64,000 nt of DNA from an uncultured delta proteobacterium (GCA_963737905.1 CAVTUQ010000028.1:182942-246941), one strand, 5' to 3'. Counted from the stretch's first letter, positions 1 through 64,000 are shown. The notes: generated from the sequence alone by a model not told the origin. Numbers and translations: made by a program.

Positions 1-425
1 CCCTTGATACCGAACAGCTGAAACCTCCGCCGCGTGCTCTGCACCGAGTAGGAGGTGAGGTCGATCCCGGTATAGCTGCGGCAGTGCGGAGCAACGAGCT
101 GCGCGTGGCTGCCATTTCCAACCCCAATCTCCAAAACATCCCATTCTGACAGTTGCTCAAAGGGAATTAGCTCGTCAAACGGACGGAGCCGGGGCGGCAT
201 ATAGCGTGCTGCGTCGAAAAAGTGGCGTCGGTCAATCTCTGCGAAAAACTCAAACGAAAACTCCGGTGGCGAAATACGATCACGCCAGGTAGAGTCATAA
301 CGCATAGGATTGGATTCCCACGAGCGGTTACGTTCTTGCCATTCGGACTGTTGTGTGATCATCGGCTGAGCGATAGGGTAGTCAAATCCGTCTGGCAGTT
401 TATTTTCCGTGTTCATGCTACCCAT
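1..425 (-). CDS. Class I SAM-dependent methyltransferase, N-terminal part (runs off the window; apparent frameshift near nt 30)
   Basis: Manual translation MGSMNTENKLPDGFDY...WESNPMRYD...VLEIGVGNGSHAQL...YTGIDLT contains the SAM motif I; the expected continuation RRFQLFGIKG is in another frame. Confidence 0.7.
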   Translation of the reverse strand, partial: MGSMNTENKLPDGFDYPIAQPMITQQSEWQERNRSWESNPMRYDSTWRDRISPPEFSFEFFAEIDRRHFFDAARYMPPRLRPFDELIPFEQLSEWDVLEIGVGNGSHAQLVAPHCRSYTGIDLTSYSVQSTRRRFQLFGIK

Positions 426-559
426 GTCCCTCTGCTAAAGTTGAATAGGAGCCCAACCTACTCATTTCGAAGCTCACACGTGCGCTTCATTTCAATTGGA
501 AAAACGACGTTCTGTGCGTGAGTACGGTAATTAGAGGCGATCTCCAGGGAAGGCGCCAA

Positions 560-1990
560 TCAAGAAACACTCCGGCCCGCAAAGTGGATATATAACCGCG
601 AAAGCCCAATCCAGGCTAGCAAGGCATAATTGACCAGCACCAGTTCCAGCATGGATCGCACCCCGCCAAAAAGTGACATCGTCAGAGTGGCATATATGAT
701 GACGGCGCTAAAGGTCGCGCGCTGCGTCAGCAGTTGGCTCGCCACACCTGACAGTCTGCCGTAAAACCAGCCGCCCAATGCGATCCCAATGAAACCGGCT
801 GCCATATACAGTTCGCCGATTACCGAGGTAGACAATGAAACTCCTCTCGCCCCTGTTGCCGATGGTAAGTCAAAACCGGGATCTACCGGCTTGTCTGGCC
901 AGAACACCCGTGGGATCGGCCGAACCAGCACATAGACGAAGTACTTGTAATAGGTATGCGGATAGTAATCCGGGATCAATTCAATGATTTGGCACAACCG
1001 ATAAAAATTGTCATCAACGCGAAGGTGAGCCTGTTCTAAAATCGGTTCGTTCTTCTCGCTTTCAAAGAGCGCCGCCAGACCGACCCGCCGGTACTCCAGC
1101 ATTACTTGCAAAGAAAGCAGAAGCGCCGCGACTGCCGCAGCGCCGATGAGCAGGTGCTTGGTCCGAAGACGCTGCTCGGTCAGCGCCCAGGTAATAAAGG
1201 CTATACCGAAGACGACACCGATCACACGGCGGCTTCCGCTCTGTGATAGAAAGACCATCATGATGATGGCCATCGCGCCGCACAACAGAGTCCGAGCATT
1301 GCCCCAGCCGGCCCGACGGCCGACGATGACCGCAAGGGCTGGCAAGATATACCCAAAGTATTGCAACTGATCTAAAAACGCATCCCATCCTCCTAGTTGC
1401 CCGCGCCCCCACGGCGCCGCCCAACGACCTTGGCCTACGTAATACCACATTTCGGCCACGTCAAAGTTCGTCGGAATAGCGAACTTCAACATTCCCAGGA
1501 TAAACGCGGCAACTGCTAACGAAAAAAATGCCTGAGTCGAAAACTCTTCTGACACGGATCTGACAAGGGCGGCCGGCGCTCTCCACGGACGATAGGCAAC
1601 GGCTACCCATGATGCGACGACAAACAAACCGATGGCAATGAATGCGCTTTTAATCTGTTCCGGCGAGATCCCCCGCATCGGGTAAACTCCTTGCAACAGG
1701 TCCAAAAGCAGCCAATAGATCGGAGCCAACGCCAACAAATATTCGGCACGCAAGAGCGACTTCGGAGAGCGAATAGCTGCAGCCAATGGTGCCGCCGCCA
1801 GGCCAACGGCCATCAAGAGCGCCGAGAGGAACAAGGCTCCTTGTGGAGCTGGATCGTCCGGGATGAAACTGACCGCTAACAACGTACCCAAACCGGTCGC
1901 GACGATTCCCAGCTCCGCGTATTCTTGAGGTGCGGCGTGATCGGCAGCACTCTCAAGCGTGCCGGCGCCAGTGTAGACAGAGGACTGCAT
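560..1990 (-). CDS. Oligosaccharide repeat-unit polymerase (Wzy-like) multi-pass membrane protein
   Basis: 476 aa, about 11 hydrophobic segments, SQSGSRR and PIPRVFWPDKP / SVIGELY motifs typical of Wzy/O-antigen polymerases; lies in a polysaccharide locus. Confidence 0.7.
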   Translation of the reverse strand: MQSSVYTGAGTLESAADHAAPQEYAELGIVATGLGTLLAVSFIPDDPAPQGALFLSALLMAVGLAAAPLAAAIRSPKSLLRAEYLLALAPIYWLLLDLLQGVYPMRGISPEQIKSAFIAIGLFVVASWVAVAYRPWRAPAALVRSVSEEFSTQAFFSLAVAAFILGMLKFAIPTNFDVAEMWYYVGQGRWAAPWGRGQLGGWDAFLDQLQYFGYILPALAVIVGRRAGWGNARTLLCGAMAIIMMVFLSQSGSRRVIGVVFGIAFITWALTEQRLRTKHLLIGAAAVAALLLSLQVMLEYRRVGLAALFESEKNEPILEQAHLRVDDNFYRLCQIIELIPDYYPHTYYKYFVYVLVRPIPRVFWPDKPVDPGFDLPSATGARGVSLSTSVIGELYMAAGFIGIALGGWFYGRLSGVASQLLTQRATFSAVIIYATLTMSLFGGVRSMLELVLVNYALLAWIGLSRLYIHFAGRSVS

Positions 1991-2017
1991 TGATCTACAA
2001 ATTCAAAAGGGCGGAAG

Positions 2018-2236
2018 CTAAGGAGTCCACGCTAAATATCGTCGTTGAGGCCCGACCTTGCGGACATTTCGCGGAGGATACCAGGGTTTCGCAAAAACTT
2101 TCGTAACACAGTTGTGATCCCGTTGCCGGAGAGCTCGTCGCAGGATTACACCGTTCACGTTGTCACGCACTACATTGCCGCAAAACCTCGATGAAATAAC
2201 TGGAAGTTTCCACGCCTGAGCCTCCAACTGCGTCAA
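2018..2236 (-). pseudogene. GT4 glycosyltransferase C-terminal remnant
   Basis: TQLEAQAWKLPVISSRFCGNVVRDNVNGVIL matches the GT4 E-x-x-x-x-x-P-V-I region; no N-terminal part. Confidence 0.6.
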
Positions 2237-2382
2237 TTAGCCAACTTCCCTTAACGGCTCGAGGAAGACGTCTCTACGCCAACGGTCAACTACGGTTCTG
2301 TCATCATAATAAGCGAATGAATAGGCTCGTATTCATTTTGGACGAAGCAAGCGACGATGAGTTGTAATCGCTTACACGCGGG

Positions 2383-3408
2383 TCAAGACGAAGCTACTTG
2401 AGAGGATCGGAATCCATGGGAGGTCTTCACGGGCGGCAAAGAAACAGCGATATTCGACACCAATTGCGGTCCATGCTTTTTGAGCGAGCGGTGTAGTCGG
2501 TATATTCCCCGCGGCACGGGGCGCCGCTCTTTCCACCACACAAAGCAATCTACATACCCGCGCCCAATACCCTGGAACATGTTATTGTATCGCCGCACCT
2601 GGTACGCCGAAGCGAAGCCATTTAGCGTTGTGCCCAGAAGATGGATGGGGAAATAGGGCATCGGTACGTTATGCCAGGCAAACAAGATATCGTTACGGCG
2701 ACTGTAATAATCTATCCGCCGCAGATCACGTCGTGGCGACTCCATGTGGTGAATGGGATCAGCGTTGCCCAGCCGTGTCACGTAGCCGGCACTCATCATA
2801 CGTAGGCAAAGATCTCCTTCCTCGCCCATTATGAACAAGTGCTCGCGGAAACCTCCAACCTTTAGGAAAATGTCCCGACGGACAGCGTGAGCCGCGCCAA
2901 CAAATGCAAAAGTTACATAGATTCCCTTACTGTCCGGCGCGCGTTGTTGGATCTCGCGATCCTGCCTCACGTTGATGTAGGGTATACCTACTGCCCCAAT
3001 TCGATTATCAGAAAACTCACTTAGTGTTTGCTCAACAGTATTTTTCGAAACAAAAACTGTGTCATCGTCAATGGGAAAAACTACGTTGCACGATGCCAAT
3101 TCAATACCGCGGTTGCGCTGGAACGCTGGCCCGCGACCTGTGCCAAGCCGATGATAGCACACCTGCGGAAACTCTCGGTGAATCAATTCCGCAGTACCAT
3201 CGTTGCTGCCATCATCCATGACGTGGACTTCCACAGAAACGGTCTGTATAAGCACGGATTTTAACAAGTTGCGCAATTCATCCGCCCGATCTCGAGTCGG
3301 AATCACAATTGAGGCGAGCGGCTTGCTGTGCGGTGCCTTCGGCAATTCACCACAACCCCCTGTGAGCGCTTCAACTTCTACTGCCTGAAAGGAGTCGAAC
3401 TCGTTCAC
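2383..3408 (-). CDS. GT2 glycosyltransferase
   Basis: SIVIPTRDR...VMDDGSND...RNRG...PIDDD...GEEGDL motifs; intact 341 aa. Confidence 0.9.
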   Translation of the reverse strand: MNEFDSFQAVEVEALTGGCGELPKAPHSKPLASIVIPTRDRADELRNLLKSVLIQTVSVEVHVMDDGSNDGTAELIHREFPQVCYHRLGTGRGPAFQRNRGIELASCNVVFPIDDDTVFVSKNTVEQTLSEFSDNRIGAVGIPYINVRQDREIQQRAPDSKGIYVTFAFVGAAHAVRRDIFLKVGGFREHLFIMGEEGDLCLRMMSAGYVTRLGNADPIHHMESPRRDLRRIDYYSRRNDILFAWHNVPMPYFPIHLLGTTLNGFASAYQVRRYNNMFQGIGRGYVDCFVWWKERRPVPRGIYRLHRSLKKHGPQLVSNIAVSLPPVKTSHGFRSSQVASS

Positions 3409-3836
3409 ATCATCATCTCGCTATGAGCAATCGGCGCTCGCCCTTCAGTGATCAGTTTGGGCAACTCCAAAGACGATGGCCCAGCTCCGAAATCCAGATA
3501 ACCGGAGAGACCGGCCCGTTCCGTTGCTACTAGCCCACAGTCGTCCCAAACTTGCCTTTCACAGGGATCAATTGCGGTGTGTTGACCTTTTGGCTCCCTC
3601 CCCAAATCTCTGTGGCTCGCGGTAAAAACAAGAGCGGATCCGCCGAAGCTGAGGCCAACTTCCAGCGTTAACCGTGGTTTCAGCTCCATACTGAGGTTTC
3701 GCAAGGTGGCAAGATTGTTCTCACTCGAAAGCGCACCCAATTCTTTGAATGTTTTCTCAGTGCGTCCGACGGCTTAACGATTGCTCATCATAGCCTGTAG
3801 CTCCGGACAAAAACTGAATAATTACTTGGAAACCAT
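3405..3836 (-). pseudogene. Class I SAM methyltransferase remnant (two in-frame TAA stops, truncated C-terminus)
   Basis: From ATG 3836: MVSK*LFSFCPELQAMMSNR*AVGRTEKTFKELGALSSEN...TLEVGLSFGGSA...TAIDP; homology ends abruptly at ITEGR. Confidence 0.7.
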
Positions 3837-4030
3837 ATTCGAGCGCAAGCTTTTTAATGGTGTGACTTTATGAGCGCTATTCCGCTCACGACCACGATAC
3901 AGCCTAATACATGTTGTTTCCTGATGAATACAACCGAGTCTCGTGTTAATCCTGTTATAACAGTACGCGTTTCATCGCCACCGCGTCCGTGAAGGGCCTC
4001 CACTGAAAAATGTAAGGCAGATCGGGGTAA

Positions 4031-4738
4031 TCATTTGATTGCTTCGACATAAAGCGATTCTGGAGCTCGGTCCTCGGAATCCAATAGAAGTGAGGGATCG
4101 CCTCCGTTCATAAAACTACGATGTTCTACCGAGGAGAAGCCAGATTTGAGCAGGAAGTACCGGAGGGTCTCGAAGTCGTAGGCATAGAGATGACCGAAGT
4201 CTCTGAAGCACCGGTTGACATGCATTATCGCAGATATTGACTTATCGTCAGGACCCGGAAAAGTGACTCCTTTACCGTTTCGGGACTCTGAATATAGTTT
4301 CAAAAACAGCTCGCCGTCCGGAACGATCAGCCTCAATCTCCCCCTCTGTGAAAGAACACGTTGAAACTCGGGCAGGACGTGCTTCGTAACCAGGTCCAAC
4401 GGCAAGTGTTCCAAGCAGTGTTCTGTGTAGATCCCTTTTAAAGAACTCTCGGAAAACGGCAACCGCCACGTGAGATCCCACACAAGATTCACTCCAGGCT
4501 GCCAAATAAAGTCCAAATTCACATAGCCTTGAACTGGTTTCCTTCCACAACCCGCGTTAAGATATTTTGCATTCCGGATCGCCGACGACCAAATTTGCAA
4601 TGGATTTTGTCTCATACACCATGATAGACACTCAGACGCCATCCTCCCGAACGGCGCCAAAGTTTGCGAACGAGTGATCACAATTCGTTGATCCCAAATG
4701 CGCGATTTCCAATTCATGAAATATGGCACGTGATTCAA
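4031..4738 (-). CDS. SAM-dependent methyltransferase (Methyltransf_11-like)
   Basis: LNAGCG...DLTWRLPF...EHCLEHL...RVLSQRGRLRLIVPD...H.YAYD motifs. Confidence 0.8.
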   Translation of the reverse strand: MNHVPYFMNWKSRIWDQRIVITRSQTLAPFGRMASECLSWCMRQNPLQIWSSAIRNAKYLNAGCGRKPVQGYVNLDFIWQPGVNLVWDLTWRLPFSESSLKGIYTEHCLEHLPLDLVTKHVLPEFQRVLSQRGRLRLIVPDGELFLKLYSESRNGKGVTFPGPDDKSISAIMHVNRCFRDFGHLYAYDFETLRYFLLKSGFSSVEHRSFMNGGDPSLLLDSEDRAPESLYVEAIK

Positions 4739-5752
4739 AGTTTGCCTTTTTGCACCACTTTATTTCGTAGAGGCCTTGAGTTCTTCAGGTGTTCCACACC
4801 CAAACAAATTGTTTCTTTGTGGCCTGCGACCATCGGCGATGGTCTTGCTTCGGACACGTGGAGAGTGGATAGACACGCCAGCAGCGGGAAGCCAACGAGA
4901 TACCTGACGCGGCCCAACGCGGCGTTCCACGCGAACGTCGCTCGATACAATGCCCACGCTTCCCTATGGAGCCTCTGTTGCAAACAACCGAATGTCACCG
5001 GCCGGGTATGGCGGGTTAGAATCCGCCGCCGTTCCGTCGCCCGAGCCGACCCGCCTGGATACGCACTAGATTGTTCCGCTCCAACGTTGACCCACGCGCC
5101 GGCAAGCGTGCGCTGCAGGTTCTTGACCTCGCTTACCTGGTGCTCCCGATAAGCAAAAGTCACGGGGTTAGTGATCTGAACGAAGCCCGGGGCTACGCCC
5201 AATCTCAACGCTAGGTCAGCATCCTCCCCGTTTACATGCTCATCGGTGAAGCCGCCGACCGCCATAAACGTTTCTCGCCGTAGCACGAAGGAGGACACCC
5301 CAAACCAGCGCCACTCTTCCCCGGACGCAAGATAATCAGCGAATTGCTCGGCACGGACCGCTCCTTGACCTAGCTGTCTCCAGCTCGCTCTCATTCCAAA
5401 ACCAATGAGGTTTACCTGCAATAAAGCTCGGGCAATTCTCATTTCTAGCAAATTCCGCATAAACTTGCAGCGTCCACGGAAACCATAAATCATCGCTGTC
5501 AAGAAATGCGAGATACTCCCCTTTGGAGTGCCGCGCACCGAGATTGCGAGCGGCGCCTGGGCCACGATTGGGTTGCGTAAGAACAGTTATCTGGTTTTCC
5601 GACGATTTAAGATAATCTTGTGTTCCGTCCGTCGAACCATCGTCGACAACGATAACTTCATAGTCCTTGAAATCTTGAGCAAATACGGACTTGAGGGTCG
5701 CCTGCACGAGATGCACCCGATTGTATGTTGGTATGATGACTGAAAAGAGCAC
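4735..5752 (-). pseudogene. GT2 glycosyltransferase, frameshifted near 5370
   Basis: N-half (5336-5752: SVIIPTYNR, VVDDGSTD, FLDSDD) and C-half (GGFT...EDADLALRL) are in different frames. Confidence 0.8.
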
Positions 5753-5789
5753 GAATTGAGATTTCTCTTGGAACGTCTAAAACCTATGC

Positions 5790-6724
5790 TCAAGAGAGCA
5801 TTCGCTTCCACTGTGCGAGTGTTTCCCGCAGCGGAGAATCCCAAAGTCCGATAGAGTATGCGGTAGCGAAATCGTGCCGCGGCGCCACTAGGTACGAAGC
5901 CTGGCAGTGAGTGTTGGATTGTCGCCACGATGTCTGCTGCAAAATTTGGGTCATAAAGCCATGCGATACGAGCAATCTCAAACCGCGCTTGATTAATTGC
6001 CCGTAAGCGATTCTCTGTCATCTCGCTCTGCATACGCAGGAAATCTTCCGCGCGTTGCTCGATTTCCAAGCGCTGGCGATGCACCTCTGATATGTCACTC
6101 TTGCAGAGGGTGTGCTCGCTCCACTGCAGGTAAACTGCCCCGTTACTTGAATTGTAAGCAAACCGTTTCCCAGCCATGAGCAGGCGGAGATACAACTCAT
6201 CTCTTGGCAGCAAGGCTGGTCAGGCTTCCAGCCACCTACGTCAAGAATTGCCTGCTTCCGCCAGAAGGTGCTGTCCGTTTGGGGTAGATACCATCGTGTG
6301 AGAAGAACCCAAGGATCGTGAGGTTCAGGGATCGGCAACAGCTCACGAAGCACCTTGCTCGCTGTCCAGTGTTCCAACGTTACAGGTCCAAAAACAACAT
6401 CCATTTGGGGGTGCAGGGCAAGAAACTCCATCTGTTTTGTGACCTTGTTCGAAAGGAGGTAATCGTCTCATCCAGGTATTGCAGCCATTCACCCCTTGCA
6501 AGTTCGAGAAGGCGATTGCGCGCCGCGTTACCGCCGCGGTTAGGACCCGTTTCCCAGCGGATCCGGTCACCGAAACTTTTGATGACCTCCAGGCTTCCAT
6601 CGGTCGAACCATCGTCAACAACGATGACTTCTTTTTCAGGCCAGGTTTGTGCTAGCGCACTCTCGATTGCCTGAGCTATCCACCGTTCGGCTTTAAAGCA
6701 AGGAATAAGAATTGAAATGAGCAT
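5790..6724 (-). pseudogene. GT2 glycosyltransferase with three single-base indels (~6469, ~6205, ~5825)
   Basis: LISILIPC...VVDDGSTD...LQYLD|ADD, QE|HELY and the final ETLAQWKRMLS* are joined only by 1-nt shifts. Confidence 0.8.
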
Positions 6725-6859
6725 GTTTCCTATACTCTGCACATCTAGAAACAACTTGGACGTTACTACAGACCCGTGGGCGCAATCGCTATCGATAGTT
6801 GATATGTGCTCTTCTTCGATTTAATTGTCTTGGTAGCGGCAAATTACCCTGATCGTACA

Positions 6860-7601
6860 TCAGAGATCAAAACCGAATTCGTGACGTTTGGCCTGTGTTA
6901 AGTACCGGCTGTTCATCAGCCGGCGCATCAACCATCGTTTGCTCCGCATGGTCGATGACCAATGACCGGACCAATTTTCTCCTGAGTCCGTGGTATAAAC
7001 CACCGCAGCAAACGGTAGTGGATTTATCGGAATAGATAACGTCTTCAAGTAATCCACAACTAGATGATGCCCCTTGCTTAGTAGATAAAACTGACTCGAG
7101 TCTTCATGGAGCGATTTGGGAAGGTCCGCCCCAGTCACGTAGGAGACGCAGGAAGTGCCGCACACCGCATGAAAATCATGCAATTTCATAAGCCACTTTG
7201 ATCCGTATCCATTGACCCATCCCGTTTCACAATACCATGCACCCCCTGACTTCGCCCCCCCCACAAACTCCGTGAGCCTTCTACTAACCAAGTCATCAGC
7301 GTCCGCTTTCATCAACCACATGGGGGCGAACTGCCGACGCAAATAAGGCCCGCTTTAATTTTTACGTATTTGTCAAGCATCATTTCCTCTCGAGTCCCGG
7401 GCACTGGCGAATCAACACACTTAACAATTAAACGATGGTCCAATGGCAAATTCTCTGGCGGTTCGTGACAAGTAAGTAAGACTCTTACATCGGAATGCTC
7501 TTGGGCTAACATGGATTTTATTGAGCGCAGACAAAGATCCGAAGCTAACGCCAATCAGAGCATAGTTGTCGAGCTTTGAACGGAACTATGAAAACAAACA
7601 T
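6860..7601 (-). pseudogene. GT-A-fold glycosyltransferase-like protein, frameshifted
   Basis: MFVFIVPFKA... / LRSIKSMLAQ...LLTCHE...DKYVKI / WLMKADADDLVS (DxD) spread over three frames. Confidence 0.65.
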
Positions 7602-7686
7602 GGACTGAACTTAATCCTTAAGATTGTTTTTCATAAATCCCGAAGACAAGAAACATCTTTCGCCGAACTCCCTTGCTCGTGGCCAG

Positions 7687-8215
7687 TCAAGCACGCCCTC
7701 GTATGCTAAGTCTCGACTCGCCACCTTTTCCGTCCGATTCGCTTCCGCCACAGGGAGTTGCCCGTCGCGGTAGATACCACCGCGCCAAGAGAATCCATTG
7801 GATCCTGTGACTCAGGTATGGGCAGAGCATTTGCAACGCGCATTCCTCTCGCTCCAATGCTCTACGGTCACAGGTCGTAAACGATATCCGCATTAGGGTT
7901 CATTGCCAAAAAGTCCATCTGGTATGAAATTTTCTGCGGCATCAATAGTCATCGGCGTCAAGATATTGGATCCACTCGCCGCACGCGAGTTCCAACAGCC
8001 GATTACGTGCAGCGCTGCCCCCGCGGGTTGGACCCGTCTCCAGGGGATTTGAAGCTCAAACCTTTGATAACCTTCAAACTGCCATCGGTCGACCCGTCAT
8101 CACCACAATGACTTCCTTTTACACTGTCTTTGCAATAGTGCGCTTTCAATCGCCTGCGTCATCCACCGATCCGCGTTGTAGCAAGGGATGAGGACCAATA
8201 CGACGGGCAAAGCTA
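7687..8215 (-). pseudogene. Heavily degraded paralog of the 5790-6724 GT2
   Basis: Reverse strand gives VLIPCYNADRWMTQAIESAL, EVIVV.DGSTDGSL, ETGPTRGGSAARNRLLELACGEWIQYLDADDY and WILLARWYLP in shifting frames. Confidence 0.75.
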
Positions 8216-8245
8216 TCGCCTTAGCGGCAAAACTGGCGACTCACT

Positions 8246-8920
8246 TCATCGCTTCCACACATAGCGAAAGTTACTCCAGTGGGGCTTGTCGTGGCCTGAG
8301 AGCATCGAATCCCGCGATACGTTGACGCTGGACCTATGAACTTCTGAGAACCCTGCTTCTATCAATCGTGTTTCCGCCGTCTCCCAGTCCCACGCGCTAC
8401 GATGACGGTTAAATTTGTTGTCACGGAAACCGTAATCGATCATCTCAAGAGGCGTTCTTACTGAAAGCGTCTGCATAGCATGATCAGGATATAGTTTGAA
8501 GATTTGCTGGCGCCTACTCTCATCCGGATCAAGAAAAATACGGAGAAAAACCTGAAGGTCCGGGACGACCATGCGAAAAACGCCCGCTGGCTTCAGGATG
8601 CGGTGACACTCACGAGCTAGTTTAAACACGTCTTCGTAGGAGAGGTGCTCTACCACGTGATGTGCATAGATACCGGACCAAGTCTTGTCAGGGAATGGGA
8701 GAGGAAAACGCAGGTCAAGCCGTGCCTCAGCTTCTTCATTGAAAAAGAAGTCAGAATTAAGAAATCCTCCAATCTGCTCTGGCCGCTGCCCAATTGCAGA
8801 TATCTCTTGCCGCCGGTGTCAAGCCAATTGGAGCTCAGAATCCTACCCTTGAAGGCGGTAAGCTCAAAACGCAAGGCATCCAATGAATCCAAAAGGTGAG
8901 GCTCAATCCAGTTTCGGGGG
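8246..8920 (-). pseudogene. SAM methyltransferase, frameshifted (paralog of 4031-4738)
   Basis: YLQLGSG in one ORF; VEHLSYED...HRILKPAGVFRMVVPD...HRSAWD in the next. Confidence 0.7.
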
Positions 8921-8948
8921 TGGAATCATCGTGACTATGGGTACAGAT

Positions 8949-9362
8949 TTAGTCGACCGCGCCTATTTCGCCCATCAAAAACGCATCCTCAGTGTTACTT
9001 GGAACATGTAGCGTGCGCGTCAATCCATTCAACCAACCTAGTTGCGGAGGCATCGAATCTACGTCATTGACGTTTACGACCATGATGTGACTTGCGGCAG
9101 GCATATAGTCCGATGGACACCTTTTTCCATGTATCATCCATCCGTTTCCCCAGATGGATCTCGGAATCGGCGAAATTTCGTCTTAGAGCGCGCAGGGCAG
9201 GATGTTTCGGCACACCCTTTCGACATTCATTGCATCCAGGAAAACCTGAAAGTCTGACTTGGCCTGGCAAACGATCGACTGAAAGCAGAGAACTGCCAAT
9301 GCTGGGACGCGATCCAGTTCTTGACAATGCTGGACTTTGAAGGCAACAATGTAAGTCAGCAT
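8949..9362 (-). pseudogene. Degraded paralog of the 6860-7601 GT-like gene
   Basis: MLTYIVAFK / SIVCQAKSDFQVFL / GCNE / MDDTWKKVSIGL / SHIMVVNVND align in order with the 6860-7601 motifs. Confidence 0.5.
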
Positions 9363-9565
9363 GGACTCACGGAACGAACAGACTATATTGCAACCATTCT
9401 ATTGATTTGGAAGTTTCTCATGTACGGCACCGACAAATCCAGTAAACAAAATCTTGACACATTAGATGTTTTTCGGAGTCGAGAAACCATGCACGTTCTA
9501 CAGCGGATGAGCAATCGCGGGTTACGCATCGGAGCGCAGGTCCGGCTCCAAAGCCTCTTGAAAAC

Positions 9566-10300
9566 TTAGCCGCAGTTGGTGGTCTTTTGCCAGCAGCCAG
9601 TCGGCCGGAATTCCCAAATGAACGGTCCAGGCCCGGTCAAATTGAGCGACTTCCACTTCAGGCGCTTCGTCTCTCGCAAGACCCACTGGTATCTCTCACG
9701 GTCGAAATCGTCAACAATCAGGTAACCGCCTGGTTTGATCTTCGGTATGGCATGCATAGCACATGATGACCGGCAGCGGCCGTCGACCTGAACCACATCA
9801 AAGTAATCGTCTGGGAAACGGTCGATGATGGCTGCATAATCCTTGAACGAAAGCCCTGCATAGGCTTCTGCCGCCGAGGCATAGGTCGTCGGATCGCTAG
9901 GGCGCGGAACGCTCCCGTCGCGTCTTTCGGACGGTAAAACTATAAAAAGCTGCCATGATGGATGCTGGAGGCTGCCCATAGAAACCTGAATATCTCGCGC
10001 CCAGTTGGGGTCGTGCTCGACCGAGACCAGGTTACGCACTCGACGGGCGAAAAAAAGCGTAGAGCCACCGACACCCCATTCAAAGACGCGCATGTCAGGA
10101 GCTAGAACACGGTTCAAAAAATCAATTCCTGCATACGTTATCCATGGCAACTCCTGCTCGGCGGGCGTGGTATACAAGCTGCGGTACCATTTCGGAAACG
10201 ATCCGATCATCCTCGGCAACGACTGCCCCGCTCGCCCCTGGCAAGAAAGTTTAATGGCTTCCCTAAAATAATAATCAAGCCGAATGGCGAATTGCTTCAT
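9566..10300 (-). CDS. Class I SAM-dependent methyltransferase
   Basis: PWITY...VFEWGVGGST...SVEHD...FDVVQVDGRCR...IKPGGYLIVDD; start chosen downstream of the wzt stop. Confidence 0.75.
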   Translation of the reverse strand: MKQFAIRLDYYFREAIKLSCQGRAGQSLPRMIGSFPKWYRSLYTTPAEQELPWITYAGIDFLNRVLAPDMRVFEWGVGGSTLFFARRVRNLVSVEHDPNWARDIQVSMGSLQHPSWQLFIVLPSERRDGSVPRPSDPTTYASAAEAYAGLSFKDYAAIIDRFPDDYFDVVQVDGRCRSSCAMHAIPKIKPGGYLIVDDFDRERYQWVLRETKRLKWKSLNLTGPGPFIWEFRPTGCWQKTTNCG

Positions 10301-10340
10301 TGAAGCTAGACCCATAAAACCAACCATTGCCTCCAAATGC

Positions 10341-11696
10341 TTAGAGGCGAAAACTGTGTTTTGTGACAAAGACGCCCTGTCCCAACGGCGGCAATCGGCC
10401 GGTCCCAAAGAAATCTCCACTTTCAACTTCGAATGTTCCCGCATTCCGAATCCAATCGGCGATCGCTCCATTCACGGTAGCGTACAATGTAAGATGATAG
10501 CGGCCGGGTAAGAGTGGAAAGGCAGGGATTTTCACCGAGATCTCGCGTACCTCAGCTGAAACAAGTAGAAAGTCCCCTTGCGCGATGGCCGTATCTAATA
10601 ACAACACCCGCTGGCCGATGTTATTGTCCACTCCGATGCTAACGTGGAAATTACGGAGATCGCGAGCGTGCGGGTTGCTAAACTTTATCACTAAAGTGCC
10701 CGGTGCACCGCATACAAAGGCACCTAGCGGTTTGGCATCTTTGTTACGCAACTCAATACCTATAAACCGAATTGCACCAGATCCCTGCCGATCCAATCGT
10801 TCCTCGATCTTCATGTCAACTAGGCTGGTGGATTTGTATTGATAATGATGAATCACTTCCGCAATGTCTCCCTGCGAAGCGACTCGACCGCTGGAAAGAT
10901 GCAGCCCCGTGTGACATAGATTCTGCGCTGCTGCCATCTGGTGACTGACAAACAACACTGTGCGACCCCCTCGAGCGACCTCCGACATCTTGCCCAGGCA
11001 TTTCTTTTGAAACTCAGCATCGCCCACAGCCAGGACTTCATCGACGATTAGAATTTCCGGCTCCAGGTGGGCGGCCACTGCAAACGCCAGCCGGACGTAC
11101 ATGCCGCTGGAATATCGCTTGACGGGCGTGTCAATGAATTTCTCCACTCCGGAAAAGTCCACGATCTCGTCGAATTTCTTCTGAACTTCGGCCCTCGTCA
11201 TGCCGAGAATCGCGCCGTTCACGAAAATATTTTCGCGCCCGGTTAATTCCGGATGAAAGCCCGTTCCTACTTCCAGCAAGCTCGCCACCCGGCCACGGAT
11301 ACGCACGCGGCCTTCGGTCGGCTCCGTGATCCGGCTGAGAATCTTGAGCAGAGTGGTTTTGCCGGCGCCGTTGCGCCCGATGATGCCGAGTACCTCGCCC
11401 TGTTTCACCTCAAAATTCACCCCCCGGAGAGCCCAGAACTCCTCGCTAGCCAGAGGTCGGAGGTCAGAGGTCAGAGGTCGCAAACCAGAGGTCGGAGGCC
11501 GGAGGTCAGAGGTCGGAGCACCATTATCTGATCTCTGATGTCTGATCGCTGACGTCTGGCCAGAGAGCCAGCGTAGCGGTGCCGCCGCTTTTTCAGCGAT
11601 GACATCGCGGAGCGCGACATACCGCTGATGATCCTGCTGGTGGCGGATCTTGTATTTCTTGCCGAGGTTTTCGACGCGTATGATGAAGTCAGACAT
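10341..11696 (-). CDS. wzt: Polysaccharide ABC transporter ATP-binding protein with C-terminal Wzt_C domain
   Basis: [31 protein letters not shown]; C-terminal GSGAIRF...PGRYHL domain; carries an in-frame repeat insertion. Confidence 0.92.
11449..11560. repeat. Inverted TCAGAGG-type heptamer hairpin inside wzt (in frame)
   Basis: gccagaggtcggaggtcagaggtcagagg... loop ...tctgatctctgatgtctgatcgctgacgtctggc; encodes [20 protein letters not shown]. Confidence 0.9.
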
Positions 11697-11698
11697 GG

Positions 11699-11745
11699 CC
11701 AGAGGTCAGAAGTCAGACGTCGGAGGTCAGATGTCAGAGATCAGA
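11699..11745. repeat. Heptamer arm type A (TCAGAGG), left arm
   Basis: ccagaggtcagaagtcagacgtcggaggtcagatgtcagagatcaga. Confidence 0.9.
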
Positions 11746-12107
11746 AAAGGGCCGGGGTTCTTGATCATACTACCAAGCATTTTCCCAACCTCTTGAGACA
11801 TCAACGCTAACTCACGATGTTGTTCCAGCGTGAGAAAGCCGCACTCGCGAGCAAAATCCAATGAAGAATCAGTTTCGCTGTTTTCACCGTCGCAGTCGGT
11901 TAACTTGCTAATGAAATGCGCTTCGTATCTTCTCTTTGCCCAGGCCTCTCTTAAATTCAAGCAGACCGACCGCGATGACCGCCGTATTTGACTGGTCAGC
12001 GCAAAACGCTCTTCATCTGGGAATTTCTTGCTAAGTGTGAATATTTTCATCGCCAGATCATAGGCCTTTTTGTAAACTTCCAAGTCTTTGGCTGAATTAA
12101 GTCTCAC
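11727..12107 (-). CDS. Four helix bundle protein (23S rRNA IVS protein / Avd-like family)
   Basis: KDLEVYKKA...FPDEERFALTSQIRRSSRSVCLNLREAWAKRRY...ENSET; GTG start after GGGGAAGG. Confidence 0.9.
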   Translation of the reverse strand: MRLNSAKDLEVYKKAYDLAMKIFTLSKKFPDEERFALTSQIRRSSRSVCLNLREAWAKRRYEAHFISKLTDCDGENSETDSSLDFARECGFLTLEQHRELALMSQEVGKMLGSMIKNPGPFLISDI

Positions 12108-12117
12108 ACCTTCCCCG

Positions 12118-12185
12118 CTGATCTCGGACTTCTGACTGCTGGTCTTCAAATAGCTGACTTCTGACCTCTGATCGCTGACCTCTGG
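12118..12185. repeat. Heptamer arm type A, right (inverted) arm
   Basis: ctgatctcggacttctgac...ctgacttctgacctctgatcgctgacctctgg. Confidence 0.9.
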
Positions 12186-12186
12186 T

Positions 12187-13017
12187 TCAAATGACGTCCG
12201 CGAAACTTCGTTCGACGCGGCGGAAATACCAGATCCCGAAAATACAGAGGCCAGATGTCAGAGCCACAGAGGTCAGAACACTCGGCCACCATAACGGGAC
12301 TTCGCCGCGGAGGAGCGCCCAGCGGAAGCCGTCGATGACACCGACCATTGGGTTGAGGGAATAGAGCAGGCGCCAGTTAGCCGGGATGTTTTCGCTGGTG
12401 AAGCCAACAGGCGAAACATACAAGCCGAATTGAACGATGAATGGAATGACATAGCGGAAATCGCGGTATGTCACGTTGAGCGCGCAGAGCCATAGGCCGG
12501 CGCCAAAGGCGGAACCGAATGCCAGAGCCACAAACAGCGGCAAGGTCACGATCCGCCAGTCGGGCAGAAAGCCGTACCAAACCATCATCGCCGCCATCAG
12601 CCCGAAGGTGATGAGAAAATCCACGAAGCTCGTGATGACGGACCCCGCCGGAACGATCATGCGCGGAAAGTAAACTTTGGAAATCAAGTTCGCATTGCTG
12701 ACGAGACTATTGCTCGACTCGCTCAGCGCGGTCGAGAAAAACTGCCACGGCAGCATCGCGGCAAATACCAGCAGCGGATACGGCACGGAACCGGGCGCTT
12801 CGAGCTTGGCGACTTTGTTAAAAACAATCGTGAAGACAATCATCGTGACGAACGGCCGGATCAGCGCCCAGGCGATGCCGATCACAGTCTGTTTGTAACG
12901 CACGGTCACATCGCGCCAGGCGAGAATGTAGAACAGCTCGCGGTAGCGCCAGAGGTCGCGCCAGTAGTTCCGGAACGAGCGGCCGGGTTCGATTACGAGT
13001 TCGTCGGGCATTGGCAT
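12187..13017 (-). CDS. wzm: Polysaccharide ABC transporter permease
   Basis: DLWRYRELFYILAWRDVTVRYKQT...SKVYFPR...LNPMVGVIDGFRWAL...FADVI. Confidence 0.92.
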   Translation of the reverse strand: MPMPDELVIEPGRSFRNYWRDLWRYRELFYILAWRDVTVRYKQTVIGIAWALIRPFVTMIVFTIVFNKVAKLEAPGSVPYPLLVFAAMLPWQFFSTALSESSNSLVSNANLISKVYFPRMIVPAGSVITSFVDFLITFGLMAAMMVWYGFLPDWRIVTLPLFVALAFGSAFGAGLWLCALNVTYRDFRYVIPFIVQFGLYVSPVGFTSENIPANWRLLYSLNPMVGVIDGFRWALLRGEVPLWWPSVLTSVALTSGLCIFGIWYFRRVERSFADVI

Positions 13018-13020
13018 GCT

Positions 13021-13272
13021 AGCAAAGAGCAAAGGGGTAAGCGGTAAGAGCTAGGACAATTTCGGATTGCGGATTGCGGATTTACCAAACGCTAAGTGCT
13101 AAGGGCGAAGCGGTAAGGGCAAAGAGCTAAGAGCATTTCGGATTTCGAATTGCGAATTTGAAGACTGCAAAGTGCTAAGCGGTAAGGGCTAAGTGTCAAG
13201 AAAACCGGCAAAGAGGTCTAGAATTTCGGAATTCGAATTGCGAATTTGCTGACTTCTGATCTCTGACCTCTG
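13021..13272. repeat. Mixed heptamer block (GCTAAGG/GGTAAGC, TTGCGGA/TTTCGAA, then inverted type A)
   Basis: agcaaagagcaaaggggtaagcggtaagagc...tttcggattgcggattgcgga...ctgacttctgatctctgacctctg. Confidence 0.9.
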
Positions 13273-13287
13273 GGATATTAGACACCC

Positions 13288-13506
13288 CTACTTAACTGCC
13301 TCAACCGGTAGGTTCTCAATACTTACATTAACAATGTCTGCCAAACTGAATCGCTGGCTCACATCCAGAACTTCTATGCCAATTACTTGACCGTTCGCAC
13401 CGAAATCTACCACGACACCGTCTTCAATTTCTTTGGACTTCGCCACATGCGTCTCCGTGAAGTAAACGTAGATGGCGTCGGCCTCTTTGCTATATTCAAT
13501 TTTCAT
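13288..13506 (-). CDS. DUF2283 family protein (predicted antitoxin)
   Basis: MKIEYSKEADAIYVYF...VVVDF...VIGIEVLD. Confidence 0.85.
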   Translation of the reverse strand: MKIEYSKEADAIYVYFTETHVAKSKEIEDGVVVDFGANGQVIGIEVLDVSQRFSLADIVNVSIENLPVEAVK

Positions 13507-13518
13507 TGCCCCTCCAAT

Positions 13519-13563
13519 CTACGGCTTATTGACGACACTGATAATGAGAACTTCCTCACGGAT
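13519..13563 (-). pseudogene. Last ~14 codons of a DUF4258/RelE-like toxin
   Basis: IREEVLIISVVNKP* directly upstream of DUF2283, at the usual partner position; the 5' side is replaced by repeats. Confidence 0.5.
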
Positions 13564-13564
13564 A

Positions 13565-13665
13565 GCATGGAGCGTGGAGCTCGGAGCTAACTCAACCAGA
13601 GATCAGAAGTCGGCGGTCAGATGTCAGTAACTGCAAAGAGAAGAGAAAACTCCATTGCGGATTTG
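13565..13665. repeat. Heptamer block (GCATGGA type, type A, TTGCGGA)
   Basis: gcatggagcgtggagctcggagc...cagagatcagaagtcggcggtcagatgtcag...ttgcggatttg. Confidence 0.85.
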
Positions 13666-13863
13666 CTCGCTCTTTATAAATCGCGCCAAGCTTCATCCTC
13701 TTCCGGTCTAAGCCAGTCTCTGTTCAGTACTCCTTCACTCAAAATGGCCGTCTCCAATCTCTCTTTGGCATCCTGAGTTTTTAAGAAACGAACGAAGTCC
13801 TACCGGAAGATCCTCTATTTCCTGGATGAATAATTTTTTCGGTTGCATCTTCTTTGCGTCCAT
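13666..13863 (-). pseudogene. DUF2281-like antitoxin (internal frameshift) plus the first 8 codons of a PemK/MazF toxin
   Basis: MDAKKMQPKKLFIQEIEDLP / DFVRFLK...LETAILSE...DWLRPEEDEAWRDL*; overlapping TTG gives LARFIKSE, then repeat. Confidence 0.6.
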
Positions 13864-13898
13864 TTTTAAACGCTGCGGGCAAAAAGTGGGCGCTGTCC

Positions 13899-14258
13899 CT
13901 AAATCCACGGGCCAAGAAATTCCAGCTGGTTTTGCATTTCCTCCATTGATTTCGCACCGATTAATTTTAGAAGACCGCGCATCTGGTCTCCTACAGAATA
14001 ACGTTGCTGCGGTGCGAGAATAATGCCCGCGTGTGATTTGCCCTCAGATAGATACTGCGTATGGAGCCGGCAGAAGTCGCCAACGTTAAAACTGTACAAG
14101 ACGCGGCTGTACGTGGTCGCATACTCTAGATGCTCCTCATCTTTACGCTCGATCATGCGTGCTTCTAAAGACGAAACTACATCCACATTGCGAGCCCGCA
14201 AAGCTGTAATCAAGACATGGCGCATGGAATCCTCATCAAAGTACAAACGAATCGTCAT
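13899..14258 (-). CDS. DUF5615 PIN-like toxin (VapC45-like)
   Basis: IRLYFDED...DEEHLEYA...FNVGDF...HAGII. Confidence 0.85.
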   Translation of the reverse strand: MTIRLYFDEDSMRHVLITALRARNVDVVSSLEARMIERKDEEHLEYATTYSRVLYSFNVGDFCRLHTQYLSEGKSHAGIILAPQQRYSVGDQMRGLLKLIGAKSMEEMQNQLEFLGPWI

Positions 14259-14551
14259 GAAGCCCTGCGGCTCAGGAAATGCTCCCGCTCCAGTCTTTCA
14301 ACCTCCGCCTCTTCTGAAGCGATATCGGTTTCGATTTCTGCCCGGTTCGCATGATAGTAAGCCAACGCCGCATAGACTTGCGCTAATGATAAGTGAGGAA
14401 TCTCCAGCGTAATCTCCTCTGGACTTAACCCCAGCTTGTACCACCCTACAATCCGACGCACAGTCACACCTGTACCTGCAATACGTGGGCGTCCCCCACG
14501 AATCTCCGGCGTCCGAACAATCAACGTTCCAATGTCATTTGGTGTTGGCAT
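14255..14551 (-). CDS. DUF433 antitoxin
   Basis: TPEIRGGRPRIAGTGVTV...LSLAQVYAALAYYHAN; stop overlaps the toxin start. Confidence 0.88.
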   Translation of the reverse strand: MPTPNDIGTLIVRTPEIRGGRPRIAGTGVTVRRIVGWYKLGLSPEEITLEIPHLSLAQVYAALAYYHANRAEIETDIASEEAEVERLEREHFLSRRAS

Positions 14552-14619
14552 AGCTTTTACTCCCATAACTTTACTCTCCGACGTACTAGGAATTTTAACA
14601 CGTGTGGCGATCCCAATGC

Positions 14620-14922
14620 CAAAGGGGAAAGAGCGAAGCCAATTGCGGATTTCGGATTGCGAATTTCGAATTTGAAGACTGCTAAGGGCCAAGCGGTAAG
14701 CGCAAAGAGCATGAAAGCATGGAGCAGGGAGCCTGGAGCTAAGAGCAAAATATAACGCTAAGGGCGAAGGGCGAAGAGCATTTCCTATTGCGAATTTCGG
14801 ATTGCGAATTTACCGAACGCAAAGAGCTAAGCGGTAAGCGCAAAGAGCTAAGGGGCAAGAGCAAGACATTTCGAATTGCGAAATGTTTTTCTGACTTCTG
14901 ACGTCTGACCGCCGATCTCTGA
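14620..14922. repeat. Mixed heptamer block ending in an inverted type A arm
   Basis: ttgcggatttcggattgcgaa, gctaagg/gcgtaag, gcatggagcaggga...ctgacttctgacgtctgaccgccgatctctg. Confidence 0.9.
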
Positions 14923-14924
14923 AC

Positions 14925-15179
14925 TTACTCACCACGGGCATATTTTAGATCGTCCTCAAGCTCCTCCGGACCATAGTGGCGCGGGATGCCACGCTCTCCT
15001 AATACCTGACCAAATTCGTATTTCCCTATGCCGGCCAGCTCCCTAGCTTTACCAAACGACAAAAGCCCACGGGCATATAACGAGATTGCCAACTCTTTTA
15101 ACAGTTCCTGTGCCATGCGCTCTTCCGGCAACCGGATAGACTGGAGTACTGAATCCGGGACGTGCAATTGCAAGCCCAT
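14925..15179 (-). CDS. UPF0175 family antitoxin; its partner toxin is reduced to ATG CCC GTG GTG AGT (MPVVS)
   Basis: LKELAISLY...LSFGKARELAG...ELEDDLKYA; overlapping MPVVS is the typical DUF3368 PIN start. Confidence 0.85.
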   Translation of the reverse strand: MGLQLHVPDSVLQSIRLPEERMAQELLKELAISLYARGLLSFGKARELAGIGKYEFGQVLGERGIPRHYGPEELEDDLKYARGE

Positions 15180-15228
15180 CTTTTCTCCCTTTCTTTCTGT
15201 CTTTTTGCCACGGACTGCAAAAGGTTAA

Positions 15229-15432
15229 TTAACCGCCGCTTTCCTTCGGCGAGATTTCCGGGCCGGGTTCGTTTTCTAATCCCCGCACCGCCGCCCGGAA
15301 TGATAATTCTGACCAGTCGATATCTTCCGCTCGAAGCTTCAGTGCCAGATGCTTCACAAATTCTAGCACCTCTCGTCGCAACGGTTCCGGTAACGCCTTG
15401 ACCTCCTTATAGATACGATCGGCCGTTTCCAT
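15229..15432 (-). CDS. DUF2281-like orphan antitoxin
   Basis: VKALPEPLRREVLEFVKHL. Confidence 0.65.
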   Translation of the reverse strand: METADRIYKEVKALPEPLRREVLEFVKHLALKLRAEDIDWSELSFRAAVRGLENEPGPEISPKESGG

Positions 15433-15434
15433 TC

Positions 15435-15689
15435 CTAGCCTCCGCGTCGCTGCTCCCGTACGACGTCAGACATCTGGCCTCGAATCGTGGCTGGGCGCAT
15501 GCGCAACTCTTCAAGTCGAAGCCCAGGTCCCGTGGTTTCATTTAAGAATTTCGCAAGCGGAGTTTCTCGCCGCTTCTTTTCAGTCAGAAATTCGATGAAA
15601 TCCATCACTTCAGCGATCTGCTGTGGCTCGAGGGCGTTAATTCTTCCCAGGATGCTTTTTTCTGTTAAGTCTTTCGATTCGTGTTTCAT
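15435..15689 (-). CDS. DUF2281-like orphan antitoxin
   Basis: INALEPQQIAEVMDFIEFL...MSDVVREQR. Confidence 0.65.
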   Translation of the reverse strand: MKHESKDLTEKSILGRINALEPQQIAEVMDFIEFLTEKKRRETPLAKFLNETTGPGLRLEELRMRPATIRGQMSDVVREQRRGG

Positions 15690-15706
15690 ATTATTGCCTG
15701 AACTCT

Positions 15707-15778
15707 GAAAATGGAAAGCTGAAAGCAGAAAGTTGAAATCTGATTTCTGTTTTCTACTTTTTGTTTTCCCAATTTTCC
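15707..15778. repeat. A/T-rich heptamer hairpin (GAAAGCT/GAAAGTT type)
   Basis: gaaaatggaaagctgaaagcagaaagttgaaatc...atttctgttttctactttttgttttcccaattttc. Confidence 0.75.
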
Positions 15779-15853
15779 TGAATGTATGATTGGCAGGTTT
15801 GACGTAAAGCGAATTCTGCTGGGGACGTTTTCATCCAAGAGAAATGCTTTCAA
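15775..15853 (-). pseudogene. DUF5615 PIN toxin N-terminal stub
   Basis: LKAFLLDENVPSRIRFTSNLPIIHS, then runs into the repeat. Confidence 0.65.
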
Positions 15854-16071
15854 ACCAAATCCTGAAGCCTGAAATGATTTTTCATCAATTCAGCAGAGAA
15901 CCGCAAGCACTCTAGGACATCTTCCTTTGAAAGCGATGGATACTCCTCCAGCACATCCTCTACGGTATCCCCTGCCGCCAAAAACTCCAGAACCGTGCGC
16001 GCCGTTATTCGCGTACCTTCAATCACGGGCTGTCCGTTGCAGATGTCTGGATCGATAACGATTCGTTTCAT
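15850..16071 (-). CDS. DUF433 antitoxin
   Basis: RIVIDPDICNGQPVIEGTRI...LEEYPSL..EDVLECL. Confidence 0.88.
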   Translation of the reverse strand: MKRIVIDPDICNGQPVIEGTRITARTVLEFLAAGDTVEDVLEEYPSLSKEDVLECLRFSAELMKNHFRLQDLV

Positions 16072-16119
16072 AGCGCTATGATAACCGCCGACGCTGCAAA
16101 AACAAGAGCCACCAAGAGC

Positions 16120-16399
16120 CGTCAGCCAGAGATCAGAAGTCAGAAGTCGGAGATCAGAATCTCGCTAAGCGGCAAGCGCTAAGGGCGAAGCGCAGAGATC
16201 GGAATTCAGAAATCAGAGGGTCAGCCAGCTATAAACCAGAGATCAGCGATCAGAGATCAGAAGTCGGCAAATTCGAAATTCGCAATTCGAAATTCGCAAT
16301 CCGCATTTTCTTAGCTCGATGCTCCTCGCTCCCTGCTCCCTGCTCCATGCTCTTACCCCTTACCCCTTACCGCATTGCCCTTTGCTTCGCGCTTCGCGC
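16120..16399. repeat. Mixed heptamer block: forward type A, then inverted B, C and D arms abutting the 16400 stop
   Basis: cagagatcagaagtcagaagtcgg...aattcgaaattcgcaattcg...gctccctgctccctgctccatgctcttaccccttaccccttaccgc. Confidence 0.9.
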
Positions 16400-19300
16400 T
16401 CAGCTCCCCACCAGGCGGCTGCGGAGAGCGGCTAGGGCTTCGCGCGCTTCGCGGTGGGACGGATAGAGCTGGAGAACACGCTCGTATTCCCGGGTCGCAT
16501 CGCGGAGCTCTCCCACGCGAACGTAGGCATTGGCCAGGCGGAGGCGGGTTGTCAGATCGGCGGGCTCCTGCGACAGGATGGCCTGCCACAGCTCGATGGC
16601 GTGGAAAAACTTTTCGTTTTCAAACAGACGCTGGGCGAACCGCGCTTTGTACTCGCCATTGCGCCGGTCAAGCTCGATCGCCTGCTTGTAGGCGTTGAAG
16701 GCGGCTTGCCAGGCGCCGGCGCCGTCCAGGGCTACCGCGAGTTGGAAATACGCTCCTGCGTCTGCTGAGTTCTCTTTCACCAATGCCTCCCATATGGGAA
16801 TGGCCAGGGCAAATTGACCGCGCTTGGTGTAATAGCGGGCCAAAGCGAAGTTGATGCGGTAGGCTCGTGACACGGGCGTCGAGGAGTCAGCTTGGCCAAG
16901 TTCTTTTTGGACGAGCTTGACGAAAAGACGGCGGTGAGGCGGAAGCCCGTCGGAGTCCGGAGCCGGTGCTTTGGCAACGGCAGCCGCTCCATCGCCCGAT
17001 TGTTTGGCCAGCAGGAGCGCGGTCTGAAAATTCACGAGGGCGCCGCTGTTCTCTCCCATCGAGGAAAGTACTTCGGCGATGGCCAGACGAATCTCCGGAT
17101 TCTCCGGGTCTAATCCGATCGTACTCTCCAGCTCCGAGAGCGCCTCGGGGAGTTTTCTAGCCCGGATCAGGGCGTTGGCATAGAGGCGACGGTAAATCGG
17201 TTTTTCCCCGGGTGAGGCGAGTGCGAGCGCCTTCTGATAGCTTTCGTCCGCCTGCAGCCGGAGTCCTTTCTTATCCAGGAGAGTCGCGAGGTAAAGACGA
17301 TCAACCGAAGTGTTGGGGACCAGCGCCTGGAGATCTTCACGTTCGCTAGTCACGGCCAGGGCCCGGTCGAGAAGCTCAGGGAGCAGTTCCGGATTGAGAG
17401 CGACGGCGTTACGCACCGCGGCGAGAGCGGTTGCGCGCAGTGGCGTGGCGGGCGGAGGAAGACGCGCCTGAGAAAAGGCAAACAGCGCAAGCACCCGGTG
17501 GCGGGCCGGATTGGCGGGATCGAGGCTCACGGCGCGGTTGAAGTGAGTCAGGGCAAGGCGGCGCGTTTCGACGGCGGCTTCTGCCTGACCTGCCGACTGG
17601 GCTTGAATGAGGGCGCGGGTTCCGAGCAGCCAGGCCAAGCGCTCGTGCAGCGCGGCCTCATAGGGCGCATCGTTCAGAGCACGCCGATAGTCATGCTCGG
17701 CTTGATCGAGCAGCGCCATAGCCACTTTGGTTCTTACCTCTTGAGTCCTAAGTATCGTAGCGTCGGGGCCGACCGCCCGGTTCCATGCCCGGCTCGCTTG
17801 CTCCTCGAGCTTGCTGGCGCGGAGGCGCAACGCTGCCGGATGTCCCGGAGAAATTGAAATGACCCGTCCAAGCAGCTCCAAAGCTCGGCGTTCGTTCTCG
17901 AGGCGCTGAACTAATGAAGTTGTCATTGTGGGAGCGCTGGCTTGGGATTCCATGAAGGCGACCGCCGACTGAAACCTGTTCTCCGCCAACGGCGGACTCA
18001 CGATAGAAAATACCGCGACGAGAGCCAGCCCGGCAACGATAACGCCGGCCGACACCTGACGAAAACGTCCCGCAATCGGGTAGTGACGTACGGTGACGAG
18101 AGGTTGTGTTATGTTGCGGAAAAAACGGTTGTGGAGAGCGACTGTGGCAATGGCCAAAAGCGTAGCGAGGAGAATTCCATTGGCGGGAATGCGTAAGGAG
18201 AAATCGAGAAAGCTATGGAAGAAAACGGCAACCACTCCGCCTAATGCCCCGATGGCGATGCCAACGTTGTACGGGTCCCGGCGATAAATATCCTCAATGT
18301 CGGCTTGACGATAAAAACAATGACCTCGACCCAAGAGGTGAGCGCCAATGAGATCTCGTCCAACACGCCACAAGGCAACTAAAAGGATCAGGCCTCCGAC
18401 GAGACCGGTTTCAATCCAAAACTGGAGATGGTCGTTATGGGCATGAGTGAAGTGAACGGATCCCGGCGTAAGCTCGATGGGCTGAAAACGAGGGAAGAGA
18501 TCGCCATAACTCCCAAGGCCCGTTCCAAACAGGGGAGCAATGCGTAACATCGGGAGGCTCGCCCAGTACTGGGTGATTCTAGACTGGAGGCCCGTGAAGG
18601 CCAGGCCGAATCGCTCGAGGATAGGGTCGAGACCGATCCAGGCCGCATAGGTCAAGGTCAAGAGGACCAAGGCGGCGAGTAAAAGATGACTGGGACGAGC
18701 CGCCTGGCGGACCAAAAGAATTCCGACCAGCACAACTAAGGATAGAATGAGACTCACCACCCCGGCTCTGGAGAGCGTGAAAACCAGCGCCACGGCCATG
18801 ATGGTGATAGCGAATAACAGAAGCAGCTCTTGCCAGACCCTGTGGGGAAAGCGATGCGGCGTGAATTTTTTAACGGCGACTGCTGACTCCTCATCCGTTA
18901 TCCAGTAGTCGCGCAGGGAGAGAGTCGTCGTCGAAGCCGAATGGCGCCTTCTCTGCCGGCGGAGAAGCTTGGTGGAAAGCAAGAAGCCGAGAGCGAGAGG
19001 AATCAGCATTGCGAGCCAGGCGGCAAAGTGGTCCGGGTTTACAAAGGTCCCGGTCACTCTTCCTGCATAACTGAGCTTTTTCGAGCCGAAAACCCCATAA
19101 CCCCCGCCCAGGTAGTCCAGGAGACCGTAAAAAGCTAAAAGGCTTCCCATGACAAGCAGAAACCGAACGAGGCGATCGATTTGCAACCGCTCGCGAAACT
19201 GATTGACGACCAGGAAGTAAACCGCGGCGTAGGTAAGGAAAAGTCCCACGGCATGGCGAGTGGAGGCGGGCGCCAGGCTACCGGAGAAAAATATCGATGG

Positions 19301-19594
19301 TAATTGCGCTTCGGCGGAAGGCGACAGGGCCCAGTTCCGCAATGCGTTGTTTCCAAGAGCGAGCTGGAGAAACAGGACACCGACAAATAGGAGGAAAGGA
19401 ACGTTCAGTGGGGTGCGAACGATTACCAGCTCTCCTTCAGCGATCATTTTGACAACCCAGGTCAAAACCGCGAAGAGAGCCAGCAGCTCGACAATCGCCA
19501 GCGGCCAGCCCTCCACCGAGCCATAGGGGAGGGGAGCGAACAGCAACAGAGCGTATAGCACGCCGGTGACGGTCAGGTCAGCGATCCGACTCAT
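16400..19594 (-). CDS. O-antigen ligase (Wzy_C/WaaL-like) membrane protein fused to a long TPR region
   Basis: GTFVNPDHFA, TLSRAG, PLFGTGLG, HAHNDHLQ, HSFLDFSLRIPAN; C-terminal ~500 aa of TPR-like helices. Confidence 0.88.
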   Translation of the reverse strand: MSRIADLTVTGVLYALLLFAPLPYGSVEGWPLAIVELLALFAVLTWVVKMIAEGELVIVRTPLNVPFLLFVGVLFLQLALGNNALRNWALSPSAEAQLPSIFFSGSLAPASTRHAVGLFLTYAAVYFLVVNQFRERLQIDRLVRFLLVMGSLLAFYGLLDYLGGGYGVFGSKKLSYAGRVTGTFVNPDHFAAWLAMLIPLALGFLLSTKLLRRQRRRHSASTTTLSLRDYWITDEESAVAVKKFTPHRFPHRVWQELLLLFAITIMAVALVFTLSRAGVVSLILSLVVLVGILLVRQAARPSHLLLAALVLLTLTYAAWIGLDPILERFGLAFTGLQSRITQYWASLPMLRIAPLFGTGLGSYGDLFPRFQPIELTPGSVHFTHAHNDHLQFWIETGLVGGLILLVALWRVGRDLIGAHLLGRGHCFYRQADIEDIYRRDPYNVGIAIGALGGVVAVFFHSFLDFSLRIPANGILLATLLAIATVALHNRFFRNITQPLVTVRHYPIAGRFRQVSAGVIVAGLALVAVFSIVSPPLAENRFQSAVAFMESQASAPTMTTSLVQRLENERRALELLGRVISISPGHPAALRLRASKLEEQASRAWNRAVGPDATILRTQEVRTKVAMALLDQAEHDYRRALNDAPYEAALHERLAWLLGTRALIQAQSAGQAEAAVETRRLALTHFNRAVSLDPANPARHRVLALFAFSQARLPPPATPLRATALAAVRNAVALNPELLPELLDRALAVTSEREDLQALVPNTSVDRLYLATLLDKKGLRLQADESYQKALALASPGEKPIYRRLYANALIRARKLPEALSELESTIGLDPENPEIRLAIAEVLSSMGENSGALVNFQTALLLAKQSGDGAAAVAKAPAPDSDGLPPHRRLFVKLVQKELGQADSSTPVSRAYRINFALARYYTKRGQFALAIPIWEALVKENSADAGAYFQLAVALDGAGAWQAAFNAYKQAIELDRRNGEYKARFAQRLFENEKFFHAIELWQAILSQEPADLTTRLRLANAYVRVGELRDATREYERVLQLYPSHREAREALAALRSRLVGS

Positions 19595-19603
19595 AAAACT
19601 TTA

Positions 19604-19767
19604 AGCAGGGAAGCTTGGAGCATGGAGCCACAGATAGCATGGAGCTTGGAGCAGGGAGCATGGAGCTAAGACACTCAAAGAGCATGGAGCATGGAGCTAA
19701 GACATAACGCCAAAGAAGCAGGGAGCTTAGAGCCACAGATAGCCGGGCTAGCGCTGTAGCAGCGGAG
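19604..19767. repeat. Heptamer arm type C (GCATGGA/GCAGGGA), left arm
   Basis: agcttggagcatggagc...agcatggagcttggagcagggagcatggagc. Confidence 0.9.
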
Positions 19768-20133
19768 CTAGGATTTTAGAGTACGGCGAAAGGCTAAAAG
19801 CATTCTGCTTTCCTCTTCCAGTTCCGATAGTAACTTCCGGACCGTTTCAGACGGTAAATAATTGTCTTTAGACAAAATCATCAGGATATTCGCTACCTCG
19901 AAAACTGACCGCCGGGACATATTCAGGAAGTTTGCGAAATCTGTATCAGATGCACTTCCCGATCCCTCAGCTATATTATTCGTAATACTTAGGGTTGCGC
20001 CACGTAATTGTTCAGCAAATCGGAATAATCTCCTCTCTTCGAGATTTTCCGCCAATCTGAATAGCTCAGCACTAATAGCAGCGCCTCGTTTCCAAATCTC
20101 TAACTCCTGAAATCGAAATTGTGTTTCACTCAT
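19768..20133 (-). CDS. Four helix bundle protein (second copy); may start at ATG 20226, which overlaps the upstream stop
   Basis: FRFQELEIWK...EQLRGATLSITNNIAEGSG...FLNMSRRSVFE. Confidence 0.9.
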   Translation of the reverse strand: MSETQFRFQELEIWKRGAAISAELFRLAENLEERRLFRFAEQLRGATLSITNNIAEGSGSASDTDFANFLNMSRRSVFEVANILMILSKDNYLPSETVRKLLSELEEESRMLLAFRRTLKS

Positions 20134-20149
20134 CTCGTGCGTTCGCTTC

Positions 20150-20220
20150 CGCTCCCTCCGGCTCTCGCTCCTTAGCTCCATGCTCCATGCTTCTTGCTCC
20201 CACGCTCCCTGCTCGCTTAG
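20150..20220. repeat. Heptamer arm type C, right (inverted) arm
   Basis: gctccatgctccatgcttcttgctcccacgctccctgctcgct. Confidence 0.88.
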
Positions 20221-20225
20221 CGGCA

Positions 20226-20954
20226 TTATCCCCCGCCATTTCCCCGGCCGTAGTGATATCCGCCGTAGTACTGGTAAAAGTATCGATAGTAGTAGCCGTC
20301 ACGGCGGGGGTCTACCTGGCTCAGAAGAACTCCGATCATCTTGCCCTGGACAGCTTCAATTTGCTCGACCGCCCGCCGCAATAGCTCGCGCGGCGCGCCC
20401 CCGGATTTGAGCACCAGGATGACGCCATCGCTCAATGCCGCCAGCGCTGCAGTGTCAGCCACGGACATAATCGGCGCCGAATCGAAGAGCAAGGTGTCGA
20501 ACTTGCCGGCGAGAGTATCGACAAACTCGCGCATCCGATTGGAGCCGAGAAGCTCCCAGGGATTGGGCGGGAGCGGACCACTTGGCACCAGGTAAAGATT
20601 CGGGGTCGATGTTGCTACCACTACTTGATCGACACTTTTCGCTTCGGCGAGCGCGACAGTCAGACCGATGCCATTGGATACACCGAAAAGGTCGTGCAGG
20701 CTCGGCTGGCGAAGATCGGAGTCGATCAGGCAGACCCTTCCTCCCGCCTGGGCCATGGCCAACCCCAGGTTGGCAACCGTGGTGGTCTTCCCCTCGCCCG
20801 GAGTGGCAGAGGTGATGAGAAGCTTGCGGTAACCATCGTCGAGGTTGGAAAACTGGAGGTTTGTCCGCAGGGTACGGTAGGCCTCGGCGGCGACCGATTT
20901 GGGATCCGTTTCGAGAATGAGACTAAGCGGAGGGGGCGGGGGTTTCTTCAGCAT
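20226..20954 (-). CDS. CpsD/CapB-type polysaccharide tyrosine kinase
   Basis: AEAYRTLRTNL, PGEGKTT, IDSDLR, FDSAP and a C-terminal Tyr cluster YYYRYFYQYYGGYHY. Confidence 0.93.
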   Translation of the reverse strand: MLKKPPPPPLSLILETDPKSVAAEAYRTLRTNLQFSNLDDGYRKLLITSATPGEGKTTTVANLGLAMAQAGGRVCLIDSDLRQPSLHDLFGVSNGIGLTVALAEAKSVDQVVVATSTPNLYLVPSGPLPPNPWELLGSNRMREFVDTLAGKFDTLLFDSAPIMSVADTAALAALSDGVILVLKSGGAPRELLRRAVEQIEAVQGKMIGVLLSQVDPRRDGYYYRYFYQYYGGYHYGRGNGGG

Positions 20955-21004
20955 AAATCACATCCAATCAATGATTTGGGACGAATTATGCAGGGAGCTT
21001 GAAC

Positions 21005-21140
21005 GGATCAGGATTTCGAATTTTTACTCTGCGGACTCGGGAGTCTCTGATCGGTAAAACCTGCTCCGAGACTTGTTTCGCAACCGCGAGCGTCTGGTCC
21101 GATCAAATCCGAACTTCGCAATTCGAAATCCGAAATTTTC
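21005..21140. repeat. Short inverted type B (TTTCGAA) hairpin
   Basis: ggatttcgaattt...aatccgaacttcgcaattcgaaatccgaaatt abutting the 21141 stop. Confidence 0.7.
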
Positions 21141-22517
21141 CTATCGTTTTGCTTCGAAAATTGGCACCACGCCAATCACCGGGAACCCCAAGTAGCTCTG
21201 CACTTCTTGAGGTGTTCGAATGGTATTGTCCAGACGCTCCAGAAACAATGCCACACCGATCCCCGCCAGCAGGCCCAGGATAATGGCGATGCCTATCTCG
21301 CGGGATTTTTGCGGTTTGATCGGGAACGCCGGCACCTGGGCCTCTTCCACGACCCGGAGATTGTTGGTTTCCAGCGCCCCCGAGACGCCCATCTCCTTCA
21401 AACGGTTCAGCACCGTCTCTTGCATTTGCTGGTTGGAATTGACCTCGCGCTCGAGCCCCTGATAATCGATCTCTTTTTCATAGATCTTTTGCGCCTCTTG
21501 CCTGAGCTGATCGACGTTTTGCAAAAGGGCGTTTTCGCGCGCCCTGGCCACACGCAGTTCGGTATTAACGGCCTGGAGCATGGTCTGGATCTCGGCTTCG
21601 AGCTTTTTCTGGACCTCCTGCATCTGCGCCCGCAATTCAATAATCCTTGGGTGCTTGGGTCCGAGGCTCTCGAGGGCCCTGGACACCTCGATCCTCAAGT
21701 CGGCGGCCTGGGCTTTGAGCTTCTGGATCATGGGATTATCGGCGACGATGAAAATGGTCTGGGCGCCGACCGGGTCCTTGGCGATGGCCTGAAGCTCTTT
21801 GAGCTTGGCTTCCACGGCCAAGCGTTGGGCCTGAGCATCCAGGTAGGCGGTGTTGACACTCATGATCTTGCCGGTCGTGATCTCCCGTTGCTCCTTGAGC
21901 CCGACGATTCCCGCCTTGACCCGATAGTTTTGCAGGGCCATGGAGGAATCGCGTACTTTGGTACTCAGCCCGGTCATCTGCTCGGAAAGCCACGCCAAAG
22001 CCTCGCGGGCGTTCTTCATTTTCATATCCAGGTTGTTTCGCGTATAGGCGCGCGCGATGCCAGTGGCCACGTCGGCCGCCACAGCCGGATCACGGTGCTC
22101 GAATTTGATATCCACGAGGCTGGTTTCCTTTACGGGCAACACCATGACCGACCTTAAAAGATCTGCGACGGGATCCTTGGCCTCGGCAAGCTCAGGGAGT
22201 CGCTTTGTCAGATTGAGATTCTCGATCGCCTTTTCGATGACCGGCCGGCTCTTGATCAGCTCATACTGGGTCAAATAGTACTGGCTGTATTGGCTGCCAG
22301 TGGGATTGACTTCCTGAATATTGATGACCTTGGGGGCTTCGGGTGAGATCAAGACCCGGGCACTGGCGCGGTAAATTGGCGTCTGGAGAAAGGCTCGGAT
22401 GATCCCGGTCGCGGCGACGATGAGGAACAGGCTGATAATCGTCCAGCGGCGCTTATGGAAAAGCTGCAGATAGGTGCGGAGAAAATTCTGATCTTCGACA
22501 GGCGGCGGTAAAGGCAT
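21141..22517 (-). CDS. Polysaccharide co-polymerase (GumC/Wzc periplasmic part)
   Basis: Two TM segments, TPIYRASA, IKSRPV, GPKHP, coiled coil, PIKP, LDNTIRT. Confidence 0.9.
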   Translation of the reverse strand: MPLPPPVEDQNFLRTYLQLFHKRRWTIISLFLIVAATGIIRAFLQTPIYRASARVLISPEAPKVINIQEVNPTGSQYSQYYLTQYELIKSRPVIEKAIENLNLTKRLPELAEAKDPVADLLRSVMVLPVKETSLVDIKFEHRDPAVAADVATGIARAYTRNNLDMKMKNAREALAWLSEQMTGLSTKVRDSSMALQNYRVKAGIVGLKEQREITTGKIMSVNTAYLDAQAQRLAVEAKLKELQAIAKDPVGAQTIFIVADNPMIQKLKAQAADLRIEVSRALESLGPKHPRIIELRAQMQEVQKKLEAEIQTMLQAVNTELRVARARENALLQNVDQLRQEAQKIYEKEIDYQGLEREVNSNQQMQETVLNRLKEMGVSGALETNNLRVVEEAQVPAFPIKPQKSREIGIAIILGLLAGIGVALFLERLDNTIRTPQEVQSYLGFPVIGVVPIFEAKR

Positions 22518-22529
22518 AATAACTCCCGT

Positions 22530-22695
22530 TTCGAATTGCGGATTTCGGATTGCGAATTGCGGATTTAAAAACAGCTAAGGGCAAAGAGCATGGAGCATGG
22601 AGCAAGGAAGCAAGAGAGCTAAGGGGTAAGCCAAAGACCTGATCCCTGAGCCCTCTGGCTCCTTGCTCGCTGCTCCGTGCTCCCTGCTCTTCGCT
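22530..22695. repeat. Empty inverted heptamer block (B, D, C forward; C inverted)
   Basis: ttcgaattgcggatttcgg...agcatggagcatggagc...gctccttgctcgctgctccgtgctccctgctc. Confidence 0.88.
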
Positions 22696-22702
22696 GACAC
22701 GG

Positions 22703-23548
22703 TCAAAAGAAGCTCTCGGGGACAACGATGACGTCGTTCTCCCTGAGACGGATCGCCTTGTCCCGGCGACCCTGTTTGATGATCTCCGTCATATCGACCT
22801 GGATGACTTCTTCCCCCTTGGGCGTGGTCCGAATAATCCTCGTCCGGCCCGGCGCTGCGATATTGGTAAACCCGCCTGCCAACGTGATGCCCTCGAGGAT
22901 CGTGGTCTCCTGGTCGAGCTTATAGGCTCCCGGGCTCTTCACCTCGCCCAGGACAAAAAAGCCCTGGGCCTTGGGAATGAGAATGGTATCGCCGCTCTGC
23001 AGGGGTATATTTTCCTCCGCCCCTGCCTGGATCTTGGCGATGTCGTAGTGCTGGATATTGTTTTCGCGGGTAGCCTGCTGCTGCCCGGGCGCGGTTTTGT
23101 TTTGCGGGCGCACAAGAATGACCTGGCTACCGGCCAACTTGGACGGGCCACCGGCCTGAGACAGGACCTCCCAAAGTGTCAAGGGTCCCGTGAGAGCGTA
23201 GGTGCCCGGCTTCTCCGCCTCACCCAAAACGAAGACTTTCTTTGCCAGATACTCGGCCACAGTGACGCGTACCTGGGGATTGACCAGGTAGTCCTTGTCT
23301 AAACGCTCGCGCAGGCGCTGGGCGATTTCTGTGGTCGTGAGATCTTCCACCTTGACTCTTCCGATTAGCGGAAAGTCGATGAAGCCATCACCGGATACTG
23401 AATACCGCTGAGAGAGATCCGCCTGCCCCCAAATGGCGACATCAAGCACATCGCGGGGGCCGACCCGATACTCCTGAGCCAGGGCCGGACATGAAAAGGC
23501 GAGGCACAGGAGCAAAAAAACAATTATTGATTTCCGACTCACCGGCAT
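22703..23548 (-). CDS. OPX polysaccharide export protein (Poly_export plus 2 SLBB domains; no C-terminal OM helix)
   Basis: EYRVGPRDVL...DGFIDFPLIG...NPQV; VLGEV..PG.Y twice; ends DVIVVPESFF. Confidence 0.9.
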   Translation of the reverse strand: MPVSRKSIIVFLLLCLAFSCPALAQEYRVGPRDVLDVAIWGQADLSQRYSVSGDGFIDFPLIGRVKVEDLTTTEIAQRLRERLDKDYLVNPQVRVTVAEYLAKKVFVLGEAEKPGTYALTGPLTLWEVLSQAGGPSKLAGSQVILVRPQNKTAPGQQQATRENNIQHYDIAKIQAGAEENIPLQSGDTILIPKAQGFFVLGEVKSPGAYKLDQETTILEGITLAGGFTNIAAPGRTRIIRTTPKGEEVIQVDMTEIIKQGRRDKAIRLRENDVIVVPESFF

Positions 23549-23621
23549 CACTGTCTGTTCCTTTCCTGGGTCATGTTGATGCAAATCGAAACTCGAAAGT
23601 GGTGAAGACAACTCGGAGAAC

Positions 23622-23835
23622 TCACCGCTGAGGCGCGGAGGGCGCGGAGAAAATAAACTAGCAGACCTAGTATCAGACTAGTCAAGATCACTCAGGCGTC
23701 ACCCCCGGCTGTCTCTAGCTGGGGGGCCAGTGCGAAACTCCCCTGGATTCCCGCTAAAAGCATGCGGGAATGACGGACTTCGGAAAAGGGAGCTTTCCGA
23801 AATTTTACTCTGTGAACTCGGCGTCTTTGCGGTGA
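23622..23835. repeat. 9-mer inverted arms (CACCGCnGAG...CTCTGCGGTG type) enclosing a REP-like GTCACCCCCG...GGGAATGAC double hairpin (23698-23775)
   Basis: caccgctgaggcgcggagggcgcggag ... ctctgtgaactcggcgtctttgcggtg; inner tggattcccgctaaaagcatgcgggaatgacg. Confidence 0.75.
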
Positions 23836-23885
23836 ATCCTCTTTCACAGTAAACCCGGAAGAACCGAAACATAGGCGGTCCATCG

Positions 23886-25220
23886 TTACAAAGCAAGGTC
23901 GAGGCTGATCCTTGCTCGATTGTCGTTGAAATCAAAGGTATTGAAGTTGGAATTACGACGGTCAAAGTGATAGTTGGCGCGCACCGAGAGCCAGCGCGTA
24001 AAGGTGTAGGTGAGACCGGCGCCCGCGCCAAACAGAGTATCGGTGCGCTTGGCGGTCTGGGTGCCGACAGTGGCTGTGACAGGGTATTTGTTAAGCGCGC
24101 CGCCCAGGTTGGCCTGGAAGGACAAGTTGGGACTAAAGATATAGTTCATCGTCAGAATGCTGAAGATCGATATAAAGAAATCGTTATTGGCCTGTGAGGA
24201 TTCAAAGGGGCGGCGCTCTAAGGTCAGGGTGAAACTGGTCTTGTCCGTCATCTGATAACCCCATTGGTTGGTCGTCACCACACCACTAAATGATTTTCCA
24301 CCTACCTGCTGAGGGTCGCGATACAGATACCCGACCTTGGTGAGCCCTCGGATCCTGGCCGTGGGTTCGCTGCGCACGCCCACCAGAAAGTCGTAATTGT
24401 TGGCGTCGCGATTTGTGCTCGAGCTTTGCAGGTACTGAATCCTCCCATAACCGGGTTCGAGAAGGACATCAGTCTTCGGAAAGATACGGTAGTAGCCGGT
24501 CAGCCCGACGCGATTTTCAACCCGGTCGAGAAACTCGTTCTGTTGCTGCAGGTAATTGATATAGTACAGGTTGTGGCTTAGCGCGATCGAATAGCGTTCA
24601 GCGAGCCGGTACTCTACGCTGCTTCGCAGGACGTCCTGAAGATTCTTAACCGGTCCGGTAGTGTCTGTAAGAGGCGCCTCGGTGCTCTTCGAGAATACAT
24701 TATTCATATTGACCAGCAGCCCGCCGGGAAAGTCGAGGTTCATGCCAAGGGTGGCGAAGTGATTAATGGTGTCCTGTTTCTTGAGCGTGGCATACTGTAC
24801 GAATTCAGCCCGGTAGCCACCAAAAAAATCGTGACGGCCCGTAGGGAGGTGCAAAGCAAACCCCGGGCTAATTCTGGTCGAGAAATCACCTTGCTCGTTC
24901 GACGGTGTCTGGAAAACGTTACTCTCGTACTGTTCTGTGAGGCTGAAGGCGGGATGGATCCTCAGCTCTCCCCAACGAATACCGAGGGCGGCCGAACTAA
25001 TGGCAGGATGGACCTTGCTCAGCTGGCTGTAGGCAACTCCGGAGAAGCAGAGAAAAATCGACCCGGCCAGTAAGAGAATTGCGGATTGCGAATTGCGAAT
25101 TGCGAATTTAAAAGATAGCAGGGAGCTATGGAGCTCGGAGCATGGAGCTGGGAGCAACACCCATTGCGGATTTGAAAGACAGCAAAGCGCTAAGCGGTAA
25201 GCGCAAAGCGTTAAGAGCAA
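23886..25220 (-). CDS. Outer-membrane beta-barrel of polysaccharide export loci (BBP2-like); true start uncertain and lies in the repeat block
   Basis: Signal h-region ILLLAGSIFLCFSGVAYS, IHPAFSLTEQYESNVF, alternating beta-strands, terminal RARISLDLAL; lies next to the short OPX. Confidence 0.8.
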   Translation of the reverse strand: MLLTLCAYRLALCCLSNPQWVLLPAPCSELHSSLLSFKFAIRNSQSAILLLAGSIFLCFSGVAYSQLSKVHPAISSAALGIRWGELRIHPAFSLTEQYESNVFQTPSNEQGDFSTRISPGFALHLPTGRHDFFGGYRAEFVQYATLKKQDTINHFATLGMNLDFPGGLLVNMNNVFSKSTEAPLTDTTGPVKNLQDVLRSSVEYRLAERYSIALSHNLYYINYLQQQNEFLDRVENRVGLTGYYRIFPKTDVLLEPGYGRIQYLQSSSTNRDANNYDFLVGVRSEPTARIRGLTKVGYLYRDPQQVGGKSFSGVVTTNQWGYQMTDKTSFTLTLERRPFESSQANNDFFISIFSILTMNYIFSPNLSFQANLGGALNKYPVTATVGTQTAKRTDTLFGAGAGLTYTFTRWLSVRANYHFDRRNSNFNTFDFNDNRARISLDLAL

Positions 25221-25536
25221 GAGAGGTGAGGGCTGAGAGCAAGGCCATTGCGGATTTGAATTGCGGATTTCGAGCTTAGCGGAGCTGCGAACTTGTGCAG
25301 CAGGGAGTCAACGACAATGCGCTCAGGGGAGCTAAGAGCTGAGCGCAAAGTTCGGATTTCGGATTGCGGATTTCGAATTGTGCTTCGGCTCTGCGCTCCA
25401 TGCTCCTTGCTCCCTGCTGTTCCCGAATCAATTCGAAATCCGCAATTCCTCTGACCCCTTCGCTCTTAGCAGCCTTTAAATTCGCAATCCGCAATTCGAA
25501 ATCCGCAATTAGCTTTGCTCCTTGCTCCCTGCTCCA
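25076..25536. repeat. Large mixed inverted heptamer block (polarity switch near 25380)
   Basis: Left: ttgcgaa/gcatgga/gctaagc arrays; right: tccatgc/ttcgcaa/tccctgc arrays ending at the 25537 stop. Confidence 0.9.
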
Positions 25537-26660
25537 TCACTTGCTCGGCGGTGGCATAAATGCGCTTGCTTCTACTGCGGCTGCTTGCTGTTTCTGGACG
25601 TCTGAGGCGTTTGTTGTGGTTCCGGCAACAAACTGCTCGAAATTCTGCGTCTGAACAGTAGGCGTGACCTGCGCCGCCGTTGCGATTGTGGTGGCAGGAA
25701 GGTTGGTGCTAAGAGCCGCCGTCGCTAGTTGCGTCACTTCGGCCTGGGTTGGACCTAGTAGATCAAAAGGCGAAGCATCATAAATCGCTTGCTCCACGGG
25801 TGTCCAAATCACCTGCAAAGGCGTCATGCTTTCAACAATTTGCTGAATGGCTTGTGGTGACGCTCCAGCCTCCAGGGCAGCCCTGACAGAGTTTGGCAAC
25901 ACTATGAGTAGATTCAGTCTGCCAGCTTCTACCTGCCAGATCTGGCCATTTTCACAGAAGATCTGTTCCCCGGTGCCAACAGTACCGGGCACTGTTGGCA
26001 GAACAACAAGGGCAGAGACACCACCAAGACATAACAAAGTTGTCTGACCCCCACTTCCGCCAGCCGCGGTTGGGGCGACACCGGGCTTGGGAGCAGCGGT
26101 TCCCGCGACAGCCGCTGCCGCGGAATAGCCGAGAATGCCGTCGGTACCTCTTGCGGCCATGACCGCGGTTGGCGTCGAGATCATGAACTGGTTCTGGCGC
26201 GTCCCTACCAGGGTCACCCCCGCCTGCGACACGACATAGCGAACCAGCCCGACGACCAGATGGAACATGGATGTGCGTGTCTGGGCCTCGCTGGTGAGCT
26301 GGCGGACCTGCAACCGGCTCTGCGCAAAGACCATGAGGATGCTGCCGTCAACCATCGCAATTTCGGCCCCGGAATTCTGCGCCGCCCGGACCTCATCACC
26401 CGTCGACAGAGGCATCCCAGCTTTTGCCGGCTGCCAGGTCGTCGTGCCTCTGCTGAGCACCTCCACCTGGCCCACGACATTGGCAAGCTTGGCCTGATCC
26501 TGACGCACCTGCGCCGGCAATGGCGCCGTGGAAAACAACGTCAGTATTGCCCCGACAAAAAGAAAGAAAATCTTCGGGATTCCGTGTGGCCCACCGCTGA
26601 GAGTGAGGGGTTAGAAAATTGCGAATTTCGGATTTCGAATTTCGAATTTTTACTCCGCAT
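25537..26660 (-). CDS. FecR-domain periplasmic protein (annotated ORF 25537-26538; the signal peptide suggests a 1-nt frameshift near 26582 and a start at ATG 26660)
   Basis: VVGQVEV...L.TGDEV...DGS...S.L...L..G...STPTAVMAARGT FecR motif; upstream KIFFLFVGAILTLFSTAPLPA has no in-frame start codon. Confidence 0.75.
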
Positions 26661-26693
26661 GCTTTATGTGGTGAAAGAGAATCTTGGATATCT

Positions 26694-26818
26694 CACCACG
26701 GAGGCGTCAGTATGTGCCGCGGAGGAAAGAAAATAGCTGTTGACGCAGTCGCCGAGCGCGGAGAAAAAATTTTTCATAAAAATACTCCGAACTCTGCGGA
26801 CTCGGTGTCTCTGCGGTG
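26694..26818. repeat. 9-mer-type inverted repeat (CACCACGGAG...CTCTGCGGTG)
   Basis: caccacggaggcg...ctctgcggactcggtgtctctgcggtg. Confidence 0.65.
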
Positions 26819-26849
26819 AATACTCTTGATGAAGTGAGTTTCAGGGGAT

Positions 26850-29027
26850 TCATGCGCGCACCTCCACTGCGGGGGCTTGTTCCAAGCTCGCGTACCTGAT
26901 GTTTACCAACTCATACATCGGCACGGCGTCCCGCTTCCCCTTGACGACTACTTCGCCCAGAGGATTGACTTCGAGAATCTCTTTGGCTTCCTGGTAGGTA
27001 GAATTGCTGATGATGATGTTGTTTTGGGTCGGAAGATCCTTGTTCGCTGCTTCCAATCGCGCTCCGAGGTTGACCGCATCGCCGATGACCGTGTAATCGA
27101 AGCGCTGCTCTGAGCCGAGATTGCCAACCACGACCTCACCGGTGCTGACTCCGATTCCCATTCTGAGCGGAGTCTTTCCCTCGGCCTGCCAACGCTCCTG
27201 CAAGACCCTGAGTTGGCCGGCCATCTCGAAGGCGGCTTGGCAAGCGCGCGCTGCATGATCCGTGTAATGGATGGGGGCGCCGAAAATCCCCAGGATAGAG
27301 TCACCGATAAACTTGTCGACGGTCCCTCCGTGCTTGAAGATGATGTCAACCATCGCGGTCAAATACTCGCGGAGAATCTCGACGACCTCTTCAGGCTCGT
27401 GCTCTTCCGAGTAGGCAGTGAAGTCCCGGAGGTCCGTGAACAAAATCGTCAGGTGTCGCCGTTCCCCCCCGAACACGAGGGCGTTTGGGTCGTCAGCAAT
27501 CTGCTGGACGACATCATGGGGGACGTATTGTTGAAAAGCCCGTTTGAGCCAGGCCCGTTCTCGTTGCTCGGTCAGGACTCTGTGAAGCGTGCAGCCGGTG
27601 TAGGTAAACGCGAGACTCGCCATAGGATACACGATGGGTAACCAGTAGCCCGGGTATCTGAATAAGACGTGAGCCACGCCAAAAACCCCACCAGCCGTGA
27701 CCAATGTCGCCACCGTGCTGCCCATGGGGCGAAACCGCCGGGTGATAACGACCACGACCAAAGGCAGAAGAATTATTCCCGCGATGGTGACAAAAATCTC
27801 CCAGACCGGGCGGCGCAGATAGTGCCCACCTAGAATGTTGTCCGCGACAGTGGCATGGATCTCTACCCCGGGAAAAACAGGGTCGACCGGCGCAACCCGA
27901 ACGTCATAGATTCCCGAGGAAGTCGCCCCGACGAAGACCAGATGATCCTTGAGCGAACCTTCAGGGATATTTCCGGACATGACATCGATCGCAGAGACAT
28001 GGCGGAAGCTTTTCGCCGGTCCCGCGTAGTTCAGTAACATGCGCAGGTGATGGTCGGTCGGAATCTCCATGGCACCCAACCGGATTCCGCCTTCGAAGTC
28101 AATCTGCAGATCGGTGGCGGCCAACCCCAACGCCTGGCGCACTACCTCGAGCGGCAAAGACGGGTAATAGGCTCGGTGATACTCGATGACCAAAGGAGCC
28201 CACCGCACTACGCCATCAGAGTCCGGGATGACGTTTACATGTCCAAGCCCTTGGGCAGCCCGGACCAATGAGGCGATCGGTGGCATCATGCCCAATCCGG
28301 ACACGGGGGAAACAATACCGGCATCTTTTGGCCCTCTGAAGGCGATGATACGGGACTTCAAAGGAGGTTGGATTTGCGCCGTCACACCTTCCTCTGGGCG
28401 CGTCAAGAAGAAGGCCGCGATCACACTGCGCGGGACGCGCTGGAGCGCCTCGGCAAGAAGCGCATCCGCTTCACCTTCGTTCCCTCGGAGGCGCTGTAGC
28501 TCCTCATGAAACTCGCTGCTCTTGGGACCGCCCTTCAAGAGTCCCAATTGTTCGTAGCGCGACAACAGCCGATCAGTCAGTCGCGCCGAAAGATCCTTTT
28601 CCTCCTCGCTCAGAATAATATCCATCCCCACCGCCTTGGCCCCTGCTTTCCCGATCGCCTCGAGCAGCTGAGCCTGTACCCGCCGGGACCATGGCCAGCG
28701 TCCCACCGCGGCCAGGCTTTTTTCATCAATGGCGACAATCGTGATAGCGTTATTGGTTGGGCGCGGACCGCGAAGATGAAAATGAGCGTCAAAGATTTTC
28801 GCCTCGATGCTTTCGAGAAAGTCGATGCGCAGAAAGAAAAGTATCAACACGACGATCGAGACCCCAATTGCTATCATGAGATCTCGCCGAGGCCTTTTAC
28901 GCGAGATCGCGGCCCCGTTTGTCTTCGACGGTCCCGCGTTTGCTCGCGCCAAAGAGTTGCCGCGATTTTTCTCCGTCAAGTCGTTGTCACGGCGCGGTTG
29001 TTTGCCGTTCGAGTCAGAGTCAGTCAT
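26850..29027 (-). CDS. CHASE2-domain class III adenylate cyclase
   Basis: IVAIDEKSL..VGRWPWSR, PDSDGVVR, PGVEIHAT, 3 TM, FTDLRDFT, VDKFIGD, DYTVIGDAVNLGARLE (K/T residues point to ATP specificity). Confidence 0.93.
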   Translation of the reverse strand: MTDSDSNGKQPRRDNDLTEKNRGNSLARANAGPSKTNGAAISRKRPRRDLMIAIGVSIVVLILFFLRIDFLESIEAKIFDAHFHLRGPRPTNNAITIVAIDEKSLAAVGRWPWSRRVQAQLLEAIGKAGAKAVGMDIILSEEEKDLSARLTDRLLSRYEQLGLLKGGPKSSEFHEELQRLRGNEGEADALLAEALQRVPRSVIAAFFLTRPEEGVTAQIQPPLKSRIIAFRGPKDAGIVSPVSGLGMMPPIASLVRAAQGLGHVNVIPDSDGVVRWAPLVIEYHRAYYPSLPLEVVRQALGLAATDLQIDFEGGIRLGAMEIPTDHHLRMLLNYAGPAKSFRHVSAIDVMSGNIPEGSLKDHLVFVGATSSGIYDVRVAPVDPVFPGVEIHATVADNILGGHYLRRPVWEIFVTIAGIILLPLVVVVITRRFRPMGSTVATLVTAGGVFGVAHVLFRYPGYWLPIVYPMASLAFTYTGCTLHRVLTEQRERAWLKRAFQQYVPHDVVQQIADDPNALVFGGERRHLTILFTDLRDFTAYSEEHEPEEVVEILREYLTAMVDIIFKHGGTVDKFIGDSILGIFGAPIHYTDHAARACQAAFEMAGQLRVLQERWQAEGKTPLRMGIGVSTGEVVVGNLGSEQRFDYTVIGDAVNLGARLEAANKDLPTQNNIIISNSTYQEAKEILEVNPLGEVVVKGKRDAVPMYELVNIRYASLEQAPAVEVRA

Positions 29028-29184
29028 TGGCCTTTCGACTGAAAATTTTCGCAGCGCGCGAAAATTTCCCAGTGGCTATTCAAGAATGGAGATTTGCGTG
29101 CACCACGAGCCAAGCACGCCAGGTCCGGAAGTTAAATGTCTTTGCGGCCTTTGCGCGAGATATTCCGAGTTTTGATTTGCGGCT

Positions 29185-29415
29185 ACAAAACATGAAAATA
29201 CAGATCTTCGTCATGCCGGCATGGATAGCCGGCATCCAGGTTTGTAAGGACGCGTCCGGAAACATCCATGTCAACCTGGATTCCAGCACTCCATGCTGGA
29301 ATGACCGCAATCGAGGGGTGCTGTTTTAAACTGATAGAAGCCCCTCCGCCCCGTATTTTCAAAGGAGATCCTAGCGTGGCAGAGACGAGCCTAAGCTCAT
29401 GAATCACTTCGTGGT
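29185..29415. repeat. MITE/REP-like element copy 1 (second copy 48357-48572)
   Basis: acaaaacatgaaaata...cgtcatgccggcatggatagccggcatcc...ctggattccagcactccatgctggaatgac...tattttcaaaggag. Confidence 0.85.
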
Positions 29416-29753
29416 CGTTATACACCGGGTAAAGTACCAACAGCGTGAGATAGCTAGATGGATAACGGGTGCGATGCCGGAGTAGGAGTGCTCCAACGAA
29501 GTATAGTGCTATTTCATCCGATTTTGGCGCAAGGCTTCCGCTCGGCCTACGCGCCTCGCTTCAAGAGACAACAGGCATTTCTGTTGATCATCCGTGTTCA
29601 AAAGATACGACGCTTAGCACTCTCGAGTGAGCGGAAGTATTTTTGTAATTTGCCACGTCGCAAAATAAAGCCCCTTTCCGCCAATGCGTGGAATTCATCA
29701 GATGATCAGTGATGAACTCCTCGGAAGCTTTGTGTAGTACAAACCCCAACTAG

Positions 29754-29991
29754 CTGTCAAGACACTGACAGGAATAGGCATACGTCACTCCGTACGCTGT
29801 GGCAGCAGCAATTTTTATCAATGAATTAAAGTAATTATGTTATTGAGGCGTTTATAACTCGTGTCTAGTAACCAATGAAGTAAGCCGCTCGCCTCATTTC
29901 CACGTTTTTGTAAATTCTTTACGAGTTTTCATTCCAGCCACTGCGTAATTTGCCTTTTAAGTTAGCAAGTTAGACCTGGCATGGGACTTGC
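29754..29991 (+). promoter_or_regulatory. Putative sigma54 promoter with an IHF site and an upstream palindrome
   Basis: TGGCAT-GGGAC-TTGC at 29977-29991 (GG-N10-GC); TATCAA-TGAA-TTA at 29816-29828 fits WATCAANNNNTTR; CTGTCA-N6-TGACAG at 29754-29771. Confidence 0.5.
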
Positions 29992-30266
29992 CGTCTTTTA
30001 ATGGTGTTCGGCTCAATGCTTGGAGGCACAGTTTCCCCCTGCCAAAGGGCTATAGAGCTAAATATTTGTTTTACTGTTCAGCAAGAAATTTGCCTTCTAA
30101 CCGTTGCCGATCCGCACCGATGAAGCTGCGCTCACGACTGATGATATTTCGCGGCTTGCCGATATCATTATCGGTGCAGTTGAGTAGTCGATTTTTAGCG
30201 ATTAGTTTCAGAAGCTGCTCACGCCTTCAACTCGGTTCGCGCCGAATTACGAGGTGGCGGCAGGAA

Positions 30267-30629
30267 ATGGTTAGACTTTTCGCTGGCCTCGCTGTGGTTT
30301 CTATGCTGTGGGGTTGTGGGCTATCGTATTCCGAGCGCGTTTGGGATCGGGGCCTGAGACCCGTCATCCAGGTGATTCCTGAGAGGGATTGGGCAGCGGA
30401 AGTTCCGATGTGTCCATCCTGTCTCGCTACGACAACTAAGTTGCCCCTGCGAAACTATCTCATCAAGGTTAGGTGGGGACAATGGGAAACTTTGGAGCAT
30501 GAATTTCGGCATATATGGGAGTGGGAAACGAACGGCACAACAGACCACATTATTTTATCAAGGGGTGAGAGTTCCGTGCACGCTGCAAATTCCGAGGAAA
30601 AAAGGCAACTCGATGGCGACGAAAACTAA
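30267..30629 (+). CDS. Small predicted lipoprotein with an HExxH motif
   Basis: MVRLFAGLAVVSMLWG|C lipobox, CPSC, LEHEFRH; GGA before the ATG. Confidence 0.55.
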   Translation: MVRLFAGLAVVSMLWGCGLSYSERVWDRGLRPVIQVIPERDWAAEVPMCPSCLATTTKLPLRNYLIKVRWGQWETLEHEFRHIWEWETNGTTDHIILSRGESSVHAANSEEKRQLDGDEN

Positions 30630-30714
30630 CAAGATAACGGAACGTTCCTCTCTCCGCGCCGGCCTCTCGAAAATAAATTGAATCGGTCAGTTTACTGCCC
30701 GGGCGCGAAGAGTC

Positions 30715-30768
30715 GCCCGCTTCTTGTCGGGAGAACTGATACCATCTGACCTCACCTCTCTTCATCAA
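30715..30768 (-). pseudogene. MazF/PemK toxin N-terminal stub
   Basis: MKRGEVRWYQFS then DKKR in a shifted frame, then loss of homology. Confidence 0.55.
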
Positions 30769-31101
30769 TCACCCCAGACCTTGTTTCAAGCTCGCGGGCC
30801 GATTGTCGCCACGATTGTAAAGATCCTCGCGCGTCCACCCCCGGCCAGACTTAGCGGTTCCTAGTAAATCGGGAGTGATCATGCTTTCGCGCTTTTGCTG
30901 TCGGCGCGTCGCTTGATCAAACAACCGAAGTCGGGCCCGAACATCAACATCACTTTTCTGCCGCCTTCGCTTGCCGGCAGGAATTACCCGTAGCGCCTCA
31001 CCCGCGAGTTCCCAATCGATCTGATCCCCCGGATTGATGCCAAGTTGTTTAGCGACGGCCTTGGGAAGCGTTACTTGCAGCTTGCTAGTTACCTTACTCA
31101 T
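30769..31101 (-). CDS. AbrB/MazE/SpoVT antitoxin
   Basis: MSKVTSKLQVTLPKAVAKQLGINPGDQIDW...RGWTREDLY. Confidence 0.85.
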   Translation of the reverse strand: MSKVTSKLQVTLPKAVAKQLGINPGDQIDWELAGEALRVIPAGKRRRQKSDVDVRARLRLFDQATRRQQKRESMITPDLLGTAKSGRGWTREDLYNRGDNRPASLKQGLG

Positions 31102-31190
31102 GTCCTTACTTTGCCAAGGACTCAATCCTTGTCAATAGTGAGATGTTTTGTCGGCGTTCGTCAATCGCCGATGTATGCTCGCGCAAGAAC

Positions 31191-32627
31191 TTATTGCAAT
31201 ACATCATTGACGATCCGCATGAGTTTGCCGGCATCTGGTAATTCCGCAACCGACCAAGAAGTCTCAATCAAAGTCGCGGCGCTCTTTTCATCTAATACAC
31301 CTTCGCAACAGGAGCGCACCTTGGCTTCCACGTCGGCATCGCTGAGCGGGTTTTCCGGTCCACCGCGATAGCGCTCATCGGCCCAGCCTTCGACCGCGCG
31401 GCCGTTTTTTAGTCGAATCGTGATTCGTGAGCGCATCTTATCGAAACCCATTTTCTCGATCGCGGGATCGAGCTCTGTCGATATGCGCCGTTGCATCGCT
31501 TGCATCGGTTCATTGCCGACGAACTCGTCGGAGAATTCACGTTTGCCGGCCTTGCGCACAAGCGCAATCATGGCAAGGGCCGCGGGTAGCGAAAATTTGG
31601 CTTGGAGATGGTTTGCAGCAATGGGATAGCGAATAGGCTTTAGAATATTTGTGCCTGCGTAGACCTTGACCGCCTCAATTTCTTCCGACTTCACGTCATG
31701 CTCGGTGACGAGTTTCAACATCAAGTCGATGGTCGGATGGGTGAGCACGCCGCAGGGATAGGGTTTGATCGACACTCCCGGGTCGACGATGCTCCATGTC
31801 TTGCCGAAGCCCTGTGAAACTTTCTCGGCATCGACGCCTCCTCCCTGGACGGCATAGAAACCCCAGGGACCGTCCAAAGCATCCGGATCCGCTGTGAACC
31901 CCCGCTCCGCAAGCAGCGCTGCGGTAACCCCATTCTCCGCAGCCCGGCCGACGTGTAGGGGCTTGGTCATCGTGCCAAAGTTGCAGCGAATGCCGGCAGC
32001 AAAACTTGCAGCGATGCCCAACCCACTGCGCAGCTTGTCCCCCGTTAAGCCTAGAAGTTTTGCCGCTGTCGCATAGGCTCCGAAGGTTCCCACCGTGCCG
32101 CTGGAGTGCATGCCCCTCACGTAATGCTGCGGCAGCATCCACTCGGAGATTTTACATTCCACTTCAAAGCCCGTCAGAAAAGCGAGCATGAAAGTCTTAC
32201 CGTCGACGCCGCCGAGTTTCTGCGCCATCACCAACGCACCCGTCAACGGCGGAATCGTTGGATGAGTCAGCAGTCCATAGATATGCGTTGGGTCGAGACT
32301 CACCTGGCTGTCATCCCAGTCATGGGCATGGCCAGACGTGCCGAGCACGCGGGCCGCCATGGCAGCCGGAACTTTTTTATTGCCGCGGCCCAACAAAAGC
32401 GCGTCCGGCCGGCCGGCCGTCTGCTCGGCTTCGTCGATGAGCAGTCTCACGGAATGTTCCTCCGACCCCGCAACGAAGAGACCGAGGCCGTCGAGCAAAC
32501 AGCGCGTGCCGATCCGCACCGCTTCAGCTGGAATCCCAGCAAAAGTCACGTTCTCGACGAAAGCGGCAGCAGCGGCTGTGGTTTTCAGCCCATCAGGAAT
32601 GGTCGCAAACGCGTTTTGTTCGGCCAT
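31191..32627 (-). CDS. MmgE/PrpD family protein
   Basis: HAHDWDD, HPT, GMHSSGTVG, GTMTKPLHVG, KPYPCG, AKFS, RGGPENPLS. Confidence 0.92.
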   Translation of the reverse strand: MAEQNAFATIPDGLKTTAAAAAFVENVTFAGIPAEAVRIGTRCLLDGLGLFVAGSEEHSVRLLIDEAEQTAGRPDALLLGRGNKKVPAAMAARVLGTSGHAHDWDDSQVSLDPTHIYGLLTHPTIPPLTGALVMAQKLGGVDGKTFMLAFLTGFEVECKISEWMLPQHYVRGMHSSGTVGTFGAYATAAKLLGLTGDKLRSGLGIAASFAAGIRCNFGTMTKPLHVGRAAENGVTAALLAERGFTADPDALDGPWGFYAVQGGGVDAEKVSQGFGKTWSIVDPGVSIKPYPCGVLTHPTIDLMLKLVTEHDVKSEEIEAVKVYAGTNILKPIRYPIAANHLQAKFSLPAALAMIALVRKAGKREFSDEFVGNEPMQAMQRRISTELDPAIEKMGFDKMRSRITIRLKNGRAVEGWADERYRGGPENPLSDADVEAKVRSCCEGVLDEKSAATLIETSWSVAELPDAGKLMRIVNDVLQ

Positions 32628-32647
32628 TATGATCTGACCAATACAGT

Positions 32648-33487
32648 TTAAGCCGCAGCCCGCTTCATAAAATCGCTGAAGAGCGAGGCCATCTCGCCGG
32701 CCTTCTCATCCCATTCTTCTCGTGGACCGAGGGGCTCGTCGTGGTGCTTGGGAAAGAGGATATGCACGTTGCTTTTTGGCAGCAGGCGACCGAGATTCTC
32801 GCCGGTTTGACGCCCATGGGTATTGTCGTTTCCAGGGATGATGCATGCCGGAACTTTAATCGACTTGAGCTCCGCCTCGCTCGCCCCAATGACCGGGAGA
32901 TCGGCGCCTTTGAGAAAATACTCGCGCCAGTGCGACATGACGGCAATGAAACGTTCGGGGCTCATTTTCATCAAGGCGTCGCGATTCTCCGGTCGCGCTT
33001 CGATCCGCTCCTTCCAGTGTTCCATCTCGCAGACCTTGGCCATGCCTCCTTGTTTGGCGGCTTCAATAAACTGGCCGTAATATTCTTGCGCCAGCCGCTC
33101 GCACGCAAAGCGTCCGCCGGTGACGCGCCAAAGCAGTAAACCCTTCACCGCTTCCGGATGTCGCAAAGCAAATAATAGGGAAGTCCGGCAGCCGGAGGAA
33201 CTCCCGCCGATAAAAGCGGGTAACGCGCCGAGTTGCCGGAGCAACTCGTGAATATCATCGGCCCAAATCTCATACTCTGAATCCTCGCCATCGATGACGA
33301 CGGCGGAAGCGCCGCAGTTGCGCCGATCGAAGACGACGACGCGGTGGCCGGTCTCCGCCACTTTGCCGGCGAGCAGCTCGATGCCGCTGATATCGCGCCG
33401 GCCGCCGGGCGAGAGCGCCACCCAAGGGCCGTGGTTGCCGAGCACTTTATAGTTCATGTTGACACCGCGTACGTTTGCTAAAGGCAT
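32648..33487 (-). CDS. Alpha/beta fold hydrolase
   Basis: FDRRNCGAS, GSSSG nucleophile elbow, ALRHPEAVKGLLL. Confidence 0.88.
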   Translation of the reverse strand: MPLANVRGVNMNYKVLGNHGPWVALSPGGRRDISGIELLAGKVAETGHRVVVFDRRNCGASAVVIDGEDSEYEIWADDIHELLRQLGALPAFIGGSSSGCRTSLLFALRHPEAVKGLLLWRVTGGRFACERLAQEYYGQFIEAAKQGGMAKVCEMEHWKERIEARPENRDALMKMSPERFIAVMSHWREYFLKGADLPVIGASEAELKSIKVPACIIPGNDNTHGRQTGENLGRLLPKSNVHILFPKHHDEPLGPREEWDEKAGEMASLFSDFMKRAAA

Positions 33488-33679
33488 CGTTTCTCCCTCC
33501 TATTTCTGACTGATAGCCGGGTTTCTATGCGTGAGGTTTCACTACCACAACCGCAACCCGTAGCACAATCGAGTTTGTCCGATCGTTGCTCTCAAAGCTT
33601 TGGAAGGAAATCTTGCAGCTCCGGTGAAATGGGTTCGTCGATCGACTAGCCATTCATCGTGGCGCGCTGCGAATTAGCA

Positions 33680-33755
33680 GAGTTCAATTCGTTCAAGTGG
33701 TTCAAATCGTTCAAAACGTTTTGAACGGCTTAAACGGCTTGAGCGTTTTGAACTC
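33680..33755. repeat. 9-mer GTTCAAnnn inverted hairpin
   Basis: gttcaattc gttcaagtg gttcaaatc gttcaaaac | gttttgaac ggcttaaac ggcttgagc gttttgaac. Confidence 0.85.
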
Positions 33756-33781
33756 GGTTTCGCCATCCGGCTCAACCCAGC

Positions 33782-34537
33782 TCAAGACGAGAGCCGGCTA
33801 ATGGATTGCCGCACTGTTGGCCGCTGGCCTGATTCGACATCTTCTCGTCGGCGCGCATGAAACGTCGTGAGCGTTTTGTTGGCGCGCGCGAGGACGGCGA
33901 TCTGCTCGCAATATTGGTCAAGTTTGCCGCCGGGGAACGCCCACATCGCCATGCTGTCTGACAACGAATCGAGATAGGCGCGCGCGCCGCAACAACCCAA
34001 ACTCATCGCCGCGTATCCTTGATTGAGTACCTGAGGGACCACCGCGCAGGCGGGCCGGCCCATCGCCGGCGGTAGGCCCTTATCGACTCGCCCAGCCGCT
34101 TCGCTGAGGATAAGCCCTTGCTGGGCGTGGGCGAACACGAGGACCACTTCAGGGTCAAGTGGAAAGTCAGCGAGGGGACCGTAGATCACATGCTTTACCT
34201 CGCGCTGCACCATCGGGATCGCGGCGACTTCCTCTTCGCGCACGTAGTCGAGCCCGCTCATGGCCTCGAGCGTATGCTTGAGCTCAGCATGATGGGCCGG
34301 CGAGGGCTGCGCCATATGGTGCGTGTGCACCCCGATTGAACAGAGCTCGTGATCTTTCGTCGACGTGGCAAATGTGCGGGTCGCCGCTAGCTGCCAAAAG
34401 ACGCATCCCGCTGGCACGACACCGTTAAACGGAGTGACCCCGGTCGGGATGAATTCACTAAACGATATGGCTATCGGCGGGAGAGGCAAATCCAAAAAGT
34501 GCATCAAGTCATCGGCCAGTTTTCTATAGTTGCTCAT
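33782..34537 (-). CDS. DUF169 family protein
   Basis: PIAISF, GCVFW, C.IG, YGPL...PEVV, PACA, SLGCCGAR. Confidence 0.75.
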   Translation of the reverse strand: MSNYRKLADDLMHFLDLPLPPIAISFSEFIPTGVTPFNGVVPAGCVFWQLAATRTFATSTKDHELCSIGVHTHHMAQPSPAHHAELKHTLEAMSGLDYVREEEVAAIPMVQREVKHVIYGPLADFPLDPEVVLVFAHAQQGLILSEAAGRVDKGLPPAMGRPACAVVPQVLNQGYAAMSLGCCGARAYLDSLSDSMAMWAFPGGKLDQYCEQIAVLARANKTLTTFHARRREDVESGQRPTVRQSISRLSS

Positions 34538-34864
34538 TCAGACTTCCTTCCTTGGCAACACGGCCCAACGTCGCAAATCAGCGGTCCCGAGCTTCGGCGG
34601 AATTCCAGAAGATTTCAGCATGCAGATCATTTGTTCAGCGCGCCGGCAACGATCCCCATGAGTATGAGAGCGGAATCCTATAAGCGGTTGCAGAGTTAAG
34701 CAAGTTGCTTTTTACCGACCGGAGGTGCCAACACCGGTGATCGTTACGCTACTGAAGGTTGACTTTTAGAGTCCATCGTTGTATTCACCAACTCTTAGCG
34801 TTGAAGCGAGGCAATGTAATGACGCGTCGAAATAAGACATCTTTATCAAGGAACGGAGGCACGT

Positions 34865-35929
34865 ATGGATTGCTGCCAAAACTTGACGTCCGATTTTAGT
34901 GACGAACCCAAAGCAATCGACCTGGGCAAAGTAATTGGCAGGCGAACGGCGCTAAAGCGGCTGGCAGGTTTGGCCGGCGGTATCATGTTCGTTTCCGAAA
35001 GGCATGCCTATGGCCAAGGCCGCCAGGTGCTCCTCGCCTTCTGCGGACAACTGCTCTGCGTCGTGCCCTACGAGGTCACCAGAGCGCGCGGGCATTTTGC
35101 GGAAGAAGGACTTGATGTCAGGCTGGTCTATACCCGGGGCGGCAACGTCGCCATGCAAGCACTGGTGGGAAACGCGGTGGATTACGCAGGCACTTCCTTC
35201 GACGTAGCGCTTCAGGCTTATGCTCGCGGCGCCAAGATCGCCCGCTTCGCTTCCACCGGGAGATTACCGCTTTTTGCCCTCGCCGCCGCACCGAAAGCCG
35301 CAAAAGAGATACGCAGCCTTAAAGATTTAGAGAACCGCACGGTCGGCATCTCGGCTCTGGGCAACGCAGAGCACATCTTGCTCATCTATCTTATGAAAAA
35401 GGCCGGAGCCGATCCCGACCGCGTGCGCTTCGCGACTCTCGGCACCAACCTTTACGAGCCGTTGCGGCTTGGACAGATTGATGCGGGTATGGTGCAAGAG
35501 CCGGCGTTGACTCTAATCACCGGCGCCGGCGGCAAGGTGATCGCCAATATAATGGATATCGAGGAAGCGAACCGCTATCTCGGCGGAGCGTACGAATTTA
35601 TGGGTGTATCCGTGCGCGCCGAGGAACGTGAGCGGCGCCGCGATGAGATGGGCCGGCTCGCTCGCGCGCTCGCAAAGGGATTGCGGGACACTCGCACCAT
35701 ACCGACGAGTGATGCTGTTGCTGCGTTGCCTAAAGAACTCATCACGGGAGCTAACCGGGACCGGCTAGCTGGGATTCTGGAACGGTACCGGCGATCTCTC
35801 TACCCGGACAACGTGAAAATCGATCCCGCTGCCGCCAATCGTGTCGCTGACGCGCATCGGACCGCGGGCCTGCTGGCTTCGTCTGTCGACTACAAAAATT
35901 TACTGGATCTATCTGTCGTCGAGAAATAA
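34865..35929 (+). CDS. NitT/TauT ABC substrate-binding protein (Tat-like RRTALK)
   Basis: GHFAEEGLDV...RGG...ALV...DL.N.TVG...G.IDA..VQEP. Confidence 0.88.
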   Translation: MDCCQNLTSDFSDEPKAIDLGKVIGRRTALKRLAGLAGGIMFVSERHAYGQGRQVLLAFCGQLLCVVPYEVTRARGHFAEEGLDVRLVYTRGGNVAMQALVGNAVDYAGTSFDVALQAYARGAKIARFASTGRLPLFALAAAPKAAKEIRSLKDLENRTVGISALGNAEHILLIYLMKKAGADPDRVRFATLGTNLYEPLRLGQIDAGMVQEPALTLITGAGGKVIANIMDIEEANRYLGGAYEFMGVSVRAEERERRRDEMGRLARALAKGLRDTRTIPTSDAVAALPKELITGANRDRLAGILERYRRSLYPDNVKIDPAAANRVADAHRTAGLLASSVDYKNLLDLSVVEK

Positions 35930-36688
35930 GTGCTCCGCGTCTCAGATCTCGCCTTGGGTTATGGTGAAGAGCCCATCGTCGAAGGAGTCAGCCTAGAAGT
36001 TCCCGGAGGCAAATTCGTGAGTCTGGTTGGACCGTCAGGGTCCGGCAAGACGAGCATCCTGCGCGCGATCACGGGGCTGCTCACCCCTCGCTCCGGCCAT
36101 GTGGAATTAAACGGAAGTCAGGAGTCTCTCGGGTTTCTGTTTCAGGACGATGCGCTTTTGCCGTGGCGGAGCGCACGCGAAAACGTCGCCCTTGGGCTTC
36201 GCATCCGGAAGGCTTCGAAAGACATGGCGCTCACCGAGGCCGACGCTTGGCTGGGTCGACTCGGGCTTGGGGATTTCGGCGGGCGTTTCCCCCACGAGTT
36301 ATCGGGCGGTCAAAGAAAGCGCGTCGCCATTGCCCAGGTTCTGGTCTTAAAACCAAAATTGCTGCTCATGGATGAGCCCTTCGCCTCGCTGGACGCGATT
36401 GTGCGGACCCGACTTACGCAGGAACTGCTGAGCTGGGTTGAGGAGGAGCATTTGAGCGTGCTCTTGGTGACCCACGACCTCGAAGAGGCGTTAACTGTCT
36501 CTGACACCGTCTATCTGCTTTCGCAGGGGCCACGGGCGCGGATTCGAAAATCTTATGCGGTATCGATTCCGCGGCCTCGAGATCTTCTTGCCACTCGTCA
36601 ACACCCAAGCTTTGCCCCTCTTCTGGCGGAGCTTTGGAAAGATATGTTCGACGAGGTCGCACCGCGTCAACACGAGTCAGTGACATGA
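35930..36688 (+). CDS. NitT/TauT ABC ATP-binding protein
   Basis: GPSGSGKT, LSGGQRKR, MDEPF, VTHD. Confidence 0.93.
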   Translation: MLRVSDLALGYGEEPIVEGVSLEVPGGKFVSLVGPSGSGKTSILRAITGLLTPRSGHVELNGSQESLGFLFQDDALLPWRSARENVALGLRIRKASKDMALTEADAWLGRLGLGDFGGRFPHELSGGQRKRVAIAQVLVLKPKLLLMDEPFASLDAIVRTRLTQELLSWVEEEHLSVLLVTHDLEEALTVSDTVYLLSQGPRARIRKSYAVSIPRPRDLLATRQHPSFAPLLAELWKDMFDEVAPRQHESVT

Positions 36689-37467
36689 CGCGTTATTTAA
36701 AAAAACTATGGGTGCGGCGGTGTTTGTCTCTATTTCTTCTCGCTCTTGTCTGGGAAGTGCTGGCTCGCCGTGGAATCATTGATCCGTTTTACGCTCCACC
36801 TCCCAGCGAAATTTTGCGAGTTGTCTACTCATTGTTCGCCGAAGGACGCATTCTCAGCCATTTGGAAGCAACCTTCACCGCTGCCCTCGCGGGACTCGTG
36901 ATCGGTGTCGCGCTTGGGATCATCTGTGGTTTTGCTGCGGCATTAATCCCGTTGGTTGCTGAGCTCCTTGAGCCTGTCATGATGCTTCTGAACGCCATTC
37001 CTCGGGTTATCCTCGCGCCGCTATTTGTGATCTGGCTCGGCATCGAGCTACCGTCGAAGATTGCTCTCTCCGTAGTCCTCGTTGCGGTGCTCATATTCTT
37101 CGCGGTCTACAGCGGCATCAAGGATGTCAATCAGCTCCTGGTCGACCGGGTGCGGACGCTTGGCGGCGGGCGAATGATCCTGTTGCGTGAAGTCTACATT
37201 CCGTCGGTTACGGCATGGGTGCTCGGCAGCCTCAAGGTGGCGGTCGGCTTCGCGTTTACGGGTGCCGTCGTCGGGGAATTTGTTGCGGCCACTCGAGGTC
37301 TTGGCTACCTGCTCCAGTTTGCCCAGAGCACCTATAATGCGGCGCTGACCCTGGGGCTCATATTTCTCATCATGGCGTTTGTCCTGCTTCTATTCGTATG
37401 CGCGGAAGCTTTGGAGCATCGGCTCCTTCGCTGGCGCTACCAGGGCTACAATCAGCAAACTTCCTAG
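36685..37467 (+). CDS. NitT/TauT ABC permease
   Basis: PPPSEI, AIPRVILAPLFVIWLG, GAVVGEF...GLGY. Confidence 0.92.
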   Translation: MTRYLKKLWVRRCLSLFLLALVWEVLARRGIIDPFYAPPPSEILRVVYSLFAEGRILSHLEATFTAALAGLVIGVALGIICGFAAALIPLVAELLEPVMMLLNAIPRVILAPLFVIWLGIELPSKIALSVVLVAVLIFFAVYSGIKDVNQLLVDRVRTLGGGRMILLREVYIPSVTAWVLGSLKVAVGFAFTGAVVGEFVAATRGLGYLLQFAQSTYNAALTLGLIFLIMAFVLLLFVCAEALEHRLLRWRYQGYNQQTS

Positions 37468-37670
37468 CTCTGATCATTCACTCGTGACAACGACGTGACG
37501 ATTTCGCCTGCTCCGTCAGCGGGGACAGCAACGGAATCCAACTACCGACACGAAGTTTCCTCGACTATCAGAAACTAATGCATTCATCGGCCGCAGGCTC
37601 AGTGAATTACCGTGAGCAACTAATCCCGGCTTTTCGATCGGGGAGCCGGAGCCGGTCAGGGTCTGGAGGA

Positions 37671-38102
37671 TTATTCTCTCTTCCCTGCGCGGGCCATCAG
37701 TAATTGCTCCCGGCATTCTCGCGGCGTTACGATTGGCAACGATGATTGATCGGCAATGTCGAGAAGGTCTTTATCACCTATGGCCAACAGATCCGCCTGA
37801 CCGGCGACCGCGGAAGCCAACACCCAACGGTCAGCAGGATCCCGGATCGGAAGATCGGCGGGGTGAAGAGGCTTGGGAACGATGGTTTGATCTCTGAGCT
37901 CGCGTTCGATCTCTTCGATCAGAGCAGGCCGTACTCTAAACGGGCGCCGGCGCAGAACAGACCGAAGTTCGGCAAGATTGACTTCTCCCGTCAGAAGCGA
38001 ACATTGCGGATCAGTTAGGATTAGTTCGAGCAGCTCCGCGCAAAATTCTTGACGGGCGGTATATGCGCTGACAAGCACGTTCGTATCGAGAAATATCCTC
38101 AC
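37671..38102 (-). CDS. PIN-family toxin
   Basis: IFLDTNVLVSA...RDPADRWVLASA...GDKDLL. Confidence 0.88.
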   Translation of the reverse strand: MRIFLDTNVLVSAYTARQEFCAELLELILTDPQCSLLTGEVNLAELRSVLRRRPFRVRPALIEEIERELRDQTIVPKPLHPADLPIRDPADRWVLASAVAGQADLLAIGDKDLLDIADQSSLPIVTPRECREQLLMARAGKRE

Positions 38103-38323
38103 GATACGGCGTTGAAGATGTCCTCATCGGTGAGAATACCGGCCTTAGCTTCAATCTCGGAGAGAACCGCTTGGCGGGTTTTTCGAAAACGCAGGAGGGC
38201 CACCTGGCGCTTGAGAGCATCGCGCGCGATTTCGCTTTTGCTCTGCCTAAGGGATCGTGACAGACGCTTCAGTTCACGATCAAGCTTGGCATCGACGCGG
38301 ATAGTTACCGTGGATGATTTCAT
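38099..38323 (-). CDS. Ribbon-helix-helix (CopG) antitoxin
   Basis: TVTIRVD...L..LS....SKSEIARDAL; stop overlaps the toxin start. Confidence 0.85.
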   Translation of the reverse strand: MKSSTVTIRVDAKLDRELKRLSRSLRQSKSEIARDALKRQVALLRFRKTRQAVLSEIEAKAGILTDEDIFNAVS

Positions 38324-38466
38324 AGCGGTAATGTAATACGTCTGGCGCGCAGTGGCAACTTGTTAGGACCTCTACATGGGGCACCAAAGGTTATCGAAGT
38401 ATCACGTCGACCTGCTCCTGCACGTTGGAGAGTTGTTTTGATGAGCGCAGAGCTTATAACCGTAAT

Positions 38467-38516
38467 GTGGCCAGGGATAGAATCGAACCGCCGATCCGAG
38501 AATTTTCAGTCCTCTG
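38467..38516 (-). pseudogene. Degenerate 3' half of tRNA-Phe(GAA), att-like remnant
   Basis: Reverse strand CAGAGGACTGAAAATTCTCGGATCGGCGGTTCGATTCTATCCCTGGCCAC: anticodon arm, T-loop and acceptor 3' strand; no 5' half. Confidence 0.7.
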
Positions 38517-38640
38517 ACCGTAGCGAGACTATGTGACACCATTGGTCGCTATTTGTATCTATTCAAGCGTTTAACGGCGCTTCCAGTCGGTCGATTTTAC
38601 CGATTCGAACACATAGTAACATATAGTTCTGGCAAAGTTG

Positions 38641-38698
38641 TGTCGAACACAGCGCCCAGAACCGAAGTATCGACGTAAAGTTTCACAGTTGATATCAT
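38641..38698 (-). pseudogene. PIN toxin N-terminal stub
   Basis: MISTVKLYVDTSVLGAVFD, then truncated. Confidence 0.5.
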
Positions 38699-38821
38699 CC
38701 TATGCAAGATCGGTAGTGGTGGCAAATCGCGATCGAATGAGCCATCCAAAATCAGAAATTAAAGAACCAAAATCGAAGTCGTAAGATGTGGCCGAACAAG
38801 GTGCTAGAATAGGATGGTTAG

Positions 38822-39465
<644 letters not shown>

Positions 39466-39561
39466 ATTCATGCTCATTATCAACCTGAAGGTTGGCCAAG
39501 CAGATCGGCCTGACGATTCCGCCCAACGTGCTGGCGCGGGCGGACAAAGTGATCAGATGAG
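39466..39561 (+). pseudogene. C-terminal remnant of an ABC substrate-binding protein (ABC_sub_bind type)
   Basis: FMLIINLK / AKQIGLTIPPNVLARADKVIR*. Confidence 0.65.
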
Positions 39562-39719
39562 CAAGAGGCATGTGGGCGACGGAGGCTGGCTCACTTAGGG
39601 CGAGCGGACATCGAATTGAGAATGCACCGGTGACTGAATATGAGATGTTCCAATCTAACGTGGCGAATACTCGAACCTTCCGAGCTGACGGCTTATATTG
39701 TTATCCTCCACGATTAAAA

Positions 39720-42138
<2,419 letters not shown>

Positions 42139-42471
42139 ATAAACAACGAGACCGAACCGGAGATGTTGGTCGGGAGAGAAACTATACGTATGACAGGATC
42201 GGCTTACGCCGCCGCAGCAAACTTCCCCAGCGACCGAACTGACTTGTACTTCAGGTGGTTGGCGGCGTCAACGATGAAATCTAACTGTGCGAGTTTGGCA
42301 ACTTCTCGCGATCAATATTCAAATCCTGAATCGTTTTCTGGCAGAGACCCATAAGCCGAGCGGTTGCGGTGATCGACGGATGTAGACGGCGCTTCTGATA
42401 CCTCCGCGGTCCTGGCTGGTCAACTAATCTTCCTGCGTGTGAATAAATCACATTCGGACGACCTGCTTGTA

Positions 42472-42945
42472 CTATGCCGGCATCCCTCCCGCTTGGATTA
42501 CCGCGGCGATGTACGCGGCATCCTCCCGCTGTTGATATGGACCCGTGGCGATCACCACAGTAGCGGCTTCCATCGTGCCATTTTGAGTGCGGACGAGATA
42601 TCGCCCTTCGGATAAGCCTTGCTCCAGGGACGTCACAGCAACTCCACAACGCACCGGGGCTTTGATGAAATCAGCATAACCATCAAGAAATCGAACGACT
42701 TCATGACCCGGCGCGAAGGCATCTGGGTCGTCGCATTGGTATTTGTACCCAGGCAATTCAATAGTCCAGTTGGGAAATTGGAAGTAGAAAGAATCCCAGC
42801 GCTCGCTGCGCCAACGTTCACCTACTCGGCCCCGCTCAAGAATCACATGTTCTCGTCGGAGTTGGCTAAGAAAGTAGCTCATCGTCAGCCCAGCGTGACC
42901 GCCGCCGATGATGGCCGTCTCAACGTGCTCCGTGCCTCCTGTCAT
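42472..42945 (-). pseudogene. Flavin monooxygenase (CzcO-like) with a large internal deletion
   Basis: IIGGGHAG, ERGRVGERW, VIATG, then jumps directly to the C-terminal EDAAYIA. Confidence 0.7.
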
Positions 42946-43007
42946 ATACCGGAGCCTCCCTGTCCGTGAGAGTTACGCCTCGGGGGGATCGAAAATTACT
43001 CATCCGG

Positions 43008-43430
43008 TCAGCCCGATAGCGAGATGCCCAAGAGACGCGTCGCGTTGCCAGCGTAAATATCGTCTAGCTCCGCCGCTGTTAAACCTAGCGCTTCAATATC
43101 GCGCCGCTGCAACTCGATGTCTTCCCGCAAAGGGATATCGGTGCCGAACATGATCTGTTTCGCCCCAAACATCGAGAGAGCCATGCGGAGAGCCGGCACG
43201 TTCCGACACACAGTGTCGTAGTAGAAGCGCTTGAAGTAGGCTTCGGGCGGCGCGCTAATCTTTTCGCTGCACGCTGGGAACCGCTCGTAACCCCATTGCA
43301 ACCGACCAATGAGGTAAGGCGCGAGTCCGCCCAAGTGAGGAAAGATCATTTGTAGCGAGGGGGAGCGCTCAAAAACTCCGGCATAGACCAGGCGCACAGC
43401 CGCAAGGGTAGTCTCCGAACATGAACCCGA
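43008..43430 (-). pseudogene. Amidohydrolase_2 C-terminal fragment
   Basis: GVFER.P.L...HLGG...FYYDT...MFGTD.P...GNA.RLL; N-terminal half absent. Confidence 0.75.
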
Positions 43431-44012
43431 CGACATTGGCAAGGTTCATCTTATTTGTCTCAAGCCGAAAAAGTTCCTGCACCTTTTCGTTCCTCCAGCT
43501 AGTGATCTGCGTTGATCCCTACAAGAGCAACTGGAAAATACTCTTACCGAAAACTTTTCGCGCCTCAGCGCTCAGGAATGTGCGCAATAGGGATACCACA
43601 ACCAGAATCTCTGACAGAGCGACCCAATGTGTTGAATTACAGGAGAAATTCCTCGTACATAACGCACAGTGGTCACCCAAGCAAGAGAGCGGGTAACTTT
43701 GTGAACACTGTGCGTAACCAAAAGGATGCACCGTTGGTTGCCGATTTCTTTGACCTGGGCTTTTATTACAGGGATCTGAAGAGTCCTTTGACCGCCAGAA
43801 ACTCACCATTTCCCCACCGACAGGAGGCTCTCAATCTCCGCCGTCGCTGTTTAGCAATCTCTCTACATCGGGACTACCTGATGACAAGTCAAGCAACCCC
43901 CCACAAGCCAGCCAGTCCAAACGGCTGTCGGTCCTTGAGATAAACCCACATTGGGACTTTGCGCTTGTACCACGAGCGGAGGCCCGTCGTCCTCCCAGGC
44001 GAAGCAGCATAT

Positions 44013-44258
44013 TTAGCCACGCCGCTTATCTATCCATTCCTTGCATAGGTCTACTCCGTGTTGCTCCGCTTGCTCCTTATTTTCGAACAACTTGCCATCG
44101 ATTTTTTGAACCTGAATCATCGATCCAAACTTGTCCCGCTGATAAATAACACCAACTGACGTCAAGCCCTTCGCCGACTCGGGTCTTGCCCACGCACCGA
44201 TGATAAAGCCACCGTATTCGTAAAAGGTCAGCGAAGGGATCTGATTAGTGTCGTCCAT
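44013..44258 (-). CDS. Hypothetical small protein
   Basis: MDDTNQIPSLTFYEYGGFII...AEQHGVDLCKEWIDKR; a sigma54-like motif lies just upstream. Confidence 0.55.
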   Translation of the reverse strand: MDDTNQIPSLTFYEYGGFIIGAWARPESAKGLTSVGVIYQRDKFGSMIQVQKIDGKLFENKEQAEQHGVDLCKEWIDKRRG

Positions 44259-44270
44259 GAACAGTAGCAG

Positions 44271-44286
44271 GCAACCCCTATGCCAA
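44271..44286 (-). promoter_or_regulatory. Putative sigma54 -24/-12 promoter
   Basis: Reverse strand TTGGCAT-AGGGG-TTGC. Confidence 0.5.
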
Positions 44287-44502
44287 TTTTGCGATTTGAA
44301 TTTATGATAGTAAGACGAAACAGTGAAGGGTATTTCATATAGAGAAACCACCCAATACGAATTCCGCATACACAAGTAACTTGCCTGCTGGAAATACGGT
44401 TATGCGGGAGATAGCACGGTCTCTCCATGTTCCCGGACCCTATTGCTGGCCGATTCTAGTTGTCGCATAGCTGACAAGCCGATGTTGACATAGATAGTCT
44501 AG

Positions 44503-44781
44503 TTGGTTGAAATTTCTATTGCTCACTATGAGTCACTTCTGAAGTACGCCAGCGAAACCTCGCCCCCATACCTAAGGCTGAAAAATGCAGTGAAGACTGA
44601 GGCAAAGACTATTGCCATTCTGTGCGATCTAGACCAAGCACAGATGCTTCGCGGAGTTGCAAAACATTTTTGTCCCGCCGCTGTACCGCAAATTGAGAAA
44701 TCAATTAGACTCGCTGCATTTCGTAACTCATTGCCGGCAAATCTCCGTAAACTGATAAACTCAACGCGTGGCAAAGGTTGA
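44503..44781 (+). CDS. Hypothetical protein (paralog of 46245-46502)
   Basis: IS..HY..LL...S..Y..LKN...ILC....A.ML...A...CP.A...I...IRL. Confidence 0.6.
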   Translation: MVEISIAHYESLLKYASETSPPYLRLKNAVKTEAKTIAILCDLDQAQMLRGVAKHFCPAAVPQIEKSIRLAAFRNSLPANLRKLINSTRGKG

Positions 44782-44956
44782 AACAGATTGCTCATGCAAC
44801 CACGGTGGGTCTGCGAAGACCATCTAGATCAGCCGTGGGGGCATGATGGCTGCGGAGCTGCGGGAGAACTTGGTACCAATCCAGAGTGCGACAAGGAGAC
44901 AGATTCTATTTTTTGAGTCTACTTGCGACGTTGACTTAACCGACTGACTCCGGATC

Positions 44957-45208
44957 TCAAGTTCGAGGCTCGGTTATGCGTAGGGCAAAATACGGGACCA
45001 AGTTCAACAGGATAATGCCTATCTTGTAAACCGACATCCCCGCATAGTGAAGCATGTCAAACTGCTCCACCGAAAGATGAAACCATCTTCCGTGAAGCCC
45101 ATACATCCAATCGTGCCCAAGCATGAAGAACAGGAACCAAACTAATAAAATTCCATAATTGATTATTGTGCACCACAGAAGAGCACGACGCATTACTTCG
45201 ATAGTCAC
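44957..45208 (-). CDS. Small membrane protein (DUF6868-like)
   Basis: GTG after GAGGAG; LLWCTIINYGILLVWF...H.RWF.LS.EQFD..HY.GM..YKI.I...NLVPY.AL. Confidence 0.7.
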   Translation of the reverse strand: MTIEVMRRALLWCTIINYGILLVWFLFFMLGHDWMYGLHGRWFHLSVEQFDMLHYAGMSVYKIGIILLNLVPYFALRITEPRT

Positions 45209-45833
45209 GGTTCTCCTCTTGATTTCCGTAGTGGAATGACCTGGCCGTATCGTCCCACCGCCTTTAATCGCGGCCCGACAGCGTTGCTCCGGCGTGGCCA
45301 AAAAGGATGGAAAACTTTTAGAGCGAGTAAGCCTATAGAGTTCCGTCTTGTATTGCTCCAAGCGCCCAAGCTGATTCATGCGTTCTTCTATCGCATAGGC
45401 ATGGATGAGGTTAGTCGAGTAGTAGGGCACCTTGGCCAACCTCCAGCGACCGGCTTTATCCTGTTTCCTACCGACCAGGGAACCTTCATGCTTGTGAACA
45501 TTCTGCCAGCCGAACCAGATTAACTCCCCAAGTCGTCCCGTACAATTCGGCTGTCGTGGGAGTTTCTGTCTAGTATTTAGGCACCGACAAGTCATGAAAT
45601 TCCGGCAAAATCTCTGGATTCCTTAGAACCTCCTATAAATGACAAATACAAAGAAACCAAAAGTTGTGATGATTTGTCAATCATCGGAACTGCGAAAAGT
45701 CGATAACATTACAATTGTTTGATTTAATTGAGATTTCGCTGTTCATTGTTTGGGCAATCTGGTAGAGGTGTGCTCTGGGTATGCCGCATTACAGGGTAAC
45801 TAGGCAACTTACTCACAGCTTTATCCACATCTC

Positions 45834-46235
45834 TTGTGGAAATCTCACCGCGACGGGAACCATCTAAGCAACGGACAACGTGTGTCCGACCATGCAGCTA
45901 AACCCGCCACACAAGTAATGCTATCAACTATTAAAAACTTACCAGCTCGATACAGTATCTTTGCTCTTTGCAATAAATGCGGCAGTACTCATGACATGGC
46001 GGTTTCCGTGATTTTAAACGATGGCCCTGTTGAGAAACAAAGCATTGGGCACGTGTACGATGACAAGACTCTTCCGACGATTCTCGCGGCTCTCACCGGT
46101 CGAAGCGTCAGTTGCCCAATACAGGCAGACAATCCATCCAGAAAGATAAGCATCAAATATTTCTACTTCAACTACAAACTGATCACCTACACAGGCATCT
46201 TGCTTCATGACTTCTGGAGTTTAAGGATTGAGTAG
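45834..46235 (+). CDS. Hypothetical protein with a CxxC motif (start uncertain, possibly frameshifted)
   Basis: YSIFALCNKCGSTH...SCP. Confidence 0.4.
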   Translation: MWKSHRDGNHLSNGQRVSDHAAKPATQVMLSTIKNLPARYSIFALCNKCGSTHDMAVSVILNDGPVEKQSIGHVYDDKTLPTILAALTGRSVSCPIQADNPSRKISIKYFYFNYKLITYTGILLHDFWSLRIE

Positions 46236-46244
46236 TCCTTCTCC

Positions 46245-46502
46245 ATGAAGATATTGCTCGACATTTCACCGGAACATTATGACCGTATACTCAGTGAGTT
46301 TGACGAGGAGTCTCGCATTTATGCTATTCTCAAAAACGGTCTCGTAATTCACCACCATGAGGCAGGTAACGAAATTAGAACGGTTGAAATCCTGTGCGAA
46401 AAATTTCACGCACGAATGATCCTCGCTGCTGCTGAGATGTACTGCCCTGAAGCCACAGCTGAGATCGCAGAGGCGATCAGACTTTCTCGCACGCTCCACT
46501 AA
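46245..46502 (+). CDS. Hypothetical protein (paralog of 44503-44781)
   Basis: Same motif order as 44503-44781. Confidence 0.65.
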   Translation: MKILLDISPEHYDRILSEFDEESRIYAILKNGLVIHHHEAGNEIRTVEILCEKFHARMILAAAEMYCPEATAEIAEAIRLSRTLH

Positions 46503-46876
46503 CACGTCTATTGTGGTCTGCACGCCTGGTGCTATGGGATGATTTGTTAATCATCTACGGCGGTGACTGAAAATCTTAAATAGTTTCGCTCTTAGTCCAT
46601 TTCTAAACTTCCCCTAGGAACAGCGAAGTGCAGGAAGGCATTTTTTGGTGCGTCGAAACCATTACGGCCATTTCTTTTCTTTTTCAGAAGCGACTTTAGT
46701 CAGCGGTTGTTAAATGCTTGCTTCGTCCACGAAAGTGAAAGGATTGATAGCCAATTTTGCACAACCAACAAAAACACTTCCCTCTATTTGTAGAATTTCG
46801 TCAAAAAGATCTGTACATCAGTAAATCAAATCTGATAGGAATATTTTAGTTCGGAAGATTTTCTTAGGAAAAAATT

Positions 46877-47095
46877 ATGAAACAGAATTGTCAACATTGT
46901 GGGGAGTTAATTGTAGGTGACGCTTATTGGGTGACGAGTGAACACGAAGGCATCCCTTTGCTTGACTTGATTGTTTGCTCCCTCTGCTCTATGGAGGCAA
47001 AAAGGCTTGGTCTCCATACGGAGGAAATCAATGTCAGGAACAAACAAGTTTTAGCTCGTAACCGAGGGAATCATCCTCCGCGACTCGGCATTTAA
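46877..47095 (+). CDS. Small CxxC...CxxC zinc-finger-like protein
   Basis: CQHC...CSLC; AGGA before the ATG. Confidence 0.5.
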   Translation: MKQNCQHCGELIVGDAYWVTSEHEGIPLLDLIVCSLCSMEAKRLGLHTEEINVRNKQVLARNRGNHPPRLGI

Positions 47096-47417
47096 TTCCG
47101 GCCTTCGGTTTTCTCGCAGAATGACTGCCTCTTGACCGCGATTGGACGCGAAGAGAAGTTTCGTATCAGGCTTGCGGTCTAAAAACGCCCCAACGGCGCG
47201 AAGGGTATTGGAGAGAAAACCCAATAGAATTTTTCTGCTTTACCATTAGATTGCCACAAGTGAGAATTCTGGTGCGAAGGTTCATGCTACCAGAATCAGT
47301 CACAACATCCTGTGGTCGGACAGAACGTGATTTTCCGGTTTGCTGTTCTTAAACCAATTGTTTCGCCCCCATTCTGACTCGTTCAGGCCCTCGACGGAGT
47401 GCGATGCTGATTGCCCT

Positions 47418-48281
47418 TTACGCTCGGTATTTCGCCTCGATCTCTTTTAACTCTTTGTTACCGAGATCGCTGTACCATTTGCGCGTTTCATCGATGCCCG
47501 GTGTTTCCTTGAAGTAGCGCGCTTCGGTGCCGCTTTTCTTTAGTTCCTCTAAACATTGGCGCATGCCGTGCAACGCCGCCACCTGCAACACCGTGGGAAT
47601 ACAGCCGACGCGCCCACCCAGCTCACCGTAACGATCGATGGTCATAATTTGGCGCGGTGGAACGCCGACCATGGGCTTGCCAAGTTTGGCGAAGGCTTTA
47701 ACATCTTCCTCGCTCCGGGCGCTCACCCATACGGCGTCGGCACCGGCCTCGGCGCAGGCTTGCAAGCGGTCGAGCCGCTGTTGCAGCGAGTCCTTCACTT
47801 CGGAGCGGGCGATGATCACCATGTTTTCGTCACGTCGCGTGTCAACGGCTGCTTTGATCTTGGCCACAAACTCTTCTTTAGAAACGACACCCACGTCGAA
47901 TCCCTCGTGACCCGCCCGTTTGGGAGTCATCTGGTCCTCGATGTGAATCGCGGCGACGCCGGCACGGTCGAACTCCCGCACCGCGCGGACAACGTTCACC
48001 ACGTTGCCGTAGCCCGTCTCCGCGTCGCTTACAATAGGAATTTGAACCGCGTCGACGATCTCCCGCGCGCGATTGATCATCTCGGTGAGGGTGAGCAACC
48101 CGGCATCGGCGAACCCGAGAGAGCGATGCTGGCCGCTGCCCGAAATATGCACCAAGGGGAATCCGAGCCATTCGACCAGCCGCGCCTGAATGCCGTCATT
48201 ACAACTCGGCGCAACGTGGCATCCCGGCCCCTCCATCATTGTGCGCAACGCCTTTCGTTTTTCCGTTGTTGTTGCTTCCAT
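47418..48281 (-). CDS. Isocitrate lyase/PEP mutase superfamily enzyme
   Basis: SG, D.G.L, DAETGYG, HIEDQ..PKRAGH, IIAR, AGAD. Confidence 0.9.
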   Translation of the reverse strand: MEATTTEKRKALRTMMEGPGCHVAPSCNDGIQARLVEWLGFPLVHISGSGQHRSLGFADAGLLTLTEMINRAREIVDAVQIPIVSDAETGYGNVVNVVRAVREFDRAGVAAIHIEDQMTPKRAGHEGFDVGVVSKEEFVAKIKAAVDTRRDENMVIIARSEVKDSLQQRLDRLQACAEAGADAVWVSARSEEDVKAFAKLGKPMVGVPPRQIMTIDRYGELGGRVGCIPTVLQVAALHGMRQCLEELKKSGTEARYFKETPGIDETRKWYSDLGNKELKEIEAKYRA

Positions 48282-48356
48282 GTTACTTTTCCTTTCTTGC
48301 TTCTTTTGATTCTAACTCGGTGGTTAGCGAAGTCGCGGCATCCCGTTGGTTTTGTT

Positions 48357-48640
48357 CACCACGAAGTGATTCATGATCTTACGCTCGTCCACAAAACATG
48401 AAAATAAAGAGCTCGTCATGCCGGCATGGATGGCCGGCATCCAGGTGCGCAGGATGCGTCCGGAGACATCCGTGTCGGCCTGGATTCCAGCACTCCATGC
48501 TGGAATGACGCAATCGAGGGATTCTACTTGAACTGACCGAAACACATCCGGCCGCGTATTTTTCAAAGGAGAGCGCGAAGGACACGAAGGTTCGGATGTT
48601 TTTGATTATAAACTTCGGGCTCTTCGTGGCCTTCGTGGTA
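48357..48640. repeat. MITE/REP-like element copy 2 with a flanking CACGAAG...CTTCGTG hairpin
   Basis: 48391-48572 is colinear with 29185-29368; gcgaaggacacgaagg...cttcgtggccttcgtgg. Confidence 0.85.
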
Positions 48641-48674
48641 AGCATTGCTTTTCACCCACCCATCTCAGCGGCGA

Positions 48675-50495
48675 TTAATGCCGGGGTACTTCCCGGCCGG
48701 CCGGGTTGGACACCGCAGGCCCAGCGAGTCCGCCCGCATTCACACTCTGCATATCATGACGCACGCCGAAGCGCAGGCCAAAGTATCTGACAATAAGTGC
48801 TCCGGTCACCGTGAGGCCGATGATGAAGATGCTGATGATGCTCGCAGCCTCCCGATTGCTGATGGCAATCGACGACAATTCAAGAGCCATGAGCGAAAGC
48901 GTCATGGTATCGCGGGAAGCAAGCAAGATGATGCTGCCGGTGGCGCCAGCTGCGCTGACGAAGTTCATGACCGCCAGGAGCATCAGACTGGGCATCAGCA
49001 ACGGTAGCCAGATCTGGAAGTAAGTTCGGATCCATCCCGCTCCGGACACGCGCGCGGCTTCCTCCATATCCGAGCCCACCTGCACGAACACGCCTTTCAT
49101 AATGTTCACACCCGTGGTTTTTCCCTGAAGGATGACCACTATGATGAGCGCCCAGATGGTTCCGAAGAGAAAGTTGAGCACAGGCGTGCCGAGGAACAAC
49201 CACAAAAGACCGAGGCCCGCGAGGATACCCGGGATCGCCCCGGAACACCAGACCATCAGGTCCAGCGCCCCACGGCCAGGCAGGCGCGTACGCACCAGGA
49301 TATAGGCGATCACCGAGAACAATAGCGGGCTCAAGATAGCAGCGGTGACGCCCAGCAACAGCGTGGTACGCAGCGCCTTGACGAACACAGGATCGCTCCA
49401 TACGAATTTCCAGTGATCGAACGTGAAGCCGAGGACGAAGTATCCGATCCGGGTCATGAAACTGCCCAGGACCAAAACGATCAGCGGCCCGACGGTGAGA
49501 AGCACGAGAAGCGAGGTAATCAATCCGAAGGCGACAGTATTCCAACGGCCAAGATCGATGAGACCGGGCCGGAAGCTGCCCGTGATGGTCGTGTAGCGGC
49601 GGCGCTCCAGGATCCAACGTTGCAGGGGAATGATCAACGCAATCATCAATAAGGTAATACTTGCAAGTACCGTCGCTTCGCCATAGTTGGGGATCGGGTC
49701 TCGTATCAGCGCAAAGATCTTTGTGGAATAGACATAAAAGCCAAAGGGCACTCCCAACAGGTATTCAGTTTCAAAGGACTGGAAAACGCGCAGAAGTTGC
49801 AACGCAAGGACCAGAATCATCGGTGAAATCATCAGGGGTAGCGTGACTCTAAACAAAGTACGCAGGTTGCTGGCGCCGCCGACTCGCGCAGCCTCCTCCA
49901 AACTCGCATCCATGTTGCGGAAGGCCGGCGTGAGCAGCATGACCTTGATGGAAATGCCGTGACCCATCAGGTTCGCAAAGACGATGCCCGGGACACTGAA
50001 GATATTGAAAGGACCTTGCTCGAATAATCCGAGCTTCTTGAGGCCCACATTGATCCATCCGATGTCCGGATCCAACAAGGTAATCCACGCGATGGTGGTG
50101 GGAAGAGCGGGCACCATGTAAGAAATCCAGAACATGAATTCCAACGTGTGGCTGAAGGGAATCCTGGTTCGCGCCAGGATCCAGGCAATGGCAACCCCGA
50201 TCGGGAAACTGGCAGCCACCGTGAATAACCAGATGAGAAGAGAGTTGCCCAACGACCGGAGCAAACCGGGCCGCTGGAATGCGTTCTGCCAGTGCCGCAA
50301 TCCCAAACGCCAGGGCTCGACGAACCAATCCGTTGCAGTATTAAAACTGTTGATCAGCAGGAGAATGACCGGCCAGATGAGAAAGTAACCCAGGGACAAC
50401 AACACCGCTGCCATCACGAAATGACCCGACGTTAGACGCGGCGCCGGTACGCTACGCGGAACGCTAAGCTCTTCTATGGCGGGGGAATGATCCAC
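48675..50495 (-). CDS. Iron/FbpB-type ABC permease
   Basis: Two EAA loops (LEEAARVGGA, MEEAARVSGA); about 12 TM. Confidence 0.9.
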   Translation of the reverse strand: MDHSPAIEELSVPRSVPAPRLTSGHFVMAAVLLSLGYFLIWPVILLLINSFNTATDWFVEPWRLGLRHWQNAFQRPGLLRSLGNSLLIWLFTVAASFPIGVAIAWILARTRIPFSHTLEFMFWISYMVPALPTTIAWITLLDPDIGWINVGLKKLGLFEQGPFNIFSVPGIVFANLMGHGISIKVMLLTPAFRNMDASLEEAARVGGASNLRTLFRVTLPLMISPMILVLALQLLRVFQSFETEYLLGVPFGFYVYSTKIFALIRDPIPNYGEATVLASITLLMIALIIPLQRWILERRRYTTITGSFRPGLIDLGRWNTVAFGLITSLLVLLTVGPLIVLVLGSFMTRIGYFVLGFTFDHWKFVWSDPVFVKALRTTLLLGVTAAILSPLLFSVIAYILVRTRLPGRGALDLMVWCSGAIPGILAGLGLLWLFLGTPVLNFLFGTIWALIIVVILQGKTTGVNIMKGVFVQVGSDMEEAARVSGAGWIRTYFQIWLPLLMPSLMLLAVMNFVSAAGATGSIILLASRDTMTLSLMALELSSIAISNREAASIISIFIIGLTVTGALIVRYFGLRFGVRHDMQSVNAGGLAGPAVSNPAGREVPRH

Positions 50496-50507
50496 GGCAA
50501 TTTTTAC

Positions 50508-50612
50508 TCGTTCAAGTCGTTCAAATGGTTCAAACCGTTCAAGCCGTTTTTTTCGATTCGGAGAATCGGACGATTTGAACTGCTTGAACGTTTTGAACGG
50601 CTTGAACCATTC
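50508..50612. repeat. 9-mer GTTCAAnnn inverted hairpin between the SBP and permease genes
   Basis: gttcaagtc gttcaaatg gttcaaacc gttcaagcc ... ttgaactgc ttgaacgtt ttgaacggc ttgaacc. Confidence 0.85.
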
Positions 50613-50615
50613 GAG

Positions 50616-51824
50616 TTACTTCTGCCTCGACTCCCAAAGTTTTAGAATCCACTTTTGCGCTTCCTCCTGGCGCGCTCCGAATTTGGGGTCGGCGTCCGGA
50701 AACCCATATTCGACACCGGGAACGCGGCGCTGCTCGGGCACCACCTCGCCGAACGGGACGTCATTGCGCAACGATGATCGGTCGATGTTTGGAATCATCG
50801 TATGCGTCAACGTCTGGCCCTCTTTCGAAAGAAACCAGTTCACAAACAGTTTTGCCGCATTGGGATGCGGGGCATTGGCAAACGCGGAAATGCAGCAACC
50901 GGAGCCCCCCGCCCGGATCAAGCCGACTTGTTTGGGAAGAAATATCTGCTTGATGGGGATTCCTTTTTTTGCCAAGGTGATCAGCTCCTCACTTCCCGTT
51001 GCCACGGCCTGGAGCGGGAACCTCCCTCCCGTGAGCCAGCTTTCGAGGATTCGCCGGTCATCCGAGAACGTCACTCCCGCATCGAGTAGATAAGTTCGTA
51101 CCCATTCCTGTCCCCGATCAGGTTCGAAGTAGCTGTCAATCATCTGCCTCAGCCCGGACGGGTCGCCCATCCCTTGACCCGCGATCTTCCCCTTCCAGCG
51201 CGGATCGAAAAAGTCCGTCTGCTTTTTTATCGTGGCTATTTCCGTTTCCTTGATCTTGTCCGTGTTGTACCAGGTTTCGTACTGATCTTCTTTAGAGACG
51301 TGGTAGATGAACGCATACTTTGATTCTTTGTCACTGTACCAGTATCGGCCCCGATACCAGGCGGACTTATCCACGACTTCAGGGTGGATGAGCAAGGGAG
51401 CAAACGGAATCAGCGATTCCGAGGGAACGAGGCGCTGGTTGTTCTCTCGGCTACTAATCAAGGCGACATCCATCGTATATTTTCCGGCCTTCCGCTCTGC
51501 GAGCACGCGGTTTACCGTGTCGATCGCATTGCCCGTTGACACCTCGACTGTGACTCCGAACTTCTTCTGGAAGACATCGATAACCGGACGATACTGTCTC
51601 GAAGGCGCCCCCCCGGAAGCAATCGCGACCATCCCCTCTTGCTTCGCAGCGGCGATGAGCTTGGCCCATTCTTGCTCGAAGTTAGCGGTTGCTGAAGCAG
51701 CGTGAGCGGCGGCGACGAAAAGGAAAAAGAGGCCGAGAGCCGATAAAAAAGTTTGTGTCCCTTTGCGGAGCTTGCCAACTGCTTCCCCGCAGCACTGTCC
51801 CTTGTCTGAGCAAATTCCCAACAT
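50616..51824 (-). CDS. Extracellular solute-binding protein (Fe3+/thiamine clan)
   Basis: AAGGAGG RBS; AAKQEG, DPRWKGKI, APHPNAAKLFVNWFLSKEGQ. Confidence 0.88.
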   Translation of the reverse strand: MLGICSDKGQCCGEAVGKLRKGTQTFLSALGLFFLFVAAAHAASATANFEQEWAKLIAAAKQEGMVAIASGGAPSRQYRPVIDVFQKKFGVTVEVSTGNAIDTVNRVLAERKAGKYTMDVALISSRENNQRLVPSESLIPFAPLLIHPEVVDKSAWYRGRYWYSDKESKYAFIYHVSKEDQYETWYNTDKIKETEIATIKKQTDFFDPRWKGKIAGQGMGDPSGLRQMIDSYFEPDRGQEWVRTYLLDAGVTFSDDRRILESWLTGGRFPLQAVATGSEELITLAKKGIPIKQIFLPKQVGLIRAGGSGCCISAFANAPHPNAAKLFVNWFLSKEGQTLTHTMIPNIDRSSLRNDVPFGEVVPEQRRVPGVEYGFPDADPKFGARQEEAQKWILKLWESRQK

Positions 51825-51883
51825 CGTATTCCTCCTTAGAGTTTCTTTCCGGTTATGACTGCACTTTGCACCAGTGGTGTTAA

Positions 51884-51930
51884 GCCCCCTCTCTTCTCTC
51901 CCCGCGCGCCGGGGGAGATGTAAGAGGGGG
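51884..51930. repeat. CCCCCTCT...AGAGGGGG REP-like palindrome
   Basis: ccccctctcttctctccccgcgcgccgggggagatgtaagaggggg. Confidence 0.65.
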
Positions 51931-51979
51931 ATTTTTCGCTTTCTTTGGTGCCGCCTCAACCCACTACGGTCATAGTGCC

Positions 51980-53188
51980 TTACTCTCCCTCTTCCTTATG
52001 GGACCAGTTGGAAGCCCAGGCGGAGTGACCTTCCGGCCTTAGCTTGAGCCAGACCCTACTGCCTTCATCGATAGGGTTGTGTCGCTCTCCGTAGATCAGG
52101 ATTTCCCCTTGCCCCTGGATTTCAACCTGGTATTCGATTCGTTCGCCGACGAACAGCGCAGCCTGCGCGGCCCCGCCGATCATGCCAGGCGGAACTTTGA
52201 TGCCTGACGCCGGATGGATTTCTACATCCTCGGGGCGGACGCCCATGTAGACCAACGAGCCGGTCTTGATGCTATCCGGGTCGTAAGTGCGCCCAAAGAC
52301 GACGCAGTCCTGCGCCCCTTCAAGGGCAATGGCCAACTGGCCCGATGGATTACTGCTCTGCACGGTGCCCTTGAACAATAGAGTCCGGCCGACAAAATCG
52401 CGCACGAACTCATTGACCGGTTTTTCGTAAAGCAACCGTGGGTCGCCCTGCTGCTGCACGACGCCGAAGTTCATGAGCGCGATGCGATTGGACAGACTGA
52501 GCGCCTCGATCTGATCATGGGTAACAAACAGCAACGCGATATTTAGCTGCTTTTGCAAAAGCTTTACCCTGATGCGCATCTGCTCGCGCAGCTTTGCGTC
52601 CAGGTTGCTGAACGGCTCATCGAGCAGCAAGACTCGAGGTTCAGTGACCAGCGCCCGCGCAAACGCGACGCGTTGTTGCTGCCCGCCGCTCAGCAAAGGC
52701 CCCGGTCGATCCTCGAAACCGGCCATGCCGACCAACTCCAGCGCGCGCCGCACGCGATCGCGGATTTCCTTTCGTGGAAACTTGCGTGCTTTAAGCGGGA
52801 ACGCCACGTTCTCCGCCACAGTCATGTGCGGCCAAATCGCGTAGGACTGGAATACCATACCCACATTGCGTTTATTGGGCGCAAGGCATAACCGGCGCGA
52901 GCTCATCACAACCGCAGTGTCACCGAAGAAAATATCGCCTAGGTCGGGTACCTCGAGGCCGGCCGCCATGCGCAAGGTGGTGGTCTTCCCGCAGCCGCTC
53001 GGACCGAGCAAGGTCACGATCTCCCCGTCATACACCTCAAGAGAGAGATCCCTGACCGCCGGCTGCACGCTCCCAGGATAGGTTTTCCACAGCCCCTCCA
53101 GACGCATCGCGATCTTGGCCGGGCTGGCGGTCTCGTTGGGCAGGCGAGTATCACCCCGCATGTTCGTGGTGGAGGCGCTCTTGTACAT
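51980..53188 (-). CDS. ABC ATP-binding protein (PotA/FbpC type, TOBE domain)
   Basis: GPSGCGKTT, LSGGQQQR, LDEPFSNLD, VTHDQ. Confidence 0.92.
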   Translation of the reverse strand: MYKSASTTNMRGDTRLPNETASPAKIAMRLEGLWKTYPGSVQPAVRDLSLEVYDGEIVTLLGPSGCGKTTTLRMAAGLEVPDLGDIFFGDTAVVMSSRRLCLAPNKRNVGMVFQSYAIWPHMTVAENVAFPLKARKFPRKEIRDRVRRALELVGMAGFEDRPGPLLSGGQQQRVAFARALVTEPRVLLLDEPFSNLDAKLREQMRIRVKLLQKQLNIALLFVTHDQIEALSLSNRIALMNFGVVQQQGDPRLLYEKPVNEFVRDFVGRTLLFKGTVQSSNPSGQLAIALEGAQDCVVFGRTYDPDSIKTGSLVYMGVRPEDVEIHPASGIKVPPGMIGGAAQAALFVGERIEYQVEIQGQGEILIYGERHNPIDEGSRVWLKLRPEGHSAWASNWSHKEEGE

Positions 53189-53224
53189 GTTACCGGTTGC
53201 TTGCTGACGAGAATCTTGCCGCCC

Positions 53225-54163
53225 CTAGCTCCCTGGAAGAGCGGCCGCCTCCGGGTGAAAAAAAGTCTCGTAATCGATTCGTTTCGAGGATAGCCCCTGC
53301 TCGTGAGCAAACTGAGTCAGCGCGTCAAGCACTCGCCGGTTGTTCTCGATATTGTACGCCCAATAGTTTTCGCCCATCAGCGCGCGCTGTTCGTCCACCG
53401 CGGCAGCGACCCACGAAATCACCAGAATCTGCGGATTGTCTCCCTCTAGCCGATTGAAGGCTTCATCCCGTGCCTGGCGAAACGCCTTTAGCAGCGCCAC
53501 CGGCGCGTTTGGGTAGCGATCGACAAACTCCTGCTTCAGTGTGACGACGTGACTGATGGGAAAGATGCCTGTCCTTTTGAAATAGATTTGTTCTTCCGTC
53601 TTGTAATCACGGAACAGGCGGCGCACTCGCGGGTCTTTCCGTGTAATGGACGGCAGCACGTCCGGCTCGATGACCGCGTCCAACGCCCCTTCCAGCAATA
53701 GCGAGTCCAGGTCGCTCGCCTGCGGTAAAAGCTCGATCTGAATCCCCGGAGCAGGGCTCATCATTTTAGAGCGCACCGACCGCCAGCTGATGCGAGTGAG
53801 ATCGATTTTGTAATAATTCTGCAGCGCGCCGCGCGCCCATACGCCCGCCGTGTTGTCCCACTGGGGAATACCCACGCGCTTTCCTTCAAGATCGCGCGGG
53901 GATTCGATCCCGGCTTTATTATTGACGTAGATATACGACAGACGAAACTTGCGGTTGGGGAAGGCTGGTATGGAAACGTGCGCTAGGCCGTCGGCATGAG
54001 CGCGTACGCGCGCCGCAAAGCCACAGTCCCACGCATCGGCGTCCTCTTCCCGCTTGACGATCTCAAACTCGAAGCCTTCAATCTTCACGGTGCCATCGGT
54101 AATGGGCATATTGGTGTCCACGGTCGGCTCGCGAAAATAAAAGTGGAGCTTAGGATTGGGCAT
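53225..54163 (-). CDS. 4,5-dihydroxyphthalate decarboxylase-like protein (periplasmic-binding fold)
   Basis: IPAFPNRKFR.S.IYV...GI..P.DL.GKRVG...TAGVWARG...TGIFPI.H. Confidence 0.75.
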   Translation of the reverse strand: MPNPKLHFYFREPTVDTNMPITDGTVKIEGFEFEIVKREEDADAWDCGFAARVRAHADGLAHVSIPAFPNRKFRLSYIYVNNKAGIESPRDLEGKRVGIPQWDNTAGVWARGALQNYYKIDLTRISWRSVRSKMMSPAPGIQIELLPQASDLDSLLLEGALDAVIEPDVLPSITRKDPRVRRLFRDYKTEEQIYFKRTGIFPISHVVTLKQEFVDRYPNAPVALLKAFRQARDEAFNRLEGDNPQILVISWVAAAVDEQRALMGENYWAYNIENNRRVLDALTQFAHEQGLSSKRIDYETFFHPEAAALPGS

Positions 54164-54268
54164 GTTGACCTCCTTGAGCAAAAAAAAGATAGCGGATGGT
54201 ACCACAGGGCGCAGTAAAGAAAACAATGGTGCCGATGGCTAGGGGCCAGGGTTGAAATCCGTTCCCTA

Positions 54269-55291
54269 CTAAAATCCTTGCGCTTCTTCTTTCATGTAGA
54301 AGCCCAACTTCCTCATGGCCGGCCAATCGTCGATGGAAAACAGAATCGTGTCGTCGTTGTTGGTGTTTTCGTGGTGGTGCCACTTCCAGGCCGGCACCGC
54401 GAAGATGTCGCCTTTACAATACTCCAGCCGCTCGCTTTCGATGACCACAGCGCCTTCGCCTTCAAACGCAAAGTAGAAGGTCGTGCTGTTATGCCGGTGC
54501 GGTAAAGTGTTCTGTCGCGCGGACAAGAGCTGCGCCTGCCAGGCGATAGTCGGCAGAGTGGGTCCGGCGTCAACCGGGCTGGCCAGCATGAGCAGAATAC
54601 CGTCATAAGGATCGCTCTCGCCGGCCTCTCGCATCGCCGCGAGGCAAGCCTCCGTGTTCTTCCATGGATAACGCATCGGCGGCAGTGGGAACGGAGTTTC
54701 CTCCGAGACGCGCTTGGCGTGGCCGAGAGTTCGTTGCCCGTATCCGGCAGGTTTCTTAATCTCTTCGTAGGGCGCGTCGTTCGGCAACCGCTCGTTGATG
54801 TTCACGTTGGGGTTGTAGCCGTTGTCATAGCCGTCGATCCAGATCGCCGGCATGCTTCCCAAATTCCAGTGGTCGTGGAAGGTCCAGGCCGGGCTGACGA
54901 CGACGTCGCCCCGCTCCATCGGATAGGATTCGTACTCGCACACAAAGACCGCTTCCTTTGGCGCCTGGCAAACCAGCCGAGTTTCGCTCCGCAAGTTGCG
55001 ATGGGCTTGGGTACGCTCGCTGGGCATGAGGATCTGGGCATTCATCCAGATGGGAAAGCTCCGCGCTTCAATGCCGACCACGGAGCGCATTCCCGTCATA
55101 CCGTTGGGACCGACGGTGACGATCTCCCCCGACCGCATCAAGCCTTTGTAAATTCCCTCCCAAGACCAGTGCGCAGCGGTGTTGCCTTTACGCGGGGTTG
55201 CCCGCCCCTCGCGTCTGAGTCCGGCACCGACGAGATGGTGCTCGGCAAGAAAGCGTTCGAGATCTTCATGGGTCTTTCCTACATCGTTCAC
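54269..55291 (-). CDS. Bicupin, gentisate 1,2-dioxygenase-like
   Basis: QIL.P.E...HR, GD....P.W.FHDH; HRHNS, GDIF.VP.W.WH.H. Confidence 0.8.
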   Translation of the reverse strand: MNDVGKTHEDLERFLAEHHLVGAGLRREGRATPRKGNTAAHWSWEGIYKGLMRSGEIVTVGPNGMTGMRSVVGIEARSFPIWMNAQILMPSERTQAHRNLRSETRLVCQAPKEAVFVCEYESYPMERGDVVVSPAWTFHDHWNLGSMPAIWIDGYDNGYNPNVNINERLPNDAPYEEIKKPAGYGQRTLGHAKRVSEETPFPLPPMRYPWKNTEACLAAMREAGESDPYDGILLMLASPVDAGPTLPTIAWQAQLLSARQNTLPHRHNSTTFYFAFEGEGAVVIESERLEYCKGDIFAVPAWKWHHHENTNNDDTILFSIDDWPAMRKLGFYMKEEAQGF

Positions 55292-55327
55292 GGTTTACCT
55301 CCAGGTTGGTACTTGGGTCTTTTACTT

Positions 55328-55393
55328 TGAACATTGAACCTTGAACCCGGAACACTGGGTCGCAGTTCAATGTTCAAGGTTCAACGTTCAAGG
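55328..55393. repeat. Heptamer TTGAACC inverted hairpin
   Basis: ttgaaca ttgaacc ttgaacc cggaaca | gttcaat gttcaag gttcaac gttcaag. Confidence 0.85.
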
Positions 55394-55418
55394 TAAGATC
55401 ACAAGACTCCACTCGCCG

Positions 55419-56573
55419 TCACAGATCAAGGTGAAAATACTTGACGCAATTGTCGAACAGTATGGCGCGCTTTTCCTTTTCCGGTACCTCGGCGAAGTCT
55501 TGTTCCACAACCTTGATTGAGTTCGGCCATTCGCTGGCCGCGTGGGCAAAATCGGTGCCCCAAATCAGTTTATCGGCGCCGATGCAATCGCGTCGCTTGA
55601 CCCCGACAGGATCGTGCAAAAAACCCCAGTAGTTATGTTCCTTGATGTATTCGCTCGGTTTACGCTCCAGACGATTGAGACCCCAGTGGTCATGAATCAT
55701 TCCGATATAGCGGGTGTAGTGGTCATCGACCTGCCACAAGCCGTACTCGAGCCAGCCGATCATCGTCTCCGCCCAGTAAAAATCGAGATTGGGAAAACGG
55801 TCCCAGACACCGGCAAACGCCATCTGCAACGGCCCAGTCATGCAAGGGTTGGTGAAGCGAGTGAAGAATCTAAACGCATTTCTCTGATGAATGTCGGGCC
55901 CTGGCTCCTTAGGATAAAGAAAGTCCGGCTGGCCGTTGCCTGATCCCATGTTGCCGTCACTATGATTGGTGAGCGGCATTTTTAGTTCAAGCGCAGCAGC
56001 CCAAAACTTGTCGTCCTCGGCGGTTGGATAACTTTTACCGCTGGGATAACGCTCGATCTTCACGCCTTTAAACCCGAGCTTGGCACAGTGCTCCAGTTCG
56101 TTGATCGCGTCATCCAACCCAGTGACAGGAATCGTGCCCATGCAGATGAGACGGTCCGGCGCTGCGGCCATATACTCCTCAGCGAGGAACTCGTTGTAGG
56201 CGCGTACCAGTTCACAGTAGAAATCGTCCTCCTTGGCTTGCCGCAGCACCGATGAAATCTGGGAAAACAACACTTCGCAGCCGATGCCGTCCTGATCTTG
56301 CTCACGTAAACGCTGCTCGGGTGTGCCGGTGCCGGCGCTGTTCTCGAACGTCGGAACCTGCTTGCCCATATCCTGGTGGGCGACGCGGACGCTGCGCGTC
56401 ACACCGATGGTATTGGGCTTGCCGCCATCGACAACCACGGCGTCGGAGCCGTTCGGCATTTTTATCCGCTTCGGCGCCCGGTCTCTCCATTTAGCGGCAA
56501 CCCGGTTCCGCCAAACATCCGGGTTGAGATCGATGTGTCCATCCCCGGAGATGACTCTATACTGACGTCCCAT
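55419..56573 (-). CDS. Amidohydrolase_2 family protein
   Basis: ISGDGH, QDQDGI, GVWDRFP.L, KPSEY, WGTDFAH. Confidence 0.88.
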   Translation of the reverse strand: MGRQYRVISGDGHIDLNPDVWRNRVAAKWRDRAPKRIKMPNGSDAVVVDGGKPNTIGVTRSVRVAHQDMGKQVPTFENSAGTGTPEQRLREQDQDGIGCEVLFSQISSVLRQAKEDDFYCELVRAYNEFLAEEYMAAAPDRLICMGTIPVTGLDDAINELEHCAKLGFKGVKIERYPSGKSYPTAEDDKFWAAALELKMPLTNHSDGNMGSGNGQPDFLYPKEPGPDIHQRNAFRFFTRFTNPCMTGPLQMAFAGVWDRFPNLDFYWAETMIGWLEYGLWQVDDHYTRYIGMIHDHWGLNRLERKPSEYIKEHNYWGFLHDPVGVKRRDCIGADKLIWGTDFAHAASEWPNSIKVVEQDFAEVPEKEKRAILFDNCVKYFHLDL

Positions 56574-56610
56574 AAGTGAATCCTTTCCAAGTTTACTACG
56601 AAAGACCATT

Positions 56611-56693
56611 CACCGCAGAGACGCAGAGTTCACAGAGATCAAAATATTCTTGATCAAGAACTCTTTACTCTGCGCCCTCCGCGCCTCAGCGGT
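56611..56693. repeat. 9-mer-type inverted repeat
   Basis: caccgcagagacgcagagttcacagag...ctctgcgccctccgcgcctcagcggt. Confidence 0.75.
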
Positions 56694-56730
56694 TAATCCA
56701 AGAGTCTCCTTTTCGGCCGATGAGATCTTT

Positions 56731-57744
56731 TCATTTCCCATATTGCCGATCCATCTCATCGAAGAACCCGGAGCTTTCGAGCTCGTTGATGAACCGCGGC
56801 TCGGCAAAGCCCTCTGGATTGGCGGCACTGGGAATTTCCGGATTCGTACGAGCTAGCAGATTAAACATTGATTTTGCCACCCGCGCATAGGGAGTCGGCT
56901 TGGTCGAAAGGTGCTCTTTGTCTTGTGCATAGATCGCGTTCAGAATTTCAGCGTCCTGACTCGCCACGTACTTTTTCAAGACCCCAACGGAAAACTCTGG
57001 TTTAGACTTCAGGACATAGACGCCTTCGATCCAGGCTTTAAGAAACTTCAAGGTGATGTCCGGATTCTTAACGACGTAAGAGCGTCTTACCAGAATGCTC
57101 GAGCCGGAAACTTCGATGGGGAGTTTGGCGAAGTCGATTAACGGTTTAAAGCCGATCTTGGTTGCGGCCAAGCGTTGAATGCCGGATATTATCGCGCCCT
57201 GAACCCGTCCGGTTTGAAGTCCAATCAAGCGGGCAGCCTCATCCCCTAGCGGTAGAATCGTCACATCCTTTTCGGACAAACCGTTTAGGCGCAGGCCTTC
57301 ACGCATCAAAATATCGGTCAATGAACCCACCGTGCTGATCCCCAACACCTTCCCCCGTAGCTGTTCGACATCGTTGATGTTCTTCTGGACCATAATCGCA
57401 TGTTCGAGTCGATTCATGGACGAAGCGATGAGCGCGGTGTCGGCGCCCCTTTGATAGGCTTCCAAGGCGGGCATACCGGAGTGATTGACGAATTGGACGC
57501 TGCCACCGAGCAGCGACATAATACTGCGCGGCCCGCCGGGGATGTAAACCAGGTTGAGATCCAGGCCTTGTTTTTCGAAAAGTCCCGCCGCTTTGGCCAT
57601 CCAAATCGGGGCCATGGAACCCGAGATTGCTCCATAGCTCGCGTTCAATTTCTCCAAGGTTGCGGCTTGGACGGAAGCGGAGAACATTTCGATAAGCACA
57701 AACATCATCCAAAGGATCGCCTGCTGCTGGAAAAATCTTCTCAT
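56731..57744 (-). CDS. NitT/TauT (SsuA-like) substrate-binding protein
   Basis: Signal peptide; PIW.AK..GLF.K.GLD, LRGK.LG, ELESSGF. Confidence 0.88.
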   Translation of the reverse strand: MRRFFQQQAILWMMFVLIEMFSASVQAATLEKLNASYGAISGSMAPIWMAKAAGLFEKQGLDLNLVYIPGGPRSIMSLLGGSVQFVNHSGMPALEAYQRGADTALIASSMNRLEHAIMVQKNINDVEQLRGKVLGISTVGSLTDILMREGLRLNGLSEKDVTILPLGDEAARLIGLQTGRVQGAIISGIQRLAATKIGFKPLIDFAKLPIEVSGSSILVRRSYVVKNPDITLKFLKAWIEGVYVLKSKPEFSVGVLKKYVASQDAEILNAIYAQDKEHLSTKPTPYARVAKSMFNLLARTNPEIPSAANPEGFAEPRFINELESSGFFDEMDRQYGK

Positions 57745-57803
57745 CTTTTTTCCCCTTCCGTTTAATTGGGCCCCGGACAAGCTTCTCGCCGCAGGCGGAA
57801 ACA

Positions 57804-58886
57804 TCACCGATTTAACTCCTGTGCCACTTGCTTGATGATCGAAAAGTCCGCCATGTCCGATGGCCGGGCGGTTATCTTTGTCTTGGTCTGCTCCCCGATG
57901 CGATTCAGCTCGATCTGAATTTCCTCGTCGGTCAGCCAGAGCGTCGGATTGAGTGTCTCCATGACAGCGTCGTAAACGGAATCGGCAACTTCCTTTTCCA
58001 TCTTGTATTGCCTCATGATGAACTGTACCGTCTCCGCCCTGCGGCCCTTCGCATGATCGACCGCCTTCATCACCGCACGAAGGACGCGGCGAATCCGCTG
58101 GGGCTCACGCTCTATCCTATCCTTTGTGGTTACCAATCCTGTGGTCGGCGACACGCTGACGACATCACCGGTTCGCACCAAATCCCGATAGCCCTGGCGC
58201 TTCGCCAGAATGCTGTAGGGTGGAGTGAGGGCGACCGCCGGCATGCTCCCTTGCTGCAAAGAGAGATAGCCGTTGGCGACATCGCCGGTAGAGACCAGCT
58301 GCACATCCTTGTCAGCGCCGTAGTGTTTCAACGCTTCGAGAACCATGTAGAACTGCGTGCCCCAGTTGCCACCGACGCCGATCATTTTACCGCGCAGCTC
58401 TTCGACCCGCTGAATATTCTTCTGTGAGAGAATCCAGAGATCGGCCTTCTTGGTAATGTTGAGAACCATCTTGAGTGGCGCGCCGTTGACCGCGGCGCGC
58501 ATCGCCGAACCGCCGGCGGTGGTGAAGTCGATGCTGCCGGTGACCAAGGCCGCGATGCCGACATTGGTGCGCATCACGATAACTTCGGCGTCGAGACCTT
58601 CGCTGGCGAAAAATTTCTCTTTGGCCGCCAGATGCACCGGCCATGCAGCGAGCCCCGGGGAAGAAGGCGCTATCCGGATTCGCTCCTGAGCGGGCGCCGC
58701 CGAACGGAAGATGAGGATGATAAAGACTATCGAGCATAAAGTAACGATGCGTCCGGTACGTATTATTCGATATGAAGCGCGGCGGCGCGGTTTGGAGTTT
58801 CGGGTTCCGCGTCTCGGGTTTTCTCCTGACTCGGAACTCGGAACCCCGAACTCGAAACTATTATAGTCCGTACAGCGCCTTGGCAT
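57804..58886 (-). CDS. NitT/TauT substrate-binding protein; start uncertain, the nearest in-frame ATG reads through the repeat hairpin
   Basis: AKEKFFASEGLD, ALVTGSIDF, LRGKMIGV; signal h-region LCSIVFIILIF. Confidence 0.82.
   Translation of the reverse strand: MPRRCTDYNSFEFGVPSSESGENPRRGTRNSKPRRRASYRIIRTGRIVTLCSIVFIILIFRSAAPAQERIRIAPSSPGLAAWPVHLAAKEKFFASEGLDAEVIVMRTNVGIAALVTGSIDFTTAGGSAMRAAVNGAPLKMVLNITKKADLWILSQKNIQRVEELRGKMIGVGGNWGTQFYMVLEALKHYGADKDVQLVSTGDVANGYLSLQQGSMPAVALTPPYSILAKRQGYRDLVRTGDVVSVSPTTGLVTTKDRIEREPQRIRRVLRAVMKAVDHAKGRRAETVQFIMRQYKMEKEVADSVYDAVMETLNPTLWLTDEEIQIELNRIGEQTKTKITARPSDMADFSIIKQVAQELNR
58792..58858. repeat. Heptamer ACTCGGA/TTCGGGT inverted hairpin
   Basis: ttggagt ttcgggt tccgcgt ctcgggt | actcgga actcgga accccga actcgaa. 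Confidence 0.85.
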
Positions 58887-59871
58887 TGTCGTAAAGAATC
58901 TTATCGATGACTCGGGGTTCGACCTCGCCCTTTTGCTTGAGCTTGCGCAAAGCTTCGATTTCCGCGGAGGTATCCGCGTGACCATAGTCGGAGCCGATGA
59001 CGATGTTGTCTTCGCCGGAATATTTTAGAACGTAAGGCAGATCGTCGTCCGTCTGGCAAGCGATATAGACGTGGTTATCGCGGATGATATTCTGGATCCC
59101 GCCCCGGTCGTTTCTCTCAAAGCGCTTGGCGAGCTCAACAACCATATAGGGCACCCATTGTGCCCGGACCTCGATAAAACCGAAGCGCAGTTTTGGAAAT
59201 CTCTGCGGTATGCCGTCATGGACAATAGAATGACAGGCGGAAAGCACCGGGACTTTAAAGCGCGCGAAGCCGCTCTCCCCTTCGAACAGCTGCACCCAGT
59301 CGAAATTTCCCGTGGAAGCATGAACGCAAAACGGCAAATCCGCCTGCTCCGCTGCCTCGTAGAGCGGAAAGAAAAAGGGATGACTGAGACGCTTGTCGTC
59401 GATCAAACCACGGCTGAAGATGCCGCAAGTCCCGTTGGCCTTGGCGAAGCGGATCTCCGCTACGGCGCTTGCTATATCGATCATCGGAACCACAGCGATC
59501 CAGCGAAGCCGCCCTTCTCCCTTGTTACAGATATCGATCAGCCACTGGTTGTAGCTTCTGCAGATCGCCTTCTCGACTTCCGGTTTGGCGGTGAGTGGGC
59601 GAAGAAATAAAGACGGATAAAGAACTTGAACATCGATATCCAGCTCGTCCATATGCTTGAGACGGCCTTCAATATCGAGCATCTCCCGGCGCGCCTCGGG
59701 CAGACCACGATCGACATTAACGCCGCGATTAAAAACTCTGCCGTCGATTAGCCAATTCTGCGGGCGCCCGCCACCCGGAGTGATTAGAAACGGCCGCAAC
59801 TTCTCGTCCTCTATGTAATCCCAGGTCCGTTCACTCTCGATTACGTGCGCATCGGCATCGATAGTCGGCAT
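58861..59871 (-). CDS. Amidohydrolase_2 family protein
   Basis: IDADAHVIE, MDELDID.QVLYP, RFPKLRFGFIE, GSDYGH, DNAKALY. Confidence 0.9.
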   Translation of the reverse strand: MPTIDADAHVIESERTWDYIEDEKLRPFLITPGGGRPQNWLIDGRVFNRGVNVDRGLPEARREMLDIEGRLKHMDELDIDVQVLYPSLFLRPLTAKPEVEKAICRSYNQWLIDICNKGEGRLRWIAVVPMIDIASAVAEIRFAKANGTCGIFSRGLIDDKRLSHPFFFPLYEAAEQADLPFCVHASTGNFDWVQLFEGESGFARFKVPVLSACHSIVHDGIPQRFPKLRFGFIEVRAQWVPYMVVELAKRFERNDRGGIQNIIRDNHVYIACQTDDDLPYVLKYSGEDNIVIGSDYGHADTSAEIEALRKLKQKGEVEPRVIDKILYDNAKALYGL

Positions 59872-60069
59872 GAGCGACCTCCGGCGTTAAAAGATTTTCC
59901 GTCCACGTTTCGCTGCAAGATAACTCCGCTTCCGGTCAAACGTCAAATAGCACAAGCGGGATATTAAAAAACGGAAGCGGTGCGCACAGAAGCTCAACAC
60001 TTTTTTGCATATGAATGATAACCACTGGATTCTGCTACGTTTTAGGTTGAACAGAATTTATCCAAAAGT

Positions 60070-60185
60070 CGTCACCCCCGAAGGTTTAATCGGGGGTCCA
60101 GTTCTGGTGTCGCCAGGATTCCCGACGGTTCGAGAACCTCACCATCCCGAGGGAAATCGAGGGATAGAACCATTCGGGAATGACG
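60070..60185. repeat. REP-like GTCACCCCCG...GGGAATGAC element (related to 23698-23775)
   Basis: cgtcacccccgaaggtttaatcgggggtcc...ggattcccg...cgggaatgacg. Confidence 0.7.
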
Positions 60186-60489
60186 AACTATTAGAGGACT
60201 AGCCTGGATAGTTCACTGGCGAACAACGATCAAGGGGCGAGCCCTCCGGATCGAAGACAATGGGCCTCTACTTTGAGGCGGCCCGCAAACCTAATTTCTG
60301 AAGCGGATACCTGGGAAAAAATTCGAGCGCAAGGTCAAACACCCTAATCGTCATTGGAACTGTTCGCCTCTGTGCCTTCGCTCCTCCAAGCTCGCCCCTT
60401 GATCGACACTGTGTCGTGGGTTTTCCTGTCAGCATGAATAATCCGGACTAGGAACAGCTAGAACCTCCGCACTCGCCCTGGAGGACTTG

Positions 60490-62112
60490 CTACGCGCAGA
60501 TTTGCCGGAAGAAGTCGTTGCCCTTATCGTCGACCAGGATAAACGCCGGAAAATCCTCCACCTCAATCTTCCAGATCGCTTCCATGCCGAGCTCCGGATA
60601 CTCGTGCACTTCGACCTTTTTGATGTTTTCCTTTGCCAGAATCGCCGCCGGGCCGCCGATAGAGCCGAGGTAAAAGCCGCCATACTTCTTACACGCGTCA
60701 GTAACCTGCTGGCTGCGATTGCCCTTCGCCAAGGTGATCATGGAACCGCCGTGCGATTGGAACAGGTCTACATATGAATCCATGCGGCCAGCAGTGGTCG
60801 GACCGAAAGATCCAGACGGCATGCCCGTGGGCGTCTTGGCAGGACCCGCATAGTAGACCGGATGATCCTTTAAATACTGCGGTAGTCCCTCGCCTTTGTC
60901 CAAGCGTTCCTTGAGCTTTGCGTGGGCGATGTCCCGCGCAACGATCATGGTACCGGTGAGGGCAAGCTGGGTAGTAACAGGATATTGGGTCAGCTGCGCG
61001 AGGATCTCTACCATCGGCCGATTGAGGTCGACCTTGACCACGTTGCTGGAAACCTTACCGCGGAATTCCTCGGGGATGAGCCGTCCGGGTTCCCGCTCCA
61101 GTTGCTCGAGCCAAATCCCGTCGCGGTTGATCTTCGCCTTTATATTGCGATCCGCCGAACAGGAAACGCCCATTCCTACCGGACAAGAAGCGCCGTGACG
61201 CGGCAAGCGAACGATCCGTACGTCCAGAGCAAAGTACTTGCCGCCGAACTGCGCGCCGTAACCAGACTTGTAAGCAGCCTGGAGCATCTTCTCTTCCGTT
61301 TCTACATCACGGAAAGCACGTCCCAGGGCGTTGCCTGACGTAGGTAGATGATCGAGGTAACCTGCGGTGGCCAGTTTCACAGTCTTCAGACAAGCTTCGG
61401 CTGAAGTTCCACCAATAACAAAAACCAGATGGTAGGGCGGACAACCGGCCGTCCCCAAGGTTTTCATCTTTTCGGTAAGAAACTTTTCCAGACTCGCCGG
61501 ATTCAACAGCGCTTTGGTCTCTTGATAGAGAGAAGTCTTGTTCGCCGAGCCGCCGCCTTTAGTGACGAACAGAAACTGGTACTCCGTTCCTTCCGTGGCC
61601 ATGAGATCGATCTGTGCCGGCAGATTCGTGCCCGTATCAACCTCGTCGTACATGTTCAGCGGCGCGGTCTGGGAATAACGCAGGTTTTCCTCCGTATAGG
61701 TTTTGTAAATCCCCTTTGCGAGATACTCTTCATCCTTCACTCCCGTCCAAACCTGCTGGCCCTTTTTGCCGAACACCGTAGCCGTACCGGTGTCCTGGCA
61801 GAACGGGAGGATTCCCTTGGATGAGGTGTCCGCGTTGCGCAACATGGCCAACGCCACGTAGCGGTCGTTGTCCGAGGCCTGCGGATCTTTCAGGATCGCC
61901 GCTACCTTTTGTAGATGGGGAGTCCGCAGCAAAAACGAAACGTCTCGGATCGCTTCATTGGCAAGCAACGTCAGCCCTTCCGGGTCGATCTTCAAAATGT
62001 CGTTACCGTCAAACTTCGTCAACGAGACATGCTCCTTGGTCAGAAGACGGTAGGGCGTATCGTCTTTGCTCAGGGGAAACGGGTCTTGATAAACAAATTC
62101 AGGGGTTGCCAT
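60490..62112 (-). CDS. fumA: Class I fumarate hydratase
   Basis: [56 protein letters not shown]. Confidence 0.93.
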
Positions 62113-62224
62113 AAGCCTTACCTCACTTATCAGAATCGTACTGAAAAAAACTCAATTTGTCGATGCGCCGAACCATTGACACAACCGGCCTAATTCTAAT
62201 AATTCTGCGGCAGGCGGAGGATTC

Positions 62225-63217
62225 ATGAAACAATTAGCGATTAGCATCTTGGTCGTAGGTTTTTTCTTGAACGGGAACATCCGCAGTTTTGCCCAAACTC
62301 AAGAACAGCTCATCGGAGGCGCCAAGAAAGAAGGGAAGCTGGTCGTCTATGCTTCGGCAACCGCACCGCAGCTACAGATGTACTTCGCGGCGTTCAACAA
62401 GAAGTACCCGTTCATCAAGACGGAATTCTTTCGCACCGGCAAACAGAAGCTCGTAACGAAGATACTGTTCGAAGAAAAGGCCAAGCAGCACATCGCGGAT
62501 ATCATCCACACCAGCGTGATCGAAACGAACATTCTGAAAAAGCGCGGCGCTTTGAGCCGCTACATTCCGAAGGAAGCCGCTTCCTATCCCAGCCAGTACA
62601 AAGATCCGGAGGGCTACTGGACGTCGGCTTATGCCAGCGGCACTCTTCTGGGATTCAACAGTCGCCAGGTCAACCGTGCCGAGGCGCCGAAGACTTACGA
62701 GGATCTATTGAATCCCCGCTGGAAGAACGCGATTGCCATTGACTCGAACAAGATCGAATGGTTCGCCATGTTACTCAAGCTCAAAGGCCGGCCGTTTATG
62801 GAGAAACTGGCCGCGCAATCGCCCACATTACGGGACGGCAACACGCTTGTCTTACAACTGTTGGCCGCAGGCGAGTTTCCGGTCGCAGCAGGAGTTTATG
62901 AATACTCGGTCGAGGACATGAAACAAAAAGGCGCGCCGGTGGATTGGATCGGCTTGGAGCCCGTGATCACCTATACCGTCGCCGTCTCCCTCCCCTCTCA
63001 ACCTCCCCGCCCGTTTGCGGCTAAGCTTTTTATTGAATGGTTGTTGTCAAAAGAAGGCCAGGAAGTCGTTAACCAGTATGGGCGGGTGCCGATTCGTGAT
63101 GACGTTGAATCGCGCTACGGCAAGATTCTCAAGCAACACAAACTGCTGATGACCGACGTCGACTTGGGTCAAAGAGAAGTTGAAGTAAACGAGACGTTTC
63201 GGAAGCTATTTCAGTGA
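62225..63217 (+). CDS. Extracellular solute-binding protein (Fe3+ clan)
   Basis: AKKEGKLVVY, F..KYPFI, PKTYEDLL.P.WK, AAKLFIEWLLSKEGQ. Confidence 0.88.
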   Translation: MKQLAISILVVGFFLNGNIRSFAQTQEQLIGGAKKEGKLVVYASATAPQLQMYFAAFNKKYPFIKTEFFRTGKQKLVTKILFEEKAKQHIADIIHTSVIETNILKKRGALSRYIPKEAASYPSQYKDPEGYWTSAYASGTLLGFNSRQVNRAEAPKTYEDLLNPRWKNAIAIDSNKIEWFAMLLKLKGRPFMEKLAAQSPTLRDGNTLVLQLLAAGEFPVAAGVYEYSVEDMKQKGAPVDWIGLEPVITYTVAVSLPSQPPRPFAAKLFIEWLLSKEGQEVVNQYGRVPIRDDVESRYGKILKQHKLLMTDVDLGQREVEVNETFRKLFQ

Positions 63218-63277
63218 GGGTTCGTTAGCTTAACGGTTTGCTAGTGGCCGATCTGATGCGTCGAGTTCGAGAAATTC

Positions 63278-63352
63278 CACGGAGGCGCGGAGCGCGAAGA
63301 GCAAGAAGGTCTTGCTCAGAAATATTCGTCTCTGTGACTGCGCATCTCTGCG
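63278..63352. repeat. 9-mer-type inverted repeat
   Basis: cacggaggcgcggagcgcgaagag...ctctgtgactgcgcatctctgcgg. Confidence 0.6.
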
Positions 63353-63398
63353 GGAAGTAAGGCTTGACTTCCTTGCGGTACTGCCCGTACCTACTTTC

Positions 63399-64000
63399 AT
63401 GACTATCCAGCAACTTCACACTTACTGCGCCATGTGCATTTCCAGATGCGGCGTCGTGGCGACGGTCGAGGACGGGCGATTGACGAAGGTCAATGCCGAT
63501 CCCGCGCATCCAAACGGCTGTATCTGCGTCAAGGGAACCGCCGCCCCCGAAATCGTTTACTCTCCTGACCGCCTCCGCTGTCCGATGAAGCGCACACGAC
63601 TCAAAGGAGACTCCGATCCCGGTTGGGTGGCCATCTCGTGGGACGAGGCCATGGAGCTAACCGCTTCGCGCCTCTTGGACGTCAAAGCGAGATTTGGCCC
63701 GGAAGCGGTGGTCTTTGGCATGGGAACATCTTCAGGAAGCAGTATCTCCGATGCAGCCCGCTGGCTCGAGCGTTTGGCCAACGCTTTTGGTAGCCCTAAT
63801 TTCATGGCTCCTGTCTATATTTGCAACTGGAACCGGGAGTGGGGATCCCATTACACATACGGTGTAGCAACCCCGCCGCCAGACTACGACAACTCCCGGT
63901 GCATTCTCCTCTGGGGCTTCAACCCTCACTCATCATGGCCCGCCGCCGCTGCAAGAATCAGTCGCGCCAAAGCTGCCGGTGCCAAACTTATTGTCGTCGA
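63399..64000 (+). CDS. Molybdopterin oxidoreductase catalytic subunit, N-terminal part (runs off the window)
   Basis: Manual translation MTIQQLHTYCAMCISRCG...GCICVKG...SPDRL..P...ISWDEA...FGSPN...ILLWG.NP. Confidence 0.88.
   Translation, partial: MTIQQLHTYCAMCISRCGVVATVEDGRLTKVNADPAHPNGCICVKGTAAPEIVYSPDRLRCPMKRTRLKGDSDPGWVAISWDEAMELTASRLLDVKARFGPEAVVFGMGTSSGSSISDAARWLERLANAFGSPNFMAPVYICNWNREWGSHYTYGVATPPPDYDNSRCILLWGFNPHSSWPAAAARISRAKAAGAKLIVV

Follow-up and report, generated by a model that had tools for sequence, protein, structure and literature searches.

The ligase-wzm junction and its insert

The window analysed here is a stretch of 64,000 nucleotides from the genome of an uncultured delta proteobacterium. 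The host is a soil bacterium with a genome of 6.7 Mb. An insert of 3.4 kb (window 13018-16399) fills the whole space from the stop codon of a ligase-like gene to the ATG of wzm, and is flanked by these two cell-surface polysaccharide genes. The ligase-like open reading frame (ORF) matches Pfam Wzy_C (9e-18) and several TPR families, and the wzm product has an additional NCBIfam match of the Wzm/RfbD type, which is below cut-off. The features of the region are as follows.

12187..13017, minus strand: wzm, downstream host gene (ABC-2 permease; Pfam ABC2_membrane 4.1e-19), with its start ATG at 13015-13017 in the sequence
13018..13287, unstranded: seg1, wzm-side arm cluster, ending 3 nt from the wzm ATG
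13288..13506, minus strand: DUF2283 gene, 72 aa (Pfam PF10049 1.6e-17)
13507..13665, unstranded: seg2, with a type D array (13561-13590, plus), a type A array with the unusual unit CGGCGGT (13597-13630, minus) and a type B stub (13653-13665, plus)
13666..13898, unstranded: stretch without family match, between seg2 and the DUF5615 gene
13899-14258, minus strand: DUF5615 (PIN-like) gene (Pfam PF18480 7.7e-11)
14255-14551 (or from 14566), minus strand: paired DUF433 gene (Pfam PF04255 1.9e-20), start codon picked from the translation
14553..14924, unstranded: seg3, internal arm cluster, with a type B palindrome (14866-14886) and a type A array (14888-14925, plus)
14925..15179, minus strand: UPF0175 gene, antitoxin-type, 84 aa (Pfam PF03683 8.9e-26)
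15229-15432, minus strand: DUF2281-like gene, antitoxin-type, 67 aa, weak N-terminal match
15435-15689, minus strand: DUF2281-like gene, antitoxin-type, 84 aa, weak N-terminal match
15690..15849, unstranded: seg4, assigned to no family, with a local hairpin on a GAAAGCT array (15714-15743; TRF)
15850..16071, minus strand: DUF433 gene, antitoxin-type, 73 aa (Pfam PF04255 2.4e-25)
16072..16399, unstranded: seg5, ligase-side arm cluster (5' in the mRNA; TRF and inverted-repeat search), with type A arrays (16127-16160, 16193-16225 and 16237-16265, minus), type C arrays (16163-16193, plus; 16352-16386, minus), a type B array (16266-16308, minus), a type D array (16309-16352, minus) and a GCTTCGC array (16384-16400)
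16400..19594, minus strand: ligase-like host gene on the upstream side, encoding a Wzy_C (O-antigen ligase-like) membrane protein with TPR repeats at its C-terminus; stop codon at 16400-16402

The coordinates and sequences given in a preliminary description of this DNA agree with the window sequence. On the plus strand, the arm AGCAAAGAGCAAAGGGGTAAGCGGTAAGAGC starts at 13021, 3 nt from the wzm ATG, and on the ligase side the reverse complement of 16349-16386 is AGCAAAGGGCAATGCGGTAAGGGGTAAGGGGTAAGAGC. The insert carries seven Pfam-matched small ORFs (the cargo), all 7/7 on the minus strand, which is that of the operon, as had also been described. Between the cargo genes lie clustered tandem arrays of 7-nt units, which are of four types (A, B, C and D), and TRF returned period-7 rows all along 13025-16400. 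The GC content is 41-54% in the insert versus 56-66% in the flanks. The arrays follow the order C+ B+ C+ B+ C+ B+ A+ in seg1 (type A at 13249-13272), which holds a 76-nt higher-order tandem duplication (13025-13179), and C+ B+ C+ D+ C+ B+ C+ B A+ in seg3. The local fold of seg4 has an MFE z-score of -3.6 against shuffles, and its stop-to-stop frame has no Pfam match. The stretch at 13666..13898 resembles a frameshifted antitoxin by eye, a likeness that was not confirmed.

The DUF433 and DUF5615 genes overlap by 4 nt on one strand and are the sole intact toxin-antitoxin-type pair of the insert, a putative module with the gene arrangement of type II systems. The toxin partner of the UPF0175 gene is absent, and the DUF433 gene at 15850..16071 has no intact partner downstream. 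The 84-aa and 67-aa ORFs match Pfam PF10047 at 7.4e-5 and 3.4e-4, both under the curated cut-off, and their region (15229..15689) matches NCBIfam VapB at 7e-4, also below cut-off. None of the seven cargo ORFs (0/7) matches PF05635 (23S_rRNA_IVP). Type A units form a near-perfect inverted repeat of 16-17 nt around the DUF2283 gene, whose closest homologues (75-88% identity) belong to Nitrospirota, Nitrospinota and anammox Planctomycetota. Arrays were found on both sides of 1/33 DUF2283 homologues and on at least one side of 8/33; for DUF5615 homologues the corresponding counts were 1/18 and 4/18 loci. No cargo gene has a DNA-level second copy in the genome, where paralogues reach at most 52% protein identity, and among the 13 DUF433 genes of the genome, seven have no array nearby and one has arrays on both sides. 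Judged by sequence, the cargo is foreign and not tied to the arms.

Pairing of the arms

The inverted-repeat search found three principal matches: 13022-13056 with 16344-16378 (35 nt, 80% complementary), 13221-13272 with 16244-16295 (52 nt, 87%, spanning a type B/type A array junction) and the inner pair 13600-13627 with 14898-14925 (28 nt, 86%). Local alignment scores were compared with those of 200 dinucleotide and 200 7-nt-block shuffles. For seg5 versus seg1, the inverted score was 34.5 and the direct score 16.5, with control scores of 9.1 +/- 1.2 (dinucleotide) and 12.4 +/- 2.2 (7-nt block); 0/200 shuffles of either kind reached the observed inverted score. The pattern was similar for seg5 versus seg3 (inverted 29.5, direct 17.0, 0/200 shuffles as high) and was reversed for seg1 versus seg3 (direct 43, inverted 13). 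Seg5 is the inverted counterpart of both wzm-side clusters, and seg1 is a direct copy of seg3. The repeat search and the shuffles thus agree that a 3.4-kb insert with matching inverted arms, as first described, is real, and that the arms pair better than composition-preserving shuffles.

Cofolding gave 135 intermolecular base pairs for seg5 with seg3 (helices of up to 19 bp) and 118 for seg5 with seg1 (helices of up to 18 bp), while seg2 formed 30 bp with 14888-14925 and a 16-bp helix with 13249-13265. The terminal inverted arms are fit for a long stem, as expected of a cassette resembling an intervening sequence. The proposed inner type A pair with a common unusual unit was also recovered: CGGCGGT occurs in none of the 92 units counted in other type A arrays (0/92), and TCGGCGGTCAGA is present in both inner arms, which account for two of its six occurrences in the 6.7-Mb genome. 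The arms and the inner pair stand, and the nesting claimed for them is just one of two non-crossing readings, because seg1 and seg3 are direct copies that can each pair with seg5, which also permits alternative or tandem stems.

Local folds of seg1, seg2, seg3 and seg5 were no better than those of shuffles (z of -0.6, +1.2, +0.3 and -0.2, respectively). RNAduplex gave -190 kcal/mol for seg5 with seg1 and an almost as favourable -174 for the flipped-orientation control, a small gap that is partly due to the self-complementarity of type B units. A G·U bias on the transcribed strand was absent in 128 inverted array pairs with co-directional flanking ORFs (mismatches 92 sense versus 97 antisense, p = 0.77). 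This test, which relies on crude strand calls and on pairs that are not mutually independent, reveals no trace of selection for RNA pairing and lends no support to the looping-out from the transcript that was first proposed. Neither an excised nor a circular form of the insert was seen.

Heptamer arrays and IVP cassettes across the genome

TRF returned 661 period-7 rows genome-wide, and merging gave 717 arrays, 95 of which are on the contig of the window (C28); the genome has 188 canonical period-7 units. Types A-D occupy most spacers from 11.4 to 26.6 kb of the window. The arrays are STRR-like in consisting of head-to-tail 7-nt units, in being intergenic and in comprising several unit families. 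An in-frame array within wzt is an exception to the intergenic placement.

Similar arrays surround genes for the "23S rRNA intervening-sequence protein" (IVP). Within 350 nt, arrays were present on both sides of 8/11 IVP genes and on one side of 3/11, versus both sides of 0.7% of 20,000 random intervals. The unit sequence varies between the cassettes, and among the 11 right flanks, a left flank found its own as the best inverted partner in 6/11 cases and as the second best in 5/11. Across the genome, inverted array pairs outnumber direct ones at distances under 100 nt (50 versus 7), and the two are about equally common at 300-6000 nt. Two IVP cassettes flank the insert inside one operon:

11700..12184, minus strand: IVP cassette between wzm and wzt, with the 23S_rRNA_IVP gene at 11727-12149, minus strand (Pfam PF05635 2.9e-30, TIGR02436), a CAGAGGT-type array (11700-11745) and a CTGACCT-type array (12154-12184)
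19605..20225, minus strand: IVP cassette between the tyrosine-kinase-type ATPase and ligase-like genes (Pfam PF05635 3e-26), with type D arms (19612-19740 and 20167-20214)

The design of the IVP cassette, squeezed with its heptamer arms between one stop codon and the start codon that follows, was confirmed for this genome. Moreover, seg5 shares 83% identity across 118 nt with G000:C28:166994-167110, the gene-proximal arm of a sister compound spacer 30 kb from the insert. That spacer, set between two glycosyl/sugar-transferase genes, contains an HTH_17 gene and an IVP gene. Arms of this kind are not confined to the insert: the same array types fill most operon spacers and bracket IVP genes genome-wide.

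The junction in relatives

In the locus with the closest wzm relative (L041, 91% identity), a Wzy_C/TPR gene is followed by an IVP gene split by a GIY-YIG gene between type D arms, and the cargo at the loci of other relatives is an IVP gene, a ParE-type gene, or PIN plus DUF29. Of 80 metagenome loci, 48 had an upstream junction clear enough to judge, with 28 spacers of at most 250 nt and 20 longer ones; period-7 arrays were present in 1/28 of the short and 9/20 of the long spacers. The spacer is 15 nt in one genome (G015) and 137 nt, with arrays only, in another (G014), and at L049 a ParE-type pair sits next to, and outside, a local heptamer hairpin. The cargo is therefore variable among relatives (IVP, split IVP, ParE-type/PIN, or nothing), and the invariance that would have spoken against successive insertions was not found. 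The ligase-like gene had no match at E <= 1e-40 among the 40 relatives searched. We infer the order of insertion, because the orthologous junction of a close strain was never recovered whole.

Origin of the insert

The favoured reading, with a probability of roughly 0.6, is that foreign small genes accreted in a resident split hairpin of the ligase-wzm spacer. The spacer would have held a hairpin-type repeat whose halves, mosaics of A, B, C and D arrays, are the same kind of arms as those around IVP genes at the neighbouring junctions and genome-wide. Small toxin-antitoxin-type genes, acquired horizontally, would have gathered in the hairpin loop over several events, including one intact DUF433/DUF5615 pair and, singly, antitoxin-type genes (the second DUF433, UPF0175, DUF2283 and the two DUF2281-like ORFs). 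Every event would have added or duplicated arm pieces, and this growth could have led to the two direct wzm-side copies (seg1 and seg3) and to extra type A arrays around every gene block. Common arrays may act as a recombination substrate for the gain and loss of cargo, and the arms of the transcript could pair into long imperfect duplexes, which RNase III might cut, as in 23S rRNA intervening sequences; an RNase III gene (rnc) is present in the genome. Insertion into existing arms, as originally proposed, fits the resident repeat family, the 83%-identical sister arm and cargo homologues that mostly lack arrays; the preliminary interpretation as a whole is partly supported.

The insert is probably baggage of a selfish or neutral kind, and may be tolerated because all its genes follow the operon direction and no terminator is evident, so that transcription can reach wzm; such read-through is plausible from the sequence. 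Neither terminator-like sites (16 versus 10.9 +/- 3.5 in shuffles) nor promoter-like sites (3 versus 4.1 +/- 2.0) are in excess.

An unlikely alternative is coincidence, in which a small toxin-antitoxin island arrived by an unrelated route among STRR-like microsatellite arrays that slippage would generate in any non-coding DNA of the genome, and whose complementarity is a role-less by-product of few shared unit families. The genome-wide occurrence of arrays of few families, the absent G·U strand bias, the parity of inverted and direct pairs at gene-spanning distances and the L049 pair, which adjoins its hairpin rather than sitting within it, are in line with this. Coincidence does not readily account for the polarised, mirrored order, with seg1 and seg3 matching in direct orientation only and seg5 matching both in inverted orientation only, nor for a score higher than that of every 7-nt-block shuffle (200/200), a control that preserves the unit families. 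The 52-nt match running over an array junction, the composite arm at the sister junction, and the lack of local folds beyond shuffles in seg1, seg2, seg3 and seg5, unlike the usual short-range hairpins, also argue against it.

It is quite improbable that gene blocks with their own inverted arms moved as self-contained composite mobile cassettes, resembling intervening sequences, one inside another. Such movement would be suggested by type A arrays in opposite orientation around every gene block (13249/13597, 13597/14888 and 14888/16127), by the rare unit common to the inner pair and by the IVP genes of this genome, which look like gene-plus-arms packages (8/11 with both arms). However, cargo homologues elsewhere, like most DUF433 genes of the genome, are mostly unarmed, no cargo gene has a second genomic copy, the arm types belong to the host operon and not to the cargo, and the outer arms lack a flanking direct repeat (CATGCT, TCGCGC). 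A repeat-caused chimeric join in this metagenome-assembled genome is scarcely credible: many genes of this draft genome are frame-broken, and none of the public contigs compared with the region spans host gene, arm and cargo together, but the arrays are just 20-50 nt long, three short public contigs match cargo or arm pieces with 0 differences (one spanning the arrays at 16228-16378), and this architecture is found again at other junctions as well as in independent metagenome contigs.

Comparison with known systems

Integron cassette arrays, with attC sites and the integrase IntI, often carry toxin-antitoxin cassettes. Like these, the insert lines up small foreign genes that are co-oriented and promoter-less, with structured repeats between them, and the direct repeat copies (seg1 and seg3) come after gene blocks. 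An integron cassette array was rejected, as a local attC-like hairpin is lacking in seg1, seg2, seg3 and seg5; neither IntI nor another recombinase was found among window ORFs of at least 150 aa and shorter ORFs in 9-29 kb. A transposon or MITE was also rejected: the CATGCT and TCGCGC flanks are no target-site duplication, the arm sequence differs between cassettes, and no transposase was found in the window ORFs scanned. REP, BIME and REPIN elements are abundant intergenic repeats of mosaic make-up with hairpin potential within operons. The arms of the insert are likewise abundant, intergenic, hairpin-capable and mosaic, but they consist of tandem heptamers from many unit families and enclose genes.

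STRR sequences are intergenic heptanucleotide repeats of heterocystous cyanobacteria. Other examples include the Xanthomonas GGGAATC repeats, which form 70-75 convergent pairs (PMC4692102), and the TAACTGA repeats found in Beggiatoaceae (PMC4679880). As far as the available portions of these reports describe them, such repeats share with the insert short tandem 7-nt arrays that are overwhelmingly intergenic and near ORF ends, vary in length between relatives and sometimes form convergent pairs. Here, by contrast, mosaic arms of 150-370 nt combine several unit families, and the halves are 1.2-3 kb apart with genes between them; enclosed genes are not mentioned in those portions for Xanthomonas or Beggiatoaceae (PMC4692102, PMC4679880).

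The ORF-bearing intervening sequences of 23S rRNA (S23p/IVP; Coxiella, Leptospira) have, in the available part of the source, a 28-bp terminal stem inside which RNase III cuts, and a mobile origin is discussed for them (PMC4990558). The insert resembles them in having inverted terminal arms around small genes in a transcribed, non-disposable host unit, and two neighbouring operon cassettes carry the same IVP gene family. Unlike them, its host is an mRNA operon spacer, its arms are tandem heptamers and its cleavage is putative; unlike both them and the IVP cassettes, it is compound, with seven toxin-antitoxin-type genes and no IVP gene. As read from its sequence, the insert is a pile-up of small toxin-antitoxin-type genes of horizontal origin between mirror-image heptamer arrays, and this antitoxin-type cargo is the new element relative to the heptamer-armed IVP cassettes.

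The insert and its gene content

The genome studied here is a 6.7-Mb draft in 46 contigs with a GC content of 54.5%. From about 9.5 to 29 kb of the window, every gene lies on the - strand and the functions are those of polysaccharide export and assembly. The insert (13018-16399) occupies the entire gap from the stop codon of a ligase-like gene to the ATG of wzm, and carries seven open reading frames with Pfam matches, all on the - strand, so that the co-orientation of the cargo with the operon noted in the preliminary description holds throughout. Between them lie five non-coding clusters of heptamer arrays (seg1 to seg5, hereafter the arms), which are mosaics of four unit types: A (CTGACYT on the + strand, CAGAGRT reversed), B (ATTGCGR / ATTTCGA), C (GCTAAGG / GGTAAGC) and D (GGAGCAT).

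Features of the operon and of the insert (window coordinates)
about 9.5-29 kb, - strand: operon genes including CHASE2 cyclase, FecR-like, beta-barrel porin, Poly_export/SLBB, Wzz/GNVR, tyrosine-kinase-type ATPase and methyltransferase-like
10341-11696, - strand: wzt
11727-12149: gene for a 23S rRNA intervening-sequence protein (IVP; four-helix bundle, TIGR02436), forming a cassette between wzm and wzt with inverted CAGAGGT and CTGACCT arrays
12187-13017, - strand: wzm, ATG at 13015-13017
13018-13287: seg1, + form throughout, in the order C B C B C B A; contains a 76-nt higher-order duplication
13288-13506, - strand: DUF2283 (Pfam 1.6e-17)
13507-13665: seg2, non-coding array cluster
13899-14258, - strand: DUF5615, PIN-like (7.7e-11)
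14255-14551, - strand: second DUF433 (1.9e-20), with the start codon chosen here
14553-14924: seg3, + form throughout, in the order C B C D C B C B A
14925-15179, - strand: UPF0175 (8.9e-26)
15229-15432, - strand: DUF2281-like (3.4e-4, below the cut-off)
15435-15689, - strand: DUF2281-like (7.4e-5, below the cut-off)
15690-15849: seg4, the sole local hairpin (z -3.6)
15850-16071, - strand: DUF433 (2.4e-25)
16072-16399: seg5, - form apart from one C(+), in the order A, C(+), A, A, B, D, C
16400-19594, - strand: Wzy_C and TPR ligase-like protein, stop at 16400-16402
between the ATPase gene and the ligase-like gene: second IVP cassette (four-helix bundle, TIGR02436) with inverted type D arrays

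The only intact overlapping pair in the insert is DUF433 (14255-14551) with DUF5615, and the other cargo consists of single antitoxin-type genes, for which NCBIfam returned one sub-threshold VapB match and nothing further. Family matches were absent from 13666-13898 and 15690-15849. Two remnants read by eye, a frameshifted DUF2281-like gene (13674-13860) and an N-terminal stub of DUF5615 (15760-15853), were discarded, neither having a Pfam match at E <= 1 or any BLASTP similarity. The GC content of the insert (41-54%) is below that of the flanking genes (56-66%), and no cargo gene has a second copy at the DNA level in this genome, protein paralogues being at most 52% identical. Reading by eye, GGAG-type ribosome-binding sites are visible before the cargo genes and none before wzm, wzt and the ligase-like gene, whose ATGs directly follow pyrimidine-rich arms. 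Elsewhere on contigs C28 and C27 (L025, L026, L027), Asn_synthase, ABC_sub_bind, TonB receptor and other genes seem split into adjacent frames, which is consistent with assembly indel errors; with many such split frames, small-ORF calls are to be read cautiously.

Structure and pairing of the arms

In BLAST comparisons, the matches between seg1 and seg3 are all direct (74-78% identity, up to 158 nt long), and those of seg5 to both are exclusively inverted. The longest inverted match listed (13221-13272 with 16244-16295; 52 nt, 87%) spans a B/A array junction, and a further one joins 13022-13056 and 16344-16378 (35 nt, 80%). When RNAduplex was applied to whole clusters, a flipped control was almost equally strong, and alignment scores against two kinds of shuffle were therefore used instead. 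The best local alignment of seg5 with seg1 scored 34.5 in the inverted and 16.5 in the direct orientation, the null values (200 shuffles per kind) being 9.1 +/- 1.2 for dinucleotide shuffles and 12.4 +/- 2.2 for 7-nt-block shuffles, which keep the unit families; the observed score was reached in 0/200. For seg5 with seg3 (29.5), again 0/200 shuffles were as high. These values, beyond both shuffle kinds, confirm the earlier claim of a 3.4-kb insert with matching inverted arms.

An inner type A pair with an unusual unit, also proposed before, was recovered as an inverted match of 28 nt at 86% (13600-13627 with 14898-14925). It holds two of the six occurrences of the 12-mer TCGGCGGTCAGA in the genome, and the unit CGGCGGT of this 12-mer was found in 0/92 of the other type A units counted. 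Cofolding predicted 30 bp for the inner pair, a 16-bp helix for the A arrays flanking DUF2283, and 118 and 135 intermolecular base pairs for seg5 (16230-16399) with seg1 and with seg3, in helices of up to 18 and 19 bp, respectively. Local folds of the individual clusters showed no excess over shuffles (z -0.6 for seg1, +1.2 for seg2, +0.3 for seg3 and -0.2 for seg5). As direct copies of each other, seg1 and seg3 allow two non-crossing readings, nested stems and alternative stems. An Rfam scan of 9-27 kb at E <= 1 returned no family, only sub-threshold miRNA-precursor look-alikes on long hairpins.

Heptamer arrays across the genome

Arrays were called with TRF, since a strict period scan missed degenerate arrays. 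The genome contains 661 period-7, 290 period-8 and 606 period-9 rows, and the period-7 calls merge into 717 arrays, 95 of them on the contig of the window (C28); arrays of types A to D fill most spacers from 11.4 to 26.6 kb. Arrays lie within 350 nt on both sides of 8 of the 11 IVP genes and on one side of the remaining 3, against 0.7% (both sides) and 13.9% (one side) of 20,000 random 300-nt intervals. The units vary among these cassettes (GTTCAAAAC, GCAGTGA, GGCTTAT, CAGAGGT, AGCATGG, ATTTCGG and ATTTTAG). When each left flank was compared with all 11 right flanks, its own was the best inverted partner in 6/11 and the second best in 5/11, the second places being explained mostly by paralogous cassettes. 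Among the 13 DUF433 genes, arrays were found on both sides of 1, on one side of 5 and on neither side of 7. The arms belong to the genome at large rather than to this insert.

Part of seg5 (16269-16383) matches, at 83% identity across 118 nt and without inversion, the gene-proximal arm (G000:C28:166994-167110) of a 1.47-kb spacer leading from a GT1 glycosyltransferase gene to a Bac_transf gene. This sister compound spacer (G000:C28:165620-167115, equal to L025 5620-7115) holds an IVP gene and, on the opposite strand, an HTH_17 (excisionase-type) gene, and its arms are heptamer mosaics. Since its arm resembles seg5 with HTH_17 and IVP genes inside, the composite arm is a repeated entity in this genome and the content between the arms is variable.

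Several other array-bearing sites were recorded. On contig C7 (G000:C7:470400-476500, L039), a second toxin-antitoxin-type island with DUF5615, DUF433, DUF2283 and PIN genes has its genes separated by 9-nt GATTGGAAC-type and 7-nt TTGAACY arrays, and a segment of about 300 nt is duplicated (936-1290 and 5020-5310 of L039). In the window, 33682-33753, 50508-50611 and 55327-55394 carry inverted 9-nt GTTCAAATC / TTGAACGGC and 7-nt TTGAACC / GTTCAAC arrays between metabolic and transporter genes; these are unlike types A to D and belong to the commonest repeat units of the genome. An in-frame hairpin of type A arrays lies inside wzt (11443-11558), and likewise inside wzt of a relative, G015 (L021 6399-6560). 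In these two genomes it adds about 30-45 residues (PTSDLRP-like repeats) to the N-terminal part of the Wzt ATPase, after the first conserved strand and before the EDFWAL motif, and it is missing from four other aligned Wzt sequences.

Cargo genes outside the insert

Homologues of the DUF2283 protein at 75-88% identity occur in Nitrospinota, Nitrospirota, anammox Planctomycetota, Desulfobacterota-type organisms and Dehalococcoidales, a spread that points to horizontal transfer. Those of DUF5615 (51-66%) occur in Chloroflexota, Pirellulales, Ignavibacteriota, cyanobacteria and others. Arrays of period 7-9 within 700 nt flank DUF2283 homologues on both sides in 1/33 loci and on at least one side in 8/33, and DUF5615 homologues in 1/18 and 4/18, respectively. 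In one metagenome locus (L049), a ParE-type pair is next to, and not within, a local hairpin whose heptamer arms are 59 nt long. Thus, the cargo genes mostly do not travel with arms.

The junction in relatives

The ligase-like gene had no match at E <= 1e-40 among the 40 relatives searched. Matches to wzm were found in 22/61 genomes, a tally that counts the studied genome and two flagged as unpublished (G006 and G012), which enter no other result given here, and none in the two genomes of the same genus. In the best match (G015, 61% identical), a GHMP-kinase gene lies 15 nt upstream of wzm, and the wzm-wzt spacer has CAGAGGT/CTGACCT arrays without an IVP gene; the roughly 310 nt between these arms (L021 6730-7040) include a CCCCGCAGCTTGCTGCGGG-type hairpin motif in two copies. 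Upstream of a wzm fragment in G014 (88% identity across 88 residues) come an unrelated 889-aa gene and then a spacer of 137 nt that holds degenerate type D units only.

A metagenome scan for wzm relatives yielded 80 loci from a broad range of organisms (61-91% identity). In the closest (L041, 91%), an IVP gene comes after a Wzy_C/TPR gene and is interrupted near profile position 47 by a GIY-YIG gene; the split gene lies between type D arrays, the last of which contains the wzm ATG. Directly upstream of wzm are IVP genes in L042, L043, L050, L066, L097, L098 and L106, a split IVP::GIY-YIG in L115, a ParE-type pair in L049, and PIN and DUF29 genes in a 4.1-kb insert in L113. On the other side of wzm, before the next large gene, IVP (L060, L115), IVP::GIY-YIG (L097/L098), ParE-like (L067) and DUF433 (L076) genes were found. 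At the upstream junction, judged in 48/80 loci, 28 spacers were at most 250 nt and 20 longer, with period-7 arrays in 1/28 versus 9/20, and downstream, with 54 loci judged, 34 were short and 20 long, with arrays in 4/34 versus 9/20, some of the calls of an occupied junction possibly stemming from a missing or broken neighbouring gene. The cargo at the junction is clearly not invariant among relatives, and the comparison called for in the preliminary description returned IVP, IVP::GIY-YIG, ParE-type and PIN with DUF29.

Beside wzm, the IVP gene is split by an 83-85-aa GIY-YIG gene in L041 (2621-3297), L097 (3622-4363, together with L098) and L115 (877-1613), which looks like a small nuclease gene targeting IVP genes in three or four independent metagenome loci. 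In L113, whose insert holds PIN, DUF29 and unknown ORFs, three copies of a perfect palindrome of 20-21 nt, GGGCAGGTTTCAAACCTGCCC, lie between genes in place of heptamer arrays (3223-3243, 4277-4296 and 5917-5937).

Public contigs over the insert

Contigs matching the region in four public sequencing runs (X1, X2, X5 and X6) were short pieces only, none covering host gene, arm and cargo together. Most joints had sides of 21-38 letters inside arrays with other letters intervening; their most likely sources are gene-less hairpins of other loci or other organisms, and they were not counted as excision. One X1 joint (13648 to 14839; side 34, depth 2.3, 16 intervening other letters) might represent a form without the DUF433/DUF5615 block, but it is too weakly supported. 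A single X1 contig of 1302 nt follows 16356-16531 with 1 difference and then diverges from the window, and its loose end was not found in the genome at <= 3 mismatches. This one contig hints at a strain with other cargo and a break inside the outer arm.

Probable origin of the insert and possible role of the arms

The insert combines a resident family of mosaic heptamer arms, a split arm pair in mirror order and foreign, co-oriented antitoxin-type cargo that differs in relatives. Both an integron/attC and a transposon/MITE reading were rejected: seg1, seg2, seg3 and seg5 fold locally no better than shuffles, the insert flanks (CATGCT and TCGCGC) form no direct repeat, and neither a recombinase nor a transposase family appeared among the window ORFs scanned (at least 150 aa long, or any ORF within 9-29 kb). 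The original content of the junction may have been a hairpin-type repeat or an IVP cassette, as in L041 and its kin. Small foreign genes would then have been added to the loop several times, the arrays providing patches of homology, and each event would have left arm fragments, such as the seg1/seg3 duplicates, the extra A arrays and the 76-nt duplication. The preliminary interpretation, in which successive insertions built an array that can still loop out of the transcript, is supported in part: insertion into existing arms is likely, and looping-out of the transcript is hypothetical.

Transcription plausibly reads through the insert, as judged from terminator-like sites (16 vs 10.9 +/- 3.5 in shuffles) and promoter-like sites (3 vs 4.1 +/- 2.0) near shuffled numbers. 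Processing of the arms by RNase III would be a reasonable model, because the genome has an RNase III gene and because, according to PMC4990558, RNase III cuts 23S rRNA intervening sequences that carry the same IVP family, at a site within a terminal stem of 28 bp. On the other hand, 128 inverted array pairs whose flanking ORFs are co-directional showed no G·U bias (92 mismatches that would be G·U in the transcript vs 97 on the other strand, p = 0.77), and inverted pairs exceed direct pairs genome-wide solely below 100 nt (50 vs 7); both patterns are evidence against an RNA role of the arms.

In the most far-reaching reading, the paired arrays would be docking arms defined by structure and independent of sequence, a recombinase-free counterpart of integrons that captures any small foreign gene (IVP, antitoxins, HTH, GIY-YIG) by recombination within the arrays. 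The arms would pair in the transcript and RNase III would cut them, insulating the host cistrons and leaving an almost leaderless wzm message, the last point following from an arm that ends 3 nt before the ATG and from the lack of a visible Shine-Dalgarno. We consider this reading unlikely, with a probability of about 0.15.

Comparison with known systems

Taken together, the insert, its two IVP neighbours and the relatives suggest that heptamer repeats act as boundaries of a hot spot, in which diverse small selfish genes may be gained and lost inside an essential-looking operon while the operon stays unbroken. To our knowledge, bacterial intergenic heptamer repeats have been known for decades and have no accepted role. 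In the accessible parts of the literature on these repeats and on rRNA intervening sequences (PMC4692102, PMC4679880 and PMC4990558), with subscription journals thinly covered, no genes enclosed by paired arrays in operon spacers were found. As it stands, the locus is a well-documented example, not a new principle. If the arms are recombination or RNA-processing sites, the tolerance of the operon for its cargo would be explained, spacers in mRNA would be linked to the intervening sequences of rRNA, and the old puzzle of the heptamer repeats would gain a simple handle.
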